The notes below the pieces were generated by a model. That model worked only from the letters and a program-made list of their open reading frames with translations, did no database searches and was not told where the DNA came from. Below, piece after piece: positions 1-64,000 of a stretch of DNA of 64,000 bases. Both the position numbers and the translations under genes were made by a program. Source of the DNA: an uncultured Verrucomicrobiae bacterium (GTDB lineage Bacteria; Verrucomicrobiota; Verrucomicrobiia; Chthoniobacterales; JAFAMB01); NCBI GenBank assembly GCA_963813025.1, contig CAWEXO010000013.1, positions 224,001-288,000 on the forward strand. The letters run 5' to 3'. Numbering within the stretch: the first letter of the stretch is position 1; the number at the start of each line of letters is the position of its first letter.

Positions 1-591
1 ACGCCCGACATCTTGCCTTACTACCTGCAAACCGGCGGCCGTGCCGCGTTTTTGATCCGGCTTGTGCTCGCCGCCACCCTTTCCAGCGTGTACGGCATCT
101 ACAGCGGCTTTGAGCTCTGCGAGAACGTTCCGATTCCGGGCAAAGAGGAATACCTAAACTCAGAGAAATACCAGTATAAAGAGCGCGATTGGGATGCGCC
201 CGGCAATATCAAGGAATTTATTGCGAGCGTGAACCGTATTCGACGGACGAACCGTGCCCTCGAGTCCTATGACAATTTGCGGTTCCATACCATCGAGAAC
301 GATCAAATCCTTTTTTACTCGAAGGCGACTCCTGGCCTCGACAACGTGATCTTGGTTTTCGTGACGGTGGATCCGTTTAACCGTCAGACCGGATTCGCCT
401 CGGTTCCGCTGGAACTGTTCGACCTTGCAGAAACAGAACCATACGAGGTAGCAGATCTTCTGACCGAAGAGAAGTACGTCTGGAACGGTCGGAGAAATTT
501 TGTGATGCTCGATCCCGGCACCCGGCCGGCGCATATCTTCCGCGTGCGCCGCCCGGTTAATCGCACTGGTTCGGAAAACGTTTTTGCGTGA
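1..591 (+). CDS. glgE: Alpha-1,4-glucan:maltose-1-phosphate maltosyltransferase, 3' part (runs off the window start)
   Basis: Frame open from base 1: TPDILPYYLQ-GGR-AF-IR-VLAATLS-YGIYSGFELCEN...EEYLNSEKYQ, the typical GlgE C-terminal half. Confidence 0.9.
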   Translation, partial: TPDILPYYLQTGGRAAFLIRLVLAATLSSVYGIYSGFELCENVPIPGKEEYLNSEKYQYKERDWDAPGNIKEFIASVNRIRRTNRALESYDNLRFHTIENDQILFYSKATPGLDNVILVFVTVDPFNRQTGFASVPLELFDLAETEPYEVADLLTEEKYVWNGRRNFVMLDPGTRPAHIFRVRRPVNRTGSENVFA

Positions 592-599
592 TGCGTTCT

Positions 600-660
600 A
601 GCGTCTGGAGCGAATGGTTTGTCCAGCGTCCGGCTCAAACAAGTTCTCGCCGCGCGCAGG
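600..660. repeat. Partial copy of the nested palindromic MITE-like repeat (inner module)
   Basis: gtctggagcg...cagcgtccggctcaaacaagttctcgcc matches 53930-53977. Confidence 0.75.
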
Positions 661-728
661 ATTTATTTCGTTTGGCGAATTCCTGACTCGCCGAAATCGC
701 TCTCGATCGTTTAAGATGCAGTCAGCGC

Positions 729-2117
729 ATGAAAAAGGCTATTTTCTTTAGCGTTCTGGTAGTCTGCTCTCTTTCATTTTTCGGATGCGGCAAATCAAAG
801 GACCAGGCGATTCATGATCTGGCCGGCCTGAATCTCAGATTTTCGGCCGATGATTTTGTTACTTCAGCGGCTCGCGGCGATATGAAAGCGCTGAGCCTGT
901 ATTTCATTGCCGGAATCGATCTGGATGCGCCTAATTCTTTCGGGCAAACTGCTTTGATGGCGGCAGCCGAGAAAGGGCAGACGGTCGCGGCCCGGGCTCT
1001 GATCGATCACCACGCCGATCTCAACGCGAAAGACCGGAACGGCATCACCGCCTTGATGCTCGCCGCCGCCAATAATCATCCGGATATTACCAAATTGCTC
1101 ATCGACCATCAGGCCGATCTTTCCCTTCAGGATAATAGCGGTTGGACGGCTACGATGAAAGCCGTTTACCAGGGAAATATTGAGTGTGTCAAAATTCTTG
1201 TCGACCGCTCGAAAGAAGAACTGGATCGCGCTCTACTGATTGCCGCTTTGGCCGGCCATCAGGATGTCGTGCGAGTTTTGCTGAATCATGGAGCCGAGGT
1301 GGATACGCGGGCCGCGGACGGGCGAACGGCACTGATGCTGGCTTCGGCCAAGAATCACAAAGACGTTGTCGACGCCCTGCTCAAAGCCGGAGCGGATCCC
1401 TCGCTAACCGATCAAAACGGTTTGACTGCGGAGAAACTGGCCAGCGCTAACAATTTTCAAGAAGTGGCTGCGACCCTTCAGCAAGCCCCGCCGCCTGCGG
1501 CGCACCCTTCCGGGTCTGCTAACGGGGAGAGCGGACCGAAGAATGGCGCGATGTCCGATCGGGATTTTCTGGCAGCCTCGTCGCCTGGAGCCAGTGCGTC
1601 CGGTACGTCCAGTGTCAACGTTCCTGGACCGGCCGGCCCAAACCAAGGATCGCCCCTTTCCGCCAAGTTATCGGTCAAAGAGATCGATGAAGCCTTTCTT
1701 CCAATCACACTGCTCTCGATTGAGGGCAAAAGCGCCGAACTGCGCGACGCCGATGGCGAGACTTATAAAGTAAGCCCTGGTGATCAACTGAAAGGGCTGG
1801 ACTATCGTGTCCTCGAGGTTGCGCCGCGGAGCGTCAACGACAAAGACGGCAACGAAGTCGATGCGTCGCTCGTCAAGCTCCGAAATTTGAAGAACGGCGA
1901 GACTGTCTCGTTGATTAAGGGGATACCGGCCCGCGAGCGGAGCGCTTCGGTCGTGCTTGGTTTCAAAAATTCGGACGAGACAGCAAAGGTCAGTCTCGAC
2001 CAGACGTTCTCGATTCCCGGCGAGACCGATCATACCTACAAAGTGCTCGATATCCGGCCGCACCAAGTTGTCATTCGAAGGGACGACGACAAGGTCTGGA
2101 CGCTGCAAAAAGAGTGA
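729..2117 (+). CDS. Ankyrin-repeat lipoprotein with low-complexity linker and a C-terminal beta-rich domain (possibly Amuc_1099-like)
   Basis: Lipobox-like FFGC; several G-TALM-AA ankyrin repeats; Pro/Ser/Gly linker; C-terminal YKVLDIRPHQVVI. Confidence 0.8.
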   Translation: MKKAIFFSVLVVCSLSFFGCGKSKDQAIHDLAGLNLRFSADDFVTSAARGDMKALSLYFIAGIDLDAPNSFGQTALMAAAEKGQTVAARALIDHHADLNAKDRNGITALMLAAANNHPDITKLLIDHQADLSLQDNSGWTATMKAVYQGNIECVKILVDRSKEELDRALLIAALAGHQDVVRVLLNHGAEVDTRAADGRTALMLASAKNHKDVVDALLKAGADPSLTDQNGLTAEKLASANNFQEVAATLQQAPPPAAHPSGSANGESGPKNGAMSDRDFLAASSPGASASGTSSVNVPGPAGPNQGSPLSAKLSVKEIDEAFLPITLLSIEGKSAELRDADGETYKVSPGDQLKGLDYRVLEVAPRSVNDKDGNEVDASLVKLRNLKNGETVSLIKGIPARERSASVVLGFKNSDETAKVSLDQTFSIPGETDHTYKVLDIRPHQVVIRRDDDKVWTLQKE

Positions 2118-2215
2118 TCGGAGCGAGCGCAGAGTCGCGAGCTTGCCCGCTCACTACACTCGCGGGAACTCCTTGTGCACCTTGAAGTTCCCGTCGAAAA
2201 TGAACGTCAGCTAAG

Positions 2216-3034
2216 ATGAAAATACCCTTGGAAGATCTTTTCGAAGACATCGTGGGCAAGGCGCAGCGCGGTCTGGGTATGGACGATCGTGAATTGGCCA
2301 CCAAGCTGGGCATAAGTGTGGAAAGCCTGCGCGAACTCAAACGCGGCGCGGCAGATCGCCAACTCGTGCCGAAAGTTGCTCAAGCACTGAATCTCGGCGC
2401 CAGCGCGCTGGCCGATTCCTATGGAGAACGCTGGTTTCCGGCGAATGTAACCACAGTGGAAGGGGTGGCCCAATTCAACACCGACCTCCTTGGAATGACG
2501 GTCAACGCCTACGTGGTCTGGGATCCGAAGGCAAAAAAGGGCGCGATCTTCGACACGGGGGCGGATGCAACCAAGATGTTAAAATTCGTCAGGGACCAGC
2601 AAATCCAGGTGGAAAACATTTTTATCACGCACACCCACGATGATCATATCGCCTGCGTTGATGATCTTCTCCGGGCGACAGGCGCCAAGCTCTTTGCTCC
2701 AGCCCTCGAATCCCTGAGCGGCGCGGAACCAGTCAAAGACGGTAATCGTTTTCAGGTTGCTGGTCTGAGTATTGAAGCGCGGTTAACCAATGGGCATTCG
2801 CCGGGCGGGACTTCTTACTTCGTTCGGGGCCTGGGCGTCCCCGTTGTTGTCGTTGGTGATTCGCTATTTGCCGGCTCGATGGGTGGAGCGCAAAACGATT
2901 ACGCACTCGCGCTGCGGAACAACGCGGAAAAGATCCTCAGTTTGCCGGAAGAGACTTTGATTTGTCCCGGCCATGGTCCGATGACGACGGTCGCCAACGA
3001 GCGCAAACAGAACCCGTTTTTTGCCACGGGTTAA
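2216..3034 (+). CDS. MBL-fold metallo-hydrolase (glyoxalase II-like) with N-terminal HTH-like extension
   Basis: THTHDDH, GHSPG, GDSLF, PGHG motifs. Confidence 0.85.
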   Translation: MKIPLEDLFEDIVGKAQRGLGMDDRELATKLGISVESLRELKRGAADRQLVPKVAQALNLGASALADSYGERWFPANVTTVEGVAQFNTDLLGMTVNAYVVWDPKAKKGAIFDTGADATKMLKFVRDQQIQVENIFITHTHDDHIACVDDLLRATGAKLFAPALESLSGAEPVKDGNRFQVAGLSIEARLTNGHSPGGTSYFVRGLGVPVVVVGDSLFAGSMGGAQNDYALALRNNAEKILSLPEETLICPGHGPMTTVANERKQNPFFATG

Positions 3035-3087
3035 ACGAGCGACGATGTTCTATGGTCGATTGGCCGGCCGATAATTCCTTAAGTCAA

Positions 3088-3681
3088 ATGTCGGTGGCCG
3101 ACCCCGAGCTCTCACCTGCTGATCTCAATTGCCCTCTGGTTTTCAGCGAGGTTTTTACGGAGAGTTTGCCGATAGAGCTGGATCTCGGTTCCGGGAGCGG
3201 CAAGTTTCTCCTCTGCGCGGCTCGACAATTCCCAGATCGTAATTTTCTGGGTGTGGAACGTCTCCTTGGTCGGGTCCGCAAAATCCGCCGGCGCGCCGCG
3301 GAGGCGGGCTTAAACAATCTGCGCATTATGCGGTTGGAAATCGGATATGCTGTCCGGTATCTCTTTCCACCCAATTCGGTCCGCCGGGTTCATTTGTACT
3401 TTCCGGATCCGTGGCCGAAACGAAAACATCATCGGCGGCGCATGATCGAACCCGGCTTTCTGCGCGACCTGGGCAGAACAATCGAGCCGGGAGGCGATAT
3501 TCTCATCAAGACCGATCACGCCGAGTATTTTCGGCAGATCACTCAGGCTGTCCACTCGGTGGCTCCTTGCTTGATCTCGGTCGATTGGATCGAGCAGGAG
3601 TATCCTCAGACCGATTTTGAGGAGGCGTTCGAGCGGGCGGGTACCCCGATCTATCGGCTGCGCCTTTGCAAAATGACGTGA
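3088..3681 (+). CDS. trmB: tRNA (guanine-N7)-methyltransferase
   Basis: LDLGSGSG SAM motif, NFLGVE, FPDPWPKRKHHRRR, KTDH, T-FE; start chosen at ATG 3088. Confidence 0.92.
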   Translation: MSVADPELSPADLNCPLVFSEVFTESLPIELDLGSGSGKFLLCAARQFPDRNFLGVERLLGRVRKIRRRAAEAGLNNLRIMRLEIGYAVRYLFPPNSVRRVHLYFPDPWPKRKHHRRRMIEPGFLRDLGRTIEPGGDILIKTDHAEYFRQITQAVHSVAPCLISVDWIEQEYPQTDFEEAFERAGTPIYRLRLCKMT

Positions 3682-5858
3682 CCGCGATGGAATCCGCGCA
3701 GTTCGAGCCTGCTGCGAGTGGCCCTGATGGTAATGGCGCCGGTGGATGTCAGGTTGAACACTGGAACGGAATTGTCTGGCAAATTTCCGCTGGGCTGCTG
3801 CAGACAGATAATGGAGCGTGTCTGGTCTGACAGGCCGGGATTCTTCCTGGAAAAACTTGCGACCCGCTTCAAGATTACCACGTCGAGCGGTATGCCAGGC
3901 AGATCCGTTGTTGAGGAGAGGATCAGCTCCGGGGCGATCAACAGACGAAACCCAAACCATTCGCAAAGCAGCGCGGTAGGCGCCCGGCTGCGTCTGGCCC
4001 GAGTTTGCGTTTTCCAAGGCAGAGAACAGAAACTTAGCTTTACCTTGTCGGTCAACGCCAGGGCTGCCGGCCACCGCCGCACTCCGCTCAGGAGGAGATT
4101 TCGCGGTTCTATCGCAAAAACGACCGTGTCCGGGTATTGCTCCAGACCGCGCGGCAGACCGCCAGCGTGAGCCTTGTCCTCCCTTTGAAGCAAGATCCCT
4201 CGGATCTGGTTGACCCCGGCAAACTCGAGGTAGGGTGCCACGATCCGGCGCCATTGTGCCTCGGTGCCAGAGTTGATCAGCCAGGTATCGGTTCCCGCCT
4301 GCAAAGAGAGCACCGGCGCACGCCCCGTCGCAAGCACGGTCAGTCGGCCTGTATCAGCGATGGGAAAGGCAACATTCAGCGAATTGCCCGGTAACTGTGC
4401 AGCGAGGTCAACGATCAAGAGAAATCCTTTGGCAAAAAGCCAATTCGCATTGTTCAAAGAGATCCCCGCCCAAGCCGAGAACGGCATGAGCATCAAGGAG
4501 AGAGCTCCCGTGAAAAGGATCCAACTGCCTACGGGAACCGCGAAAAGATTGGCGAGCAGTCCAGAAAACGCAATCCGGTGATAGACCAGGATCAGGATTG
4601 GCAGAGAGCTGATCCAGCAGACGATCGATACGGAGAGAAGATCTCCGCAGATATGAATCGCGCGCTGGATCAGGCGCCGCCTCCGGCCAACCAATTGGCG
4701 AGGAATATAAGGATCAATCTCGAAACAACCCACCATGATTCTGGACAGTGGACGGACAAATAAGACGATGGCAAAAACGGTGAGGAACGAGAGTTGAAAT
4801 CCGATCTGAAACGCTTCTTCAGTATCGATCGCCAGAAGCAGGAAAGCCACGGCGGCAAGAATATTCAAGAGAATGGATGGGCGCTCGATCGCGATGCCAA
4901 GGAAGAGGAGGCTTGTCATCAGAGTCGCACGCAGACTCGAAGGCGAAAATCCCGCGGTCAGGCAATAAGCCATGACCAAGGGGAGGACCGTCAAAGCTGC
5001 CAATTTCCGCGGAAACCGGAAGACGCGGACTAGGAGCCAGCTCAGCCCGGCAAAAAGAGTGATTTTCAGCCCGTCGATGACGAACAGGTGCAAGGTGCCC
5101 GTCCGTTGGAGACGATCGAGGAGATCCGGGCCGAGGGCGGTATGTTTCCCGAGCACGATTCCTTCGACGACCTGCCCGGCCGCCGGCTCATCTTCGATTC
5201 CTCGAACGAGATTCCCGGCGGCTATCCGTCGCAGCCAGAGTGCCGCGCGGATCAGCGGGTTTCCGCGGTTACGAGCGAACACCACGTGCGACGATTTTCC
5301 GCGGATGTAGGATACCAGGTAGATACGCTGGCGGCGCAGGTAAGCACGGTAATCAAATTCGCCGGGATTATTCGCAGTATTGGGCAGATTCAAATGAAAA
5401 TAGCCCTGAAGAACGTCACCGTATTCAATCGGCGCATCGGGGAGCTCGAGAAGCACACGAAAGTGAGCCGGGCGGTCTTCCAGGGAAATTACCTTCGCCG
5501 CGAATCGGATCGATGGCGGCTGGCGACCGGAGCTTTTTTCCGGTTCAGAAACGACCAGTGCTTGAAGGAAGCTGAATTTTTCCGGCAAATGACGAGCGAG
5601 TCTGAAACCTTGGTCAGTCCAAGAGCGGAAACTGTGCAGGAACGAAAAAAAGAAAAATACGGTGAGCAGAGTCAGAGCCGTCTTTCGATAACAAAGAGCG
5701 AGCAAAGCCGCGCCGGTAGTGAGCCAGGCGAAGAGCCGCCAGCGGGAAAGGAACTGGTCGGAAGCAACGACGCCGCTGACCGCCGCTGCTGCCAGAGCGA
5801 CAAAAGGCAGCCGGGCGCGCCACCAAGAGAATTTCGGGATTTCCGACGTTGCCAGCAC
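3651..5858 (-). CDS. comEC: ComEC/Rec2 competence protein (OB-like, competence and degenerate MBL domains)
   Basis: NPGEFDYRAYL, G-LHLF, SPSSLRA-LM, GFQLSF, multiple TM segments. Confidence 0.85.
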   Translation of the reverse strand: MLATSEIPKFSWWRARLPFVALAAAAVSGVVASDQFLSRWRLFAWLTTGAALLALCYRKTALTLLTVFFFFSFLHSFRSWTDQGFRLARHLPEKFSFLQALVVSEPEKSSGRQPPSIRFAAKVISLEDRPAHFRVLLELPDAPIEYGDVLQGYFHLNLPNTANNPGEFDYRAYLRRQRIYLVSYIRGKSSHVVFARNRGNPLIRAALWLRRIAAGNLVRGIEDEPAAGQVVEGIVLGKHTALGPDLLDRLQRTGTLHLFVIDGLKITLFAGLSWLLVRVFRFPRKLAALTVLPLVMAYCLTAGFSPSSLRATLMTSLLFLGIAIERPSILLNILAAVAFLLLAIDTEEAFQIGFQLSFLTVFAIVLFVRPLSRIMVGCFEIDPYIPRQLVGRRRRLIQRAIHICGDLLSVSIVCWISSLPILILVYHRIAFSGLLANLFAVPVGSWILFTGALSLMLMPFSAWAGISLNNANWLFAKGFLLIVDLAAQLPGNSLNVAFPIADTGRLTVLATGRAPVLSLQAGTDTWLINSGTEAQWRRIVAPYLEFAGVNQIRGILLQREDKAHAGGLPRGLEQYPDTVVFAIEPRNLLLSGVRRWPAALALTDKVKLSFCSLPWKTQTRARRSRAPTALLCEWFGFRLLIAPELILSSTTDLPGIPLDVVILKRVASFSRKNPGLSDQTRSIICLQQPSGNLPDNSVPVFNLTSTGAITIRATRSRLELRGFHRGHVILQRRSR

Positions 5859-5907
5859 AGACTCAAGCTATATAACAACATAAGATATTAAAGTTGTTTC
5901 ATTTCGG

Positions 5908-5947
5908 GTCTCGATCCGGACGAGCAGAAGCTCATCCCTACCGCTCC
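5908..5947. repeat. REP-like short palindrome; interrupted second copy at 54852-54989
   Basis: gtctcgatccggacgagcagaagctcatccctaccgctcc; both halves recur at 54852 and 54968. Confidence 0.65.
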
Positions 5948-5984
5948 TTGTTCTTGACGCCACTCTCGAAAGTGGCTCGGACCT

Positions 5985-6062
5985 ATTCGAACCTTAGCGA
6001 GACTTGTTTGAGCCGTCTGGCGCGCGTGGTCTGCCTCAGTGTCCGGCTCAAACAAATTCTCG
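5985..6062. repeat. Partial copy of the nested palindromic repeat (inner module)
   Basis: cttgtttgagcc...ggctcaaacaa inverted arms, matching 53910-53977. Confidence 0.8.
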
Positions 6063-6149
6063 ACGCAATCTTCTAGCGGGCCGGCCTCGCGGTAGATCCA
6101 TCCCATTCGTAGGCACTTTGAATACTTCGCGAAGGCTCCGCTCGTATTC

Positions 6150-6941
6150 TCAAAGCCGTTCATTTTGTCCACCATTCAGCTCTATCCGCATACCGTCTTG
6201 CGCGAGCAAAACGTTTGTCCCGGGGAGAGATCGCCGCGCCTCGGCCAGTACTTCGGGCAACCGCGAATTCAGTTCCGGTGCGAGATGAGTCAGCAGAAGT
6301 AATGGCAACGCTTTATTCGAAAGGTATTGAAACAATTCTTTCGGCGGAAAATGGGCGAGTTCGCAAACGAACAGGTCGGGCGCGGTTAGCAGTTGAGAGT
6401 CAAGATCGGCGGGTTCGCCAAGGTCGCCGGAAAACAATATCCGAAAGGCCGGATGTTCGAGGAGAAGACTATAGGCGCAAAATCGATCCGGCGAAGGATT
6501 CGGACGAAGCGATTTGAGATGGGTAGTGGGTTGGGCAAGCACGCGAAGATCGAATCTGTCGAGCGTGGGGTCATCCTCCCAAGCGTGCATCTCCAGAGCA
6601 TAGGAGGCGAACTCTGGTCCGATGTAGGTCGCATTGAGCCACGCGGTCAACGGCTGAATCAATTCACCAGGCAAAAAAATTGGGAGAGCTTCTTTTCGAT
6701 GATCGATCCAGGCGCTTTGCAGGATCATCGGCAGGCCGCCGATATGATCCGAGTGGCCATGGGTGAGGAGAATCGCGTCGAGCCGGCCGGGATGTTCCCC
6801 CTGTTCCCAGAGAGATCGCGCGCAGGGTTCCCCGGCATCGATCAGCAAGCGGTGTTGCCCGATCTGCAACAACGCGCTGGAAAAAGCTCGACCGCCGACC
6901 GGAAAACCCGGGCCGGAACCGAGAACGAGTAATTCTGCCAT
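6150..6941 (-). CDS. MBL-fold hydrolase, RNase Z/BN-like
   Basis: LLVLGSG, LLIDAG, THGHSDH, FSGD, LTH. Confidence 0.8.
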   Translation of the reverse strand: MAELLVLGSGPGFPVGGRAFSSALLQIGQHRLLIDAGEPCARSLWEQGEHPGRLDAILLTHGHSDHIGGLPMILQSAWIDHRKEALPIFLPGELIQPLTAWLNATYIGPEFASYALEMHAWEDDPTLDRFDLRVLAQPTTHLKSLRPNPSPDRFCAYSLLLEHPAFRILFSGDLGEPADLDSQLLTAPDLFVCELAHFPPKELFQYLSNKALPLLLLTHLAPELNSRLPEVLAEARRSLPGTNVLLAQDGMRIELNGGQNERL

Positions 6942-6968
6942 CGGGCGAGGATAGGCCGCAGTAAAGCT

Positions 6969-8543
6969 TCAGCTTTGCGGACGGGTTTTCTGCAGCTTGT
7001 ACTCGTAACTCTCAACCAGCGCGAGCCAGCTCGCCTCGATGATGTTGTCCGATACGCCAACGGTGCACCAGCTTTCCCGATGATCGGTCGAGTCAATCAA
7101 GACACGGGTCCGTGCACCGGTTCCCTGGCTTGCGCCAATCATCCGCACTTTGTAATCGTCCAAGACCACATTCTCAATCTCCGGATATACCGGAGTAAGC
7201 GCCTTGCGCAGAGCAGCATCGAGCGCGTTGATCGGTCCGTCGCCTTCGGCGGCCGTGTAGATGTCATTCTTGCCAGCTCGCAATTTCACCGTCGCTTCGC
7301 AAGTCTCGTAGCGGTTTCGCACCGAGCGGATGTAAGTGCAGTGATACTCGAGAAGCTCCCAATACGGCGAGGTGTTCTGGAGAGCGCGCCGGATCAAGAG
7401 TTCAAGCGAAGCCTCGGCCGCTTCGAACTCATAGCCCAGGTGTTCCAGGCGTTTCACCTCGCGCAGGATGGTAGTCACTTCCGGCGACCCTTTCGCTAAA
7501 TCGAAGCCGAGTTCTCTGGCTTTCGCGATCACATTGCTCTGTCCCGCGAGCTCAGAAACCACGATACGCTGATGGTTGCCGACCGACTCCGGCTCGATGT
7601 GCTCGTAGCTGCGAGCCACTTTCTGGACGGCATGACCATGCAGGCCTCCTTTGTGGGTAAAAGCCGTGGAGCCGACAAAAGGAGCGCGGATGTTGTGCTG
7701 GCAATTTGCCATTTCGTCGACCAGCAGAGAAATCTCTCGCAACCGGGAAAGGTCCGCGACAACTTTGATCCCGAGCTTCAACTGAAGGTTTGGAATAACA
7801 CTGGTGAGATTACAATTTCCGGTCCGCTCCCCGTAACCGTTGATTGTCCCTTGCACCTGCACTGCGCCGGCTCGGATCGCCGCCAGAGCGCCCGCCACCG
7901 CCAACTCGCAATCATTGTGGGTATGAATGCCAATGGGACAATCGAGGGTTTGGATCACGCTCGCCGTGATTTTCTCGATCTCATGCACTTGGGAGCCGCC
8001 GTTCGTGTCACAAAGGACCACCGTATCAGCGCCCGCTTCGGCCGCGGCTCGAATGGCGCTCATGGCCGACTCCGGGCAATCCGTGTAACCGTCAAAAAAA
8101 TGTTCAGCGTCGAAAATTACCTCTTTCCCATGATTCTTCAGGTAGGCGACAGTCTCGCGAATCATCCGCCGGTTTTCCTCATCAGACACTCCCAAAATCT
8201 GTTCGAAATGAAGGCGCCAGCTCTTGCCGACGATGGTGACCACCGGGGTCTGGGCCGCCAGCAATAACGCGACCTGAGAGTCCGCCTCTGGCTTGGTCCG
8301 GCCGCGACAGGTACTGCCGAAGGCGCAAATGCGAGTTTGGCGCCAAGAGCGTTTCTTCGCTTCGTCAAAAAAGGCAATATCCTTGGGATTCGAGCCTGGC
8401 CAGCCGCCCTCAATGTAGGGAATACCAAAGGCGTCGAGCTTCTCAGCGATCCGTATCTTATCGTGGAGGCTGAAAGAGATCCCTTGACCCTGCGTGCCAT
8501 CACGCAGGGTGGTATCGTAGAGTGTTACCTGATTCCGGCTCAT
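6969..8543 (-). CDS. cimA: Citramalate synthase
   Basis: YDTTLRDGTQG, YIEGGWPGSNPKD, DAEHFFDG, HTHND, HKGGLH, DYKVR regulatory domain. Confidence 0.92.
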   Translation of the reverse strand: MSRNQVTLYDTTLRDGTQGQGISFSLHDKIRIAEKLDAFGIPYIEGGWPGSNPKDIAFFDEAKKRSWRQTRICAFGSTCRGRTKPEADSQVALLLAAQTPVVTIVGKSWRLHFEQILGVSDEENRRMIRETVAYLKNHGKEVIFDAEHFFDGYTDCPESAMSAIRAAAEAGADTVVLCDTNGGSQVHEIEKITASVIQTLDCPIGIHTHNDCELAVAGALAAIRAGAVQVQGTINGYGERTGNCNLTSVIPNLQLKLGIKVVADLSRLREISLLVDEMANCQHNIRAPFVGSTAFTHKGGLHGHAVQKVARSYEHIEPESVGNHQRIVVSELAGQSNVIAKARELGFDLAKGSPEVTTILREVKRLEHLGYEFEAAEASLELLIRRALQNTSPYWELLEYHCTYIRSVRNRYETCEATVKLRAGKNDIYTAAEGDGPINALDAALRKALTPVYPEIENVVLDDYKVRMIGASQGTGARTRVLIDSTDHRESWCTVGVSDNIIEASWLALVESYEYKLQKTRPQS

Positions 8544-8644
8544 GGCTGGGGTAAATTGCCTATCGCAGGCTGCCGGACTTTGCAAGAGACTTCCCGTTTC
8601 GGAAAAGATGCGCCGGCCAACTTTTCGGTATATTCATGCTTGGT

Positions 8645-9202
8645 ATGAATGCGAAATTCTCCGTTTGGGTAGCCGGAGCGCTACTTCTGTTTTTTACGGT
8701 TCCTTCCGCCATGGCGGGGCAGGCCGCGAAATCCGGTGTAGGCGTAAAATATGTGCCAACCGGTGTTCGCATCGAATACGTACACCCGGAGCGATTCACC
8801 GATTTTCGATTGCAAGGGCGATCCGCAACATGGACCGCTCCAATCTTCAGTCGGGAAATCGGAGCGGCGCTTGAGCAGGTTCTGGCGCGACGTCTTCCGG
8901 GTGGCAGCTTGACTTTGCGATTCAACGATATCGACCTCGCCGGCCGATATGAACCTCGGAGAGGCCCGCAGTTTGATAATATCCGGTTTGTGCGTACTGG
9001 CGCCACGCCGATCCGTCTGAATTTTGATTATACCTTGACGGACAGTCAGGGGCGTATCGTTTCCAGCGGTACCAGGGGTTTGTCGGACACCTTTTATCTG
9101 GATCGGTATCCCAACGCTCTGATCCGCTCGACTTTCGACCAACTTTTCTACGAGAAGCAGCTCCTGCAATCCTGGTTGACTAACGTTGTCCGGAGCTCAT
9201 AA
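8645..9202 (+). CDS. Secreted DUF3016-like protein
   Basis: Signal peptide; PERFTD, DIDLAG, P-I-L-Y-L-D, YEK-LL-W pattern. Confidence 0.7.
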   Translation: MNAKFSVWVAGALLLFFTVPSAMAGQAAKSGVGVKYVPTGVRIEYVHPERFTDFRLQGRSATWTAPIFSREIGAALEQVLARRLPGGSLTLRFNDIDLAGRYEPRRGPQFDNIRFVRTGATPIRLNFDYTLTDSQGRIVSSGTRGLSDTFYLDRYPNALIRSTFDQLFYEKQLLQSWLTNVVRSS

Positions 9203-9258
9203 GGCGCGTAGCGCGCAGCATAAGCTTCCAGCTTGTCAGCTTTTGAACCGGCAGGAAC

Positions 9259-9588
9259 GGTCTGTCGGACTCTGGAAATCGTAGGATGCCATCAAGCGTT
9301 TGGTCGCGCGAGCGCTAGAGATCGTCTCAGAATGCCGCACTGTCCGGTGGCGGTAGGGCGAAAATTTATTTGAGCCGGACGCTTGGTGAGCCACCCGTCC
9401 CAGATGGCTCCGCCTTCGCCAAGGCTGTGGCGGACACGTCAAACAAGTTCTCGCCTGGCGCTCGTCCGGCAAGGCGGATCGCCCTATCGGGCTCAGGACA
9501 AAAGAGGCCTTGGGATATCCCTCCAACCTCTCTTCCGAACCATAGCTCGATTGCGCGCTCTACAGATTGCCCAAAGTCCGATAGACCC
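9259..9588. mobile_element. Full-length nested palindromic MITE-like element, centre inverted relative to the 53.8 kb copy, with a 30-nt insertion
   Basis: Imperfect terminal IRs ggtctgtcggactctggaaatc / gattgcccaaagtccgatagacc; collinear with 53785-54100; no coding capacity. Confidence 0.8.
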
Positions 9589-9620
9589 AGGAACCGGCGC
9601 TACCTGGAAGTCCGAAGCGT

Positions 9621-10145
9621 CTATCGGACCACAACCACCGGTGTTCCGACCTTGGCCGCTTCGTAAAATCGGCGAGCTTTCCCTTCTGGCATCCGAATAC
9701 AGCCATGTGAGGCCGGGTAGCCGGGCAAATAGCCGGCGTGCATGCCTACTCCGCCATAAATCCGCAGAAAGTAAGGCATCGGCGCCCCGACAAAATGCGT
9801 GCCGGGAGGCCGGGCGTCTTTGCGCACGTCCACGTCAGGTTTGACGATGATGTTTCCATCGCCGCAGTAAGCGCCATAGACGCTGGACCGATGGTCCAAA
9901 TCCTTCTGAATAATCTTATACTTGCCGGGCGCGGTGCCATGGCCCTCGCGCCCGGTCGAAATCGGAGCGACCAGCGCAACATTCGGACCGGCGTACAGGT
10001 AGGCGTGCTGGTCGCGGAGATCGATAAGGATGGCGACTTTGCCCGATGGTCGACCGCGAACATCGTAAAGTGTGTCCTGGACTTCGGCACAACCGCCGAA
10101 CAAAAGCATCAGACCAAGCCAGGCCAGACCAGACAGTCTTTTCAT
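9621..10145 (-). CDS. L,D-transpeptidase family lipoprotein (YkuD domain)
   Basis: Lipobox GGC; ISTGR, MPYFLR, H-G-LPGYPASHGCIRM. Confidence 0.9.
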   Translation of the reverse strand: MKRLSGLAWLGLMLLFGGCAEVQDTLYDVRGRPSGKVAILIDLRDQHAYLYAGPNVALVAPISTGREGHGTAPGKYKIIQKDLDHRSSVYGAYCGDGNIIVKPDVDVRKDARPPGTHFVGAPMPYFLRIYGGVGMHAGYLPGYPASHGCIRMPEGKARRFYEAAKVGTPVVVVR

Positions 10146-10282
10146 CGCGTCCTTATGAGGGGCGAAAATCCGTTCCTGTCAATAAAGTAATCGGGTGTTT
10201 GGTGAGGCGTGGCTAACTGCGCAGCCAATCAGGCCTGCGCCACTTTTCCGTCGTGATTTTTGAGCCGTTTTTTAGGGAGTGC

Positions 10283-11212
10283 CTACTCCACTATCCGGCT
10301 CGAAAGGGACAAGAGCAAAGTTCGACTGGTCCCTCTACCGGTACAAGCACTCCCGAGAGGGGAGACGCCACCAAGCCGTACTCTTTCGCACTCAATCGGT
10401 TTCCCGAGAATACGCTCCCCGAGATCGCGGAAGTAGAGTGCGTCATCGGTTGTCAGGAAATGGCGCCGCCCTTTTCTGCTGAGTTTTTCGTCAAACTCCG
10501 GGTGCCGGTTTAACCAATCGGCCAGGCGTTCGGCAATAACGGGCGCCTGGGTCAAGACAGAAGTTTTTTCAGGCAGGTTTTTACGGATAATCGGGAGCAG
10601 GGCTGGGTAATGCGTGCAGGCCAGGAGAATTCTTTGGGTCCGTGGAGCACTGATGAGCAGGCGCGCAAGATCGCGCGCGACGAACCATTCCGGACCGGCT
10701 CCTGAGAGCTCACCGGCTTCGACTAGTGGCACCCACATTGAGCATTCCTGCTGGTAAAGCGTGAGATTCGGAGCCAGCTTTTGCAGTTCGAGGCCGAACG
10801 AATTCGAGCGGATTGTTTCGCTGGTGCCGAGCACTGCCACCGACCCTGCTATTTGCGGTCGCGGTTCACTGGACACGTCTCCAATCGGGATTTGGGCGAG
10901 CTCCTCGGCCGAAGGTCGAATGACTCCGAGGATGCGCCGGTTCGGGTAGCGTTGCGGGAGATACTGCTGCTGGATAGTCCGGAGAGCACGTGCTGAGGCA
11001 GTGTTGCAGGCGAGCACCACCACGACGCAACCTGCCTGAAACAAATGTTCGACCGCTTCCAACGTAAACTGGCAGATGACCTCATAGCTGCGGGCGCCGT
11101 AGGGAGCCCGGGCGTTGTCGCCGAGATAAACAAAATCATAGGCCGGAAGTCTGGCGAGGATTTCTCGAAGGACGGTCAAGCCGCCATATCCGGAGTCGAA
11201 AACGCCAATCAC
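10283..11212 (-). CDS. murI: Glutamate racemase
   Basis: IGVFDSG-GGLTV, D-AR-PYG, ACNTAS, ACTHYP. Confidence 0.95.
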   Translation of the reverse strand: MIGVFDSGYGGLTVLREILARLPAYDFVYLGDNARAPYGARSYEVICQFTLEAVEHLFQAGCVVVVLACNTASARALRTIQQQYLPQRYPNRRILGVIRPSAEELAQIPIGDVSSEPRPQIAGSVAVLGTSETIRSNSFGLELQKLAPNLTLYQQECSMWVPLVEAGELSGAGPEWFVARDLARLLISAPRTQRILLACTHYPALLPIIRKNLPEKTSVLTQAPVIAERLADWLNRHPEFDEKLSRKGRRHFLTTDDALYFRDLGERILGKPIECERVRLGGVSPLGSACTGRGTSRTLLLSLSSRIVE

Positions 11213-11308
11213 GTGTTTTCCTTTATCGGTAGGCGAAAATTCATTCGAGCGCCAGTCGCTCGCGTTGGCGCCTCAGTCAACGCTGACTTCCGGAATTCAA
11301 TGAACCTA

Positions 11309-11337
11309 TTGACAGGAACGCGCTGTATATGTAACAT
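11309..11337 (+). promoter_or_regulatory. Sigma70-type promoter
   Basis: TTGACA (11309-14), 17-nt spacer, TAACAT (11332-37) in an AT-rich intergenic tract upstream of ORF 11535. Confidence 0.6.
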
Positions 11338-11534
11338 TGAAATAAATAGTTATATTATTGAATAATATCATGCCTGGCATCGTCTACTCGGCAGGTTCCG
11401 GCAGCGGTGTCAAACGATCCGGCCCAGAGCCGGGGCGTGGCAACGGCCGAGTGCGTGAAGATTCCCATGAACACTATTCTTGACACCGGTCCTCCGGAAA
11501 GCTTGGTCTGGTTGCGCAAACAGAGCTTCTAAGT

Positions 11535-12926
11535 ATGCCGCCCAAATTCGGTAATTACCTTTTTCGCAATCTCAAAGGGCAACGCGCGCCTGCCGAGACT
11601 CCGAGAGACCCGGCGGAAAATCTCGTGGCGATCGAGGACAGGCCAATAATCCTCCGCGAAACGGATTTTCTTGAAGGCGAACCTGGCCTGACTGCGCTGG
11701 ACTGGAGCAAAGTGCCCGACGGCCGCATCGTCGTTCGGCTGGGTGATACCACCGGTCTGATGGATGGCCGCGTACGGATCAAGGCCGCAACTTTACGCAA
11801 TTTATATCCGGGAGTCTTACCCGAGACGCTCATTCCCGAAACTGAGTACCCCATTTCTCTCAAAACGGTCGTGCTCCAGATGCAAAGCTTTCTTCGGGAG
11901 AAATCGGATGAGATCATCAAACCGGCCGGTCCGGATTTTGACACGCCGATCGCGCAGGTGGCTCGCGAAGACGAAGGTTTTTTCGAGCTTGATGCCGCCA
12001 GCGCCAACGGTGCACCGGCCGCGGGTCCACCAGATGCGGGCCTGCCGGACTTGTCTCCCGCGAGTGGTTCGGGTATTCCGGCCAGCGACCCGCCAGCCGC
12101 GTCCCGGGAGAGTCTCGCCTTTCCGTTGATTCGCGAAAAGCAGGGGCGCAATGTCGCTCCGAAAGAGGCGCCAAACCTTTTGGTCCAAATCCCGAGGCCG
12201 GCGTCTCCGTCGTCCGTTCCGGCGCGACCAACGCAATCGCCGATTGTTCCGCGAGGCGGCTCCGCGGCGGATGACGCTGACGGGCCGCTTGAGCCGGTGG
12301 AATCTGGAGGATCAGGCTCGGCCGACTCAAACGCCTCGACGCCAAAGAAAGACAACCCGTTTATAGACTTACCGGAGGTTGGGCCGCGGTCATCACAACG
12401 AACAGTCGGCAAACCGCGGTTGGCCCCTCGAGAGGGGTCGTCCAACGTATCTTTACCACCAGCACCTGAAATGCCGGCGCGGAAACCAGCCCGCCGAATC
12501 GGGCTGGAACGTCTCCAGGAGATCTTCATGACCGATGATTACCTGGACGGAGTGCAGGTAGCAAAGCTGCTGGTTCGGTTTCCGAAGGTGAAAGATGCAA
12601 AAATCCTGTTGGAATCAGGAGAGATCCTCGGAGGAATTCGGGTCGAGCGCGAAGATGCAGTGGCTCTCTCTTCTGCGACAGACCTGATTGGCGCGGCACG
12701 CGAATTTGGCGAGCGCCTTCACCACGCGCGAATTTCCGCTATCACGCTTCTCGGTGATTTCGCGACGAGCATTTTTCAGGAGGGTCGGGTCTGTCTTCTC
12801 ATTACGCACGAAGGCCGCGGTCTGCTTCCCGGGATGCGTGATCGCATGGTCGAGATTGCCCGCGCTCTCGATGCTCTTTATGCAGAAACACCAAGGAACG
12901 AAGCAGCGCCGGAAGCGGCGCGCTAG
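11535..12926 (+). CDS. Hypothetical protein with Pro-rich disordered middle and possible C-terminal Roadblock/LC7-like domain
   Basis: 463-codon ORF; C-terminal LVRFPKVKDAKILLESGEILGG pattern resembles Roadblock/MglB folds (by eye). Confidence 0.6.
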   Translation: MPPKFGNYLFRNLKGQRAPAETPRDPAENLVAIEDRPIILRETDFLEGEPGLTALDWSKVPDGRIVVRLGDTTGLMDGRVRIKAATLRNLYPGVLPETLIPETEYPISLKTVVLQMQSFLREKSDEIIKPAGPDFDTPIAQVAREDEGFFELDAASANGAPAAGPPDAGLPDLSPASGSGIPASDPPAASRESLAFPLIREKQGRNVAPKEAPNLLVQIPRPASPSSVPARPTQSPIVPRGGSAADDADGPLEPVESGGSGSADSNASTPKKDNPFIDLPEVGPRSSQRTVGKPRLAPREGSSNVSLPPAPEMPARKPARRIGLERLQEIFMTDDYLDGVQVAKLLVRFPKVKDAKILLESGEILGGIRVEREDAVALSSATDLIGAAREFGERLHHARISAITLLGDFATSIFQEGRVCLLITHEGRGLLPGMRDRMVEIARALDALYAETPRNEAAPEAAR

Positions 12927-12928
12927 GC

Positions 12929-13543
12929 ATGTTTTTTCCGGCGTATCTGTTCGTCCTTGTTGCCATCGCGCATATCACCGGCCGCTTTCCTGCGGTTGAA
13001 ATGAGCGCACATCCGATTCTGTCGAAAGGAGAAGCAGTGATCGACGCTTCACCCACGCCGTGGCCGGGGCAGCGCTCGATGTTGTCGATTTACGTTGACC
13101 CGGACAATGACCAGGGTCAGCGAACGCTCGAAGTCCGCGGTAAACTTGATCGCGGTCTAAACAATCTGGAGGATCGAATTGTCGTCGTCGGAGTAGTCGA
13201 TCAGGACGTGGTCAGCGGGTCGGGAAGCATCATTATCTCGGCCGGATCCAAAGTCGTCGGTTTGGGGTTCTGCGATGCCGGCCGCGCCAGGATCGAGGCT
13301 CGAGGAAAATGGACTTTTTATGTCAGCGACCATCAGATTAGTTTGGAAGGTTCTCTCTGGGGCGCCGACCGCAAGGAAGGATTGTCCGGTATCGAGGTCG
13401 AGAACGGCATCGATCCAACCAGGGTCAAACAGGCCATTTGCCGGGATGGGATTTATGTGTACGTGCCCGAAGCAACCGAATTCGTCCTTCGCCTGAGCGG
13501 CAATATCTCCGTCCGGGATCTCGGGTCGGCCTTTGGCAAATAG
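12929..13543 (+). CDS. Small TrbI/VirB10-like beta-barrel domain protein
   Basis: IVVVG-V-QDV, IIISAGSKVVG, R-RI, GL-G, YVYVP-TEF-L pattern; N-terminal hydrophobic segment. Confidence 0.5.
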   Translation: MFFPAYLFVLVAIAHITGRFPAVEMSAHPILSKGEAVIDASPTPWPGQRSMLSIYVDPDNDQGQRTLEVRGKLDRGLNNLEDRIVVVGVVDQDVVSGSGSIIISAGSKVVGLGFCDAGRARIEARGKWTFYVSDHQISLEGSLWGADRKEGLSGIEVENGIDPTRVKQAICRDGIYVYVPEATEFVLRLSGNISVRDLGSAFGK

Positions 13544-13577
13544 CAGGGTGGGGGAACCGAATGCAACTGAGACTGGT

Positions 13578-13819
13578 CGGTGCGTCGGACTTTGGAAGTC
13601 GCTGCAAGATGAAGGTGGATGACAATCTCGAAAATGTCTCTGGCTAGAAGTGTCTTTGGGCCTGTGCCGTTAGGGCGAAAATTCATTCGAGCATTAGCGA
13701 GAACTTGTTTGGGTCGTCTGGAGCGCGTGGCTGCCGCAGATTCCGGCTCGAACGAGTCTTCGCCGAAGGCTCCTCCTTCGCTAAAGCTTCGGCGGACACG
13801 TCAAATGAATTCTCGCCCT
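13578..13819. mobile_element. Diverged copy of the nested MITE-like repeat, with a 30-nt insertion and interrupted by IS110
   Basis: gtcggactttggaa...tagggcgaaaattcattcgagc...gcgagaacttgtttg...aattctcgccct; continues as accggcgc at 15142. Confidence 0.8.
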
Positions 13820-13833
13820 TGTACCTTGCCCCA

Positions 13834-14060
13834 CCAATTTTTTTTCCCTTTTAAAGCCGCCCGCAAGGGCGGAACTCTGGAGGTGAAGAACTTGGCCGAG
13901 GAGGGTGGAAAACTGCCTCGCCCAAAGGTCGGTAGAACCTGTCCGGTAGATTAGTCCACCCTTCCTCGTGCCGCACCTGCATAAGACCGTACCGTATCTT
14001 AGGCCGTTCCAAACAGGGTTGGAACATAAGCCGTGTTCACAAGGCTCTGTCAGCAGGCGC
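13834..14060 (+). ncRNA. Predicted bridge RNA (5' hairpin, target-binding loop, donor-binding loop); ends approximate
   Basis: Hairpin ccgccc-gcaa-gggcgg 13857-72; stem 13897-909/13955-68 enclosing cctcgccca (13916-24) and ccggtag (13943-49); stem 13973-80/14053-60 enclosing accgtatct (13991-99) and acaag (14039-43). Confidence 0.85.
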
Positions 14061-14113
14061 GCGCCCAAGCGCTTCATCAAACAAAGAACCAATTCAACGC
14101 GAATTCCTGTCTG

Positions 14114-15124
14114 ATGAAAAAACGCTACTGCATGGGTATTGATATGGCAAAAGCAAGCTTTGACTTTTGCCTGCTCTCCAAGAATGGCACTCGCCTGTGG
14201 CGGGGAAAGTTCAGCAATGATGCGACCGGCATTGGAGCATTTTTAGCCCAACTCCAGGCCCGCTCTTGGCCGCTCTCCCAGATCCACTTCGCCCTGGAAG
14301 CCACCGGGGTCTACGGGAAGAGATTGATCGCCGCTCTGCACCAAGCAGGCTTGGCGGTCAGCGTGCTCAATCCCGCCCAAGTCAAATACTTTGCTTTCTC
14401 GGTCCTGCGCCGCACCAAAAATGATCGGGTTGATGCGGCCATCATTGCCCAGTTTTGTCTGGAGCGAAAACCACTGGCCACTCGGCCGCTGCGCCCCCTT
14501 GAGGAAGAATTCAAACTGCTGGTGCGGGAGCGCGAAAGCCGGGTTGGCGAGCTCATCCGGGAACAGAACCGGGTGAAAAAAGACCCTTACCCAATTGCGC
14601 TGCCCGAGCTTGTCAGCCAACAGCGTGGCCAACGACTCGCCCAGCTCAAGAAAGAAATCGCTCAGCTGGAGTCGGCCATCTTCGGCTTAGTCGCGGCTGA
14701 TCAGGCTTTAAGCCGCCAAAGCCAACTGCTGTGCTCTATTCCCGGCATTGCCCAGCTCACGGCCGCCAAGCTGCTGGCCGAGCTGGCCGGTAAAGAGTTC
14801 CAATCGGCTCGGCAGTTGGCGGCCTATGCTGGGCTGACTCCTTCTGAATTCCGTTCCGGTGTCTCGCTCTACGGCAAAACCACCCTGTGCAAAATCGGCA
14901 ACCCTTTCCTGCGCAAAGCACTCTATTTGCCGGCCGCCGTTGCTCGCCGCTGGTGTAAACCCATCCAGCAATGGGCCGCAGGTCTCGAGTCACGCAAGCT
15001 CCACTCCCTGGCTATCCGCGGTGCCGTCATGCGAAAACTCCTGCACATCGCCTTCGGTGTTCTCTCTCACCAACAACCCTACAATCCTAACCTGGCCCGC
15101 CATTCCTTAAAGCAATGCCCTTGA
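14114..15124 (+). CDS. IS110 recombinase/transposase (DEDD RuvC-like plus Tnp domain), 336 aa
   Basis: GIDMAK, LEATG, KNDRVDA (DEDD intact); SIPGI, QLAAYAGL-P-RSG (catalytic Ser), GNPFLRKALY. Confidence 0.95.
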   Translation: MKKRYCMGIDMAKASFDFCLLSKNGTRLWRGKFSNDATGIGAFLAQLQARSWPLSQIHFALEATGVYGKRLIAALHQAGLAVSVLNPAQVKYFAFSVLRRTKNDRVDAAIIAQFCLERKPLATRPLRPLEEEFKLLVRERESRVGELIREQNRVKKDPYPIALPELVSQQRGQRLAQLKKEIAQLESAIFGLVAADQALSRQSQLLCSIPGIAQLTAAKLLAELAGKEFQSARQLAAYAGLTPSEFRSGVSLYGKTTLCKIGNPFLRKALYLPAAVARRWCKPIQQWAAGLESRKLHSLAIRGAVMRKLLHIAFGVLSHQQPYNPNLARHSLKQCP

Positions 15125-15999
15125 CATCCAAGACCGTATCTACCGGCGCGGAGTCGTTTAAGCTTACCGCTTTATGCGCTGGCATCGGCTTTTGGTTATT
15201 TACTGCCGGACTGACGTCCGCGCAGTGGCAGCCACCGGCCGATCTGAAAAGTGTGCCGGTGCGACAGGACTGCGCGCGAACGCATAACGGAATCGGACTG
15301 TCAATTCAGCCCTCAGTGCTCTACCCCAACGGAGTCATTTTCTTGTGCCCGGAGAGAGCACAAGCAATTGATCGGGAACGCCCGGGTGCATCCTACTTTT
15401 TCCGGGTGCACGAATACGGTCATCTGGCGCTCCATACGCGGAGCGAGCCGGCGGCCGATACCTGGGCGGCTGAACAGCTGAGCCGCACTAAGGCGGGTCG
15501 CGCAATCATCAAGGAAGCGGCGCTCCACTTTGTCGATGAGGTTGACAGGTTCGATCCCAGGTATGGAACCGGCCTGGACCGAGCTCTCCGGATCTCGGTT
15601 GCCGGGCGAATTCCGCGGCAAGAATGGCCTAAACGCGTCAGCGATTATAGCAGGGTAGTAGCCGACGCGATCAAGCAAGGCAGAATCGTTCGTCTTCAGC
15701 TCAAGTCCGGATATGCTGACTCAGCAGAGATGATCGTGACGCTTGACCATCAGCCGCTTGGGTTCCTGTCAAACCGATCAGGGCTGGTGCCACTCACCAT
15801 TCCGCCGCTTGTGCCGGGCCACCACAACATGGAGTTCTCGGATGTCTGGCTTTACCACGCGGAACAGGGTGGGGGTCGAACAGAAGTTGCCCGCAACCTC
15901 AGCGCAATTGCTCACTTCGATGGCGGTACAGCCACAACGCTGCTCGTGCAGTTGGATTTCGACGGCCAGAAGCTAGCCGTAACCGCATCCGCACTATAG
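15115..15999 (+). CDS. Secreted hypothetical protein with HExxH metallopeptidase-like motif; start codon lies inside the IS110 right end
   Basis: Signal-like segment ending LTSA-Q; HEYGH followed by E-AD-WA. Confidence 0.6.
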   Translation: MPLTSKTVSTGAESFKLTALCAGIGFWLFTAGLTSAQWQPPADLKSVPVRQDCARTHNGIGLSIQPSVLYPNGVIFLCPERAQAIDRERPGASYFFRVHEYGHLALHTRSEPAADTWAAEQLSRTKAGRAIIKEAALHFVDEVDRFDPRYGTGLDRALRISVAGRIPRQEWPKRVSDYSRVVADAIKQGRIVRLQLKSGYADSAEMIVTLDHQPLGFLSNRSGLVPLTIPPLVPGHHNMEFSDVWLYHAEQGGGRTEVARNLSAIAHFDGGTATTLLVQLDFDGQKLAVTASAL

Positions 16000-16043
16000 A
16001 GTCGCTTCGGTTTGCTCAATCGTTGTATCGACAGAATTCCCTT

Positions 16044-16277
16044 ATGAAGAATCGTGCCACTCTTTGGATATTCGTACTCGAGCTCGGCCTCTACGGGATT
16101 GTTGTAACGATTTACCTGTGGTTCGTGATTCATTTTCTGACTGGATGGCTCCGCGCGCTCTTTGCCGAGGATCGCGTAATCTACGCGTTTGCCTCGCTCA
16201 CCCTGATGATCGCTCAAGCGGTTGTGCTAGAGAGAGTCACCACTTGGGTTATCTATCTAACTCGCCGGAACCGTTAA
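16044..16277 (+). CDS. Small two-TM membrane protein
   Basis: Two hydrophobic helices; 4 nt upstream of the TauE gene. Confidence 0.6.
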   Translation: MKNRATLWIFVLELGLYGIVVTIYLWFVIHFLTGWLRALFAEDRVIYAFASLTLMIAQAVVLERVTTWVIYLTRRNR

Positions 16278-16281
16278 CGGC

Positions 16282-17196
16282 ATGTTTTTCCCGATCTCCG
16301 GTACGCATCTGGATCCGTTTTACCTGATTCTGGTCGGGTTTATCATCGGGATATTAGGCGGCTTTTTCGGAGTCGGCGGCAGCTTTCTCGCGTCGCCGGC
16401 ATTGTTTGCTGTCGGGATCCCAATGAACTTCGTCGTTGGCACCGATCTCGCTCATATCGTCGGCAAATCCATCGTGGCGGCCAGACTTCATCGTGCGCTC
16501 GGCAATATCGATCTTCGGCTGGCTGGCATCATGGTCATCGGCACAATTGCCGGCTCGGAGATGGGGGTGCAAATCATTGAGTTCTTGAAGCGGACATCCA
16601 ATGTTACGCTGGTGGTTGGCTGGGTTTCCATCGTCGTGTTCTCGGGCATTTCCTTTTTTACCGCGTGGGAAAGCCTGACGGCGCTTCGGGCGGTCAAAGC
16701 GCGGAAGTCTTCAACCGATAATATCAAGCGAGACGTGCTGGTCTTTGATCGGTTGGCCAGACTCATTCAGCGAGTGCGGATCGGACCAATGATCGGCTTG
16801 CCGCATTCCGGAGTAGAATCAATTTCGATCTGGGCAATCCTGCTCGTTGCCCTGATCGGTGGAATCTTTAGCGGGTTTCTCGGCGGCGGCGCCGGCTACA
16901 TCCGAATGCCTTCCATGGTCTACCTGCTCGGCATCCCAACACATATCGCCGTCGGCACGGATCTTTTCGAGATTATCATTTCGGCCAGCTACGGGACCAT
17001 CCGTCACGCTTTAAAGGGCAACGTCGACATTCTCATCGCGCTCGTGATGCAAACCGGAGCAGCGGTGGGCGCCCAGATCGGAGCAAACCTGACGCAATAT
17101 TTTCGAGGACCATATATTCGCCTGGCTTTTTCGCCGCTTCCGCTTCTCGGCGCGATCGTCATTGCCTACGGGTTAATCACCGGCCATCATGGCTAG
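16282..17196 (+). CDS. Sulfite exporter TauE/SafE family protein
   Basis: Repeated G-FGVGG / GFLGGG and A-GTDL motifs, multi-TM. Confidence 0.85.
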   Translation: MFFPISGTHLDPFYLILVGFIIGILGGFFGVGGSFLASPALFAVGIPMNFVVGTDLAHIVGKSIVAARLHRALGNIDLRLAGIMVIGTIAGSEMGVQIIEFLKRTSNVTLVVGWVSIVVFSGISFFTAWESLTALRAVKARKSSTDNIKRDVLVFDRLARLIQRVRIGPMIGLPHSGVESISIWAILLVALIGGIFSGFLGGGAGYIRMPSMVYLLGIPTHIAVGTDLFEIIISASYGTIRHALKGNVDILIALVMQTGAAVGAQIGANLTQYFRGPYIRLAFSPLPLLGAIVIAYGLITGHHG

Positions 17197-18112
17197 TGCA
17201 CTAAAGTCCTTTGAACGCTTAAATTCGAGTATGAGGATTCTGGTTTGCACGGATGGCAGTGAACGTGGCCAAAAAGTGCTGGCCCTGGCGGCGACGATCG
17301 CTGCTGCGACTGGTGCCGCCACCACGATCCTGGGGATTACTGAACTGGAGGCAGAGGAAGAACGCCTGCAGAAAACTCTCGAACGGGCGGCTAAGGAATT
17401 CCGCACTCGCCGGATCGAGATTGAACTCGTTACCCGCCACGGCGATCCGGTCGATGAGATCCTTGAGCAGGTGAAGAATTTCGCGGCCGATCTGGTGATC
17501 ATCGGCGCAGAGCAAAAAAGAGCTGAAGGACATTTTCGACTTTCGGCGAAAGCGTATTCCATTGTTTCGATGCTGCCCGTTCCGGTGCTGCTCGTTCGGC
17601 GGGTCCGCTTACAGCTAAAGCGCTTTCTGATTTGCAGCGGCGGCGGCAGCTATATCGAAAACGCTGTGCGGTTTACCGCCGAACTCGCCCGCAGCTTGGG
17701 ATCGACGGTTACCTTGCTCAACGTCGTCGCGGAACCACCGGCGATGCATGCCGGCCTCGTTCGGAGAGAGGAAGACACCGACCGCCTGCTGCGATCGGGA
17801 TCGGCTCTGGGGCGAAATCTGCTGAAAGAAAAGAAGATGCTGGAGGAGGCGGGAGTGTCCGTGGAGGTGCGCGTTCGACATGGGATCGTTATTGACCAGA
17901 TCCTCAAGGAAATGGAGCAGGGCGATCACGATCTCGTGATCGTTGGCTCTTTTCCCGAGCAGCACAGAATGCGGCAGTATGTCATCGGGAACCTCACCCG
18001 CGAAATTGTGAACCGATGCGAGCGCCCGATTCTCGTCATCCGAAGCGACAAAAAGGCAACGCCATTTTTTGGGTTCTTGACGCGCCGGAGTAAAAAGAGA
18101 CCAGCAAATTAG
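17189..18112 (+). CDS. Tandem universal stress protein
   Basis: ILVCTDGS, ADLVIIG, PVLLVR and a second USP domain DLVIVGS...PILVIR; alternative start at 17231. Confidence 0.88.
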   Translation: MASALKSFERLNSSMRILVCTDGSERGQKVLALAATIAAATGAATTILGITELEAEEERLQKTLERAAKEFRTRRIEIELVTRHGDPVDEILEQVKNFAADLVIIGAEQKRAEGHFRLSAKAYSIVSMLPVPVLLVRRVRLQLKRFLICSGGGSYIENAVRFTAELARSLGSTVTLLNVVAEPPAMHAGLVRREEDTDRLLRSGSALGRNLLKEKKMLEEAGVSVEVRVRHGIVIDQILKEMEQGDHDLVIVGSFPEQHRMRQYVIGNLTREIVNRCERPILVIRSDKKATPFFGFLTRRSKKRPAN

Positions 18113-18230
18113 GCCTTACTCGCCGCGGAAGTCGAATGCCACGTACCGCCGGAGGACAGGCGCACTCCAGGGCCCAATGTCCTGTTTGAGTCTAATTCGA
18201 GCAGATTCCCGCTGGAGAAGCCGGATTCCG

Positions 18231-18809
18231 TTACTCTGAAAGATGAATTGGGCCGACGATGTCCACCAAGCCATAATGCCTGGCTTGCTCGGGCGACATT
18301 ATCCAGTCGCGATCCAGCTCGGGCCGGATCTCGAGTTCCGGTTTGCCCGTATGTTGTGCAAAGAGCCGGGCAACCCGATCTTTTGTCCGGCGAATCCGAG
18401 CCAGTAGGCGCTCAGGGTCGCCAGTTTCAACCCGATCCGGCGGCTGATAAATACTGATGGCCGAGTTCGGCGCGGCGTGTCTCTGCCCCTTTGTGCCCGC
18501 TGCGAGAATAAGCGAGCCGATGCCTCGCGAACTCCCTATGCAGACTGTACTGATCGGAGAGCGGACCGTTTCCATGGTGTCATAGATCGCCAGAGCGTCG
18601 GAAGTCACACCACCCGGCGTATTGATGTACAAAGTGACGCCCGCCCCGGGATCTTGGCGGGCGAGGTGCAGCAATTGGGCGACGATTCGTCCCGCGCACT
18701 CCCCCGTGATTTCACCCGCCAGAAAAACGACCCGCCTTTCCCGCAAAAGGATGTCCGCCGGTCTCTGTTCCGCGTCTCCCGATTCGTCTTGGCCGGATGC
18801 TTTTTGCAT
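18231..18809 (-). CDS. ClpP-family protein lacking catalytic Ser and His (ClpR-like)
   Basis: LLRERRVVFL-GEI, LYINTPGG, AIYDTM, LAAG-KG-R, DRD-MS-A-YGLVD. Confidence 0.85.
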   Translation of the reverse strand: MQKASGQDESGDAEQRPADILLRERRVVFLAGEITGECAGRIVAQLLHLARQDPGAGVTLYINTPGGVTSDALAIYDTMETVRSPISTVCIGSSRGIGSLILAAGTKGQRHAAPNSAISIYQPPDRVETGDPERLLARIRRTKDRVARLFAQHTGKPELEIRPELDRDWIMSPEQARHYGLVDIVGPIHLSE

Positions 18810-19098
18810 CGTTTGAAAAGGCTGAACCGCTAACCTACTGCGGCTGCGGAACGTGGCAACCAAACGAGTTTGATGGCTGATCCCGAAGCTCCGAGGTCGA
18901 CTGATTTATCAGAACTCGATTCCAAGGTAGGCCATCCGGCGGCAGACCTTCTCGGTTTGTTGATCGGCATCGCCATTGCCTGCCTGGCCGTTAATACCGT
19001 CGGTTTGGACATCTATTTCTGCTATCTTCTGAGTTTCTGGCAAGCCCTCTGCACTTCGGCCAATTGCGGTTGGCCAGATTCGATGCGATAGCGTCCGA

Positions 19099-19452
19099 AT
19101 GAATGGAGCAGTGATCCTCCAGTCTCTCGCTTTCATCCAGTTCAATGCCTGGAAGATCGTGGGATTAACTGGAAGCTTGATTTTCGGGATTCGGTTTGTC
19201 CTTCAGTGGATCGCTTCCGAGCGCGCTCGACGTCAGATTATCCCGATCGGGTTTTGGGAATGCAGCCTGCTAGGTACGTTACTAAGCCTCAGCTATTTCG
19301 TATTTTATCGCCACGACTCGGTTGGGATCCTCTTGACCTGTTTGCCAGCGCCGATCTATGCGCGCAATTTATATATGAAATGGCGGGAGATTCTGCATCC
19401 GCCGACAGCCGACGATCGGCCGAAGCCTGCGGAAATGCCTGCGGATTCATGA
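19099..19452 (+). CDS. Lipid-A-disaccharide synthase N-terminal (LAB_N) domain membrane protein
   Basis: G-G-F-RF-LQWIASE, P-FW-S-G, Y-RNL. Confidence 0.8.
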   Translation: MNGAVILQSLAFIQFNAWKIVGLTGSLIFGIRFVLQWIASERARRQIIPIGFWECSLLGTLLSLSYFVFYRHDSVGILLTCLPAPIYARNLYMKWREILHPPTADDRPKPAEMPADS

Positions 19453-20603
19453 ACTACTTCGATAACAACGCAACAACACCGATCTCTCCAGAAGTCCTGG
19501 ACGGGATGTTACCCTACCTCACGGAGCACTTCGGGAACCCGTCGAGTGCTTACTCGTTTGGCAGGAAGGTGGCCAAGGCGGTGGAACATGCGCGGGAACA
19601 GGTGTCTGAATTGCTTGGATGCGAGCCGTCCGAGATTATCTTCACCAGCTGCGGCACGGAGTCCGACAATACCGCGATTCAATCCGCTCTGCTGCTCGAT
19701 CGTGATCGCCGCCACCTGGTCACGTCCAAGGTCGAGCACAGCGCGATCGTCAAACAGGCGGAAGCCCTATCCCGTCGCGGGTATGAGGTGACTTGGCTGC
19801 CAGTTGATTCGAGCGGCTTGATCAATCTGTCCGAACTGGAGCGCGCGATTCGGCCTGATACTGCCATCGTTTCCTTGATGTGGGCTAACAACGAAACGGG
19901 AGTCCTTTTTCCCATCGAGGCCGTGGCCGAGATCTGCCGGTCTAAAGGCACTCTTTTTCACACCGACGCGGTACAGGCGATTGGGAAGGTGCCGGTCGAC
20001 TTGAGCAGGCTGGCGGTCCAGTTCCTCTCAGTATCGGGCCATAAACTGCACGCCCCGAAAGGTGTGGGCGCGCTCTATGTCAGCCGACACACGCGTTTCA
20101 ATCCTTATCTGATCGGCGGTGGACAGGAAAATAAGCGGCGAGGGGGCACAGAAAACACCGCCTCGATCGTTGCTTTCGGAATCGCGGCAAAGATCGCCGC
20201 GGAGCACCTCGAAGCCGAGAACACGACGGTTCGCCGGCTCCGCGATAGATTTGAAGGCGAGTTGTTAGAGCGCGTGCCCGGGATCCACGTGAACGGCCAC
20301 CTGGAACAGCGCCTGCCTAATACGAGCAATCTGGCTATCGATGGCGTTGACTCAGAAGCGATGCTGCTCCTTTTGGACCAAAAAGGGATTTGCTGTTCTG
20401 CTGGATCGGCCTGCACGGCAGGCTCACTGGAACCTTCTCATGTATTGCGCGCCATGGGATTTTCCAACGAACGGGCTCGCGGCAGTTTACGTTTTTCGTT
20501 CAGTTACCTGAATACCGATGCTGAGATCGATCGCGCGCTGGCGATTATTCCTGGCGTGATCGAGAAGGTCAGGTCACTGAACCGGGGAGTGCTCGCAGCT
20601 TAG
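19449..20603 (+). CDS. nifS: Cysteine desulfurase (NifS/IscS group I)
   Basis: YFDNNATT, FTSCGTESDN, ANNETG, HTDAVQ, SGHKLHAPKG, SAGSAC. Confidence 0.88.
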   Translation: MNYFDNNATTPISPEVLDGMLPYLTEHFGNPSSAYSFGRKVAKAVEHAREQVSELLGCEPSEIIFTSCGTESDNTAIQSALLLDRDRRHLVTSKVEHSAIVKQAEALSRRGYEVTWLPVDSSGLINLSELERAIRPDTAIVSLMWANNETGVLFPIEAVAEICRSKGTLFHTDAVQAIGKVPVDLSRLAVQFLSVSGHKLHAPKGVGALYVSRHTRFNPYLIGGGQENKRRGGTENTASIVAFGIAAKIAAEHLEAENTTVRRLRDRFEGELLERVPGIHVNGHLEQRLPNTSNLAIDGVDSEAMLLLLDQKGICCSAGSACTAGSLEPSHVLRAMGFSNERARGSLRFSFSYLNTDAEIDRALAIIPGVIEKVRSLNRGVLAA

Positions 20604-20636
20604 GTTAGACGACCACGTCGTGCGGTGAGTGTCCGG

Positions 20637-20693
20637 CGTGTCCTGGAGTGCGTGCGACTTGTCGCCGCTTTGAGAGCGTGCGGAGCGCGGCTT
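20637..20693. repeat. REPIN-like inverted repeat, left arm
   Basis: ggagtgcgtgcgacttgtcgccgcttt...gcggagcgcgg is the inverted complement of 22215-22262. Confidence 0.8.
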
Positions 20694-20762
20694 AGTTCGA
20701 CTGAGAATGGCATCGCGAAGTGAACCTCCCCCGAATTGGCGGACACGGGAACTCAAAGTAAA

Positions 20763-21095
20763 ATGAACGAGACCGTGAAGAAGAGTAAAATGGTCCGTCG
20801 ATACGGGGAAGAATTCAAACGCCAAGCGGTGGAACTGATCATCCACAGCGGCAAAACACAGCGGCAAGTGGCCCGGGAGCTGGACGTCAGCGCGTACAGT
20901 TTAAACCTCTGGAAAAAGGCGTATCTGGGCCAGCAAGTGCCCGCCGAGATCAACGGGGAGATGAAAAGTCCTGAAGAAATGGCGGAGCTGATTCGGCAGC
21001 AGCACAAAGAGATTGAGTATCTCAAACGCCAACGGGAAATCTTAAAAAAAGCGATGAGCATCCTGGGGGAAGAACCGAATCCCGGTATGCGATGA
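20763..21095 (+). CDS. IS3 transposase OrfA (HTH)
   Basis: RRYGEEFKRQAVEL...VARELDV...QREILKKA; A7G slippery site at about 21044-21051 with an open -1 frame into OrfB. Confidence 0.9.
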   Translation: MNETVKKSKMVRRYGEEFKRQAVELIIHSGKTQRQVARELDVSAYSLNLWKKAYLGQQVPAEINGEMKSPEEMAELIRQQHKEIEYLKRQREILKKAMSILGEEPNPGMR

Positions 21096-22087
21096 TTGAA
21101 GGGCTCTCGGTTCAGTATGGCGTCAAGGAAAGTTGCGCCGCTCTTGGGGTATCGCGCAGCGGGTATTACCAGTGGAAAAAAGGGGAAGTCACCCAGCGCG
21201 CCCGAGCAGAAGCTCAATTGCTCAGCGAGATTCAGGAAATCTTCGCGCAAAATGAGCAACGTTACGGCAGTCCACGAGTCACCTTGGCTTTGCGCGCTGC
21301 CGGCCGGCGAGTGGGGAAGAATCGGGTCGCTCGGCTCATGCGGGAGCAGAAGCTGATGGCTCGGAAAAAACGTGCTTTTCGTCCCCGGACAACCGTGGCT
21401 GGCCAAGAGGCCGAACCCAATCGGATTGCGGAGCTTGTCTCCGAGGGGCCAGATCAGATTTGGCTGAGTGATATCACCTATGTCGCGACGGCCGAAGGCT
21501 GGCTTTATCTGGCGATTATTCTGGACCTCTTTAGTCGCCGGGTGGTGGGCTGGAAGCTGGCCGAGAGCCTGGAGGCCAGTCTGGTGGTCAGAGCGCTCCA
21601 CAACGCCCTGGTGCTGCGCCAACCACCACCGGGGCTATATTTTCACACCGATCGGGGCTGTCAGTATACCAGCCAAGCAGTGCGCAAACCGCTGGAGGCC
21701 ATCCAAGCCTGCCAGAGCATGAGTGGCGCCGGCAATTGCTATGACAACGCCAAGATGGAAGCCTTTTTCAGTACGTTAAAAACCGAATGTTTTCCGGTGA
21801 CCAACTGCTTCGCTTCCAAGGCTCAAGCCCGGAGTACCATCTTCGAATACATCGAGGTCTACTACAACAACAAACGTTTCCACAGCGCGTTAGGATATCA
21901 AACGCCCCGCCAATACGAAGCGGCTTACCAACAGAAACAGAGAACAACTTTTTCGAAGGAAAAAGTGATGGCTACCCCTTCCGCAGAAGGTGAAACGAAG
22001 GGCAAACGAGCAAACGGAATAAATGGCAGGGGCCCGCGCGAAAGCGCGGGAAGGCTGCCGTTTATGCCGGATTGCGACCTTGCCTGA
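21092..22087 (+). CDS. IS3 transposase OrfB (DDE integrase core)
   Basis: YGSPRV, W-SDITY, DLFSRRVVGW, HTDRGCQY, CYDNA-MEAFF-TLK-E, YN-R-HSALGY-TP. Confidence 0.93.
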   Translation: MIEGLSVQYGVKESCAALGVSRSGYYQWKKGEVTQRARAEAQLLSEIQEIFAQNEQRYGSPRVTLALRAAGRRVGKNRVARLMREQKLMARKKRAFRPRTTVAGQEAEPNRIAELVSEGPDQIWLSDITYVATAEGWLYLAIILDLFSRRVVGWKLAESLEASLVVRALHNALVLRQPPPGLYFHTDRGCQYTSQAVRKPLEAIQACQSMSGAGNCYDNAKMEAFFSTLKTECFPVTNCFASKAQARSTIFEYIEVYYNNKRFHSALGYQTPRQYEAAYQQKQRTTFSKEKVMATPSAEGETKGKRANGINGRGPRESAGRLPFMPDCDLA

Positions 22088-22212
22088 AGTGCAGCCTTCT
22101 GCCTTGCAACCCACGAGAAACTAAGCTAACCAACCGATCATATTTCGAGTCCGTTTTTTCGGGGCAAGTACAAAGTGCGGGGGTTCCCTGGTGAAAGCCA
22201 CTCGTGTTTGAC

Positions 22213-22268
22213 AGCCCGCGCTCCGCGCGAAGCAAAAGCGGCGACAGGTCGCACGCACTCCAAAACGC
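22213..22268. repeat. REPIN-like inverted repeat, right arm
   Basis: ccgcgctccgc...aaagcggcgacaggtcgcacgcactcc. Confidence 0.8.
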
Positions 22269-22321
22269 CTCTGCCCCGCCTCGGCTTCTTAATCCTAGCT
22301 CCTGGATTCTAGCTCCTGCTC

Positions 22322-22828
22322 CTAACGATGCACCGGCTCGGGAGCCGGCCTTCTCGGCGTGGGATCCACCTTTCCGACCGGCTGATCGCCGTCGTCCTCA
22401 TCCCGCTGATGCGGGTCGCAGAACAGGTCGAACGCGATAAACAACGCTTTCGAGTGACGAGCAAACCACAGATTAAAGAACGGGATCGGCAGGATGGTAA
22501 AAATCAGGGTTTCCCAGATTGGTAGTTGAACCCAGAAATCGAGAATCAGGTAGATGACCAAGCCAATGATTGAGGCGATACCGTAGTTGATGGCAAAGAT
22601 CGACAGGAGAAAGTAGCCGGGTTCGCGATCAAACGGGTACCCGCAGAGCGGGCACCCGTCTAAAGGCATAAACCAGTCCCGCACGCTTCTGACTTGCTGC
22701 CACGAGACAAAAAGCGAGTAACGTCCGCAGGTCGGACATTTCAGACGCAAAGCGTTCCCGAGCATCCAGAACAATCGCCTCCAGGAGTACTCGGGAGGCG
22801 GCTCGTTTTCTTCAACCGATGAGCCCAT
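22322..22828 (-). CDS. DUF983-like membrane protein
   Basis: CPTCG...CPLCG, REPGYF, two TM helices. Confidence 0.75.
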   Translation of the reverse strand: MGSSVEENEPPPEYSWRRLFWMLGNALRLKCPTCGRYSLFVSWQQVRSVRDWFMPLDGCPLCGYPFDREPGYFLLSIFAINYGIASIIGLVIYLILDFWVQLPIWETLIFTILPIPFFNLWFARHSKALFIAFDLFCDPHQRDEDDGDQPVGKVDPTPRRPAPEPVHR

Positions 22829-22873
22829 GGTTCAAGCGTACGGCGTAGACACAGGACTTCAAGAGGTCGAGCT

Positions 22874-23779
22874 TCATACTCCGACGAAATTCCCTGCGTT
22901 CAGGACCCGTTCGCCGTTCCAGCGGTAAGCGGCCAGTTTGCCGCCGCGCCCCACCCTGTAATCGAGACAGGCCACGTTTGGTGCGAGCGGCGAGAAAAGC
23001 TCATCGGGCGCCTGCCAGTAATGACCGCAAAAAACCGGCGGACCAGTCGGAGGATACCCGGGGATAGGTGCAAGAAGACTCAGACGCATATCGATTGGGG
23101 CGCTCGATTCCGGAAAAGCTGCCTGCCTGTAGGACAATTGATCGCTCAATTCGAGCCACCATTTGGTCCGGATCTCGTGGCGTTCAAAACCGTCCTTATC
23201 GATATAGGAGAAACCTTTTGGCAACGCGAGTTCGCGCCCTTTCAGCAGGACGGAGATGGCGCTGCCGATCGGGTGCTCTTTCGTGAACGCTTCGGCCAAG
23301 AGCGCCTCACTGAGATAACGAGTGCCGCCCAGTGCACGAATCGCGTTGTCGTCCCAGGCGGCATGGACCGCCCGCAATTCGCCAAGATCGACAAAGAGCG
23401 GCAGGGTGCCGAACCAGGCGAGGACCCCTGCTTTCTCCACGGGAAAAAGGTCGAAGTATCCCAGTGTTGCCTGGTGCTGGATCAGGTGGCGCTTGGAATG
23501 GCTCCGCAATGGTTTGCCATTGGATCCTTCTCGATGAAACCCGATCGCGTTGAATTCATGATTGCCCATCAGCGCGATCGCTGTTTGCGCCTCTACCATC
23601 GCTCGGACGATCTGCAACGCCTCGCGGATATGCGGCCCGCGATCGATATAGTCGCCCAGAAAAATGGCGCTTCGTTCCGGATGCCGGTAGGCGCCTTGTT
23701 CCAGCCGGTAGCCGAGGCGTGCCAGTAAAGCGCGCAGCTTGTCCGCGTGACCGTGAATATCGCCGATCAGATCGAACAT
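22874..23779 (-). CDS. Metallophosphoesterase (PrpE/ApaH-like)
   Basis: GDIHG, GDYIDRG, GNHE, GHYW. Confidence 0.88.
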   Translation of the reverse strand: MFDLIGDIHGHADKLRALLARLGYRLEQGAYRHPERSAIFLGDYIDRGPHIREALQIVRAMVEAQTAIALMGNHEFNAIGFHREGSNGKPLRSHSKRHLIQHQATLGYFDLFPVEKAGVLAWFGTLPLFVDLGELRAVHAAWDDNAIRALGGTRYLSEALLAEAFTKEHPIGSAISVLLKGRELALPKGFSYIDKDGFERHEIRTKWWLELSDQLSYRQAAFPESSAPIDMRLSLLAPIPGYPPTGPPVFCGHYWQAPDELFSPLAPNVACLDYRVGRGGKLAAYRWNGERVLNAGNFVGV

Positions 23780-23800
23780 AATCAGAGCCGAACTGGTGTT

Positions 23801-24838
23801 TCAGAATTGCGCGAAAATCGACTCAGCATAGCCAAACTGGTCTCCCAAGACCAGGCAATCTGCCAAGCTGGCGACCGCGTCAGTGCAACTGGGATGCCTC
23901 AGCGAAGCGGCAGCCGCACAGACGCCGAAGATCAGGCAGCGTTCCATGGGCAGCCCGTCGTGCATGCCGAGGAGCACACCGGCCGCTAACGCGTCCCCGG
24001 CACCGGCCGCGCCGGCGATCCGGTCCCGATCCAGCTGGACACTTGGCTGGTAGATCTGCCGGCCGTCCGCAGCCTCAGCATAGACGCCTTCGGGAAAATG
24101 AATAATCACCCATTGCCGGACCCCGGCTTTCAGTAAACGCCCGGCGGCACTGGCCAGGTGACGCGGCTCTATTCGGTCATTCACCCGAATCTTCATCGAA
24201 CAGGCTCGTCCAGCCTCAAACTCATTGAGAAAGAGCAGGTCAACATTGGACAGGATAGGCAAAACCACTCGGGAAAAGCGGTCGCTTTCCTCGCTCACCA
24301 AATCGACCGAGGTGGTAAATCCCAGCGCGGAAGCTTGGGCGAGCAATCGCCCTGCCTGCGTTCCGAACTCCGGGCAGGGTTCGTCAAGCCGGTCGAGCAG
24401 AAGCAGGTAACCGAGATGGAACATTTTCGCCTCAACTGATTGCAGATCAATCATGCCGGAGTCCAGTAAGGCGTTAGCGCCCCGCTGATGGAAGAAAGTC
24501 CGGCGACCGGTTTCCGCGACAGTCATAACATCCGTATACGACGTTACGGCACCGGCCAATTCAGCTAATTGGCTCGTATCCACCCCCTGTTGCTCGCACA
24601 CCCCCCGGATCCATTGGCCGCCCTCATCTGGGCCGGTCACCCCGGCTCCGTAGAGCGGAAACCTGGTTCCCAATCTGGCAAGGTCGATCAGAACATTGAA
24701 TGGCGCACCGCCGGTCCCGCGGTATTCTCCGAGGATGTTGGCCAGAGCATCCTGGCTTGGCCAAATGTTGATGCGCTTTACGTGATCGACAATCCAGTTG
24801 CCGGCGGCGAGGACTCCCGAACGCTTGCTCACCGGCAA
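23801..24838 (-). CDS. PfkB-family carbohydrate kinase
   Basis: GGAPFNV, NEFEA, GAGDA-AG. Confidence 0.88.
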   Translation of the reverse strand: MPVSKRSGVLAAGNWIVDHVKRINIWPSQDALANILGEYRGTGGAPFNVLIDLARLGTRFPLYGAGVTGPDEGGQWIRGVCEQQGVDTSQLAELAGAVTSYTDVMTVAETGRRTFFHQRGANALLDSGMIDLQSVEAKMFHLGYLLLLDRLDEPCPEFGTQAGRLLAQASALGFTTSVDLVSEESDRFSRVVLPILSNVDLLFLNEFEAGRACSMKIRVNDRIEPRHLASAAGRLLKAGVRQWVIIHFPEGVYAEAADGRQIYQPSVQLDRDRIAGAAGAGDALAAGVLLGMHDGLPMERCLIFGVCAAAASLRHPSCTDAVASLADCLVLGDQFGYAESIFAQF

Positions 24839-24886
24839 AGATTAGCATTAAACTCTGAAGCCTGGAATGACGAAGCTCAGGCGCAG

Positions 24887-25396
24887 ATGCGATGGCGTTG
24901 GTTTTTCATCTGTCAGTTGGCTGGATCTTTCCTCTGGCTGACTGGTTGTGCGCCGACGGTTTCCGAATCGGTAAGTCGATCCCCACTCCTGGATACACCC
25001 GAGCTGCGACAGCGGGCGGCAGCTGAGCTGCCCGGGAATGACTTCATTGGGCGCCGCACGTACGTAAACGGGTTTAGCTTCTGGGGTTACATCAAGCGGC
25101 CAGGTGAATCCTGGAAGAGCGCCAAGCTCGTCATGCTCAACGAGCAAAAGCGCCATGCTCCGGATCGGGAAGCCCGTACTCTCGGATCAGACAACGGCGC
25201 GGAATATCGGCTCGCCGGTTACTTCAGCGGCGACTGGGTTTACGAGGCGGCGAGCGGCCGTTTCCTTCCGGAATTCGTGTTGACCGGTTACGAGCTGCTT
25301 GATCGCCAGCCGCCGCCAATTTTCCCACCTGGATTCGTTCAACGCCGTGCCATGTTTACCGATTGGCCGCAGGGGACGAAAGAGCCAGGGATATAG
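24887..25396 (+). CDS. Hypothetical lipoprotein
   Basis: Lipobox LTGC after a hydrophobic signal; globular C-terminus. Confidence 0.65.
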   Translation: MRWRWFFICQLAGSFLWLTGCAPTVSESVSRSPLLDTPELRQRAAAELPGNDFIGRRTYVNGFSFWGYIKRPGESWKSAKLVMLNEQKRHAPDREARTLGSDNGAEYRLAGYFSGDWVYEAASGRFLPEFVLTGYELLDRQPPPIFPPGFVQRRAMFTDWPQGTKEPGI

Positions 25397-25435
25397 CCAG
25401 GAGGCGTACGGTACAAATTCACCCATGGAGATCAG

Positions 25436-25891
25436 TTATCCTGACGGAGGCGCGCCATCGAAGTATTCGAGTAAATCGCGTGGCTCAGTCTTTACGAGGT
25501 TCCTTTTCAAATTGTGCGTGAGCTTGTGGAGGACGCCTTCCGAGACCTGGCCAAGAATCGCGCCGTTAATCTCCGCCGGCGCGGCGAATGACCACCGGGG
25601 CGGCTGATGTTCTTCCATGAGTTTGGTAATTCTCTGGCCAACCTGTCGCACTAGGCGGGCATTCAGCTCCGCCTCGACACCTTCGCGAACACTGCCCGAG
25701 ATGAAGTGCTTACCCTGCGCCGGGAAAGCGCCTGCTTTGTCCGTAACGAGATCCTGGATGCGCTCATGCGCTTCCGGGTAGAATTGTTGATCGACCAGCC
25801 GGGGCATTCGCCCGCGGTTGGCTGTCTCTTCGATGCGATAGGCTTTCAGGCTTCCGCGATCGGCGACGATGATAAACTTGGGTTTTATCAT
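25436..25891 (-). CDS. Host attachment protein family (AtsE/baeRF-like)
   Basis: IIVAD, D-AG-F, AAP, NL-K pattern. Confidence 0.7.
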   Translation of the reverse strand: MIKPKFIIVADRGSLKAYRIEETANRGRMPRLVDQQFYPEAHERIQDLVTDKAGAFPAQGKHFISGSVREGVEAELNARLVRQVGQRITKLMEEHQPPRWSFAAPAEINGAILGQVSEGVLHKLTHNLKRNLVKTEPRDLLEYFDGAPPSG

Positions 25892-25950
25892 AGACTACCA
25901 AAAGGGCGATTTGAGGAGAAATCCAGGGCGGAAAAAAGGGCAACCGTTCG

Positions 25951-26430
25951 CTAGATATTCAACCGGTCCGGCGTATTTGGGGCAGGCAATTTCCTGACCC
26001 GCTGATAGACCTTTCCATCGAGGGCCATCTTGTATTCTCCGCCGGCCGGATGCGGCGGAGTGTCGACAGTCCACTGCTTATGAAAGAAAAAAAGGCTGGC
26101 CGCAAGTTTCTTGCCGTCCGCCGATAGGCGGGCACGCGCGCCAGTCAGATCAAACGAATTTCCCGTTCCTTGCGCCTGCCAGTCGAGCCGCCCGTCTGGC
26201 CAGATCCGGATTTCGGAACCTTGACCGTCAACGGAGCGCCATTCGCCGAAATATTCGTTCGGAATTGTCCAGGCCTCGCGTGGAGGAGCAAAAGGCGGAA
26301 GTTGCAGAGCGGCCAGAAGCCACAGAACCACCGTCAAAAGCAACACGGCCCAGAGACCCAAACAGCCAAAAACGCAACCAGGTTTCGATAAAGCTTTCTT
26401 TTTTGGAGAACCCGGTAACGGTGGTGGCAC
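25951..26430 (-). CDS. Hypothetical membrane-anchored protein
   Basis: N-terminal PPPLP plus GC-GC TM helix; Y-GEW beta domain. Confidence 0.6.
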   Translation of the reverse strand: MPPPLPGSPKKKALSKPGCVFGCLGLWAVLLLTVVLWLLAALQLPPFAPPREAWTIPNEYFGEWRSVDGQGSEIRIWPDGRLDWQAQGTGNSFDLTGARARLSADGKKLAASLFFFHKQWTVDTPPHPAGGEYKMALDGKVYQRVRKLPAPNTPDRLNI

Positions 26431-26559
26431 GGCGCAGTTTTTGCCGTTTTGCGAAGGCTAAGTAAAGCGAGGAGTAGCGCTGTGGATCCCTCGCCACCGC
26501 TTCCGTGCCAGAGGAACATATATAAGCAACATAATTGTGTTGTGTTTTATTCAGCCGGC

Positions 26560-27737
26560 AATCGCTGCCGGGTGATCCTATCTGGTGATAGCCGGCAGCA
26601 CCACTCCATTGAGCGGGGCGATGCGCTTCGGATCCTCGAGAAGTCGACCGCCACTGCGAGCGTGGCGCTCACCAAAATTTGTCGCCAGCAGATTCCTGCT
26701 TTGCGGGCAGCGATTGAAGACTTGTCTCAAGGCAAGACCGAGGAGGGCTTCGATAAGCTGGACGAGTTTGGCGTGGTTCGAGAAATCGAAAAGACCGATG
26801 AACGGCTTAGGGCCATCTGCGATCTGCACAGCGGAGCGCTTAAGGAAAAGCAGAGCTCTCTAGTCGTCGCGCCTACGCATGGAGAGGCCAGGCGGATCGC
26901 GGCCGCTGTGCGTCGGGAGCTCCGGACCCAGGGGCTAATCGAAGAGGCCGAGCACATCTTTACGCGCCTCGAGAAACTCAACCTGACAAAAGCGCAGCGC
27001 GAGGATGCCATCAATTATCTGCCCGGCCATGTCGTCGAGTTTCATCGCGGGCAGCCGGCGGATTTAAGAGCGGTGAACAGTGGCAGGTGATCGGAAGCCA
27101 AGGCCGAAAGGAAATTGTGGTTGAGCGCAAAGGGGCGGCGGTTTCTTCCGCTGGCGCATGCCGGGAAATTCCCCCTTTTCCGGGGCGAATCGTTTGCGCT
27201 GTCAGTCGGTGACACGGTCCGAATCACCAAAAACTTCCGGACCGGCGGAACCCGGTTTCGCAATAACGAGCTGCACACGGTGACGGCGATTGAGGCCGGT
27301 AAAGTTACCGTTGACACAGGTGAGCTTGGGACACAGGTGAGCTTGGGAACCGCAGCGCACTGCACCTTGACCAGGGAATCGTTGTCACCAGCCACGCCAG
27401 CCAGGGTAAAACCGTCGCGCAGGTGATTGTGAGCCTACCCGTCGAATCGTTCAGCCAGGCAAACGAGGCGCAGTTTTACGTTTCGATGAGCCGCGCGTGC
27501 AAAGCGATGCATCTTTTCACCGATTCAAAGGTTGCGCTGCGGGAGGCGGTGACACGCAAAAGCGCGAGGCTTCCGCTTTGGGAATTGATCGCGGGCGGCG
27601 AGGGTAATCACACCCAGAAAGAGCTGATTGCAAAGCTGGTACGCGCAGGCAACGACCACAGGAAAATCAACGGTCACATAAAAGGACCAATCGAAAAAGA
27701 GGACTGGGCTAGCGAAATTGCGGAACCGGAAAGGTGA
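26560..27737 (+). pseudogene. Fragment of MobF/TrwC-type relaxase-helicase (C-terminal helicase), several frameshifts
   Basis: VILSGD-RQH-SIERGD, VVAPTH-E, HLDQG-VTSHASQGKTV, QFYVSMSRA spread over different frames; no N-terminal relaxase domain. Confidence 0.8.
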
Positions 27738-27996
27738 GGCCGGGGTGCAAATACCGAACTATAAACGGGACAGATTGTTCGAGTGTCGGTCCACTTGCGA
27801 GCCGAAGCTGGCCCGAAAAACGTGATCGTTCAATGCGCCTACGGCCGAAGGATCATGTCGCCATTCATGCGATTAAGGAAGGTCAGAGGAGGAGAGGAAT
27901 TCAGGAGTAGGCAAACGATTGACAAAGAGACAGAGCAACTCATTAAGCGCATCGAGCGCGCGGCCAGGACCGCCAAGCTCCAACGCTTGAGCCAGG

Positions 27997-28389
27997 ATGA
28001 ATGCCGGCGGCGCTGTCTCCGGCTTGGGCAGTCGTGGCGGCAGCAGGACGGCGAGATTGAACGCTAGGTCGCCGCTATCACTTCGCGAGCAGTACGGGCC
28101 GAAGTTGACTGCGTGGATCGAGGGTCATTTCCCGCCAATTGTGCGGTTCTGGACCGATGACGACAGCTGCTGGGGCGTACCGTTCCACCAAGTGATCGCG
28201 ATGAATTACAACCCCCGATCCCAAACGCTTCTGATCCATTCCAGCCTGGGTTCGATCCTCGTCAGGGGGCCGAAAGTCGAGGCGTTCTTTGAGTCCTTTT
28301 GCGAGCACAAGGTTGCATTGGTCAAAGCGGACGGAAAAGACATCATGCGGGTTACTCTGGCGCTGCGTGAGGATGGGGGCGAGGATTGA
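27997..28389 (+). CDS. Hypothetical protein (mobile-element associated)
   Basis: Protein-like composition in the 3' two thirds; start uncertain. Confidence 0.4.
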   Translation: MNAGGAVSGLGSRGGSRTARLNARSPLSLREQYGPKLTAWIEGHFPPIVRFWTDDDSCWGVPFHQVIAMNYNPRSQTLLIHSSLGSILVRGPKVEAFFESFCEHKVALVKADGKDIMRVTLALREDGGED

Positions 28390-29268
28390 TCGAGGTTCTG
28401 AATTCCTCGTGAGAACTTGAAATGGAATGCCCGAAGGACGGGGAACCTTTCTCACAAAAGGCCACCTTCCTTGAAGCTGAAATATCCTGGCCGGCCGCCG
28501 AAGCCTCGGCCGATAATCACGTGATCAAGCATGTTGATTTGCAAAATCCGGGATTCTTCGCGCAGCTTGCGAGTCAGCCGGACATCGGATTCGCTTGGAG
28601 TTGAGTCCCCAGAGGGATGATTGTGTTATGTGGACTGAATGGTTATGTGATCTTACCTGGCTGTCAGCCGTGCTAGGTCAGCGGCGGCCTGGTCTGAATG
28701 CGTCAATTAATACACATAGTTTCTGCCCGTTTCTTTTGCTGACGGCAGCAATGCTAGGAGATCCTTGTTTCGTGGCTCTCCAAATGGCGGCAGTCGAGCC
28801 GACCCGCGTTTGCTGCGTGATCCCGTGGAGGCTCGCCCTTTTTTCTTCGCACTTCGCCGTGCGAGCAAGCTGCCGATATGCAAACGCACAAAAACCCGTG
28901 ACTTGAACGCCCAAGCGAGTCCGCACTCGAAGGCGTCTCAGACATCTCCGCGGAGTACCTCTAGGCTGGCTCGGGCTCAACCCTCTCCGTCAGGACACTC
29001 CGGATCCGGCGAAGACCAAGGCAGAACACGCGTTGTTGCAGACGGAGTGGAAAGCTAAACAGAGCGCACTTGCGCCCGACAAACAAACGATCGACTACGA
29101 GATCGCGAATCAGCATCAATTGAGATAGTTCCAAAATGGTCGGTTCCAGGTTAAGGAGCATCCGCTTGGCGCAGCAGAACGGGCCTAGCGAATATACATA
29201 AGAATGCGTATTGACGCTCGAGTGAGGGGGCCCAATAGCTCTCCGATGCATATGAAAGTTTGCTAACC

Positions 29269-30237
29269 ATGGCGAGGAAAGACATGCTGGTCTGCGGCAC
29301 CCTAAACTTCGAGACGACGTTTCCGATCTCGGCGTTTCCACTGGAGTACGAGCCTGTTGTCTACCGATCGTTTGAGCTGACGAGCCATCCGTCCGGTATT
29401 GGCTTCAACGTTGCGCGAGCGCTGACCATGTTAGGCAATCGCGTGCGATTGGTGTCCATGGTCGGACCCGATTTTCTTGGAACCGCGTTAAAGCAATCTA
29501 TGCCCAGGTTCGGCCTGTCGGACGAGTTTATCGTCCCAATCCTTGATGAGACACCGCAGTCGGTCGTGGTCTTCGACAAAGCCGGGAGACGTATGATCAC
29601 GACCGACTTGAAAGAAATCGGCAGAAAGCTTTATCCGCACGATCTCTTTAAGGAAGCGCTTCGAGGATGCCGTGCCGCGGTGATGACTAACGCCAACTTT
29701 TCGCGTCCGCTGTTACCGGTAGCCAAGGCATCATCGTTAACGATCGCGACGGACCTGCAAACCGCTTCGGAAAACAGCCGCGAATACGATGCCGATTTCC
29801 TTGACGCAGCCGACGTGATATTCGCGAGCCATGAGAAGCTACAAGTCAAGCCCGAGGATTTCCTCTCGACTCTTTGGGAGCGTTCCCGTGCTCGCGTCGC
29901 GGTGGTCGGTATGGGTGAGGCGGGGGCGCTTTTCGCCATCCGCAGCGGCGAGGCGAGCCATGTTCCAGCCATGCTCATCCGACCGGTTGTAAACACATCG
30001 GGTGCCGGAGACGCGCTGTTCTCGTGTTTTCTTCACTTCTACCTGGACGGTAACGAACCCAATTTAGCCTTGCGAAAGGCGAGCGTGTTCGCAGCTCACA
30101 AGATAGGGGACAATATCGTGGCGAACTCCACATTGAATATGGGGAGGCGTCAGCACCAGCACAAGGCGTGGTTCGCCATCGCCGAAGTAATCTCTTTACG
30201 CGATTCTACTTTGAAACCGAGTGACGTATACAGTTGA
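29269..30237 (+). CDS. PfkB-family sugar kinase, C-terminus probably truncated or replaced after about 30110
   Basis: SGIGFNVA, VVNTSGAGDALF, AAHKIG; tail overlaps an antisense GNAT remnant. Confidence 0.75.
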   Translation: MARKDMLVCGTLNFETTFPISAFPLEYEPVVYRSFELTSHPSGIGFNVARALTMLGNRVRLVSMVGPDFLGTALKQSMPRFGLSDEFIVPILDETPQSVVVFDKAGRRMITTDLKEIGRKLYPHDLFKEALRGCRAAVMTNANFSRPLLPVAKASSLTIATDLQTASENSREYDADFLDAADVIFASHEKLQVKPEDFLSTLWERSRARVAVVGMGEAGALFAIRSGEASHVPAMLIRPVVNTSGAGDALFSCFLHFYLDGNEPNLALRKASVFAAHKIGDNIVANSTLNMGRRQHQHKAWFAIAEVISLRDSTLKPSDVYS

Positions 30238-30470
30238 AGGGCATGGTTATTCTCTGGATGCGTGACGAGATCCACGCGAGGGGCTTCTTTGCATTTCTCA
30301 AGAATGAATAACAAGATTGAACGGGCTACTCCTTGACCCCGATAGGCCGGGTCGACAGCTACATTGCTGATATAAACGCTCCTGTCTACTTTTAACCGGT
30401 AGGCTGCGGTGCCTACCACAATATCGCCCGTCTTTATAAAACAGAATGTGTTTTTCTTGATTTCCTCAAG
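30150..30470 (-). pseudogene. GNAT (RimI-like) acetyltransferase remnant
   Basis: YISNVAVDPAYRGQGVA, N-A-LY-LGF; frameshift before YFGDGEPRLV; N-terminus lost at the IS110 fragment. Confidence 0.7.
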
Positions 30471-30489
30471 CGCACCTGGGACGCCAAGC

Positions 30490-30910
30490 ATGGGACATCG
30501 GTTCGAGTCCCCACAGGCTCTGCAATGCTACGGGGGGACTGCTCCGGTCAGCTATCAATCCGGTCCCGTCCATCACGTCAGACTTCGCACCCAGTGCAAC
30601 TTAGTCCTGCGATCTACCATTCACCTCTGGGCTGACCGAAGCCGACACGCCTGCCCTTGGGCCGACACCTATTACCAGAGCCTTCGAAAAAGGGGCAAAA
30701 CTCACCCCTGCGCCTTACGGTGCCTAGGCCAGCGCTGGCTCAAAATCCTCTGGAAGATGTGGCAAACCCGGACCCGCTATGACGCGGAGCTGCATCAGAA
30801 ACATCAGATCCAACACGGCTCCTGGGTGCTCAAACTGCACAACGCCTAACCTTCTATTTCCCATGTCAATAACTTCACGCACCAATCAACTTGTAAACCA
30901 GAGAACATCT
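30490..30910 (+). mobile_element. Second IS110-family element, 3' fragment with probable right end
   Basis: RFES-ALQCYGGTAPV-QSG...CN-LR...WA-YY...ALRCL-RW; ends cttgtaaaccagagaacatCT, resembling cttgacatccaagaccgtatCT of the intact element. Confidence 0.75.
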
Positions 30911-31132
30911 TTCTTTTGGCGCCTCGAGTGAGTATGCCGCTCTTTTTTCTTCACTGAAAGGATGCGCCTTTTTTTATCCCGTCATCCACAACTTTCGGTC
31001 ATAGCTCGCTATTTTCACCCTCCGTTTTCTCGGTTAGCTCCTGTTAAAAGAACTCTTCGTGGCTTTGCGATCTTCTGTGAGGATTCAAAATTCCGCTTGG
31101 CGTCTTTGCGTCTTGGCGTGAGATTCTGGCTT

Positions 31133-32170
31133 ATGCAAGAAGCACTCGTCCTGGAGCGTAAAGGTGAGCTCGCTCTGAGAAAGATCGAGTTGCCCGAACA
31201 GCTTGGTCCGCATGATGTAAAAGTCGCTATTCAGACCGTCGGAATCTGCGCCAGCGACGTTCATTATTATGAGTACGGCAAAATCGGCCCGTTTGTGGTC
31301 AAAGCGCCAATGGTGCTGGGACACGAAGCTGCCGGCGTGGTCGTGAAAGTCGGAGAACAGGTAAAAAATCTCAAGAAAGGCGATCGCGTCTGCATGGAAC
31401 CGGGTATTCCAGATCCGAACAGTCGCGCCGCGCGCCTCGGTATTTACAATCTCGATCCGGCCGTACGTTTTTGGGCGACACCACCCGTTCACGGCTGTTT
31501 AACCGGCACCGTGATTCATCCCGCCGCGTATACGTTCAAGCTGCCCGATAATGTTTCATTTGCCGAGGGCGCAATGGTCGAACCGCTTGCGGTCGGCATG
31601 CACGCCGCAGTGAAAGCGAAAATCAAGCCGGGCGATCTCGCGGTGGTGATGGGAGCCGGTCCGATTGGTATGGTGACAGCGCTGGCAGCCTTAGCCGCTG
31701 GCTGCAGCCAGGTAATGATCACCGATGTGCAGGAACCTAAACTGGAATTGGCGAAATCGCTGGGAGCCATCGTTCCAATCAATGTCGCCAAACAGAATCT
31801 TCGCCAGGTGATTGACGAAATGACTGATGGATGGGGCGCAGATGTCGTGTTTGAGGCTTCCGGACATCCCTCAGCCGTTGGGAAGGTTCATGAGCCGTTA
31901 TGTCCGGGCGGACGCATCATTTTCATCGGTATGCCGGTCGAACCCGTGCCAATCGATCTGGTTGGATTACAAGCGAAGGAAGCCTCGATCGAGACCACCT
32001 TCCGTTACGCGCATGTTTATCCGCGCGCGTTGGCGCTGATGGGCTCTGGAAAGATCAACGTGAAGCCGCTGATCAGCCGGACGTTTGATTTCCAGGATAG
32101 CGTGAATGCATTCAATTTCGCGTTGAAGATGCCCGCGGACTGCGTCAAAGCGCAGATTCAGGTCGCGTAG
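31133..32170 (+). CDS. NAD-dependent polyol dehydrogenase (xylitol/sorbitol dehydrogenase, MDR family)
   Basis: [39 protein letters not shown]. Confidence 0.9.
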
Positions 32171-32489
32171 GCGGGCGTCATCTCACACAAAGAGCTCGCA
32201 GAGACCGCAAACGGGGAGAGAAACCTCACGCCAAGGCTTCGTCAACCAAGGACGAAAAGGGGTGAGAGGTGATTAGTGATTAGTGGAGCGGAGGCAGTAC
32301 GGAACAGTCCACCCTAATCCCTCTCGATCCGGAGACCTTCATTCAGTCTGCTTGGTCGCAAAGTCTCCTTCGAATCGATCAATTAAGGGACGATTCGAGT
32401 CAGCCAGACTGCGGTCACCTCCCAGTGCTTGCTTTGATTAAAAATTCTTGTTCGCCGTACGGCGGCCCTTGTCTTAGCGCTGCACATAA

Positions 32490-33200
32490 CTATAGCATCG
32501 ACAACCATGATAGGATGTCGTTGTTGCGCTGCCAGGATGGGCCGCGCCGACGACTTTTTGGCAGCAGATTCTCGCAAGACTTAAGGGTTTTGCGTTTCAT
32601 TTCCAAATCGATTTCAACATAGGCGTTGGTTGTTTCGATTGAAGCATGACCCAACCACGAGCGTATCATATTGAGATCGACGTTGGACTGTAACAGGTGT
32701 ATCGCCGTGGTGTGGCGAATCGTATGCGGAGTCACCCTCCTAGTGAGCAATGTGGGAGAAGTCTTGGCGGCCTCGGCTACCCGGTGTGCGATGATGTAGC
32801 GCAGCCCGAAGCGGGAGAGCCGATTGCCTTCGACATTGAGAAAGAGCGGGACAGCATCAGTGAATCGTACCGAGCGTCTCTCCAGATAGTTTCTTATAGC
32901 ATGGATCGTCTCTTTCCATAGCGGGCAGATTCGCTCTTTCCGTCCTTTGCCGTAGATGCGCACGGAAAAAGGATGGCTCAACCGCGGGTGATTGACGTCC
33001 AGATCCACCAACTCCTGGGCTCATACCCGTATTATAAAGCATCCGTAGCAATGCGTCGTCTCGCTGGCCCAGCAACGTTTGACAATTGATTTGAACAAAG
33101 ATGCTCTGGATTTCCGAGCGTTCCAAGTACTCCGGAATACGGTGAGCGCGACGTTTGAACTGAACCACAAGGAGCCAGCATTTTACCGGCTTTTGCCCGA
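32490..33200 (-). pseudogene. Tyrosine recombinase remnant (RitC-like), frameshifted and 5'-truncated
   Basis: RDDALL-LYNTG then frameshift near 33020; GKGRKER-CPLW, HTIRHT, WLGHASIETT-Y-EIDLEMKR. Confidence 0.8.
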
Positions 33201-33312
33201 GATTCTTCTTCGGCGTAAAGTCGCAGGGTTCTTGGACCAAGGTCCACTAGCTTTCCTGATCGCCCCAATCAGATCGTTTCGTGTGAAATTTAGCCAAACT
33301 AAAGAATATTCT

Positions 33313-34287
33313 ATGGACAATAAAATGAACAAATCTGCGGTCGACCCGGCGATAGAAACCGACACTTTAGCTTTAACCAAGCTAGTCCTGAACCACGGAT
33401 CCGGCACGATTCCCGCGCTCGGTTTTGGAACCCTAATTCCCGATGCAGCCGCGACGATAAGTGCTACCAGAGACGCGCTGGAAGCCGGATTTCGACACTT
33501 CGATTGTGCGGAACGATACCGGAACGAGCGCGGGGTAGGCGAGGCGTTGCAGACAGGACTTGCCGCTGGAGGGATCGCGCGCGAAGACATCTTTGTTACC
33601 ACAAAGTTGTGGAACTCCAATCACCGGCCCGAGCGCGTCGAACCGGCTTTCGAGGCGAGTCTGGACAGACTCCGGCTCAACTATCTGGATCTCTACCTCA
33701 TTCACACTCCGTTTGCATTTGAACCCGGGGACGAGCAGGATCCGCGGGATCAAAACGGCAATGTCCTTTACGACCAGGGCGTGACTTTGCTCGACACCTG
33801 GAGGGCGATGGAAAGTCTCGTGGACCATGGCAGGTGTCGGGCCATCGGACTGTCGGACATCAGCTTGAACGAGTTGTTGCTTATCTATGAATCTGCGAGA
33901 ATCAAGCCAGCCGTGGTCCAAGTCGAAGCACATCCGTATCTGCCGGAAACGGAGCTTCTGGAATTCTGCAAGGAGAAGGGCGTCGTGTTTTTGGCTTTTG
34001 CGGCATTGGGTCACGGAATGAGGCCGGGGCCGCTCGAAGATCCAGTCATTTCGGCAATCGCCGCGCGAGTTGGAAAGACGCCAGCGCAGGCGCTGCTGGC
34101 TTGGGCGGTGCAGCGCGGCACGGCTTTGCTTACCACGCCCAGGACTGCGGCTCGCGCGCGAGAGAATCTCAACATCTCCGCCCTTCCGGAAGACGCGCTT
34201 GACGAAATCAATCGAATTCAGACTAGGCAGAGGTTCAATGAAGTGGTAAAGACCGGCATCCCGGGTTTCATCCCACAAGGTAGCTGA
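33313..34287 (+). CDS. Aldo/keto reductase
   Basis: IPALGFGT, HFDCA-Y-NE, TTKLWN, YLDLYLIH-P, AIGLS. Confidence 0.9.
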   Translation: MDNKMNKSAVDPAIETDTLALTKLVLNHGSGTIPALGFGTLIPDAAATISATRDALEAGFRHFDCAERYRNERGVGEALQTGLAAGGIAREDIFVTTKLWNSNHRPERVEPAFEASLDRLRLNYLDLYLIHTPFAFEPGDEQDPRDQNGNVLYDQGVTLLDTWRAMESLVDHGRCRAIGLSDISLNELLLIYESARIKPAVVQVEAHPYLPETELLEFCKEKGVVFLAFAALGHGMRPGPLEDPVISAIAARVGKTPAQALLAWAVQRGTALLTTPRTAARARENLNISALPEDALDEINRIQTRQRFNEVVKTGIPGFIPQGS

Positions 34288-34289
34288 AC

Positions 34290-34703
34290 ATGAAAGCCAA
34301 GCAGCACCTGGAGCAGTCCATGCAAGAGGAACAAATACGTGAAGCCCTGAATACGCACTGGCACGCGTCGGCAGCCGGCGATGCAAACGCGGAACACGAT
34401 ATTTACGATGACGATGCCATTTGTGATTATCCCCAGTCAGGCGAGCGAATCCTCGGGCGAAGCAACTTGCAGGCCTTGCGAAGTCATCATCCCGGCAAGC
34501 CGTCGGGCTTCAACGTCAAGCGAATTCTCGGAAACGGTGATCTCTGGATCACGGAATACACAATCACGTACCAGGGGCGACCAGCATACACAGTGAGTAT
34601 TATGGAGTTCCGCAACGGAAAGGTCGTGCACGAGACACAGTATTTCGCGGATCCCTTCGAGGCGCCGGCCTGGCGGAGCCAATGGGTTCAGCAGATCGCG
34701 TGA
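34290..34703 (+). CDS. NTF2/SnoaL-like protein
   Basis: IY-DDA-YPQSGERI-G, EF-GKV-ET-YF-PF. Confidence 0.8.
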   Translation: MKAKQHLEQSMQEEQIREALNTHWHASAAGDANAEHDIYDDDAICDYPQSGERILGRSNLQALRSHHPGKPSGFNVKRILGNGDLWITEYTITYQGRPAYTVSIMEFRNGKVVHETQYFADPFEAPAWRSQWVQQIA

Positions 34704-35304
34704 CGCCGCACTGAGGCGAGATTGAACCCCGACCGGCGGCTGAGCTGTTCATTCCTACTTTGATGATGGCCCGTCGGAAGTTATGGCGGCGACGCGCGAG
34801 ATCCTTAGGCAGGGTGGAAGCTTCATCAAGATGATCGCTGGATCCATTTGAAGATTTGAAGCACCGGCTAGCGCACCCAGTGGGTCGAGACCGCATTGAC
34901 ACTGGGTGCCAGCGCCGTCCAGATGAAGATCGAACCGCGCATAGGTTTCCGGTCGCATCTCACTCGTGCCGGCCTGGAGTGTACGCCTTTCAAGAGTCTC
35001 GCGATCCATACTACGGCTTTCCATCAGCATCCTGGACCCGATATTTGATGTCGCAACGACGACGTAGTTGCTGAGATCCAGAGTTTCACCGCTAGCTGTA
35101 GCGGCTTGAAAACATAAACGGTCTGGCTTGATAACATCGATCGTTTCCGGCCCAAATTATTTTGAAAATAAGCAAGTCCTCAGGCCAAGGTAAAATGAGA
35201 ATACTGTCGCATTGGAGTGGTGTCTTAAAGCGGGCGGCAACCGACTCTAAAATTCTCCGTTTTATTCTCGCTTCGTGTGGTCACCCCTCTTGCGGAGAAC
35301 ATCC

Positions 35305-36720
35305 TCACTTGGGCAGAGTATCTTTGTAGATGGTGCCATCTTTCATAATCACAACAAAGTTTTTGCCGGGATCTTCGACGAGCTTGATATTTTCCAAGGG
35401 ATTGCCATCGACCACCAGCAGATCTGCGAGTGCGCCCTCTTCCACGACGCCAAGCTTGCCGGGATAGGGGTTGATAAACCCGGAGAGGGCCATCAACTGA
35501 CCATTGTCTGCTGTGGCCATCTTGAGTGCCTCGGCAGGCGTGTACCAGCGGACCATCTTTGCAAGATAAGCTCCCTGTCGGTTAGCAGCATCTGGATCGA
35601 ACAGAATATCTGTACCAAAAGCCGTCTTTATATTGTACTTCTTCGCCAGCTTATAGGCGTTCTCCGTTCCGGCCCACACCTGTAGTGCCTTTTTCTGTGA
35701 CACTGGGCTCATTCGCGCAAATACGTCTGCATCATACGTCAAGGGCTGCAAACTCCACCAGATACCCTTATCGGCCAGCAACTTGGCGGTGGGTTCATCA
35801 ATAAGATGACCGTGTTCAATGCACTTGACCCCGGCGGCGACCGCTTGTTGGATCGCAGGCGGCGTATACGCGTGTACAGTCACATAGGTGCCCCAATTAT
35901 CGGCCGCCTCCACAGCAGCGCGAATCTCCGGTTCGGTGTATTGGACCGATTCAATCGGATTGTATTGTGAGCTGACCCCGCCACCTGCCATTAGCTTGAT
36001 CTGACTGGCGCCCTGTCTCAATTGCTCTCTGGCGCGCAGCCGCACCTCATCGGGGCTGTCGGCAATCGCTGCGACGCCTTCGATCTCGGAGTGGCTCAGC
36101 GGACCGCCCAGCCTTCGCGGAAGCTCGAAGAAGAAGCGAAAGTCTCCATGGCCTGAGGTTTGTGAGATGAAAGCGCCCGAGGGATAGATGCGCGGACCGA
36201 TCGTGACGCCTTCGTCAATGGCACGCTTTAGCCCGAAGACGGGACCGCCACAGTCGCGCACAGTGGTGAAACCTCTCATCAACGTCGCTTCAGCCTCTCG
36301 TGCAGCCAACAGATGGAGATAAGAGGGGGGCGAGGTTATCAGGAGCTGCAGGGGTATCGCAGCCATGAACGCATGCCAATGCGCGTCAATTAGGCCTGGC
36401 ATCAGCACCCGTCCGTTTGCCGCAATGACACGGACATTAGCATTCGTGTCGACGGTGATCGGGCTGGCAGATATGCGTTCAATGGTGTTGCCTTTGACCA
36501 GCACATTGGAGGGAGCCGAGAGTGTGGTGCTCTTACCGTCGAAGATGCGGACGTTCTCAAATAGCGTGGCCGCGCCACTAGCCAAAGGAGTGGGAAAAGG
36601 CTGTAAACCCGGCGGTTCTAAAATTGCATCCCCACCTTGCCCCAGGCTCGGTTGGCAAAGCCCGACAAAGAGTGCCGCCAACACCAGCCCAATTTGTGGC
36701 CAGCCACTTTTTGAGTTCAT
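35305..36720 (-). CDS. Amidohydrolase family protein (Xaa-Pro dipeptidase-like), signal peptide
   Basis: MPGLIDAHWH, GFTTVRD, IKLM, VHAY, IEHG, FGTD, GALADL. Confidence 0.9.
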   Translation of the reverse strand: MNSKSGWPQIGLVLAALFVGLCQPSLGQGGDAILEPPGLQPFPTPLASGAATLFENVRIFDGKSTTLSAPSNVLVKGNTIERISASPITVDTNANVRVIAANGRVLMPGLIDAHWHAFMAAIPLQLLITSPPSYLHLLAAREAEATLMRGFTTVRDCGGPVFGLKRAIDEGVTIGPRIYPSGAFISQTSGHGDFRFFFELPRRLGGPLSHSEIEGVAAIADSPDEVRLRAREQLRQGASQIKLMAGGGVSSQYNPIESVQYTEPEIRAAVEAADNWGTYVTVHAYTPPAIQQAVAAGVKCIEHGHLIDEPTAKLLADKGIWWSLQPLTYDADVFARMSPVSQKKALQVWAGTENAYKLAKKYNIKTAFGTDILFDPDAANRQGAYLAKMVRWYTPAEALKMATADNGQLMALSGFINPYPGKLGVVEEGALADLLVVDGNPLENIKLVEDPGKNFVVIMKDGTIYKDTLPK

Positions 36721-37945
36721 AGTATATGCTACTTTTTCTGCCGTCTAAACTGCGGAATTAAATCTAGAGATGGTAGCTATATAAGCAGGGAAAGAGGGAG
36801 AGTAGAAGGAAACACTGATGGCAAGTGTTAGGGTGGCTAGGGACTGAGCTCGGCGTCAGCGAAGTTGCTAAAGGACATTTGAGGTTCGTTCTTGCTGGCC
36901 AACTCCACCGCGACCAACCGACTGCCCCTTTGCTTCGCCCTTGGCCAAGCGACGCTTTTTGAGTTGGCGCTGCAAGGTGCTTAACGCCAAACCGTGCTTC
37001 CAGCGGGTCCAGTTGTCGACGATCTTCGCGGAAATCTTCCACAAACCGCTTTCGCTCATTACCGAAGAGATCGCTACGGTCACGCGCAGTAGTGCAGCCG
37101 AGACATTGGAGGTGCCCACCGATTCTGGCGGACGCTAGTGACACACCTCCATTGGTGACGAATGGGCACTGCTTTCCGTCGGGACTGGTGAACGTCCCAA
37201 TGAGAATAGTACCGGTCACCTTGATGAAATCAGCATGCAGCGCATAAGGCGTCTGTCGTTCTTGCGTCTCGCGGTCGAAAAGAGAGCTAAATTGACTGCC
37301 AAGACATTTGAAATTTCGGCGGGCTCGAGGTTTCGCCCTCGTTGACCGCCGTTTTGTTGGACGCGCGGCGCATCGAAGAAGCGCCCGCGGCCAAAGAGCC
37401 CGAGCAATTCTATCCCGAGCAATTCTATCAGGAATCGCAAGACGAGGCTCAACCCATCACGACCGGCAAGGTCGTGCAATGGGCTTGGGACGCCCAAGCC
37501 GACAGAAAAGGTGTCGGCTCGGGCGATTGCAACGCTTGGTTGAGCGGCGGGCCGATTGCTTGGGGGCGATCCGGGCGCGGGGCAAGCGGCGGATCGCGAG
37601 CAACGGGGCCGGCGTCGCGCTAAAGAGGCTGAGGCGCTCGAGTGATTTAGAGACTCAAAAAGGCCGCGGCCAGCTGCAGCCGAAGCCGAGCGACAGTAGA
37701 GCTGGTCCGACTTTCCCAGAATTATCGGGCCGGACCTTGGGGAGCTGCGGGTCGAGGCCAAGCGGTTGGGAGTCGAGCCGGGCGCGCTGGTCGAGGTTGC
37801 CATTGTCGACTGGTTGCGGGAAAAGAGGCGGCGCAAGCGAGCCTAAAACACACTCTCAAATATGCTCATACACATTCGAATTTATTGAGAGTAGGCGTTG
37901 AGAGCTGCGGTTATCGATTTTATAGGTGCTTCTCGCTCAAGGGTT

Positions 37946-38018
37946 TGGAGCCTAGGGGACTCGAACCCCTGACCTCCTCAATGCCATTGAGGCGCTCTAC
38001 CAACTGAGCTAAGACCCC
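37946..38018 (-). tRNA. tRNA-Ala(GGC)
   Basis: GGGGTCTTAGCTCAGTTGGTAGAGCG-CCTCA-ATGGCAT-TGAGG-AGGTCAGGGGTTCGAGTCCCCT-AGGCTCCA; G3:U70 Ala determinant; CCA tail not encoded. Confidence 0.96.
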
Positions 38019-38157
38019 GTGCGCCAGCGGATCGCAACACTAGCTCAACCGGCAACGTTGAAAAGGGGAATCTTTTCCGCTGCAGGGTTGCGCGACGGGG
38101 ACTCCGCTTGCAAGGTAAGACGCGGTCGACCAGTCTGCTTTCTGCAAATTCCCGCCC

Positions 38158-38751
38158 ATGTTTGAGCTACCAAGTCCTCTGCATCCGGCAGTCGTTCATT
38201 TCCCGATTGCGCTGACCTTTCTCGGGACAATTATTGCTTTCTTTGCCGTATTGACCCGTCGCGGAGCGGCCCCTCAGTTTACCGCGATAATCCTTCTCCT
38301 GGCCGCAGGGGCAGCGCAGTACGCGGTGTATACCGGCGGCGGCCAGGACGAACTTTTTAAGACCTTGCCTTCCTCGCTTCGCTCCTTGGTCCACGACCAT
38401 TCCGAATGGGGGGAACGCGCCCGAACCGTGCTGATTGGGGCCGCCGTTTTGGCGTTAGCGGCTTGGGCGACTTACCGGTTTTCCGCTCTCCGGCAGGTTC
38501 TGGCGTTGCTGACCTTTCTCGCGGCCTTGGCTGGGTCCTGGTGTGTTGGGGAGGCCGCGTTGCGCGGCGGACATTTGGTCTTCCAGCACCGGGTCGGGTC
38601 GGAAAGCGTGGCAACGCCGGAAAGCTCGGCAACTCCAGAAACCGCAGCCACCCCGGACAACGCAGCGACGCCAGATAACGCAGCAACGCCAGATAACGCA
38701 GCAACGCCGGATAACGCAGCAACCGCATTTCCGTCGATAAGTCCGCAGTAA
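38158..38751 (+). CDS. DUF2231-like membrane protein with C-terminal ATPDNA repeats
   Basis: LHPAVVHFPIAL, H-G, GG-LV-H-VG. Confidence 0.75.
   Translation: MFELPSPLHPAVVHFPIALTFLGTIIAFFAVLTRRGAAPQFTAIILLLAAGAAQYAVYTGGGQDELFKTLPSSLRSLVHDHSEWGERARTVLIGAAVLALAAWATYRFSALRQVLALLTFLAALAGSWCVGEAALRGGHLVFQHRVGSESVATPESSATPETAATPDNAATPDNAATPDNAATPDNAATAFPSISPQ
38611..38724 (+). repeat. 18-nt in-frame tandem repeat, about 6 units
   Basis: gcaacgccrgataacgca units encoding ATPDNA. Confidence 0.9.
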
Positions 38752-38790
38752 TTCTCAGCTATTTCCCACAAAACAATTGCTCACTTGCCT

Positions 38791-39693
38791 ATGAAGTCTC
38801 CTATGATCGGGTTTGTTGGGGTTGGCCGAATGGGTGCGAATATGGCGCGCCATCTGAAGGACGTGGAATACCGGATCGTGTCGGTCCATGACGCCAATGC
38901 CGCTGTCGCCGTGGCGCTTGGAACGGAACTCGGCGCGGAACCGGCTGGAAAGGTTTCCGATGTGAGTCGGTTGGCCGAGGTTATTTTTACCGTGGTCACC
39001 GATGACGCGGCGATGCGCGCTATCTTTTTCGGCGAGGACAATCTGTTCACTCATGGAAAAGGAAAGCTGTTCATCAATTGTGCGACGATCAGTCCAGGGG
39101 TGCATATCGAAGTGGAAGCGCGCGGGGAGGAGATCGGCGCGGACGTATTGGAGGCGCCGATGGCCTCCAGCCTGACTCATGCCCGTGAAGGTAAGCTTTA
39201 TATGATGCTGGCCGGCAGGGAGGCCGCTTATCACCGGGCCGAACCGATACTGAAGGATCTGACCGTATCCCGGCGCTACATTGGCGGTCAAGGCAAAGCG
39301 GCCGAACTGAAGGCTTTGTTGAACATGGTCATGAATATTAACACGGCTGGATTGGCCGAGGGGCTTGGCCTCGCCGAAGCCCTCGGGCTCGACCTTCGCC
39401 TCGTGATGGAAGTCTTTTCGCAAACCGGGGCAAATTCGCGGGTACTTGAGACCGACGGTCCTGATATGATCGACCGCGAGCACAGTACCTTCTTTTCGGC
39501 GGCGCACGCCGCCAAGGACAGCGGTATCGCGCTGGCCCTGGCGCAAGAGCACGGGTTGGAACTCCCGCTATTGGCCGCCTCCAAGGCCCAGTACGATCGG
39601 ATGATCGCAAAAGGGCTTGGCGAGATCGACAAGTCGGGGATATCCGAACTGACTTTTTTATCACGCCGGACCAGCCAGGATAGGAGCCAATAA
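38791..39693 (+). CDS. NAD(P)-dependent oxidoreductase, beta-hydroxyacid dehydrogenase family
   Basis: IGFVGVGRMGANMA-HL, K-N catalytic helix, F-KD-AL. Confidence 0.85.
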   Translation: MKSPMIGFVGVGRMGANMARHLKDVEYRIVSVHDANAAVAVALGTELGAEPAGKVSDVSRLAEVIFTVVTDDAAMRAIFFGEDNLFTHGKGKLFINCATISPGVHIEVEARGEEIGADVLEAPMASSLTHAREGKLYMMLAGREAAYHRAEPILKDLTVSRRYIGGQGKAAELKALLNMVMNINTAGLAEGLGLAEALGLDLRLVMEVFSQTGANSRVLETDGPDMIDREHSTFFSAAHAAKDSGIALALAQEHGLELPLLAASKAQYDRMIAKGLGEIDKSGISELTFLSRRTSQDRSQ

Positions 39694-39704
39694 CCGATAG
39701 CCAA

Positions 39705-40166
39705 TCAAGCAAGCAATCGCGCCAGCCAGGCGACGTTCGCCGGGATCGGGATTTTCTGCAAAACTGCTTTCTCGCGGATCAACAGGTTGAGCCATTCGCG
39801 AGAGGTGGTCACCTTATCACCGGCAATCTCCAGATAGGTCGTCCCGTTCTCGGAATGGAGTTTGTACTCGGAGATTTCCACCTCGATCGGCGAAGACTCC
39901 CCTTTGAGATCCACGGAAAATGAGACTGTTCGGCGTTGGGTATCGATGGCGAGTTTGAGCATAGAGCCGTAAGGTCGAAGCCGTTGGTTGAAATCGGACT
40001 GAAGTCTTGCCGCGATCGTGCGATCTTTCGCGTGATGAAAGCCCCTCGAAAGACGTTCAAGAATTGTGTCAGGGCGAATCACAAGGAACTCGGGATCGGC
40101 CCAATATAGCCTGCTCGGCGGATTGGTTGCAGCAAAAAAGAAACGCCTCTGAGGCGTTTCCGCCAT
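39705..40166 (-). CDS. Hypothetical protein
   Basis: Protein-like ORF (LKGE-PI, TSREW); start uncertain. Confidence 0.5.
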   Translation of the reverse strand: MAETPQRRFFFAATNPPSRLYWADPEFLVIRPDTILERLSRGFHHAKDRTIAARLQSDFNQRLRPYGSMLKLAIDTQRRTVSFSVDLKGESSPIEVEISEYKLHSENGTTYLEIAGDKVTTSREWLNLLIREKAVLQKIPIPANVAWLARLLA

Positions 40167-40390
40167 GTGCGCGCAGGAAGAAAATTTAGGGATTGTCGTC
40201 AAACATCCCGCTGGCCCACGACCGTTACAGCGAAAATTCATTCGACGCATCCCATAGCTTTAGTGACGGAGGAGCCGTCTTGCGTATGGCTACCCCGCGC
40301 CTGGCTCGGACAAATCTTCGCCGCGTGGTTGTGGAGAATTGTCCTGATCATCAGCCTGGGCTAAACAATTGGGTGTTTGCTCGCGCCCCG

Positions 40391-41230
40391 ATGGTTAACG
40401 ACACGAACTCGGCTACCGCTTGGCGCGGAAGACACTGGGATCCGCCGGGATTGCCGGTTGGCACGATATTCCTGGTGCATGGCTTGGGTGAACATTCGGG
40501 TCGCTATGTCCATGTGGGTGAGTTTTTCGCGGAAGCCGGTTACCGAGTCCTCGCGCCGGATCTTCGGGGGCATGGCCAGAGAAAAGATTGGCCGCCATTT
40601 ATCCGGACATACTCCGAGCTCGGTGCTGATGTGGTGAAGCTTATCGCGCAGCAGCGTGATCCTGGACCATGTATTCTCTTCGGACATAGTCTAGGCGCTC
40701 AGATCGCTCTTTGGCTGGGTCAACAGAAACTCGTTTCAGTGGATGGCATCGTCGCGAGCGCGCCCTGGCTGCGCCTGACTCATCCACCTGGAAAATGGCT
40801 GCTCCGACTCGCCCGAGTGATGAACCGAGTGATGCCCAAGCTCAAGTTTCCGTCCGGCATCAAACGTGAGTACGCTTCTCACGACCAGGCCCATCTGGAT
40901 TCACTCTCCGATCTGCACCTCGTCCACGATTTTATTCGAGTAAGGATGTATTTTGAAGCGGAGAAAGCCGCGGGCGAACTCTGGGCCCGTCCGCGCCTTT
41001 TTTCGCCGGTTTTGCTGGCTTGCGGCGGAGAGGATCAAGTGACCTCGTCGGATGCGACGAAGGAGTTTTTCAGAATCCTGGAAGCGCCGCGGAAGGACCT
41101 GTTGTGCTATCCGGGTCTGCGGCACGAATTGCACAATGAGACCGAACGAACTCAGGTGTTGGCCGACTACCTGTCGTGGATCCAAAGCCTGCATCGCTCA
41201 TCCGGCGTGGCCGGATGCGATGCAGGCTAA
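40391..41230 (+). CDS. Alpha/beta hydrolase (lysophospholipase-like)
   Basis: VHGLGEHSGRY, DLRGHG, GHSLG nucleophile, HELHNE. Confidence 0.9.
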   Translation: MVNDTNSATAWRGRHWDPPGLPVGTIFLVHGLGEHSGRYVHVGEFFAEAGYRVLAPDLRGHGQRKDWPPFIRTYSELGADVVKLIAQQRDPGPCILFGHSLGAQIALWLGQQKLVSVDGIVASAPWLRLTHPPGKWLLRLARVMNRVMPKLKFPSGIKREYASHDQAHLDSLSDLHLVHDFIRVRMYFEAEKAAGELWARPRLFSPVLLACGGEDQVTSSDATKEFFRILEAPRKDLLCYPGLRHELHNETERTQVLADYLSWIQSLHRSSGVAGCDAG

Positions 41231-41960
41231 CCAAACTGAATCCCCTGGGCTAACGGCAGCTCGGAGGAGAAGTTGATCGTCGCGGTTTGCCGGCGCATGT
41301 AGGCCTTCCGGACCTGTTCAATGGCGTGGCGCATGGCCGAGACGCCGAGACCGCCGCCGCGTCGATCAAGGGTCCGACCGTCGTCGCCGGATCCAGCGGA
41401 TTGCCGATCCGTATCTGCCGGTAAGCGCCAATCAGCTTTTCGAGAAGCGCATCGTCAATCGATTCATGGACGATCAAGCGCCGTGTGATCGTGCAGCGTT
41501 GCCCGGCCGTACCAGCTGACCCGAAGAGGATAGCGCGGGTCGCCAGTTCCAGATTTGCCGATGGCGTGACGATGACCGCGTTGTTTCCACCGAGTTCGAG
41601 CAAGACACGCCCAACCGCCGGGAGACGGCCTCGGCGACTTGTTTTCCCATTCGCACGGAACCGGTCGCAGAGATCAGGGCGATCCGCGGATCGCCCGCGA
41701 GCTGCTTTCCGGTTTCGCTACCGCCGATAACGAGAGAAAAAATCGCCGGATCGAGGTTGTTTTTTCGGCAGGTCGCTACGTCGCTGGCAAAGGCGTCCCC
41801 CGTTGCGAGAGTCCTTGAACACTGAAAGCCGACGTAGATGAAGGTTTCTTCAAGCGATTTTCTTCTGCTCACTCTATTCTTCGCCTTTCAAGGACTCTGC
41901 ACAACGAGGCTGCCAAACAAGGGTCAGGCCCAATCTCCACGGCGGCTATTTTCCGGTAAA
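41227..41960 (-). pseudogene. Aldehyde dehydrogenase family 7 (piperideine-6-carboxylate DH-like) remnant
   Basis: LISATGS-RMG, frameshift, LELGGNNA, GTAGQRCT, large internal deletion, then KAYMRRQT-TINFS-ELPLAQGI-F stop. Confidence 0.8.
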
Positions 41961-41987
41961 TCTCGTCGCTCTGAGGTCCGAGCCTCG

Positions 41988-43106
41988 CTACGAATACGTA
42001 CGCGCGAGCCCAACAAAATCTGGGTTAGTGCCATCTGGGCGTCCATAAACCTGACCGCCCCAGCGCGTGCGGAAGAACTGATGCATACTGATGGATTCCT
42101 GGTGGACAAACCCGGCCGGCAGCTCCTTCAACGCATAGAGTTCGAGGAGAGCGACCACTCCGGCCGCCGTCGATAACTGAATCGCTGACAGAGGCTGGCC
42201 GCTGACCGTCGCCCCGTAGATTTTTTTCACAAAGCTTCGCTGCAACAATCCGCTTCCCTCGCTGCCGACAGCATTCACATAAATCACAACCACATCGCTG
42301 AAGGTCAAGGGCACTTCCTGGTCGAAGATCTGGGTGAGGACTTCCCGTTTCTGGCAAAGGTTAAGATCGAAGAGTAGGAACTTCATCAAATCGCGGTGTC
42401 CCGGATAGCGCAGCGTCTTATAGCTCAGATCGGTGAGCCGGTGCGCAAAGCTCTCACACATCGTCGCCACGCCGCCCGAGGTATTGAACGCTTCGTATTC
42501 AACGCCATCGATCGTGAGCCGTTCCACACCGTCGAGCGGCGCAGTTGGCACACGTCGGCCCTGGATGATTGCCTCTCCAAATTGACAATATTCGTTGATC
42601 AGACCCGCCGTACTCCAACTTAAATAGTACTTCATCTGGTTGCCGGCTGAGAGAGGCAAGGCCCCGACCCGCAGCTCAAGAGAACGGATTGTCTTCAGGC
42701 TGTTCGCCAGACCGCTGCCGAGTATGTTGATCGCCCCCGGAGCAAGCCCGCAGTGCGGCATGAAAGTCGCCTGCTGTCCTGCAGCCAGCCTCCGGACGAT
42801 CTCGGTCGTCTCCACGTCTTCCGTCAAATCAAAGTAAGAGCGACCGGCAGTCGCGCAGACCTGGGCGATCAACGCGTTGAGGTAGTAAGGCGCAGCGCTG
42901 ACGATTACGTGATTAGCCTCCACAAATTCTTGCAGCTCCGAACCTTGACCAACGTCCACCAAGCGGCTTTGCAGTTTGGTGAGACTTACCAAGTCCTCAA
43001 TCGGACGAGCGTCTGCCACGTTCGCTTCGGAGCAGAAATCACACGTTTCGAGCAGCGCGGCGATTGAGAGCCCGATTTTGCCGCCGCCAACGATCCCGAT
43101 TTTCAT
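41988..43106 (-). CDS. Saccharopine dehydrogenase / lysine 6-dehydrogenase family protein
   Basis: GGGKIG, YFDLTEDV, CGLAPG, WST-GLINEY, YEAFNTSGG, YKTLRYPGH. Confidence 0.88.
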   Translation of the reverse strand: MKIGIVGGGKIGLSIAALLETCDFCSEANVADARPIEDLVSLTKLQSRLVDVGQGSELQEFVEANHVIVSAAPYYLNALIAQVCATAGRSYFDLTEDVETTEIVRRLAAGQQATFMPHCGLAPGAINILGSGLANSLKTIRSLELRVGALPLSAGNQMKYYLSWSTAGLINEYCQFGEAIIQGRRVPTAPLDGVERLTIDGVEYEAFNTSGGVATMCESFAHRLTDLSYKTLRYPGHRDLMKFLLFDLNLCQKREVLTQIFDQEVPLTFSDVVVIYVNAVGSEGSGLLQRSFVKKIYGATVSGQPLSAIQLSTAAGVVALLELYALKELPAGFVHQESISMHQFFRTRWGGQVYGRPDGTNPDFVGLARTYS

Positions 43107-43504
43107 TGGACTTGGGATGAGGTGATGCATTCCCGAGGAATTCCGCCCCTGCTTCCTTTCTCCGTGAGCAACACGCGCGGCATCATCGCTCTTGGATGAT
43201 AAAGAACCGTCGTACCCGAAGGAGCCCTGACCGGCTCCGTTACCAGACCGGCATCCGACAAATCGGAGAAATGCTCAGGGTCGAGCGTCAAATGATCGAC
43301 CCACTCGTAAAAATCGGTTCCGGTTTCTTGGGTGAGACGATCGGCCAAGGCGCGGGCAAAAGTGTTTCTTTCGACAAATTTGCCCAAACAAGAGCGGAGA
43401 AGATCCTCGGCTGCATCAGCCAGCGGCCAGTCAAATTCCGCAGGAGCGAGAAGACCAGGGTTGAATTCATAGCGTGCGAAGGACAGCAGTAAACGGTCCG
43501 TCAC
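43103..43504 (-). CDS. Hypothetical protein, probably a truncated N-terminal fragment
   Basis: Globular-looking N-terminus that ends abruptly; ATGA overlap with the downstream gene. Confidence 0.45.
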   Translation of the reverse strand: MTDRLLLSFARYEFNPGLLAPAEFDWPLADAAEDLLRSCLGKFVERNTFARALADRLTQETGTDFYEWVDHLTLDPEHFSDLSDAGLVTEPVRAPSGTTVLYHPRAMMPRVLLTEKGSRGGIPRECITSSQVQ

Positions 43505-43826
43505 CCGGCTGAATTTGGCAACTGCGAAAAGGGTACAACTATTTATAAAATTAAGTAATTACGCCAAAAAGAGCATAATTTATCTCCCGATCGGGCATTT
43601 AGGATTTATATTGTTTTAGACGACAGCCATTCCTGACCTGGACCAAATACCCTGAATTCTTTGGCCAGCCCCGGCTAGATACAAGGGTTAACGTGTTTAA
43701 CCCGGTCTTTGCTCCCGTAGGGGCGAATATCCAGTCGCCGAATCAGCGTCCCGGAATCCATTGAACTCTACGGGCAATTAGAGATTAGTTGATCTGCCCG
43801 CTTCTTCGTGTAGTGTCGCGCTTGCT

Positions 43827-44684
43827 ATGAGTACGACCCAGTACGTCCACCCTGAAGCTATCGTCAGCACCGAGTGGCTTGCCGAGCATCTCCATGATCC
43901 CGGGGTAAGAATCATCGAAAGCAACGAGGACGTTTTGCTTTACGACACCGGACATATTCCAGGAGCGGCCCACGTCGATTGGCGCCGCGACCTGAACGAT
44001 CAAACCATTCGCGATTACCTCGATCCCGAACATTTTGCCAGTCTGGCCGGCCGTATCGGTATTACCCCGGAGACCACCATTGTTTTCTATGGAGACAAAT
44101 CCAATTGGTGGGCTTGCTATGCCTTATGGATTTTCACGCTTTTCGGCCATCGCGATCTCCGAATCCTGAACGGCGGCCGGGACAAGTGGATCAGCGAAGG
44201 CCATCCAATAACGAAGGACAAGCCGAAATTTACCGAGACGAATTATCCGGTCCCCGCGAAGCGCAATGATACCGAGATCCGCGCATTTTTTGAACACACC
44301 CTCGCACACAGCCGGGCCAAACGCCCGTTGATCGATGTCCGTTCACCCGGTGAGTTTCGGGGTGAGATCACTCATATGCCGGAGTACCCGCAGGAAGGCG
44401 TCCTTCGCGGCGGTCACGTTCCTGGCGCCAAGAGCGTGCCCTGGAAAACGGCGGTGCACGATGACGGCACCTTCAAATCCGCGGATGAATTGCGAAAGAT
44501 CTATCAGGAGAATTTAGGATTCGGAGTGAATGATGACACGATCGTCTACTGCCGCATTGGTGAGCGCTCCAGCCATACGTGGTTTGTCCTGACGAAGCTA
44601 CTCGGGTTTCAGAAAGTTCGGAATTACGACGGTTCCTGGACCGAATGGGGGAATATGGTGCGCACCCCAATCGAAAAACCCTGA
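43827..44684 (+). CDS. Tandem rhodanese sulfurtransferase (CysA/SseA type)
   Basis: GHIPGA, LNGGR-W, DVRS-EF, CRIGERS active loop, YDGSWTEWG. Confidence 0.92.
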
Positions 44685-44802
44685 AACTGCTTCGAAAGCC
44701 TGCATCCGCAAAATCCCGTGGCCAATGACCGATGAATGGGTGATCGGCTATTGGCCATCGGTCATCTCATCGTGATTTGCGGGCGATGCAGACTAAGCAA
44801 AA

Positions 44803-45309
44803 ATGAATTGCAGCGATCTGGATGAGCTGGGAACTGTAGGGGTGGTCGAGCAAACATCAAGCTATCCCAGCGGCCTGCGGCGCATTATCGATCTCTTTCA
44901 AGATTTGCCTGAGGAAGAGCGGCGGGAAACGCTGATTTCCTACGCGGAACAAGCTTCGAAGTGGGCGCCGAAGGAGGGCGACCGCTTCGATCTCGAGGAT
45001 GTCCGGAAGGACGAAGAATGTACGGACACCGTTGGTGTCTTTCTGCGCGTCGAGACGGGGTCACGCGCGGTTTTTCGAATCTCTCTGGGGCCGCACGTGC
45101 AAACCTTAACGCGGGCGATGACATCGATACTTTGCCGCGGACTTGAGCATGCGACCATTTACGAGGTCCTGGATGTTCCGAGCGATTTCGTTCCGAAGAT
45201 TATCGGGACTGAACTGGTGCGGGCTCGCAGCCATACGGTGTATTACGTTTTATCCCGCATGAAGGGCATCGCGACCGCTTTTCAAAGACGGGAACGAGCC
45301 GCGCGTTAG
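44803..45309 (+). CDS. SufE family Fe-S acceptor protein
   Basis: R-LI-YA, EC-V, next to the sulfurtransferase; start uncertain. Confidence 0.7.
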   Translation: MNCSDLDELGTVGVVEQTSSYPSGLRRIIDLFQDLPEEERRETLISYAEQASKWAPKEGDRFDLEDVRKDEECTDTVGVFLRVETGSRAVFRISLGPHVQTLTRAMTSILCRGLEHATIYEVLDVPSDFVPKIIGTELVRARSHTVYYVLSRMKGIATAFQRRERAAR

Positions 45310-45388
45310 CTGCTGGCACTTTTCGTAACCTGTGTTTCCGCATCCGGCGATCTCGCACCTCTTTTCGAGTATACGGTCAGGCAAGCGC

Positions 45389-45769
45389 ATGAGCTTGGTC
45401 GCCTTTCTCCTACTGGCTGCCTGCTCGGGAAAACCCGTTCCTTGTGTCAACGAGGTGCAGACGGAGGCGCTATCTCCCGACGGCCAGCAAAAGGCGGTCG
45501 TCTTTATTCGGAAATGTTCTGACGGCGGGTCGGCGACCACCCACGTATCAATTCTCGCCGCCCACGCCGCCCTGCCGGAGGGAAACGGCAATATTTTTGG
45601 GAGTGAGCATCCGATCGGCATTCGCGCTGCTTGGTTGAACGACGCTCACTTGGTTCTTTACAGCTATGGCAATCTCTCAAAAGCCACTCGTCGGGAACGA
45701 GCGGGCACCGTCGTCATCGAGTATTCACAAATTATGGAAACGGATTTGGTAGCGCCCCTCGATCGGTAA
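45389..45769 (+). CDS. Hypothetical lipoprotein
   Basis: LAAC lipobox; SPDG-A-F-R-C pattern. Confidence 0.6.
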   Translation: MSLVAFLLLAACSGKPVPCVNEVQTEALSPDGQQKAVVFIRKCSDGGSATTHVSILAAHAALPEGNGNIFGSEHPIGIRAAWLNDAHLVLYSYGNLSKATRRERAGTVVIEYSQIMETDLVAPLDR

Positions 45770-45815
45770 AGACGGTCAGGGCAAAAGGGGGCGTTTTCAG
45801 GGATTCCATGGTGCA

Positions 45816-46574
45816 CTAAGAGCTGTCTTTCCTCGGCAGGACAGCTCGATTTAATTCCGCCAGCACTTCCGGATCGCGCACATCAGCCCAAGCACCTTTG
45901 ATCTCGACCGCTTTGATCCGATGGCCCTCGAGAAGCATGGCGCGGATCGCGTCGGTAAGTTCGTATTCGCCCCGAGCTGACTTCCGGAGTCGTGTCACAA
46001 AGGAGAAGATGCTCGAGCGAAAGACGTAAATCCCCGCATTGTACCAATTGGTTTTGATTTCGCCCGGATTCGGTTTTTCGCGCAGGTCAACAACTTCCGC
46101 CTTCCGGTTCAGAACCACAGCGCCGCCTTTCGATAGATCTTCGGTATATCGGACCGTCAAGATCATCTCCGCTTCTTCCAACTCGACCAGGTTCAAATAA
46201 GCCTCGGGAGAGACCAGGATATCTCCGTAGCACAGAAAAAACGGATCGTTCTGGCAAAAATCGCGGGCGAGTTCGACCACCTTTCCCGTGCCGTCCTGAA
46301 CCACCTGCTCCGCATACTGGATGCGCAATCCGAATGCTGAGCCGTCTTGAAAATGATCCCGAATGACTTCTCTTCGATATCCCACCACGATCAGAAGGTC
46401 GGTGACACCGGCGCCGCGCAGACCTTCAACCATATATTCGAGCACCGGCCGGCCCGCTACCTTGACCATCGGCTTCGGCAATTGAGCAGTAAGTTCTCCC
46501 ATTCTGGTACCGCGGCCGGCGGCCAGAATCACTCCTTTGCGGATCGTGTTGGGTTCAATGCTGTCCACGAACAA
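45816..46574 (-). CDS. Sugar-phosphate nucleotidyltransferase
   Basis: GVILAAGRGTRM-LT-PKPM, EKP, RGEYELTD. Confidence 0.88.
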   Translation of the reverse strand: MFVDSIEPNTIRKGVILAAGRGTRMGELTAQLPKPMVKVAGRPVLEYMVEGLRGAGVTDLLIVVGYRREVIRDHFQDGSAFGLRIQYAEQVVQDGTGKVVELARDFCQNDPFFLCYGDILVSPEAYLNLVELEEAEMILTVRYTEDLSKGGAVVLNRKAEVVDLREKPNPGEIKTNWYNAGIYVFRSSIFSFVTRLRKSARGEYELTDAIRAMLLEGHRIKAVEIKGAWADVRDPEVLAELNRAVLPRKDSS

Positions 46575-47733
46575 AAACAGCGATCCGGTCCATGGCTTCG
46601 TTCAGTTGCTGAATCCCCGTTGCGAAACAGCAGCGGACAAAACCTTCTCCGGACTTTCCGAATGCGTCTCCGGGCACCACCGCGACCCGTTGCTGTTCCA
46701 GCAGGCCAAGAGAAAATTCACGGCTAGTCAGGCCTGTGCCCGAGATGCGCGGGAACGCGTAGAAAGCTCCTTTCGGCGAATGGCAGGGCAGCCCCATCTC
46801 ATTTAGGCGCGACACGACTAGATTGCGCCGGCGCTCGTAATCGCATCGCATCGCTTCTACTTCCCGATCGCAATGGTTAAGCGCTTCAATGGCTGCTTCC
46901 TGAGACATATGCGGTGCGCAGAGAATCGCGTACTGATGCACCTTCATCATGGCTTCGATGATCGGGGCCGGTCCGCAAGCGTAACCAACCCGAAAGCCAG
47001 TCATCGAGTAGGATTTTGAACAGCCGTTCAGAACGATCGTTCGTTCCCGCATCCCGGGGAGGGTTGCAATCGATACATGTCGATGCTCGTCGTACACCAG
47101 CTCGCTGTAGATCTCGTCTGACAAAACGACGAGATCGTGTTGTACGCAAAGCTGTGCGATTGGCTCAAGATCCCCGAGAGACATGACCCCGCCGCTTGGG
47201 TTCGTCGGAAAACTCAGGAGCAAGGCCTTCGTCCGCGGGGAGATCTTCTCCTGGAGCCTGATCGCGTTCATCCGGAACTCATCATCCGCCTGGGTCTCGA
47301 TGGAGACTCCCTGGCCGAAAGCCAAAGCAATACTCGGGTTGTAAGAGACATAGCTCGGCTCATGGAAAAGCACTTCGTCGCCGGGATTAAGCACTGCACG
47401 CAGCGCTAAATCCAACGCCTCGGAAACTCCGACCGAGACCAGCACTTCCGTTTGCGGGTTATACTCAAGCGCGATGCGCTTATGCAGGTATTCCGAAATT
47501 GCCCGCCGCAGCCTTGGTAAACCGAGGTTGGAAGTATATCCCGTGCGACCTTTCTCCAAGGCGAAAATGGCGGCTTCGCGAATTCGCCAGGGCGTTGCGT
47601 AATCAGGCTCGCCGATCCCGAGCGAAATGACGTCATGCATCGACTGCACGACCTCGAAGAAATCGCGGATCCCGGACTTCGGGATGCGACGCACGTGATC
47701 AGCGACAAAGCGTTCCTGGTTGTCAACTTGCAT
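46555..47733 (-). CDS. Aminotransferase class I/II (PLP)
   Basis: GEPD, P-NPSG, DEIY, SK-SMTGFRVG. Confidence 0.92.
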   Translation of the reverse strand: MQVDNQERFVADHVRRIPKSGIRDFFEVVQSMHDVISLGIGEPDYATPWRIREAAIFALEKGRTGYTSNLGLPRLRRAISEYLHKRIALEYNPQTEVLVSVGVSEALDLALRAVLNPGDEVLFHEPSYVSYNPSIALAFGQGVSIETQADDEFRMNAIRLQEKISPRTKALLLSFPTNPSGGVMSLGDLEPIAQLCVQHDLVVLSDEIYSELVYDEHRHVSIATLPGMRERTIVLNGCSKSYSMTGFRVGYACGPAPIIEAMMKVHQYAILCAPHMSQEAAIEALNHCDREVEAMRCDYERRRNLVVSRLNEMGLPCHSPKGAFYAFPRISGTGLTSREFSLGLLEQQRVAVVPGDAFGKSGEGFVRCCFATGIQQLNEAMDRIAVFVRGQH

Positions 47734-47760
47734 GGCAGGTAGAATCGGGCGGTTGACGCT

Positions 47761-48240
47761 CTAGGGGCTGACGGGAAGCCGATCCGCTGCTTCGTCCCGG
47801 CTTAGCAGAACGCCGTTTTGTTTGTACGTTTTTAAACGGAAACGAGTTGCCGTCGAAACAACTCCCTCCACGGTGCTGAGTTTCTCGGAAACAAATCGGG
47901 CAATTTCGCGCAAATTCTGACCTTCAACCATGACCGCGAGATCGTAGCCGCCGCTCATTAACCAGCAGGTCTTGACCTCATCAAAGCGGGCGATCCGCTG
48001 AGCGAGCCGGTCAAAACCCCCGCCTCGTTCCGGGGTGATACTTACCTCGATAAAGGCTGTAACCGAGTCGGCATCAACCTTCTCCGGATCGACCACCGCC
48101 TGATAGGCTAGGATGATGCCCTCTGCTTCATATTCATGAATTTTGTTCGAGATCTCGCCGCAGGAGACATTGAGAAGCCGCGCAAGTTCGGCAGGAGTCA
48201 ATCGCGAGTTCTGCTGCAATAACTCCAAAAGATGGTCCAT
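47761..48240 (-). CDS. Lrp/AsnC transcriptional regulator
   Basis: N-terminal HTH, LMSGGYDL RAM domain. Confidence 0.9.
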   Translation of the reverse strand: MDHLLELLQQNSRLTPAELARLLNVSCGEISNKIHEYEAEGIILAYQAVVDPEKVDADSVTAFIEVSITPERGGGFDRLAQRIARFDEVKTCWLMSGGYDLAVMVEGQNLREIARFVSEKLSTVEGVVSTATRFRLKTYKQNGVLLSRDEAADRLPVSP

Positions 48241-48339
48241 GGGGTGAGTCTGCCATCAATGCCACAACTGGACACCTGCCACAAGCTTGGGGAGGCAAGG
48301 AGTGCAGGAGTTGCAGGAGACGGGAAGCCCGATCCCATA

Positions 48340-48410
48340 ACTCGCAACCTCGCGACTCGGCACCCGGGACTCGGCACCCGGGACTCGGGACTCGGGACTC
48401 CTGGGATTCA
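48340..48410. repeat. Heptamer tandem repeat (gactcgg/cacccgg)
   Basis: gactcgg cacccgg gactcgg cacccgg gactcgg gactcgg gactcct just downstream of the pfkA stop. Confidence 0.85.
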
Positions 48411-49487
48411 GTCTCCAAAGCTGATATCCACCGCCCGGGCGGTTTCGATAAGCTGAGTAGTCGGGTCGACCAGGCGGATGTGATGGACGGCCTTCGCGAT
48501 GGGTACTTCGCTCACTTCGTAGTTTTGGTAACTCACCATCATCCCGTAGAGTCCTTCCTGGAGCAGACCAACCGCTTTTACACCGAAGCGCGTACCGAGG
48601 ATACGGTCGAGCGAAGTCGGCGCTCCGCCGCGCTGTAGATGTCCCAAGACACAGTAGCGCGTCTCTTTGCCGGTCCGTTCGGCCACCTCGTGAGCGACCA
48701 ACTCGCCGATACCTCCTAGCCGGAATTCGCCTTGAACAATCGGTTGAAACGTTTGGCCGCCGTCAATCGGTCCAGCCCCTTCAGCTACGACGATCATCGT
48801 GCTTTGGTAACCTTCCCGCTCGCGCCGGTTAACCGCCTCGGCGACTTTCTCCCAAGAGAAAGGAATCTCGGGCAGCAAAATGACGTCCGCTCCGCCGCCG
48901 ATTCCTCCGTAGAGGGCGATCCAGCCCGCGTGTCGTCCCATGACTTCGAGCACCATTGCCCTTTTATGGCTGGCAGCCGTCGAATGAAGCCGATCGAGCG
49001 CTTCGGTTACGCATGTGACCGCCGAATAAAATCCAAAACTCATGGCGGTGGCTGCGAGATCGTTGTCGATCGTTTTCGGCACTCCGATAATCGGAAATCC
49101 GTGCTCGAAAAGCTGGAGAGCTGTCGTCAGGGAGCCGTCGCCGCCAACGACGATCAAACCCTCCACCTGCAGATCGGCAAGTGTTTTCTTAGCGGAGGCA
49201 ATGATGGGTTCCGGAATAACCACGCGCTCGCCGGCACCGATTTTGGCTACAAAATGGCCTTTGTTGGTGGTGCCTAGAATCGTGCCTCCCTGTTGCATGA
49301 TTCCAACTGTGCGCGTTCGATCGAGAATGACGTATTGCGCAGGCGGCAAAAGACCTTCAAAGCCATCTTTGAAGCCGATTACTTGCCAATCGAGCTTCTC
49401 CGCTGCCTTGGTCACGCCCCGGAGAACAGCATTCAACCCAGGGCAGTCTCCGCCGCTTGTCAAAACACCGATACGTCTACTATGCAT
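48408..49487 (-). CDS. pfkA: 6-phosphofructokinase (group III, GGDGS suggests ATP-dependent)
   Basis: TSGGDCPGLN, GGTILGT, GGDGS, PKTIDND, EVMGRHAGW, LGHLQRGG. Confidence 0.93.
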   Translation of the reverse strand: MHSRRIGVLTSGGDCPGLNAVLRGVTKAAEKLDWQVIGFKDGFEGLLPPAQYVILDRTRTVGIMQQGGTILGTTNKGHFVAKIGAGERVVIPEPIIASAKKTLADLQVEGLIVVGGDGSLTTALQLFEHGFPIIGVPKTIDNDLAATAMSFGFYSAVTCVTEALDRLHSTAASHKRAMVLEVMGRHAGWIALYGGIGGGADVILLPEIPFSWEKVAEAVNRREREGYQSTMIVVAEGAGPIDGGQTFQPIVQGEFRLGGIGELVAHEVAERTGKETRYCVLGHLQRGGAPTSLDRILGTRFGVKAVGLLQEGLYGMMVSYQNYEVSEVPIAKAVHHIRLVDPTTQLIETARAVDISFGD

Positions 49488-49498
49488 ACAAATTGGGC

Positions 49499-50443
49499 TT
49501 ACTGCGGGGGAGGGCGGGTCGGACGACCTGCAGCGGCCCATTGGTCGTAGAGCGCCCAGCCACGTGGTAAGAGCTGGCTGGCCGCCGCAAAGCGATCGGT
49601 TGCTCCCAGCACTACTAAGTTTATGCGTCGGGGGGTGACAAGAGTCGTAGCTCCATCCTGGCGGATCTCTGCCTCGCGTTGGGCAGAAACGATAATACAG
49701 TCGCCCGCTTTGGAGGTCCGCCCGGTTTTCACACCATCGATTCCGTTACTACCAAGGAGTTGATTCGTATTACGCAGAAGATACCAGAACACCTGGTCGG
49801 CGCGACGAAAAGAGATTTTACGCTCCTTCTGCGAAACGTAGAAGCGAAATCCGGCGTCTTTGACCGCATAAGCAGTCAGCTTCGTCAGGTCTACGGCGGT
49901 AGAGTAGGGCTGTAACCCTTTGCGGGGTTCGAGGCCATGCGGATTGACGAAAAGAGTTTTTTCCATCCCGAGTTCCCGGGCCAGAGCGTTCATCTGAGAG
50001 ACAAAGGCTTCGACCGGCGTCAAAGGATGCGATGCTGAATCGCCTTGAGCGAGAAAAGCCGCGCCAATCTGGTGGGCGAGAACCATGGCAGCCGTGTTAT
50101 CCGATTGCAGCAGCGTGGCGTAAACCAGGTCGCGGTAACTGATCAGGTCATTCGGTTGTAAACCCATGGGATTCACACCGCCGGCATCCATTGCTTCCAT
50201 CGGGATCGGCACGAGCTGGGAGAGGTCGGTGGAGTTCTTTTGCGCCCAATCGAGGGCTACTTTGGCCGTGGCAACGTTGGTGAGCGCGGCGATCGGTCTT
50301 TTCTCATCGCCTTTGTAGGAATCCAGAATATAGCCGGTAGACTGATCTGCTACCGCGTAGGAAGAAGCGATTTGCGCTTCGAGCGACTGGCCCAGGGCAC
50401 AGACCAAGGCGGCAGCCGCAAAGAATTTGGTAAGGTACCGCAT
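49499..50443 (-). CDS. D-alanyl-D-alanine carboxypeptidase (peptidase S11) homolog lacking SxxK
   Basis: Signal peptide, SDN, MN-A-LGM-T-F-NPHGL, GVKTG; motif I reads ALTN. Confidence 0.85.
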   Translation of the reverse strand: MRYLTKFFAAAALVCALGQSLEAQIASSYAVADQSTGYILDSYKGDEKRPIAALTNVATAKVALDWAQKNSTDLSQLVPIPMEAMDAGGVNPMGLQPNDLISYRDLVYATLLQSDNTAAMVLAHQIGAAFLAQGDSASHPLTPVEAFVSQMNALARELGMEKTLFVNPHGLEPRKGLQPYSTAVDLTKLTAYAVKDAGFRFYVSQKERKISFRRADQVFWYLLRNTNQLLGSNGIDGVKTGRTSKAGDCIIVSAQREAEIRQDGATTLVTPRRINLVVLGATDRFAAASQLLPRGWALYDQWAAAGRPTRPPPQ

Positions 50444-50573
50444 GACTTCGAAAGCGCTCAGTCTATTTCGCTTCGTCTCCAAGGCAAACCGAACTGGCGC
50501 TCATTCCAAAAATACTTCCGCCGGTTTCTTTTTAGTTAGGCAAGCAGAAGGATCGCCACGCCAAACAGAACGG

Positions 50574-51995
50574 TCAGAGGAAGGAGTCCATCAGTCGAGC
50601 CGTATTCTGCAGGACGCGAGCGCCCAAGGATCGTTTTTGCCACTCCGCTATGGTGAGTCGATCGCTGTGGGCAAAATAAGACTGCTGGAGATCTCGCAGT
50701 CGGTCCACGATCTTTCGATCGTAGACCAGCAAGTTGATTTCGGCGTTCAGCGCGAATGATCGAATATCCATGTTCGTGGAGCCCACCAAGGCGATATCAT
50801 CGTCGATCGTGATGTGTTTGGCGTGGAGAAAGCGCGGCCGGTAAAGGTAAATTTCGGCGCCGGCCGCCAGCAAATCATCGTAGAACGAGCGCTGCGCGAA
50901 TTGCGTAATCAGCTGATTCGCGTGCCGCGAGAGAACCAGGCGCACCTTCAAACCGCCGTGTGCAGTTGCGGCCTGAATCGCGTGAAGAAAGGGTTCGTCC
51001 GGCACGAAATAGGGGGTGGTGATCGTCGCTTCCTTCCGAGCCATGTAAAGCATTGAAACGATCAAGTCGCGCCCGTTTTCGCGGCCGTATCCTGGCCCGC
51101 TTGGGACGACCTGCGCCACTGCGTCTCCGGCTGGCTCCGCCTTTGGGAATAAGTCGTTCTCATCACAAGTCTTACTGGTTTCAAGATAGTAATCGGCCAG
51201 AAACACGGCCTGGAGTTGCGCCACGATTGGTCCACGCACGCGCACAAGAAGCTCTTCGTTCGTGTAACCCGGAACAAAACAGGGATCGACAATGTTTTGC
51301 GAGCCCGTGTGTCCGATGCGGCCGTCGATCACCGCGATCTTGCGATGATTTCGGAGATCAAAGCGCGCGGCATTCTTTCGGAATGGGCCTACAGGCAACA
51401 GTTCAATCACTTCGATACCGCTCTCTCTCATCACGGGTCCAAGCTGTCTCAGCGCTTTTTTGGAACCAAAAGCATCCAGTAACACTCGGCACCGAACTCC
51501 GCGCGCAGCGGCTTCACGCAGCGCCGTCAGCACCCTTCGTCCAATCTGGTCAGCGCCGTAAATATAGGAAAGGAGGTGGACGTGGTTGCGCGCTGCGGAG
51601 ATATCGTCGAGCAACGCCTGGACGGCGCCCTGGTAGTCCGTGAGCAGTCGAATTTCGTTGCCAGCCACCGCTTCGAAGTCGCCGAGACGGTTCGCCTCGG
51701 CTGGGATCGGTTGCAGATTGGCCGGAAGACGCGGTTGAATTGTAAAGCCGGCGTCGATCTGAGATTGGACGAGCCGGATGGATCGGGATGCCCGTTCCTG
51801 CATGGCGATTCGGCGAGCCGGCAAATAAATCCGACCGAAAAGAGCGTAAAGAATCAAGCCCGGCCAAGGCAGCAAAAAAATGAGGAGCAGCCAGGTGCGC
51901 GAAGCGGCCGCACTGCGGTGTTGAGGGACATAAATCAACATCACAATGCGAATCGCCCACTCCGAGACGAGGTAAAGGAAACTCCAGTCAGACAT
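50574..51995 (-). CDS. cls: Cardiolipin synthase
   Basis: Two N-terminal TMs; HRKIAVID and HAKHITIDD HKD motifs; GSTNMDIRSF-LN-E. Confidence 0.92.
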   Translation of the reverse strand: MSDWSFLYLVSEWAIRIVMLIYVPQHRSAAASRTWLLLIFLLPWPGLILYALFGRIYLPARRIAMQERASRSIRLVQSQIDAGFTIQPRLPANLQPIPAEANRLGDFEAVAGNEIRLLTDYQGAVQALLDDISAARNHVHLLSYIYGADQIGRRVLTALREAAARGVRCRVLLDAFGSKKALRQLGPVMRESGIEVIELLPVGPFRKNAARFDLRNHRKIAVIDGRIGHTGSQNIVDPCFVPGYTNEELLVRVRGPIVAQLQAVFLADYYLETSKTCDENDLFPKAEPAGDAVAQVVPSGPGYGRENGRDLIVSMLYMARKEATITTPYFVPDEPFLHAIQAATAHGGLKVRLVLSRHANQLITQFAQRSFYDDLLAAGAEIYLYRPRFLHAKHITIDDDIALVGSTNMDIRSFALNAEINLLVYDRKIVDRLRDLQQSYFAHSDRLTIAEWQKRSLGARVLQNTARLMDSFL

Positions 51996-52007
51996 CGTGT
52001 GCTGGAT

Positions 52008-52988
52008 TTATTTCTTCCTCTCCTCCGTCTCTGTCCCGGTAGATTGTTTGCTCGCCGAGGATGCCATGCTGCTCAGCTCCGTGCGCATTGCCGCAGTCAA
52101 GGCGTTACCACGCAGACGAGCCATCTCTGCCAGGGGCATGTTTTGGGCCAGCCGCCGGGCGATTTCGTAACCGACCAGGTATCCCATCCTCGATGGCCGC
52201 AGCCCGCTGTCGTTGTGTAAGAGATATATCGCCGTGTCCGCGTCATTGGTGGACTGGAGCTTTGCCGCGATCTCACGAGCCGCTTCAGGCGCAAAAGCCG
52301 GACCCTGGTTTGCCAAACGAGGATCCAGCAAGATGTCTCGCATGGATGCGGTGGGATTCATTTCTTTGCTGACGTAGGTCGCGAGGCCTTCTTGCCACAC
52401 TTGCCGGCCCAGCGTGAGCCGGTCCAGGTCGCGCGGCAAGGGGTTCACTTGAAAATGATAAAGGTGAAACAACTCGTGGCTGAGAATCACGCGGAGAGGG
52501 GCTTGCCGCCCGTAGAATTTCGCCAAGGAGTCCAGACCGATTAAAAGCGTTGCCGTATCATCGTGCGGCACCTTGGCATCAAAACGAAACAGCGAGAGGA
52601 TGACGTCAATTCTTGTCTTTGAAAATTGAAAGTCGGGGAAGAGGCGCTGGAAATCAGCGAGGACGGAATCAAGTTTCGTTGGCAGCTCGGCATCAAGTTC
52701 GCGGATTACCGGCAGGTAAACGTTAACTTGGCTAAGGTAACGTTTAAGCAAATCCGGATCCAGCCGGCACAAAGCGGGGCGCTGATAAATCTCGGGGCGA
52801 GCATGCACGAGAAAATTCTGCAAGCGCTCTGGACGAGGGACGTTGATATCGGTCGGCTGAGCTAATTCGGCCAGGGCGTCCGGCACAATGTCACGAACGA
52901 GTTCTTCCGAGCGCGCGGTCTGAACGAGAAGCCACCCTGCTGCCCAAGAAAGCAGCATGACCTTCTGAATGGCCTGAAGGAGAACCAC
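52008..52988 (-). CDS. Secreted Zn-dependent protease-like protein (DUF2268-like)
   Basis: HELFH...EGLA, GY-GY. Confidence 0.65.
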   Translation of the reverse strand: MVLLQAIQKVMLLSWAAGWLLVQTARSEELVRDIVPDALAELAQPTDINVPRPERLQNFLVHARPEIYQRPALCRLDPDLLKRYLSQVNVYLPVIRELDAELPTKLDSVLADFQRLFPDFQFSKTRIDVILSLFRFDAKVPHDDTATLLIGLDSLAKFYGRQAPLRVILSHELFHLYHFQVNPLPRDLDRLTLGRQVWQEGLATYVSKEMNPTASMRDILLDPRLANQGPAFAPEAAREIAAKLQSTNDADTAIYLLHNDSGLRPSRMGYLVGYEIARRLAQNMPLAEMARLRGNALTAAMRTELSSMASSASKQSTGTETEERKK

Positions 52989-53071
52989 AAGTAAGAGCGC
53001 GCTGCGATCAACCTGTTCCGGCGCCGCGACCGAGCAGCGCCGAAGATTTGCGGCCTCCGGTCTCGAGATAC

Positions 53072-53665
53072 CTACTCCGGTCCGTAGTCGATATACTCAT
53101 AGACGACCGCGGGTCGATGCGAACGATGAGTGTGTTTGTGGCGCCGGCTCGCTTCCAGGTACGTATGATGGCCGTGATGGGAATGTCTCCGGCTTTGGAG
53201 ATAGACGTGCGAGCTGTGCCGAAGCCGTGCGCTCCGGTTTTCGTGGCGCCGCGCCATTATTCCTTCGGCGTGAACTGCGGCTCGGTAGGCCTTCAGGTAT
53301 TCGCGGCGGCCCCTCGCCGTCTTTGCGTTCCGCGCCTTTCGCAACAAAGCTTCGGCTTTGCTCGAAGGAGGTGCGCTCTTTTCGACGTCCGCAGATTTCT
53401 GCAGGGCCGCGGAAATTGCCTGAGCCGAATTTATTTCGGAAGATGTCGCCGGTGACGGAGGATTGCTCGGAACCGTGCCCGATTCGGGCAACAAGTCTGG
53501 TGCGGCTTGAGAGCCGGCGGTTTCCTGGGGCATCGGGGTCGCTGGTTCTCCGGGATTCTGACGGGGCAGGACCGGCTCGTCGGTGGGACTGGAATCGGGC
53601 GACTGCGCTGCGACCAGCTCAGTCGAAACAACGAACACCAGGGCGACTGAAAGTAAAAACTTCAT
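53072..53665 (-). CDS. Hypothetical secreted protein, Pro-rich then His/Arg-rich
   Basis: Signal peptide MKFLLSVALV...VAA-Q. Confidence 0.55.
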   Translation of the reverse strand: MKFLLSVALVFVVSTELVAAQSPDSSPTDEPVLPRQNPGEPATPMPQETAGSQAAPDLLPESGTVPSNPPSPATSSEINSAQAISAALQKSADVEKSAPPSSKAEALLRKARNAKTARGRREYLKAYRAAVHAEGIMARRHENRSARLRHSSHVYLQSRRHSHHGHHTYLEASRRHKHTHRSHRPAVVYEYIDYGPE

Positions 53666-53784
53666 AGTCTGCCAAAGGAGCAATGGCCGGAGAATCGCTT
53701 TTTTTGCCGCTCGGCGCAAGCTTTAGCTAGCGAGGCCGCGCCTCAGACGCCATTTTCAGGAGTTTCAGCGGTCAAGGACTCATT

Positions 53785-54100
53785 GGGCCTGTCGGACTTT
53801 GGAAATCTGTAAGTACGCCATCAAGCGATTGTTCGCGCGAGGGCTAGAGATCGTCTCAGAATGCCCCACTGTCCTGCGCCGGTAGGGCGAAAATTTATTC
53901 GAGCCCCAGGCGAGAACTTGTTTGAGCCATCTGGAGCGGGTGGCTCACCCAAGCGTCCGGCTCAAACAAGTTCTCGCTAAGGCTCGAATAAATTTTCGCC
54001 CTACCGGCGCAGGACCAAAGACGCCTTGGGACATCCCTCGAACCTCTCTTCCGAACCATAGCTCGATTGCGCGTGCTACAGATTTTCACAGTACAGACGC
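53785..54100. mobile_element. Best-preserved copy of the nested palindromic MITE-like element, with two empty IS110 target sites
   Basis: Perfect 35-bp IR (53871-905/53981-54015) enclosing a perfect 19-bp IR (53910-28/53959-77); outer ends match 9259-9588. Confidence 0.85.
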
Positions 54101-54248
54101 TCATTGTCAGTGCCTGTGCCGGCTGAATGTTGAAATGAAGGTTTAGACCTGCCCCACCGTCCAATGCGTTGTATGGCCGTCGAAGGCTGAACCGGTCAGT
54201 CAGAACCGCAAAGGCCGCCGCCGGCGAACAAGAAGCACAAAACAAGCT

Positions 54249-54713
54249 ATGAAGAAATTAATTGCATTTTTCCTTGGGAGTACGCTTTGTCTTATTGCCT
54301 TTGCGCGGGCGGACGAGATCACTTTCACCACGCTGCCGCAGACCGTGCAGACTACAGTGATTCGCGAAACTCATATTGCGAACCCCAGCGCGGTAACCCG
54401 GGTTATTCGAGATGAGGGTGGGGTGTATGCCGTGACAGTCCATGAAGACTCTGGGGACCGGGTCGTCTATGTCAACGACGCAGGCGCAGTTGTAGCCGCG
54501 CCGGCCGGGTCGACAACGACCACCGTGCAGCCGGCACAAGGCTCGACCACCACGACGATCCAGCGAACGGACAGCGCAGAGGGCACGACCGTGACGACCG
54601 ACCAGGTACAGCAGAATGTTTCGCGTTATCAGTTGCTTGAGAAAAAGGGTAAGAAGGAGATCTATCTCGATCGTCAGACTGGCCAGAAGGTAAAAGTCGA
54701 GCGGGAAGACTAG
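54249..54713 (+). CDS. Hypothetical secreted protein
   Basis: Signal peptide ending ARA; LP-VQ-T PepSY-like start; Thr-rich linker. Confidence 0.65.
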   Translation: MKKLIAFFLGSTLCLIAFARADEITFTTLPQTVQTTVIRETHIANPSAVTRVIRDEGGVYAVTVHEDSGDRVVYVNDAGAVVAAPAGSTTTTVQPAQGSTTTTIQRTDSAEGTTVTTDQVQQNVSRYQLLEKKGKKEIYLDRQTGQKVKVERED

Positions 54714-55141
54714 AAAATTGCAAGTGTCGGTGCTAATGCCAGTGGACAACTGGCACTAGCACCGTGAAGAAAGCGGTTCGCATAAAGAGATTGTCTCGCA
54801 ACGCCCGAGGTCGGTAGGGGCTCTCGTTCGACCTCCTCAATGTTGAATCACGTCTCGATCTGGACGAGCGGGCCGCCTTGGCAAGGCTACGGCGCGCCCT
54901 CCGGTCAAGCGTTTGAGCAACTCCATATCCCCCCGACGAACGCTTGTCCGTAGTCGGGAGCTCATCCAGGAGCTCATCCCTACCGCTCCTCGGTGCGGCT
55001 CGAATGAAATTCTCGCCCTGCCGGGACAGGTCCTAAGCAAGCCTGAAGCCGGTCAAGTCCGCACAACCCGCTCGCCCCTGCCGCTGCCATTCCCAAAGGT
55101 CACTCCTTGCCCCAACGGCAATCTGACGTATGGGAATTTGA

Positions 55142-56149
55142 ATGGACATTGAAAAGATTCGGTTCGAGGGAATCCCCCAACCAATTTCCAGGATCGGTTT
55201 AGGTACCTGGGCGATTGGCGGTTGGATGTGGGGTGGGTCCGATGATAATGAGAGCATGCGCACGATCCAGTATGCGGTTGATGAAGGGATAACCCTCATC
55301 GATACCGCGCCGGTTTACGGCTTCGGGCATTCTGAGGAAATTGTGGGCAGAGCTTTAGCGGGCGGTCGCCGGGAGCGAGCGGTGCTCGCTACAAAGGTCG
55401 CCCTCGAATGGACTGAGGGACAGGTGTTCCGGAACTCGTCGCCAGCTCGAATCAAAAAGGAAGTGGAGGACTCATTGCGTCGTCTGCGAACTGACCGGCT
55501 GGATATTTACCAAGTCCACTGGCCGGACCCTCTGGTGCCAATCGAGGAAACGGCGGAGGCAATGAACGACCTGCAACGTGAAGGAAAAGTGTTGGCGATC
55601 GGGGTCAGCAACTTTTCCGTGAAGGAAATGGATCGCTGGCGAGCAGCTGCTCCCTTGCACAGTACCCAACCGCCTTACAACATCTTTGAGCGACAGGTTG
55701 AGGCAGACGTTCTTCCCTACGCTTTGGAAAACCATTTTCTTGTCCTGGCCTATGGGGCGCTCTGTCGTGGTCTGTTATCGGGTCGTATGACCGCAGCAAG
55801 GCGCTTTGCCGGCGATGATCTTCGGCAGAAGGATCCTAAGTTTCAAGAACCCCGCCTGTCTCAGTACGTCAGTGGGGTAGAAAGGCTCTCAGACCTGGCT
55901 CAAAAGAAGCACGACCGAAGTGTTCTGGCCTTCGCCATTCGCTGGTTGCTCGACCGAGGGGATACCATGATTGCTCTCTGGGGAGCACGTGACCCTGAGC
56001 AGTTGAAATCAGCCGAAGAAGCCATGGGTTGGAAATTATCCCCCGAAGATTATAACGAAGTGGACCGAATCCTGCAGGAGGAAATCAGGGATCCGGTCGG
56101 GCCGGAATTCATGGCGCCTCCGGCGCGGCCGGTGGCCGATGACCAATGA
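55142..56149 (+). CDS. Aldo/keto reductase (AKR11/YhdN-like)
   Basis: GLGTWAIGG, DTAPVYGFGHSE, ATK, YQVHWPD, GVSNF, QPPYN. Confidence 0.92.
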   Translation: MDIEKIRFEGIPQPISRIGLGTWAIGGWMWGGSDDNESMRTIQYAVDEGITLIDTAPVYGFGHSEEIVGRALAGGRRERAVLATKVALEWTEGQVFRNSSPARIKKEVEDSLRRLRTDRLDIYQVHWPDPLVPIEETAEAMNDLQREGKVLAIGVSNFSVKEMDRWRAAAPLHSTQPPYNIFERQVEADVLPYALENHFLVLAYGALCRGLLSGRMTAARRFAGDDLRQKDPKFQEPRLSQYVSGVERLSDLAQKKHDRSVLAFAIRWLLDRGDTMIALWGARDPEQLKSAEEAMGWKLSPEDYNEVDRILQEEIRDPVGPEFMAPPARPVADDQ

Positions 56150-56420
56150 CCGATGGTCAATGACCAGTTGCGGTCAGGAGATCGATAACGCTATATCGTT
56201 GAGATTAGTGCACCGTCTCTCATAGTAATGGTGCCATCGCCGCAGGTCAGTTGGCTGTTTTTCAAGGCGCGAGCGAAGCGCCCCATCTGAATTCATACGG
56301 GTCGAGGTCCGAGCCGGACTGGCGGAAGCAACGCCGAAAAACAGCCAACTGGCCGCGGCCCAAAGGGTTGCGTTGAAAATGGGCCGGCGGCGGCGTTGCT
56401 CCTCGGTCATCAGCGATCGA

Positions 56421-57461
56421 TCAGATCGCCCCAGCAGACGTCAATTCCTGCTTGACGTAAGCGTAAAATATCGGCGCGGCGATTAAGCCGGGAATACCGA
56501 ATGCCGCTTCCATCAGAATCATCGCACCAAGGATCTCCCAGGCATGAGCGTTGATATTTGCGCCGACAATTCGGGCATTGAGAAAGTATTCGAGCTTATG
56601 GATCAGCACGAGAAACGCCAGGGCGGCCACGCCCGCCAGGACTGAGATCGACAAGGCGACAATCGCAATCAGCGTGTTGGAAATGAGATTTCCAATGACA
56701 GGCAGAAGGCCGGTCAGGAAAGTGATGGCCACCAAGGTTTTCGCCAAAGGAAGGTGGACCCCGAAGATGGGCAGAAAAACGAAAACAAAGATTGCTGTGA
56801 ACACCGTGTTCAATGCGGAAATGCGCACCTGAGCGAATATGATGCGGCGAAAAGCATCGGCAAAACGGTTGACCCGTTCGAGCAAGGCTCGAGCGAATGG
56901 TTTCAGATGGTGAACCGGTTGTCCCTGATGAAGCGACACCAGAGCGCCGACCACCATGCCGATCAGCATCCGAAGAAAAAGGTGGCCCGCCGCTTTTCCG
57001 GCATGTTGTACCTCCTTGGGATGCTCACCCAGCCAACCGGTTGCCTTGAGCCGGAGATCATAAACATCTCCGGGCAGGTTTTCGACGAGCCAGGGAGGTA
57101 GCTTTGCGCGGGCGTCATCCAAAATCGTCTGCACTTTGTCCGATAAAGCCGGCAGAGTTCCTGCGTCGCTTTTGAAAAACGCAATGGTCCCGACGATTGC
57201 CAGGATCACCAGGCTGATCGTCAGGATCGCAAGGACCGCCAGCGAAACCAGACGGGCGAGCTGATTGGTGAAATGCCGTTGCAAGAGAGGCGCGAGAAGA
57301 TGGACGAGCTCGTAGACTAATAGCCCCAGCAGCACCGCCGGCAATAAGTGCAGGAACATGACAAGGAAGAGTGCGACGCCCATGATAATCCACGATGCGA
57401 GGGTGGCAGTATCCGGGGATCGGGAAAGGCGAGACTGCTTTGCGAGCTGGGCTTCGATCAT
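56421..57461 (-). CDS. AI-2E family transporter
   Basis: Multi-TM; LPVIGN, HKLEYFLN-I-G, FG-GL-AP. Confidence 0.85.
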   Translation of the reverse strand: MIEAQLAKQSRLSRSPDTATLASWIIMGVALFLVMFLHLLPAVLLGLLVYELVHLLAPLLQRHFTNQLARLVSLAVLAILTISLVILAIVGTIAFFKSDAGTLPALSDKVQTILDDARAKLPPWLVENLPGDVYDLRLKATGWLGEHPKEVQHAGKAAGHLFLRMLIGMVVGALVSLHQGQPVHHLKPFARALLERVNRFADAFRRIIFAQVRISALNTVFTAIFVFVFLPIFGVHLPLAKTLVAITFLTGLLPVIGNLISNTLIAIVALSISVLAGVAALAFLVLIHKLEYFLNARIVGANINAHAWEILGAMILMEAAFGIPGLIAAPIFYAYVKQELTSAGAI

Positions 57462-57527
57462 CCATCCTCAACTTGCTCGAAAAAAGTGTCAGCGCCAGTG
57501 GTAGCTAGTGCCAGTCCAGTGCAAATC

Positions 57528-57680
57528 ATGAAACCTTGGGATTGGTACGGCGGACGATGTGTCTGGCGGCCGGGGCGATATGTCATGCGGCCGGGACCGC
57601 GAGCAGTGTGGGTACCGGCACATTATGTTCGGCGGCACGGCTACTGGCGATTCGTGCCGGGCCACTGGAGTTATCACTAG
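57528..57680 (+). CDS. Short YXWGXW-repeat-like ORF, possibly a 5'-truncated remnant
   Basis: W-W-GG-VW-PG-Y...VWVP-HY...W-VPGHW. Confidence 0.45.
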   Translation: MKPWDWYGGRCVWRPGRYVMRPGPRAVWVPAHYVRRHGYWRFVPGHWSYH

Positions 57681-57854
57681 CGAGACCGTGCCTCAGACCA
57701 ACGAGCGATCGGCTCATTAGGTAGCGCCGGGAGTGGCATCGGTTAGGCTTAAGCGGCCGCGCTGCTCCGACACTGGCACTGGCACAGGCACTATTTAAAG
57801 GATCACTGGTTGCTTTGCGCCGCTGCTCAGTTAGGCTTTCAGCCGAGGTCACTG

Positions 57855-58073
57855 ATGGAGCAGATCAAGGAACTCTTGAAGGCTGACGCTTGGCGGCCGT
57901 TTTCGATACGCGCCAATGGCCGAGCTTTCCGCGTACCGACCCGGCAACATGCTTGGGTCAGTCCCCACGGTCGGATCGTGGTGGAAATCAGCGCGAGCCG
58001 GCTCGAGGTGATTCATCCTGAAAATTTCGAGGGTGTTGAGATTGAGCCGTGGAGCGACCACGAGGTTTGTTGA
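57855..58073 (+). CDS. Small hypothetical protein
   Basis: I-ELL-A-PFSI-G-F-V pattern; abuts the next gene. Confidence 0.5.
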   Translation: MEQIKELLKADAWRPFSIRANGRAFRVPTRQHAWVSPHGRIVVEISASRLEVIHPENFEGVEIEPWSDHEVC

Positions 58074-59627
58074 TTGCGGCTTAGTTTTCGGCCTGTGGAA
58101 CCCGGCGACCCGGCGGTAAAAGTCAAGGTAAAACCAACTTATTGGTTAACCCGCTTCGTCATCCTTCGGCTGCTCGGTTTAGTTTATGCGGTGGCTTTTC
58201 TTGTTGCCGCGAACCAATTACCGGCTCTGATCGGTTCCCAGGGCCTGTTGCCGGTCGGCTCGTTCCTTGATCGGGTTCGCGAAGCAGCCAATGGTTCTTC
58301 TGCCTCGGCATTCTTCCATTTGCCTTCAATCTTCTGGTTTAACGACTCTGACTCGGCGTTGGTCACTGTCGCCTGGATTGGTTTCGGACTCTCGTGTCTG
58401 GTTGTTGCCGGGTTCGCTAACGCGCTCGTGATGATTGTCTTGTGGGCCTTCTACATGTCCATCGTACATGTCGGTCAGGATTGGTACGGATACGGTTGGG
58501 AGATTCAGCTATTGGAAACGGGTTTTCTCGGGATTTTTCTCTGCCCCCTCATCGATCTGCGACCCTTTCCCAAATACCCGCCGTCGCTCGTCGTAATCTG
58601 GCTGTTTCGCTGGTTGATTTTTCGGATGATGCTCGGAGCGGGCCTGATCAAAATCCGGGGTGACCCGGCTTGGCGGAATTTGACTGCGCTCTATTATCAC
58701 TTTGAGACCCAGCCTTTGCCGAATCCGCTGAGTCGTTGGTTTCACTTTTTGCCCCGGCCAGTGCTGCAGTTTGGAGTTTTCTACAATCATCTCGCCGAGC
58801 TCGTGGCGCCTTGGGCGGTCTTCTGGCCGCGCACAGTGCGACATACCGGCGGTTTGATCATCGTAAGTTTTCAAGTAGTGCTCATTCTCAGCGGGAACCT
58901 CTCGTTTCTGAATTGGCTCACGCTCGTCCCCGCCCTCGCTTGTTTCGACGACGGCGTGTGGTCAAGAATACTGCCGCGCTTGCTCGTCCGATATGCAGAA
59001 CGCGCGAAGGAGAGCTCTTTGGCCAGTACCCGCGTGATGCGAGGCTTGGCCTGGAGTCTGGCCGCCGTAGTCGCCCTCCTGAGTATTCAACCTGTCTTGA
59101 ATCTCCTCTCTCGGCGGCAAATTATGAACACGACCTTCGATCCGTTGGATCTGGTCAACACTTACGGCGCCTTTGGAACCGTCGGACGCGAACGGTACAA
59201 TGTCGTGTTTGAAGGTACCGACAAGGATTTTCCGGCAACCGACGCAGATTGGCGCCCTTACCTCTATCGGGCTTTGCCGGTCGCACTCGATCAACGACCA
59301 GTCCAGATCGCACCGTATCAGCCGCATCTCGATTGGCAGATGTGGTTCGCCGCCATGGCATCACCTCAGGAATATCCCTGGACGGTCCATCTGGTCTGGA
59401 AGCTGTTGCACAACGATCCGCCAACATTGAGCCTTTTTGCGGCCAATCCGTTTCCCGACGAGCCGCCGCATTTTGTCCGAGCTGTCCTCTACCGCTACCA
59501 ATTCGTTTCGCCCGCTAATCCCCAGCACCTCTGGTGGATACGCACCAAAATCGGTCTTTGGTTGCCGCCGCTTTGGGATGGAGACCCGCGACTGACTGCC
59601 TTTCTCCGCGAAGCCGGCTGGGATTGA
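58074..59627 (+). CDS. Lipase maturation factor (LMF1) family membrane protein
   Basis: LIGS-GLLP, GWE-QLLETGF, GAGLIK-RGD-W, ETQPLPNP, SGNLSFLNWLT, PYQ-LDWQMWF; start may be GTG 58095. Confidence 0.9.
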   Translation: MRLSFRPVEPGDPAVKVKVKPTYWLTRFVILRLLGLVYAVAFLVAANQLPALIGSQGLLPVGSFLDRVREAANGSSASAFFHLPSIFWFNDSDSALVTVAWIGFGLSCLVVAGFANALVMIVLWAFYMSIVHVGQDWYGYGWEIQLLETGFLGIFLCPLIDLRPFPKYPPSLVVIWLFRWLIFRMMLGAGLIKIRGDPAWRNLTALYYHFETQPLPNPLSRWFHFLPRPVLQFGVFYNHLAELVAPWAVFWPRTVRHTGGLIIVSFQVVLILSGNLSFLNWLTLVPALACFDDGVWSRILPRLLVRYAERAKESSLASTRVMRGLAWSLAAVVALLSIQPVLNLLSRRQIMNTTFDPLDLVNTYGAFGTVGRERYNVVFEGTDKDFPATDADWRPYLYRALPVALDQRPVQIAPYQPHLDWQMWFAAMASPQEYPWTVHLVWKLLHNDPPTLSLFAANPFPDEPPHFVRAVLYRYQFVSPANPQHLWWIRTKIGLWLPPLWDGDPRLTAFLREAGWD

Positions 59628-59656
59628 GTGGGGGAGTTGGACGAGTGTCGGTGCTA

Positions 59657-60779
59657 GTGCCTAATTGCGTAAGTTAGTTATATGTATGGCGACTTTCCCC
59701 TGATGTACCTGGGATTTGGTCCATTCGAAGGGAGCCGCATTGTTATTGTAGTTCTTGATGAAGGTGTCGATGGCGTTGCGCAGCTCTGCCACGCTGGTGA
59801 AGTTTGCCCCCTGGAGGGCTTGGCGGCTCAAGATACTAAACCAGATCTCAATCTGGTTGAGCCAAGAAGCGTGGGTTGGAGTGAAATGAAAATGCACATT
59901 GGGGTGAGCCTTCAACCAGCGATCTTGCTTTGGCTTATGGGTCGCAAGGTTGTCTAAGACCACATGAATTTCTTTGTCGAGATTTCCGGCAACTACCTGG
60001 TTCATAAACTCCAGGAATTCCCGTCGGCGCTGGCGCCGGTAATGACCAGCCTGCACTTGGCCGCTGGCAATGTTGAGGGCGGAAAGAGAGTGGAGGTGCC
60101 ATGGCGCTTGTACTCGTGGCTAAAACCCGTCAGCGCCCTGCCATTGGGCAAGCGAATCCAACCTTGGGCTCTTTCCAGGGCTTGAATGGCTGGTTTTTCA
60201 TCAATGGCCAAGATGAGCGCATTCTGGGGCGGATTGAGATAAAGACCGACAATGTCAGCGGCCTTGCGCACAAACTCCGGATCGGTGGAAATGCACCAGC
60301 TGCGGCGCCGTTCCAATTCAATGCCTTGTTGGCGCAAAATGCGCCAGACTTAATCGGAGGAAACATCGGCCAGACTCTGCGCCAGCAGTCGCCCATTCCA
60401 GCGCCCGTAGCCCGCCGGTGGATCTTCATCCAGCAGCGCCAAGACCCGCTTGACCGTCATTTGATCATACTTGGCCGGCTTTCCACTGCGTGGCGCGTCT
60501 TCCAAGCCAGCCAGGCCTTGGCGCACAAAGCGCCGCCGCCATTTACTCACCGTCACCTCGGGAATGCGCAGGCTCTTGGCAATCGCACGTCCACTCAAGC
60601 CCGCTGCCGCCTTCAAGATAATCTGACTCCTGACCTTGAGCCGGTGTTCGACCCGTTGCGCTCGACTCCAACCCTCCAAGAGCTTGCGGTTTTCCACAGA
60701 AAGTTTGATGCGACCCGTTGCCATCCATCCAACAAATCATAATTTTTCATAAATATAAAGAACTAAAGCAACTAAGTAC
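59657..60779 (-). mobile_element. IS630-family element with TA target duplication; transposase pseudogene
   Basis: Imperfect 29-bp IRs (22/29 by eye, counting the TA); TA at 59655-56 and 60780-81; HTH, DEK, Y-RHGT, DNL-TH, SWLNQIE motifs; in-frame TAA at 60350-52 and a 1-nt deletion near 60082. Confidence 0.9.
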
Positions 60780-60780
60780 T

Positions 60781-60870
60781 AGTGCTAGTGCTAGTGCTAG
60801 TGCTAGTGCTAGTGCTAGTGCTAGTGCTGGTCATTGGTCATCGGTGCCATTGGCCATTGGCCATTGGCCA
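60781..60870. repeat. (AGTGCT)x8 microsatellite followed by (GGYCATT)n heptamers
   Basis: Read directly: 60781-60828 hexamers, 60829-60870 heptamers. Confidence 0.95.
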
Positions 60871-60899
60871 TTCCCCGTCGGCCATTCGTGCATTCCTGA

Positions 60900-61148
60900 T
60901 TGACCCGCCGCTCACTCGAAACCACCGTACTTGCCGTGCAGACGATCGGACTTCGCCACGGTCTGAAGTTGATATGGGCCGGCTTGCTCCTGGCTTCGTC
61001 GGCTTGTTTGGCCGCTTGCGCGAACGATCAACCCACGTCAATGGAAACCGCGATAACGCGCGCGGTTGGAGAACAAAACGCAGAGACCCGGCAGAATTAT
61101 CAACCGCCGCGCAGCCCAGGGTTTAATGACCTGCTGGGCGGCCGATAG
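60900..61148 (+). CDS. Small lipoprotein-like ORF
   Basis: Hydrophobic stretch ending LAAC. Confidence 0.4.
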   Translation: MTRRSLETTVLAVQTIGLRHGLKLIWAGLLLASSACLAACANDQPTSMETAITRAVGEQNAETRQNYQPPRSPGFNDLLGGR

Positions 61149-61216
61149 CAATCTGCACTCCGGTATTCAAGCCGAATAGGCTTGATCATCGGTGCGTCGA
61201 AATGTTTGGCGGACTC

Positions 61217-61420
61217 ATGAGACAACTTGTTTTTTTTCTATTCTTGCTTTCCGGGCTAGCTGGCCCTGCCGTTGCTCAGGCCGATCCTCCGTACCGAACT
61301 CACTATCAGGACCGGCGAAACTATCACTATCGGCGCTATGACCACGACAACTATCGGCACTCGCATCATTGGAAATATCGACGCTGGCATCACAGTTATC
61401 AGGGTCACGACAGGGACTAA
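61217..61420 (+). CDS. Small secreted His/Arg/Tyr-rich protein
   Basis: Signal peptide ending AQA then YRTHY...RRWHH. Confidence 0.55.
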   Translation: MRQLVFFLFLLSGLAGPAVAQADPPYRTHYQDRRNYHYRRYDHDNYRHSHHWKYRRWHHSYQGHDRD

Positions 61421-61509
61421 GCAGTTCACTCAGCCTGTTTGGATCGAATTGATGCACCTTTTCTGAAACGCGCGATGGCCAACCCCGGTAGTATTTAATC
61501 CTTGCTGCG

Positions 61510-63180
61510 ATGCAAAACCGTTGGTTCAAAAATGCCATCATTTACTGCGTCGATATCGACACGTATCGAGACGGGAATGGGGACGGTATCGGCGATTTTG
61601 TCGGTCTGCGCCAAAGTCTAAGCTATCTCGCCGGACTGGGTATAACCTGTGTGTGGTTGCTGCCTTTTTATAAGTCACCGGATCGTGACAACGGCTACGA
61701 TATCCTCGACTACTTGTCGGTTCATCCTGCGTTGGGTGATCTCGGAGACTTTGTCGATTTCATGGATGAAGCACGTGATCGCGGTATCCGGGTGATTGTC
61801 GATCTGGTGGTAAATCACACTTCCGATCAACATCCCTGGTTCCAGGCGGCCCGGCGTGGCCATCCGAAGTACCGCAACTATTATGTCTGGCGGACGGATC
61901 GCCCGGGGAATACTCGGGATGAAGTGGTTTTTCCGGGCAAACAGACCGGCGTTTGGCAATTCGATCGCTTTGCGAAAGCCTACTACTTTCACCGCTTCTA
62001 CAGCTTTCAGCCCGATCTGAATAGCTGCAATCCGGCCGTCCGAGATGAAATTAAAAAAGTGATGCGGTTCTGGTTGAATCTTGGCGTTTCCGGGTTTCGG
62101 GTTGATGCCGCACCTTTCGTCATCGCAGAAAAGAGTCCGACAGCCGGCAAGCAACCGCATGAAGTATTTCACTTTCTGGATGAGTTCCGCGAATTTTTAT
62201 CATGGGAACGCGGGGACGCGTTGCTGCTCGCTGAAGCAAACGTGGCTCCAGATCAGATCATGAATTATTTTGGTCAGGAGGGCCAGCGAACGCACATGGT
62301 CCTGAATTTTTATGTGAACCCCCACATTTTCCTGGCATTGGCTGACCAGTCACCCGATCCCATCGTGCGGAGTCTCAGTGCGCTCCCGCAAATTCCGCCG
62401 AACTGTCATTGGGGATATTTCCTCCGTAACCACGACGAATTGGATCTCAGTCGCTTGACTGAGCCTGAACGGAATCGCTGTTTTGCTGCTTTTGCGCCGC
62501 AGAGGGCCATGCGGTTATATGATCGCGGAATTCGCCGGCGCCTCGCACCGATGCTTGGAGCGGACCGAGCCAGAGAGTTGCTCGCCTACAGCCTGATCTT
62601 CACCTTACCGGGAACTCCCGTGCTCTGGTACGGAGAAGAAATAGGGATGGGCGAAGATCTCAAACAGGTCGAACGCAACAGCGTTCGCACCCCGATGCAG
62701 TGGACGGCCGATCTGAATGCAGGTTTCTCGCCCGCTCCAAAGAATCAGTTGCGCCGGCCGGTGATTAGCACCGGCCCCTTCAGCTACAAGACGGTTAACG
62801 CCCAAGCGCAACGACGCGACCCTGGTTCGTTGCTCAATGCGCTCGAAAGAATGATCCGTACGCGAAAGGAGTATCCGGAATTCGGTGGTGGAAATTACCG
62901 TATGTTGCCGACGAGCGCCCCGGAGCAAGTCTTTGCCCATGCCTGCGAATCCGAGAACGGAGACGGTGTGATCGCTGTCCACAACTTTTCTGATACGCGT
63001 GTTGACGTCACAATCGAGCTTTGGGATTCCTTCGATTACTTGGTCTACCTTTTCAGCGAAATTCCAAACCAGCCAATCGTCCAGCGGAAGCTGGCACTAG
63101 CGCTCCCGCCCTCGGGCTTTGAGTGGCTGCGCGCCAAAAAGGCAGTGCCCGCGCGGCGTAAATCAGATCGCGCTGGTTAA
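61510..63180 (+). CDS. GH13 alpha-amylase family, trehalose synthase (TreS)-like
   Basis: WFKNAIIY, D-NGDGIGDF-GL, WLLPFY-SP-RDNGYD, DLVVNHTSDQHPWF, GFRVDA, AEAN, FLRNHDEL, GIRRRLAPML. Confidence 0.88.
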   Translation: MQNRWFKNAIIYCVDIDTYRDGNGDGIGDFVGLRQSLSYLAGLGITCVWLLPFYKSPDRDNGYDILDYLSVHPALGDLGDFVDFMDEARDRGIRVIVDLVVNHTSDQHPWFQAARRGHPKYRNYYVWRTDRPGNTRDEVVFPGKQTGVWQFDRFAKAYYFHRFYSFQPDLNSCNPAVRDEIKKVMRFWLNLGVSGFRVDAAPFVIAEKSPTAGKQPHEVFHFLDEFREFLSWERGDALLLAEANVAPDQIMNYFGQEGQRTHMVLNFYVNPHIFLALADQSPDPIVRSLSALPQIPPNCHWGYFLRNHDELDLSRLTEPERNRCFAAFAPQRAMRLYDRGIRRRLAPMLGADRARELLAYSLIFTLPGTPVLWYGEEIGMGEDLKQVERNSVRTPMQWTADLNAGFSPAPKNQLRRPVISTGPFSYKTVNAQAQRRDPGSLLNALERMIRTRKEYPEFGGGNYRMLPTSAPEQVFAHACESENGDGVIAVHNFSDTRVDVTIELWDSFDYLVYLFSEIPNQPIVQRKLALALPPSGFEWLRAKKAVPARRKSDRAG

Positions 63181-64000
63181 GATTTCCGTCAGTTCCTGGT
63201 CCGTCAACTCGACTGGATTAGCTTTCATGCTGCTGGCGTTACGGCTTCTCGTGACCACTGCTGGGATCGATTCGCGAGTTATCCCAAACGCGCTTAGCCG
63301 GGGTATCTCGAGCGCTCGGCAAAGCTCTTGCACCCACAAAACGCCGGCCTCCGGACTTGCCTGATTGGACCGCAGTAAAAGCCGGCTCAAGTCCGTGAAG
63401 CGCTGAAGAGCGGGGCTCTCGGAGAGCCGCTCGCGCAAGGCTTGCAGATTTGCCTTTAGGACGGCTGGAAGCAGAGCCGCGCAGATCGCTCCGTGCGGTG
63501 CGGAAAACATGCCGCCGAGAGGAGCGGCTAGTCCGTGAACCGCACCCAGACCAGCGTTCGCCAGCGCCAAACCGCCAATTAAACTAGCCAGAGCCATGTC
63601 TTCGCGATGCTCGAGTTTTTCCCCGTGCTCATAAGCCGGCTGCAGAGACTGCGCGGCCCGCGCAATGCCCGTTTGGCAAAGAGCGTCGGTCAGCGGATTT
63701 GCTCGCACGGACAAGTAGGGTTCGATCACCTGTGTGAGCGCGTCCATCCCCGTGAATGCGGTGATCTTCTGTGGCAAGTTGAGGGTTAGTTCCGGATCGA
63801 CGAGCGCCACTTCTGGCAGTAGGAATCGGCTCCGCAGACTGACCTTTACCTGCTTGCTCTCAACCGCGAGTACGGCGTTGCGCGTAACCTCGGATCCAGT
63901 ACCGGCCGTGGTCGGGACGGCGATACAGGGGACCCCTGGCTGCGGCAGGTTTCGGCCGCGTCCAACCACCTCGACGTAGTCGAAGATCGTCCCATCGGAA
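63163..64000 (-). CDS. Iron-containing alcohol dehydrogenase, 3' part (runs off the window end)
   Basis: PTTAGTGSEVT, DPELT, GMDALTQ-IE, GAVHG, HG. Confidence 0.9.
   Translation of the reverse strand, partial: SDGTIFDYVEVVGRGRNLPQPGVPCIAVPTTAGTGSEVTRNAVLAVESKQVKVSLRSRFLLPEVALVDPELTLNLPQKITAFTGMDALTQVIEPYLSVRANPLTDALCQTGIARAAQSLQPAYEHGEKLEHREDMALASLIGGLALANAGLGAVHGLAAPLGGMFSAPHGAICAALLPAVLKANLQALRERLSESPALQRFTDLSRLLLRSNQASPEAGVLWVQELCRALEIPRLSAFGITRESIPAVVTRSRNASSMKANPVELTDQELTEILTSAI

Follow-up and report, generated by a model that had tools for sequence, protein, structure and literature searches.

A putative IS621-type bridge recombinase and its guide RNA in a soil Verrucomicrobiota genome

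A 1322-bp stretch of a soil Verrucomicrobiota genome raises the question of whether a mobile element has brought along not only its recombinase but also the RNA by which its insertion site would be chosen. The stretch lies at positions 13820-15141 of the window, as the whole 64,000-nucleotide piece of DNA under analysis is called here. The original prediction assigned it to a class that it rightly called known: IS110/IS621 bridge-RNA elements have been described since 2024, bridge RNAs are predicted for most IS110-group elements, and the architecture found here is the one published for IS621 (PMC11208160). The sequence very probably represents a complete, autonomous IS110-group insertion sequence of the IS621 type with a bridge RNA of its own. 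The features on which this reading rests are collected in Table 1.

Table 1. Features of the element and its immediate surroundings (positions in the window)
Feature	Position	Strand	Remarks
Target-like 12-mer, 1 mismatch	13667..13678	-	Other arm of the interrupted palindromic repeat
Left target half TCTCGCC	13811..13817	+	
Left CT core copy	13818..13819	+	
IS110-group element	13820..15141	+	1322 bp including right CT core; boundaries from 7 full-length copies whose outer flanks are unrelated
TACCTT, -10-like hexamer	13822..13827	+	17 bp after TTGACA in putative circle junction
5' hairpin, CCGCCC-GCAA-GGGCGG	13857..13872	+	Six pairs, 99.4% of cells paired, nearly invariant
Target-binding loop module (outer stem, internal loop, inner hairpin)	13894..13972	+	16-pair outer stem, both-side changes at 5 pairs
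Left target guide CCUCGCCCA	13916..13924	+	Seven or eight bases match left target + core C; final A opposite core T
Inner hairpin, target-binding loop	13927..13939	+	Consensus fold
Right target guide CCGGUAG	13943..13949	+	Reverse complement of core + right target
AU, position of target-loop handshake guide	13950..13951	+	Complementary to donor positions 6-7 (AT); assigned by position
Donor-binding loop module	13973..14060	+	Consensus and single-sequence fold
Left donor guide ACCGUAUCU	13991..13999	+	9/9 against right end + core
Inner hairpin, donor-binding loop	14002..14032	+	One C after 14030 missing relative to five other copies
Right donor guide ACAAG	14039..14043	+	Reverse complement of core + TGT of left end; 5/5
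GC, position of donor-loop handshake guide	14044..14045	+	G can pair with target position 7 (C), second base cannot; assigned by position
Recombinase gene	14114..15124	+	336 aa; catalytic equivalents D10, E62, D104, D107, S248
TTGACA, -35-like hexamer in right end	15121..15126	+	Overlaps stop codon
Left donor half ACCGTAT + right CT core copy (15140-41)	15133..15141	+	
Right target half ACCGG	15142..15146	+	

Boundaries, recombinase and genomic copies

The element was predicted to sit between two CT cores, and CT is indeed found at 13818-19 and 15140-41, just as all other strings named in the prediction occur where they had been placed. CT flanks both sides of every copy in the genome. The noncoding left end measures 294 nt up to the ATG at 14114, again as predicted, while only 17 nt follow the stop codon of the recombinase. 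A long left end paired with a short right end is the arrangement of the IS110 group and the opposite of that in the IS1111 group, which shares the recombinase family and the RNA-guided principle but places its bridge RNA in a long right end and has long subterminal inverted repeats. An IS1111-type element with its RNA in the right end was weighed for this locus and dismissed, as only 17 nt of right end are present. There are no long terminal inverted repeats; only a 3-bp pair, AAG (15130-32) and CTT (13825-27), brackets the donor, and PMC11208160 describes a short subterminal inverted repeat.

The recombinase matches both Pfam domains expected of this family, PF01548 (9.3e-32; 110.4 bits, the cut-off being 29) and the C-terminal Tnp domain PF02371 (5.1e-22). 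Its closest solved structures are the IS621 transposase (3.2e-46) and, second, the ISCro4 transposase (4.5e-44), with which the GID, EATG, D..VDA and SG motifs align. The DEDD and serine residues had been called intact, and all five catalytic residues do align with the IS621 set D11/E60/D102/D105/S241 (PMC11208158; the solved IS621 chain is numbered native +2), the serine of RSG (S248) falling on that of ESG in IS621. By tblastn, identity is 35% to copies in E. coli that carry an IS621-family annotation, and the exact 336-aa protein with this start codon had no match in the protein collection. Pfam searches of four neighbouring frames returned only TauE and a sub-threshold TrbI, neither relevant to the element.

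Seven full-length copies, 99-100% identical, are present in the genome, together with one copy carrying an in-frame deletion, one interrupted copy and shorter derivatives. All seven retain the open 336-aa frame, and because these copies differ from one another by only 4-11 bases, movement is likely to have been very recent. The original prediction could have failed had other copies occupied unrelated sites. Instead, all of them lie in the same site, TT[C/T]TCGCC-CT-ACCGG, with two one-base exceptions in the left half: the left flank reads ..TCGCC-CT and the right flank ACCGG.., apart from one ..TCGCT-CT and one GTGTTCGCC. The 12 genomic insertion sites agree with the target loop. The site is present in both arms of an abundant palindromic repeat of ~130-180 bp located between genes, and the full-length copies are all inserted at the same base of this repeat. 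Genome-wide, the joined empty 15-mer has 82 exact and 128 one-mismatch occurrences, against 0 and 2 for a reversed control. In G001, a genome of the same genus, a search for the orthologous locus gave matches at 18 places, all of them to the palindromic repeat, and not the locus itself; empty sites were therefore taken from paralogous repeats of the element's own genome. As judged from sequence, the copy in the window is intact and was recently active.

How such an element might be expressed is suggested by its ends. The -35-like and -10-like hexamers would face each other across the putative circle junction, and in the E. coli IS621 record TTGCAG and TATTAT are likewise 17 bp apart across the junction; a circle-junction promoter is described in PMC11208160. 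A promoter and terminator scan of 13700-15300 returned nothing, and by consensus no promoter of the sigma-70 type was recognized within the integrated element. This lack of a promoter-like site fits a burst that was recent but is over, leaving a structurally intact and silent element whose RNA and recombinase depend solely on a circle-junction promoter that no longer forms, as does the sister species of the same genus, which gave 0 matches to the element in a genome that is 79% complete. Such an end to the burst seems unlikely when set against the seven open frames and their few differences. Weak expression from integrated loci and inefficient excision are, moreover, reported for IS621 itself (PMC13626964), so weak expression is normal for active members.

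The predicted left-end RNA and its guides

The two internal loops predicted for the left end were borne out by a consensus fold. From 44 distinct related left ends, 27 were picked and analyzed by RNAalifold and pair counts, yielding a structure of 44 pairs with 96.4% of cells paired. Compensatory changes on both sides occur at 9 pairs, a number reached by 3 of 500 shuffles and compared with 0-2 in slid controls. The guide segments are unpaired in this consensus and lie between the compensating stems, whereas guides buried in stable stems would have spoken against the prediction. When the naked RNA of this copy is folded singly to minimum energy, five of the seven right-target-guide bases (13945-49) pair with 13913-17, a small helix that is not conserved among relatives. 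An Rfam 15 scan of 13600-15400 found no bridge RNA family, its sole match being sR32 at chance level (E 6.7). A comparison by covariance model had also been proposed as a check: a model built on these related left ends, R1, matches L155:440-582, in an annotated IS621 copy from E. coli, at 26.2 bits and E 1.6e-6 (the calibration of this E-value is rough), with the guides in register. By the criterion of shared sequence and fold, the left-end RNA is homologous to the IS621 bridge RNA.

All four guide segments that had been read from the two loops were found as described. In the first loop, CCTCGCCCA (13916-24) agrees at 7/9 positions with the left target plus core, TCTCGCCCT, and CCGGTAG (13943-49) is the exact reverse complement of CTACCGG (7/7). 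In the second, ACCGTATCT (13991-99) is identical to the right end at 15133-41 (9/9), and ACAAG (14039-43) is the reverse complement of CTTGT. ACCGTATCT is found nowhere else in the window; against these two occurrences 0.13 are expected, and two were reached in 0 of 100 shuffles. The left target guide is the least exact, agreeing with only 6/7 bases of the non-core left target at TTC sites and 5/7 at TTT sites, and its ninth base, A, mismatches the core T. This A was considered as a new feature of the element and ruled out, given the unpaired linker A at the same position of the IS621 left donor guide and the published range of 8-9 nt (PMC11208160). Handshake dinucleotides are defined as lying 3' of the right guides and pairing with the other DNA at its positions 6-7 (PMC11208158); candidates were placed here by position (Table 1).

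One base of this RNA invites doubt. The copy in the window and that on contig C4 lack a C in the donor-binding loop that is present in five sister copies and in relatives. The family might accordingly be active while these two copies carry a weakened bridge RNA and rely on RNA or protein from sister copies, a reading that draws on the three bases found in the five other full-length copies and in aligned relatives where one C is missing here. It is improbable, a shade more so than the silent element considered above, for the guides and the open frame are intact and the affected stretch corresponds to what is described as a linker in IS621. The distribution of the shortened form also argues against it: this form sits at two different loci with only 4 differences between them, and so has probably moved since the C was deleted.

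Guide covariation and the proposed mechanism

If the left end does specify the insertion site through RNA, guides and flanks should change together among relatives. This check, too, had been proposed, and natural loop variants in relatives are accompanied by matching changes of the insertion site. Across 66 loci, distinct guide/flank pairs were scored against permutations. The right target guide agrees with the 5 bases right of the core at 70/80 positions in 16 distinct pairs (permuted 42.4±3.9; 0/100,000 as high); ten of these pairs are perfect and six imperfect, one (L122) at 2/5, and 13 different right-guide pentamers occur. The left target guide agrees at 155/189 positions in 27 distinct pairs (permuted 124.8±4.4; 0/100,000 as high). 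For the donor, both relatives that have the guide ACCCUAUCU and a visible right end terminate in ACCCTATCT. In these comparisons, target and donor guides covary with flanks and ends across relatives. That the protein alone picks the site, the left-end/flank matches being a by-product of common ancestry of ends and repeats, is barely credible: CT is common to target and donor and the repeat is abundant, so chance matches are possible, and relatedness inflates the shuffle tests, but the thirteen pentamers come with complementary flanks of their own, very different sites (ACCGG, TTGTG, CCGGG, ACAAG, TCGGG) are used by recombinases that are 48-79% identical, and RNA guidance has been demonstrated biochemically for IS621 (PMC11208160, PMC11208158).

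For an autonomous element with its own bridge RNA, the following mechanism is proposed. The left end would encode a bridge RNA of roughly 200 nt, in which a 5' hairpin is followed by one loop for the target and one for the donor. The recombinase, composed of a DEDD RuvC-like domain and a Tnp domain bearing the catalytic serine, would bind this RNA. One loop would pair with both strands of the target in the arms of the palindromic repeat, and the other with ACCGTAT-CT-TGTAC, where the ends of the excised circle meet, and strands would be exchanged at the CT core. Once the circle has formed, TTGACA and TACCTT, brought to their 17-bp spacing, would drive both the recombinase and its RNA. That the element is transcribed, forms a circle, is catalytically active and can be reprogrammed is what we infer.

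Known relatives, shortened derivatives and significance

The closest well-studied counterpart is IS621 of E. coli (Durrant et al. 2024 PMC11208160; Hiraizumi et al. 2024 PMC11208158), described with the same domain pair and catalytic residues. It likewise has a long left end, a short right end and a CT core, a 5' hairpin followed by target-binding and donor-binding loops, and an intergenic palindromic repeat as its insertion site. In both elements the right target guide stands between AACCUGU and AU. The likeness of two spacer strings to IS621, noted in the original prediction, holds for AACCTGT, which is in the IS621 left end, and fails for the second string, which reads GCAAGGTT there and not ACAAGGCT. 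The donors are nearly identical, ACCGTAT-CT-TGTAC here and ACAGTAT-CT-TGTAT in the IS621 record (L155), whereas the target sequences differ, both loops have longer inner hairpins here, and the mismatch to the core T falls in the left target guide here but in the left donor guide of the IS621 record. The hosts differ as well, a soil Verrucomicrobiota genome as opposed to E. coli, in keeping with the distant lineage that had been foreseen.

The second-best solved relative, IS622 or ISCro4 of Citrobacter rodentium, shows the same architecture as described in a preprint (Perry et al. 2025, 10.1101/2025.05.14.653916). ISCro4 is 88% identical to IS621 and has been engineered for human cells, in a study in which 72 orthologues were tested; at that identity, it is as far from the present element as IS621 is. 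ISPpu9 and ISPpu10 of Pseudomonas putida (PMC12288879; 10.64898/2026.03.19.712850) are described as multicopy IS110-family elements from other lineages, every copy being inserted in a repetitive extragenic palindromic sequence; the likeness to the present element noted here is drawn from these published descriptions. Among the matches listed for literature on IS110 and Verrucomicrobi from 2023 onwards, no bridge-RNA paper was evident by title or abstract.

The genome also holds derivatives of a sister element. Two of these, 1010 and 1011 bp long and 99.4% identical to each other, occupy different sites of the same repeat on contigs C15 (the 1010-bp one, at 123618-124627) and C9. Both have an intact left end with both loops, as well as the right end, and miss ~300 bp of the recombinase gene. 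Their source is a sister element, absent from the assembly as a full-length copy, whose identity to the one in the window is 90% over the left part and 81% over the right. It is conceivable, albeit doubtful, that such recombinase-defective derivatives bearing a bridge RNA are moved in trans. If they moved after the deletion, the recombinase of the element in the window served a foreign bridge RNA, and the pair would constitute a natural two-part system showing how much divergence between RNA and protein is tolerated.

Taken together, the element leaves knowledge of the mechanism unchanged, the class being already known. What it adds is a new, cleanly delimited putative bridge recombinase of the IS621 type from a soil Verrucomicrobiota, distant from the solved IS621 and ISCro4 proteins, which comes with its natural target, a multi-copy record of site choice and relatives whose target loops have been rewritten by nature. 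Tool screens could include it as an additional orthologue, and together with these relatives it could provide a small natural collection of data on how far mismatches are tolerated.

Anatomy of the element and its recombinase

Every string, both CT cores and the element bounds of the original prediction were found at their places (Table). The non-coding ends measure 294 nt on the left and 17 nt 3' of the stop codon. Within the 64-kb window ACCGTATCT occurs twice, in the left end and as the final nine bases of the element; the chance expectation is 0.13, and none of 100 shuffles held two copies.

Features of the element and its target repeat in the window
Feature	Position	Strand	Remarks
Element	13820-15141	+	CT at 13818-19 and 15140-41
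Left target guide CCTCGCCCA	13916-24	+	read in sequence
Right target guide CCGGTAG	13943-49	+	read in sequence
Left donor guide ACCGTATCT	13991-99	+	read in sequence
Right donor guide ACAAG	14039-43	+	read in sequence
Recombinase ORF, 336 aa	ATG 14114 to 15124	+	start chosen by alignment with relatives
Other arm of the interrupted repeat unit	13667-78		from site search in the window
Empty target-repeat copies	53879-54007, 9350-9490, 55013-55024		one unit with exact sites in both arms

The recombinase carries both IS110-defining Pfam domains (PF01548, 9.3e-32; PF02371, 5.1e-22), and its closest solved structures are the transposases of IS621 (8wt6, 3.2e-46) and ISCro4 (9t56, 4.5e-44). The IS621 composite active site, given by Hiraizumi et al. 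(PMC11208158) as D11, E60, D102, D105 and S241, aligns with identical D10, E62, D104, D107 and S248 (the solved chain being numbered native +2), so that the DEDD and Ser residues are intact, as predicted. The exact 336-aa protein, with this start codon, is absent from a large protein collection.

At 15115, inside the right end, lies an ATG that shares its reading frame, over 15115-15999, with a downstream 285-aa ORF; this ORF matches no Pfam family and begins like a signal peptide. Were the empty site rebuilt, the repeat arm would supply an ATG in this frame at 13805.

Guide-flank covariation and the left-end RNA

The decisive test of the guide reading is covariation with the flanks among relatives, and guides and flanks do covary. 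The set comprised 66 loci, with L009, L015, L016, L018 and L020 dropped as repeats of genomic copies already counted. In 44 of the 66, right target guide and right flank can both be read, and these reduce to 16 distinct pairs. Scored over the five non-core bases of the guide, its reverse complement agrees with the five-base flank right of the core at 70 of 80 positions, compared with 42.4±3.9 in permutations, 0 of 100,000 of which scored as high. Ten of the 16 pairs are perfect, and the right-flank sites covered are quite different (ACCGG, ACCGA, ACCGT, ACCAA, ACCTG, ACAAG, ACGGG, CCGGG, TCGGG and TTGTG). The imperfect pairs are CAGGT at ACCAG, CCGCT at ACCGG and TCGCT at ACCGA (4/5 each), TAGCT at ACCTG and at ACCTT (3/5 each), and TCGGT at ACAAT (2/5; locus L122); a G-to-C change at one guide position is common to four of these six.

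The left target guide was scored in 48 loci (27 distinct pairs) at the better of two registers, permutations likewise: 155 of 189 positions match, against 124.8±4.4 when permuted, with 0 of 100,000 as high. Donor-side variation is small among relatives. Both relatives with guide ACCCUAUCU and a visible right end finish in ACCCTATCT; two with guide ACCGUGUCU retain ACCGTATCT, which leaves G-T pairing to the bottom strand possible.

This G-to-C change of the right target guide (..GCUAG) recurs in four separate lineages (L081-L088, L110, L011 and L019) and leaves C opposite C at the second position past the core, though the insertion sites keep ACC... At the left junction of one relative, L095 (about 1690-1720), the start of the left end plus the core (CCTTGTATCTT) stands in tandem three times, and in another relative locus L087 is inserted after ..TTTCGCCC-CT, with one C more than its sister insertions.

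Folded alone, 13820-14113 reaches -99.6 kcal/mol (z = -2.5). A left-end profile matched 71 of 94 loci, namely 20 from the host's own genome and 74 from elsewhere (22 from species genomes, 52 from metagenome contigs). From 44 distinct left ends, 27 were picked for diversity, hence non-randomly, and aligned. Their RNAalifold consensus has a nearly invariant 5' hairpin at 13857-72, a 16-pair stem closing an internal loop with an inner hairpin inside it, and a second stem system around a second internal loop. All four guide segments are unpaired in this consensus, which bears out their predicted location in internal loops. In the naked-RNA fold of the window copy, 13913-17 pairs with 13945-49 and sequesters five of the seven right-target-guide bases; in relatives with other guides the guide strand of this helix is not conserved. 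Standard pairs fill 96.4% of 1185 cells (shuffled 93.5±0.3; 0 of 500 shuffles as high) and 9 of 44 pairs change on both sides (reached by 3 of 500 shuffles); the relatedness of the left ends inflates tests of this kind, and the sequences scored are those from which the structure was derived. When partners are slid by 1-3 columns, 0-2 pairs change on both sides.

Copies and insertion sites in the host genome

A DNA search of the host assembly (G000; 4.4 Mb, 16 contigs, 80% complete), in which the window occupies C13:224001-288000, recovered seven full-length copies at 99-100% identity, differing from the window copy by 4-11 bases, and the 336-aa frame is open in all seven. One further copy (C8:36968-38210) is shortened in frame by 27 codons in the coiled-coil region of its recombinase, and a 309-aa frame remains. 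In another (C9:67089-69145), element positions 296-1010 are swapped for 1449 bp with frames of 110 and 345 aa, which look like the two-gene organisation of a different insertion sequence. The window copy and the copy on contig C4 are without one C at 14030-14031 in the donor-binding loop; this C is present in the five other full-length copies and in the aligned relatives.

The genome also holds one fragment and, from a sister element, four shorter derivatives. Two of these, of 1010 bp (C15:123618-124627; L010/L016) and 1011 bp (C9:218161-219171; L011/L015), are deletion derivatives that share 99.4% identity and occupy separate sites of the one target repeat. They match the window element at 90% identity in positions 1-541 and at 81% in 850-1322; the left end and both loops are intact, with about 300 bp of the recombinase gene missing. 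No full-length parent of theirs occurs in this 80% complete assembly. The other two (C12:154618-155247, about 630 bp, and C14:420560-421123, about 510 bp) retain the bridge-RNA region. The genome also yields 40 PF01548 matches from several other IS110-family lineages, including sets with 431-aa and 467-aa frames.

Insertions in unrelated sites, named in the original prediction as evidence against it, were looked for, and the copies share the target site. Readable ends show ..TT[C/T]TCGCC-CT on the left, with two exceptions (..TCGCT-CT and GTGTTCGCC-CT), and ACCGG.. on the right; further out the flanks are unlike. Exact instances of the joined target 15-mer number 82, and a further 128 carry one mismatch, compared with 0 and 2 for the reversed control pattern. 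Each repeat unit is a near-perfect palindrome of about 130-180 bp whose two arms carry the site in opposite orientations, and seventeen pairs of neighbouring sites lie 70-150 bp apart.

Kinship with IS621, proposed mechanism and host range

A tblastn search of plasmid records returned, at 35% identity, E. coli copies labelled "IS110-like element IS621 family transposase". One of them, L155, reads ..ATCAGGC-CT ahead of TGTAT.. and ..ACAGTAT-CT ahead of ACGTG... Its left end runs AUCGGGCCU, a hairpin ending AACCUGU, UGCGUAG plus AU, and later ACAGUAUCA plus GCAAGG; guide segments follow the same order as in the window element at near-identical spacing. Of the predicted likeness to IS621, AACCTGT is present in L155, and the proposed ACAAGGCT reads GCAAGGTT there. 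A covariance model of 166 positions and 27 pairs, built on 27 Verrucomicrobial left ends after trimming, matches L155:440-582 with guides in register (26.2 bits, E 1.6e-6 under rough calibration), as well as left ends of distant relatives from Deinococcus, Rhodanobacter, Undibacterium and metagenome contigs. Its 14 places in the host genome are all copies or derivatives already known from the DNA search, the C12 and C14 derivatives matching best. In the left target guide, the A at place nine is mismatched to the core T; it falls within the known range because the left donor guide of IS621 has an unpaired linker A at the corresponding place.

Mechanistic steps are proposed by homology with IS621, as described in PMC11208160 and PMC11208158. 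Circle joining would give TTGACA (15121-26)-17 bp-TACCTT (13822-27), spaced from the core just as TTGCAG-17 bp-TATTAT would be in IS621; Durrant et al. (PMC11208160) describe such a promoter at the junction, whose -35 box comes from the right end. The target guides would pair with the host site TT[C/T]TCGCC-CT-ACCGG and the two donor guides, left and right, with ACCGTAT-CT-TGT of the joined ends, and cleavage after CT may employ the serine of one protomer and the DEDD site of another. After top-strand exchange, the AU 3' of the right target guide could pair with donor positions 6-7 (AT), and the G 3' of the right donor guide with target position 7 (C). The present data demonstrate the anatomy and the covariation, and for the window element we infer transcription, circle formation, catalysis and programmability.

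Close relatives (72-77% protein identity) occur in MAGs labelled Verrucomicrobiae, Verrucomicrobiota or Chthoniobacterales, one of which is, by matching coordinates, a same-family genome of the genome search. Matches appear in 7 of 24 same-family genomes and in 0 of the 16 that represent the order's other families; the only same-genus genome (79% complete) has no element match, yet contains the palindromic repeat.

Targeting of REP sequences is classical for IS621 and ISPpu9. The bridge-RNA class was described in 2024, as the original prediction held in calling it known; in PMC11208160 bridge RNAs are predicted in 85.7% of IS110-group elements, with guide covariation on thousands of pairs. As for the ortholog being apparently uncharacterised, among the papers listed from 2023 onwards that mention both IS110 and Verrucomicrobiota, titles and abstracts pointed to none on it or on Verrucomicrobial members. 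It is well supported that the window element is real and a member of this already described class.

Follow-up and report, generated by a model that had tools for sequence, protein, structure and literature searches.

An IS110-family insertion sequence at the tips of a host palindromic repeat that match its predicted bridge RNA

The copies of an IS110-family element in an uncultured soil bacterium, which we take to be a member of the Verrucomicrobiae, all lie at one position in a palindromic repeat of the host, and RNA-guided site-specific insertion very probably explains why they lie there. The analysis concerns a stretch of 64,000 nucleotides (GCA_963813025.1, CAWEXO010000013.1:224001-288000), referred to below as the window, and the genome to which it belongs (G000; 4.42 Mb, 16 contigs, 80% complete), in which copies of the element were found by blastn; relatives were sought in 31 related genomes. 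In the mechanism that we propose, the donor loop of a bridge RNA would match the element's own joined ends (...ACCGTAT-CT-TGTACC...), while its target loop would match TCGCC-CT-ACCGG, the outermost tip of each repeat arm, which is abundant and mostly intergenic. Site-specific recombination guided by this RNA would insert the element at a single base of the tip and in one orientation relative to the arm, and an insertion there would leave genes intact and many further sites free.

The IS110 element and its occupied site

The window holds a single IS110-family element, located in one arm of a copy of the repeat, with the following features.

13661-13819, unstranded: occupied repeat copy, comprising left arm, centre and right arm as far as ...TCTCGCCCT
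13820-15141, plus strand: IS110-family element ('family A'), 1322 bp, TGTACC...GTATCT, with the CT core counted at its right end
14132-15124, plus strand: recombinase gene, 330 aa, with DEDD_Tnp_IS110 and Transposase_20 domains
15121-15126, plus strand: TTGACA in the right end, a candidate junction-promoter box from a reading of the sequence only
15142-15146, plus strand: right half of the split target, ACCGG, read from the sequence

The split site reads TCGCC-CT^ACCGG: the left flank (13810-13819) is ...TTCTCGCCCT, the element follows, and ACCGG resumes immediately after it, the CT being common to the site and the element ends. The first-pass annotation had identified this occupied site as the same arm of another copy of the repeat, correctly so, but had overlooked a site with one mismatch in the other (left) arm of the occupied copy (13667-13680, minus strand).

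The recombinase matches both PF01548 and PF02371 in Pfam, residues 2-149 corresponding to the N-terminal IS110 domain (E = 8.9e-32) and residues 198-275 to the C-terminal Tnp domain PF02371 (E = 4.8e-22), and it aligns over residues 1-319 with the IS621 transposase (PDB 8wt6; E = 1.2e-45). The D of GID, the E of EATG and both D residues of DxVDA match the same residues of IS621 in this alignment, and in the C-terminal serine region ...FRSGVS is aligned to ...YESGSS of IS621, whose catalytic serine is given as S241 in the numbering of the structural paper (PMC11208158). The element ends, TGTACCTTGCCC... and ...AAGACCGTATCT, are not inverted copies of one another, so that terminal inverted repeats are lacking, and the CT is common to site and element ends in 12/12 copies, a short shared core taking the place of a true duplication. 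With both protein domains, no terminal inverted repeats, a CT core and a structured 5' RNA region, the element is an autonomous insertion sequence of the IS110 family and IS110 group, related to IS621.

The element presumably passes through a circular intermediate. If its ends were joined in a circle, TTGACA would be 17 nt upstream of TACCTT (13822-13827), and the two form a possible junction promoter of the circular form, for which there is precedent in IS621 (PMC11208160). We also note that a 294-aa open frame (15115-15999) has its ATG (15115) within the element's right end; with the TTGACA facing outwards, the insertion may have affected where the neighbouring gene starts or how it is expressed.

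The host repeat and its empty sites in the window

Two perfect and several imperfect empty sites lie in other copies of the repeat.

9350-9363, minus strand: imperfect site TTTCGCCCTACCGC in another repeat copy, one mismatch
9477-9490: partner arm GATCGCCCTATCGG of the 9350-9363 site, three mismatches, beyond the 2-mismatch search
53780-54103, unstranded: full composite repeat, outer modules and core, 324 bp, with the direct repeat TCATTG at both borders
53871-54015, unstranded: palindromic repeat core, with 35-nt and 19-nt perfect inverted arms, a 30-nt centre and two perfect, empty, outward-facing sites
53879-53892, minus strand: empty target site TTTCGCCCTACCGG in the left arm, exact match
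53994-54007, plus strand: empty target site TTTCGCCCTACCGG in the right arm, exact match
55011-55024, plus strand: imperfect site TCTCGCCCTGCCGG in a repeat variant, two mismatches

As the first-pass annotation had reported, TTTCGCCCTACCGG is present in both of the perfect 35-mer arms of the core (53871-53905 and 53981-54015), within which there is a second perfect pair of 19 nt. Folded as single-stranded DNA, the 145-nt core is predicted to form one long hairpin (-76.3 kcal/mol, z = -17). With at most two mismatches allowed, TTTCGCCCTACCGG has five matches in the window, compared with 0.67 expected from shuffles, and 0/100 shuffles reached five. The near matches that had been listed at the 9350-9363 and 55011-55024 sites are real; the one given as '9478-90' corresponds to 9477-9490 and has three mismatches.

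The repeat is modular. Its core (about 53873-54013) gives some 200 blastn alignments and the outer modules (53785-53870 and 54015-54085) give 45-75, equally on both strands, which indicates that the whole of 53783-54095 is a nested palindrome; the outer modules are themselves inverted copies. The tip motif terminates several types of arm, including one-unit and two-unit arms among others. The tip, CCGGTAGGGCG, contains GTAG as in REP sequences, and beside TTTCGCCCTACCGG there are natural variants ending ACCGA, ACCGC and ACCA.

A predicted bridge RNA in the 5' arm

The 325 nt located 5' of the recombinase gene are predicted to fold into two stem-loops, better than shuffled sequences (z = -4.0), and all four candidate guide segments are located in internal loops of these two structures.

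13894-13972, plus strand: predicted target-binding stem-loop, its guides named by analogy with IS621
13917-13923, plus strand: left target guide CUCGCCC, in the same sense as the left half-site; element positions 98-104
13927-13939, plus strand: small hairpin between the target guides, from the predicted fold
13943-13949, plus strand: right target guide CCGGUAG, antisense of CT-ACCGG; element positions 124-130
13950-13951, plus strand: AU at the handshake position of IS621, by analogy
13974-14059, plus strand: predicted donor-binding stem-loop, from the fold and by analogy with IS621
13991-13999, plus strand: left donor guide ACCGUAUCU, equal to the element's right end
14039-14043, plus strand: right donor guide ACAAG, antisense of the left end's CT+TGT; the next base (14044) is G

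In element numbering the donor guides are ACCGTATCT (172-180) and ACAAG (220-224). The description of IS621 has bottom-strand pairing for the left guides and top-strand pairing for the right guides, the core lying within each (PMC11208160), and two handshake bases that follow the right guides pair with positions 6-7 of the other DNA (PMC11208158). By analogy, the AU of the present element would fit the donor (...AT-CT) and the G the target (...C-CT). The left target guide departs from that of IS621 in terminating in an A, which lies opposite the core T and does not pair.

The target guides, CCUCGCCC and UCCGGUAG, are identical in all nine copies of the 99% type, as are the left donor guide and ACAAGGC. 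Six of these nine copies with the CUCGCCC guide occupy TTCGCCCT sites, that is, sites with a mismatch at a C of the guide.

The fold itself is conserved. Ten left ends (those of the window element, three mini-elements, a relic, one copy from the related genome G015 and four from G012) were aligned, and in the consensus two-loop structure, which was derived from the same alignment as that used to count compensations, 13/48 pairs are changed on both sides compared with 0-3 in slid controls; the compensatory pairs come mostly from one lineage (G012) and therefore represent few independent events. Paired cells amount to 97.2%; sliding the partners by 1-3 columns lowers this to 38-54%. At the gathering threshold Rfam has no family for the 5' arm, its sole match in the window being a tRNA. 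The 5' arm folds like the IS621 bridge RNA, with a target loop that matches both half-sites, and from these models it most likely encodes a two-loop bridge RNA, which the cell presumably makes. That such an RNA is aimed at a host repeat was the central proposal of the first-pass annotation, and both the match of CUCGCCC and CCGGUAG to the site and the presence of the repeat in a genome with no close relative of the element (see below) bear it out.

Insertions across the genome

G000 contains seven full copies of the element (99-100% identity) and five shortened or interrupted copies that have both ends, and additionally one relic with the left end only and one 142-bp internal fragment. All 12 of the both-ended copies have the left flank [TG][TC]TCGC[CT]CT and the right flank ACCGG and are inserted at the same base of the repeat, using one and the same phosphodiester bond and keeping a fixed orientation to the arm; the left junction of the relic, CTCGCCCT, is at this base too. 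The two flanks of each insertion, when joined, give back the exact intact tip. By the first-pass annotation's own account its idea would fail if most copies lay outside the repeat, and none of the both-ended copies does. The flanks beyond the repeat differ among the copies, which points to separate insertions, with the exception of the C13 and C11:733732 copies, which have in common a left repeat arm of 103 nt that is 100% identical.

The empty sites that had been predicted are numerous. Beyond the two in the window, the 12-mer TCGCCCTACCGG marks 95 perfect empty sites in the 4.42-Mb genome, counting both strands, where simple arithmetic would lead one to expect a random 12-mer about 0.5 times. 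Tips with TCGCCCTACC and no element number 231, and ACCGG is found in 95 of them as against 12/12 occupied sites (Fisher p = 3.7e-5); the remaining 136 near-sites depart from the perfect site solely in the two bases after TCGCCCTACC. Since ACCGG is present in all of the occupied sites, the element uses the subset of tips that is predicted by its 7-nt right guide. On the left side, CTCGCCCT sites are weakly enriched (5/12 occupied compared with 12/87 empty, p = 0.03), in a pool that mixes nine copies with the CUCGCCC guide and three mini-elements with UUCGCCC; among the nine the proportion is 3/9. This preference, being weak and confounded by the two types of guide, was set aside as support. 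The 24 bases upstream are identical to those of at least three other sites at 76 of the 95 perfect sites, and the other 19 are, by eye, mostly arm variants with indels.

Many of the sites are paired. Both tips are perfect and outward-facing in 20 repeat copies, and a 10-mer search gives 71 outward-facing pairs within 40-250 bp, 42 of which have spacings in the 110-119-bp bin. The first-pass annotation had raised the idea of recombinase-driven rearrangement between paired inverted targets; such sites, and the many copies of the element, would then serve for inversions, deletions or amplifications beyond simple insertion. The 20 doubly perfect copies lend themselves to it, as do the programmable inversion and excision described for IS621 (Durrant et al., PMC11208160) and the amplifications of >100 kb and 40.8% of REP targets in convergent pairs that a preprint on ISPpu10 reports (10.64898/2026.03.19.712850). 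We regard it as unlikely here, however: the 12 insertions are all simple, with the expected half-sites on both sides and recognisable repeat arms, so that the assembly lends the idea no support, and the contigs from reads, which are fragmentary, are without joints, although a single assembly cannot reveal variants in the population. When 13000-16000 was compared with contigs of three runs the matches were short fragments, uninformative either way, with no joint, circle junction or empty form among them; one public soil-metagenome run contains 0.48 of the sampled words, in a fragmented assembly, and no RNA run was listed as containing them.

No empty ortholog of the element was found in G001, a genome of the same genus, at the four loci compared. 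The window locus has no orthologous flanks there, a different half-repeat is present at the C11 locus, and the flanks of the C14 locus fall at separate places. At the C8 locus G001 has a heptamer tandem repeat where G000 has the repeat and the element, and this ortholog (L070, G001:C2, about 117495-117560) reads (ACTCGCC)n.

Guides and sites in related and unrelated IS110 elements

Relatives of the element have different sites and different guides. The one in G012 (49% protein identity) occupies ...TTTGCGC-CT-TTGTG... sites and has the guides UUGGCGCCU and CACAAAG, which fit with one mismatch on the left and none on the right. The G015 relative (75% protein identity) occupies TTTCGCC-CT-ACCT[T/G], as read in 4/5 copies, the fifth having a right junction only, and has the guides UUUCGCCC and UUAGCUAG. 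Its left guide is perfect; its right guide tracks a G-to-T change at one position and has one internal mismatch, a C opposite C, against all five sites. This C for G in the right guide (..GCUAG for ..GGUAG) is seen at G015 locus L011 and also in a mini-element of G000 (L050, on C9), and these GCUAG-guide elements sit in sites that still read CTACC, so the position may tolerate a mismatch. Identity among the G015 copies (L011 and L020-L023) is 99.6% or higher.

A second, unrelated IS110 lineage of about 1.7 kb is present in G000 in ten copies, all of which are outside the window.

G000:C4:2772-4466, C14:434645, C1:107170, C8:159952 and C5:141662: second-lineage copies
C16:83661, C13:92669, C13:131623, C11:82837 and C11:76271: further second-lineage copies

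This lineage uses the same repeat tip 3 nt upstream, at TTTTC-G^CCCTACC, where only the G is common to its own ends, and the loop in its 5' arm has AUUUUCG and UAGGGC. Whichever of the two lineages inserts, the site of the other is split. The changes of guide among the relatives mostly follow their own sites. Together with the ACCGG preference within G000 and the loop of the second lineage, they provide good evidence from nature that it is the loops which specify the sites, with some mismatches tolerated.

It is improbable, in our estimation, that the protein, or a hairpin or cruciform of the palindromic repeat, mainly picks the site and that the matches in the 5' arm matter little. The target does lie at the tip of a perfect repeat that can form a 145-nt hairpin, a stem-loop at the target is reported in the ISPpu10 preprint (10.64898/2026.03.19.712850) to add specificity, and the guide match has tolerated mismatches here. 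Against this, the small local hairpin beside the core does not outdo shuffled sequences (z = -0.33), insertions are also found in one-unit and variant arms in which the upstream sequence differs, a changed site goes with a changed guide in G012 and in the second IS110 lineage, and the ACCGG subset of tips alone is used. The RNA, rather than the protein alone, would thus be the likelier agent of site choice, and we retain RNA-guided insertion as the preferred reading.

Shortened copies provide several observations in their own right. Two mini-elements of about 1011 bp (L049, G000:C15:123616-124627, and L050, G000:C9:218161-219171) lie in different repeat copies, have a common internal deletion (element 553 to 859) and are 99.4% identical mutually and about 90% identical to the full element; both retain the element ends and the bridge-RNA region. 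The shared deletion and the close identity indicate that a defective copy has moved, presumably with help in trans. A further mini-element of 630 bp is located at C12:154618-155247. In the relic (G000:C4:5754-5894) a repeat arm is joined directly to the element at a shared TTCGCCC, a sequence that the left half-site and the DNA for the left guide have in common, and it looks as if the first ~100 nt had been deleted between TTCGCCC direct repeats; a metagenome contig has a similar loose end at window position 14062. The IS110 DEDD domain has 40 matches in G000, representing at least four or five lineages; one of these, with ~11 copies and the ends CTAGCTAGTTCCCC...TTCTTAGGAG, has flanks that vary and no tie to the repeat.

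Location, origin and nature of the repeat

Perfect sites inside any ORF of at least 150 aa number 16/95, and such ORFs cover 81% of the genome, although a mechanical ORF of this length is a crude proxy for the distinction between coding and intergenic DNA. The repeat had been described as a safe landing pad, a description with which these figures agree. The same figures, in that insertions outside long ORFs are tolerated, could be taken to mean that the element inserts widely and that copies persist only in neutral repeat DNA, but survivorship of this kind predicts scattered intergenic positions, not 12/12 insertions at one bond in one orientation to the arm, and it hardly merits consideration.

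The repeat is found without the element. In G001 the 145-nt core is matched 35 times and no close relative of the element was found, the best protein match there being 32% identical over part of its length. Counts of the tip 11-mer TTCGCCCTACC are 303 in G007, 346 in G010, 113 in G015, 10 in G001 and 2 in G012, compared with 1-6 for reversed-pattern controls, and among the 22 candidates scored in G007 there is no relative of the element. In G007, which belongs to another genus, the tip motif is arranged in head-to-tail units of ~89 nt (L006, G007:C2:2895606-2898640, about 1490-1800), each with a forward tip and then an inverted GGTAGGGCGAA 23 nt on, an arrangement that resembles clustered REP arrays. 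The sequence comparisons support a repeat that belongs to the host and is independent of the element. The tip motif, abundant in other genera too, is conserved across a superfamily of repeats in this bacterial family, and the targeting runs from the element and its 75% relative in G015 to the tip, not the reverse. That the repeat is instead part or a by-product of the element, as extended ends, a footprint or a mobilised derivative, a notion to which the identical 103-nt arms of the C13 and C11:733732 copies might seem to lend something, is scarcely credible in view of the 95 to 231 tips without an element, the repeat in G001 and the tip motif in G007 (the element being found in neither), the dissimilarity of repeat ends and element ends, and the exact intact tip restored when two flanks are joined.

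How the repeat itself arose is hinted at by a single locus. G001 lacks the 324-bp unit (53780-54103) at the orthologous position, where the flanks meet directly, and in G000 TCATTG stands on both sides of the unit. This single case would fit transposition with a 6-bp duplication; at the other 49/50 listed outer ends the flanks are further inverted modules or there is no paired end for comparison. By eye, the only genes between paired outer ends are those of IS110 insertions. The first-pass annotation had called the repeat a MITE, different from REP. The terminal inverted repeats of MITE type are certainly there (35-nt and 19-nt perfect arms), but the name is an unproven label for a modular, nested repeat with a GTAG tip and one case of a 6-bp duplication, and the difference from REP is a matter of degree.

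REP and REPIN repeats are mobilised by RAYT transposases, are intergenic, and have a GTAG-containing end, inverted doublets and long hairpins. The present repeat is like them in being abundant and mostly intergenic and in having a conserved GTAG-bearing end and inverted doublets able to form long hairpins; it differs in its longer units, which are AT-rich near the tip and nested in further inverted modules, and in having no Y1-transposase gene flanked by the motif. When Y1_Tnp genes were examined for the repeat (a 9-mer within ~1.5 kb), it was found at 0/3 loci in G000 and at 1/20 in G001, G007, G010 and G015, and a RAYT-associated repeat was rejected as a description because no cognate Y1 gene is flanked by the repeat and 1/23 loci has the motif nearby. 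Two Y1_Tnp genes in G000 (both IS200-like, RAYT-like; 231 and 204 aa; L001, G000:C11:984269-987493, and L002, G000:C5:183910-187140) are not flanked by it; around the L002 gene the same peptide recurs in the surrounding ORF translations, and this points to another local repeat on either side of it. From its sequence, the repeat may be described as a MITE-like or REP-like palindromic repeat of modular, nested construction.

Comparison with known systems

IS621 is reported to insert into REP sequences (Durrant et al. 2024, PMC11208160). The present element is like it in having a non-coding RNA region upstream of the gene, two internal loops, left guides in the sense and right guides in the antisense direction, and a CT core, as well as an AU after the right target guide and a G after the right donor guide at the handshake positions; both use as target the end of an intergenic palindromic repeat where GTAG lies, with the cut after ...CCT^AC. 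It differs in that its host is in a different phylum from E. coli, the host of IS621, in its right guide of 7 nt (CCGGUAG) compared with the 4 nt given for IS621 (PMC11208160, PMC11208158), and in its target, which is a modular palindrome of 145-320 bp and not a classical short REP.

A closer parallel in behaviour is offered by ISPpu9 and ISPpu10, dissimilar IS110-family elements that have one common REP position in Pseudomonas putida according to Tobes and Pareja 2006 (PMC1525189), who use 'type 1' for an association in which 100% of copies are at one REP position. The ISPpu10 targets are stated to be 97.1% non-coding, with 40.8% in convergent pairs <200 bp apart (10.64898/2026.03.19.712850). 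Here too 100% of copies occupy a single position in a host repeat, one repeat serves two dissimilar IS110 elements, and the targets are mostly intergenic and often in convergent pairs <200 bp apart. ISPpu9 and ISPpu10 use the same bond, however, whereas a 3-nt offset separates the two lineages described here, whose shared sequences are a CT core and a single G respectively, and neither rearrangement nor amplification was seen in this assembly. The full-text literature retrieved as joining IS110, MITE and 'bridge RNA' comprised a single paper, on ISPpu9.

The behaviour of the element is already known from IS621, ISPpu9 and ISPpu10, and it is a clean new example, not a new mechanism. Its small distinctions are the phylum, the long modular repeat used as a target, the 7-nt right guide and the presence of two lineages in registers 3 nt apart on the same 14 nt. 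One could go further and suppose that the 14-nt tip is a shared, long-lived landing pad on which several bridge-RNA lineages occupy staggered, exclusive registers, with convergent pairs and >20 copies driving rearrangements and with mini-elements mobilised in trans, but this would be a speculation with the odds well against it.

Implications

The known mechanism is unchanged by this case, which illustrates bridge-RNA targeting outside the Proteobacteria in a natural setting with internal controls. With 12 insertions, 95 perfect empty sites and 136 near-sites in one genome, it shows which positions of the guides matter, and it could help in mapping the natural rules by which guides and targets correspond and in the search for compact recombinases with a longer right guide.
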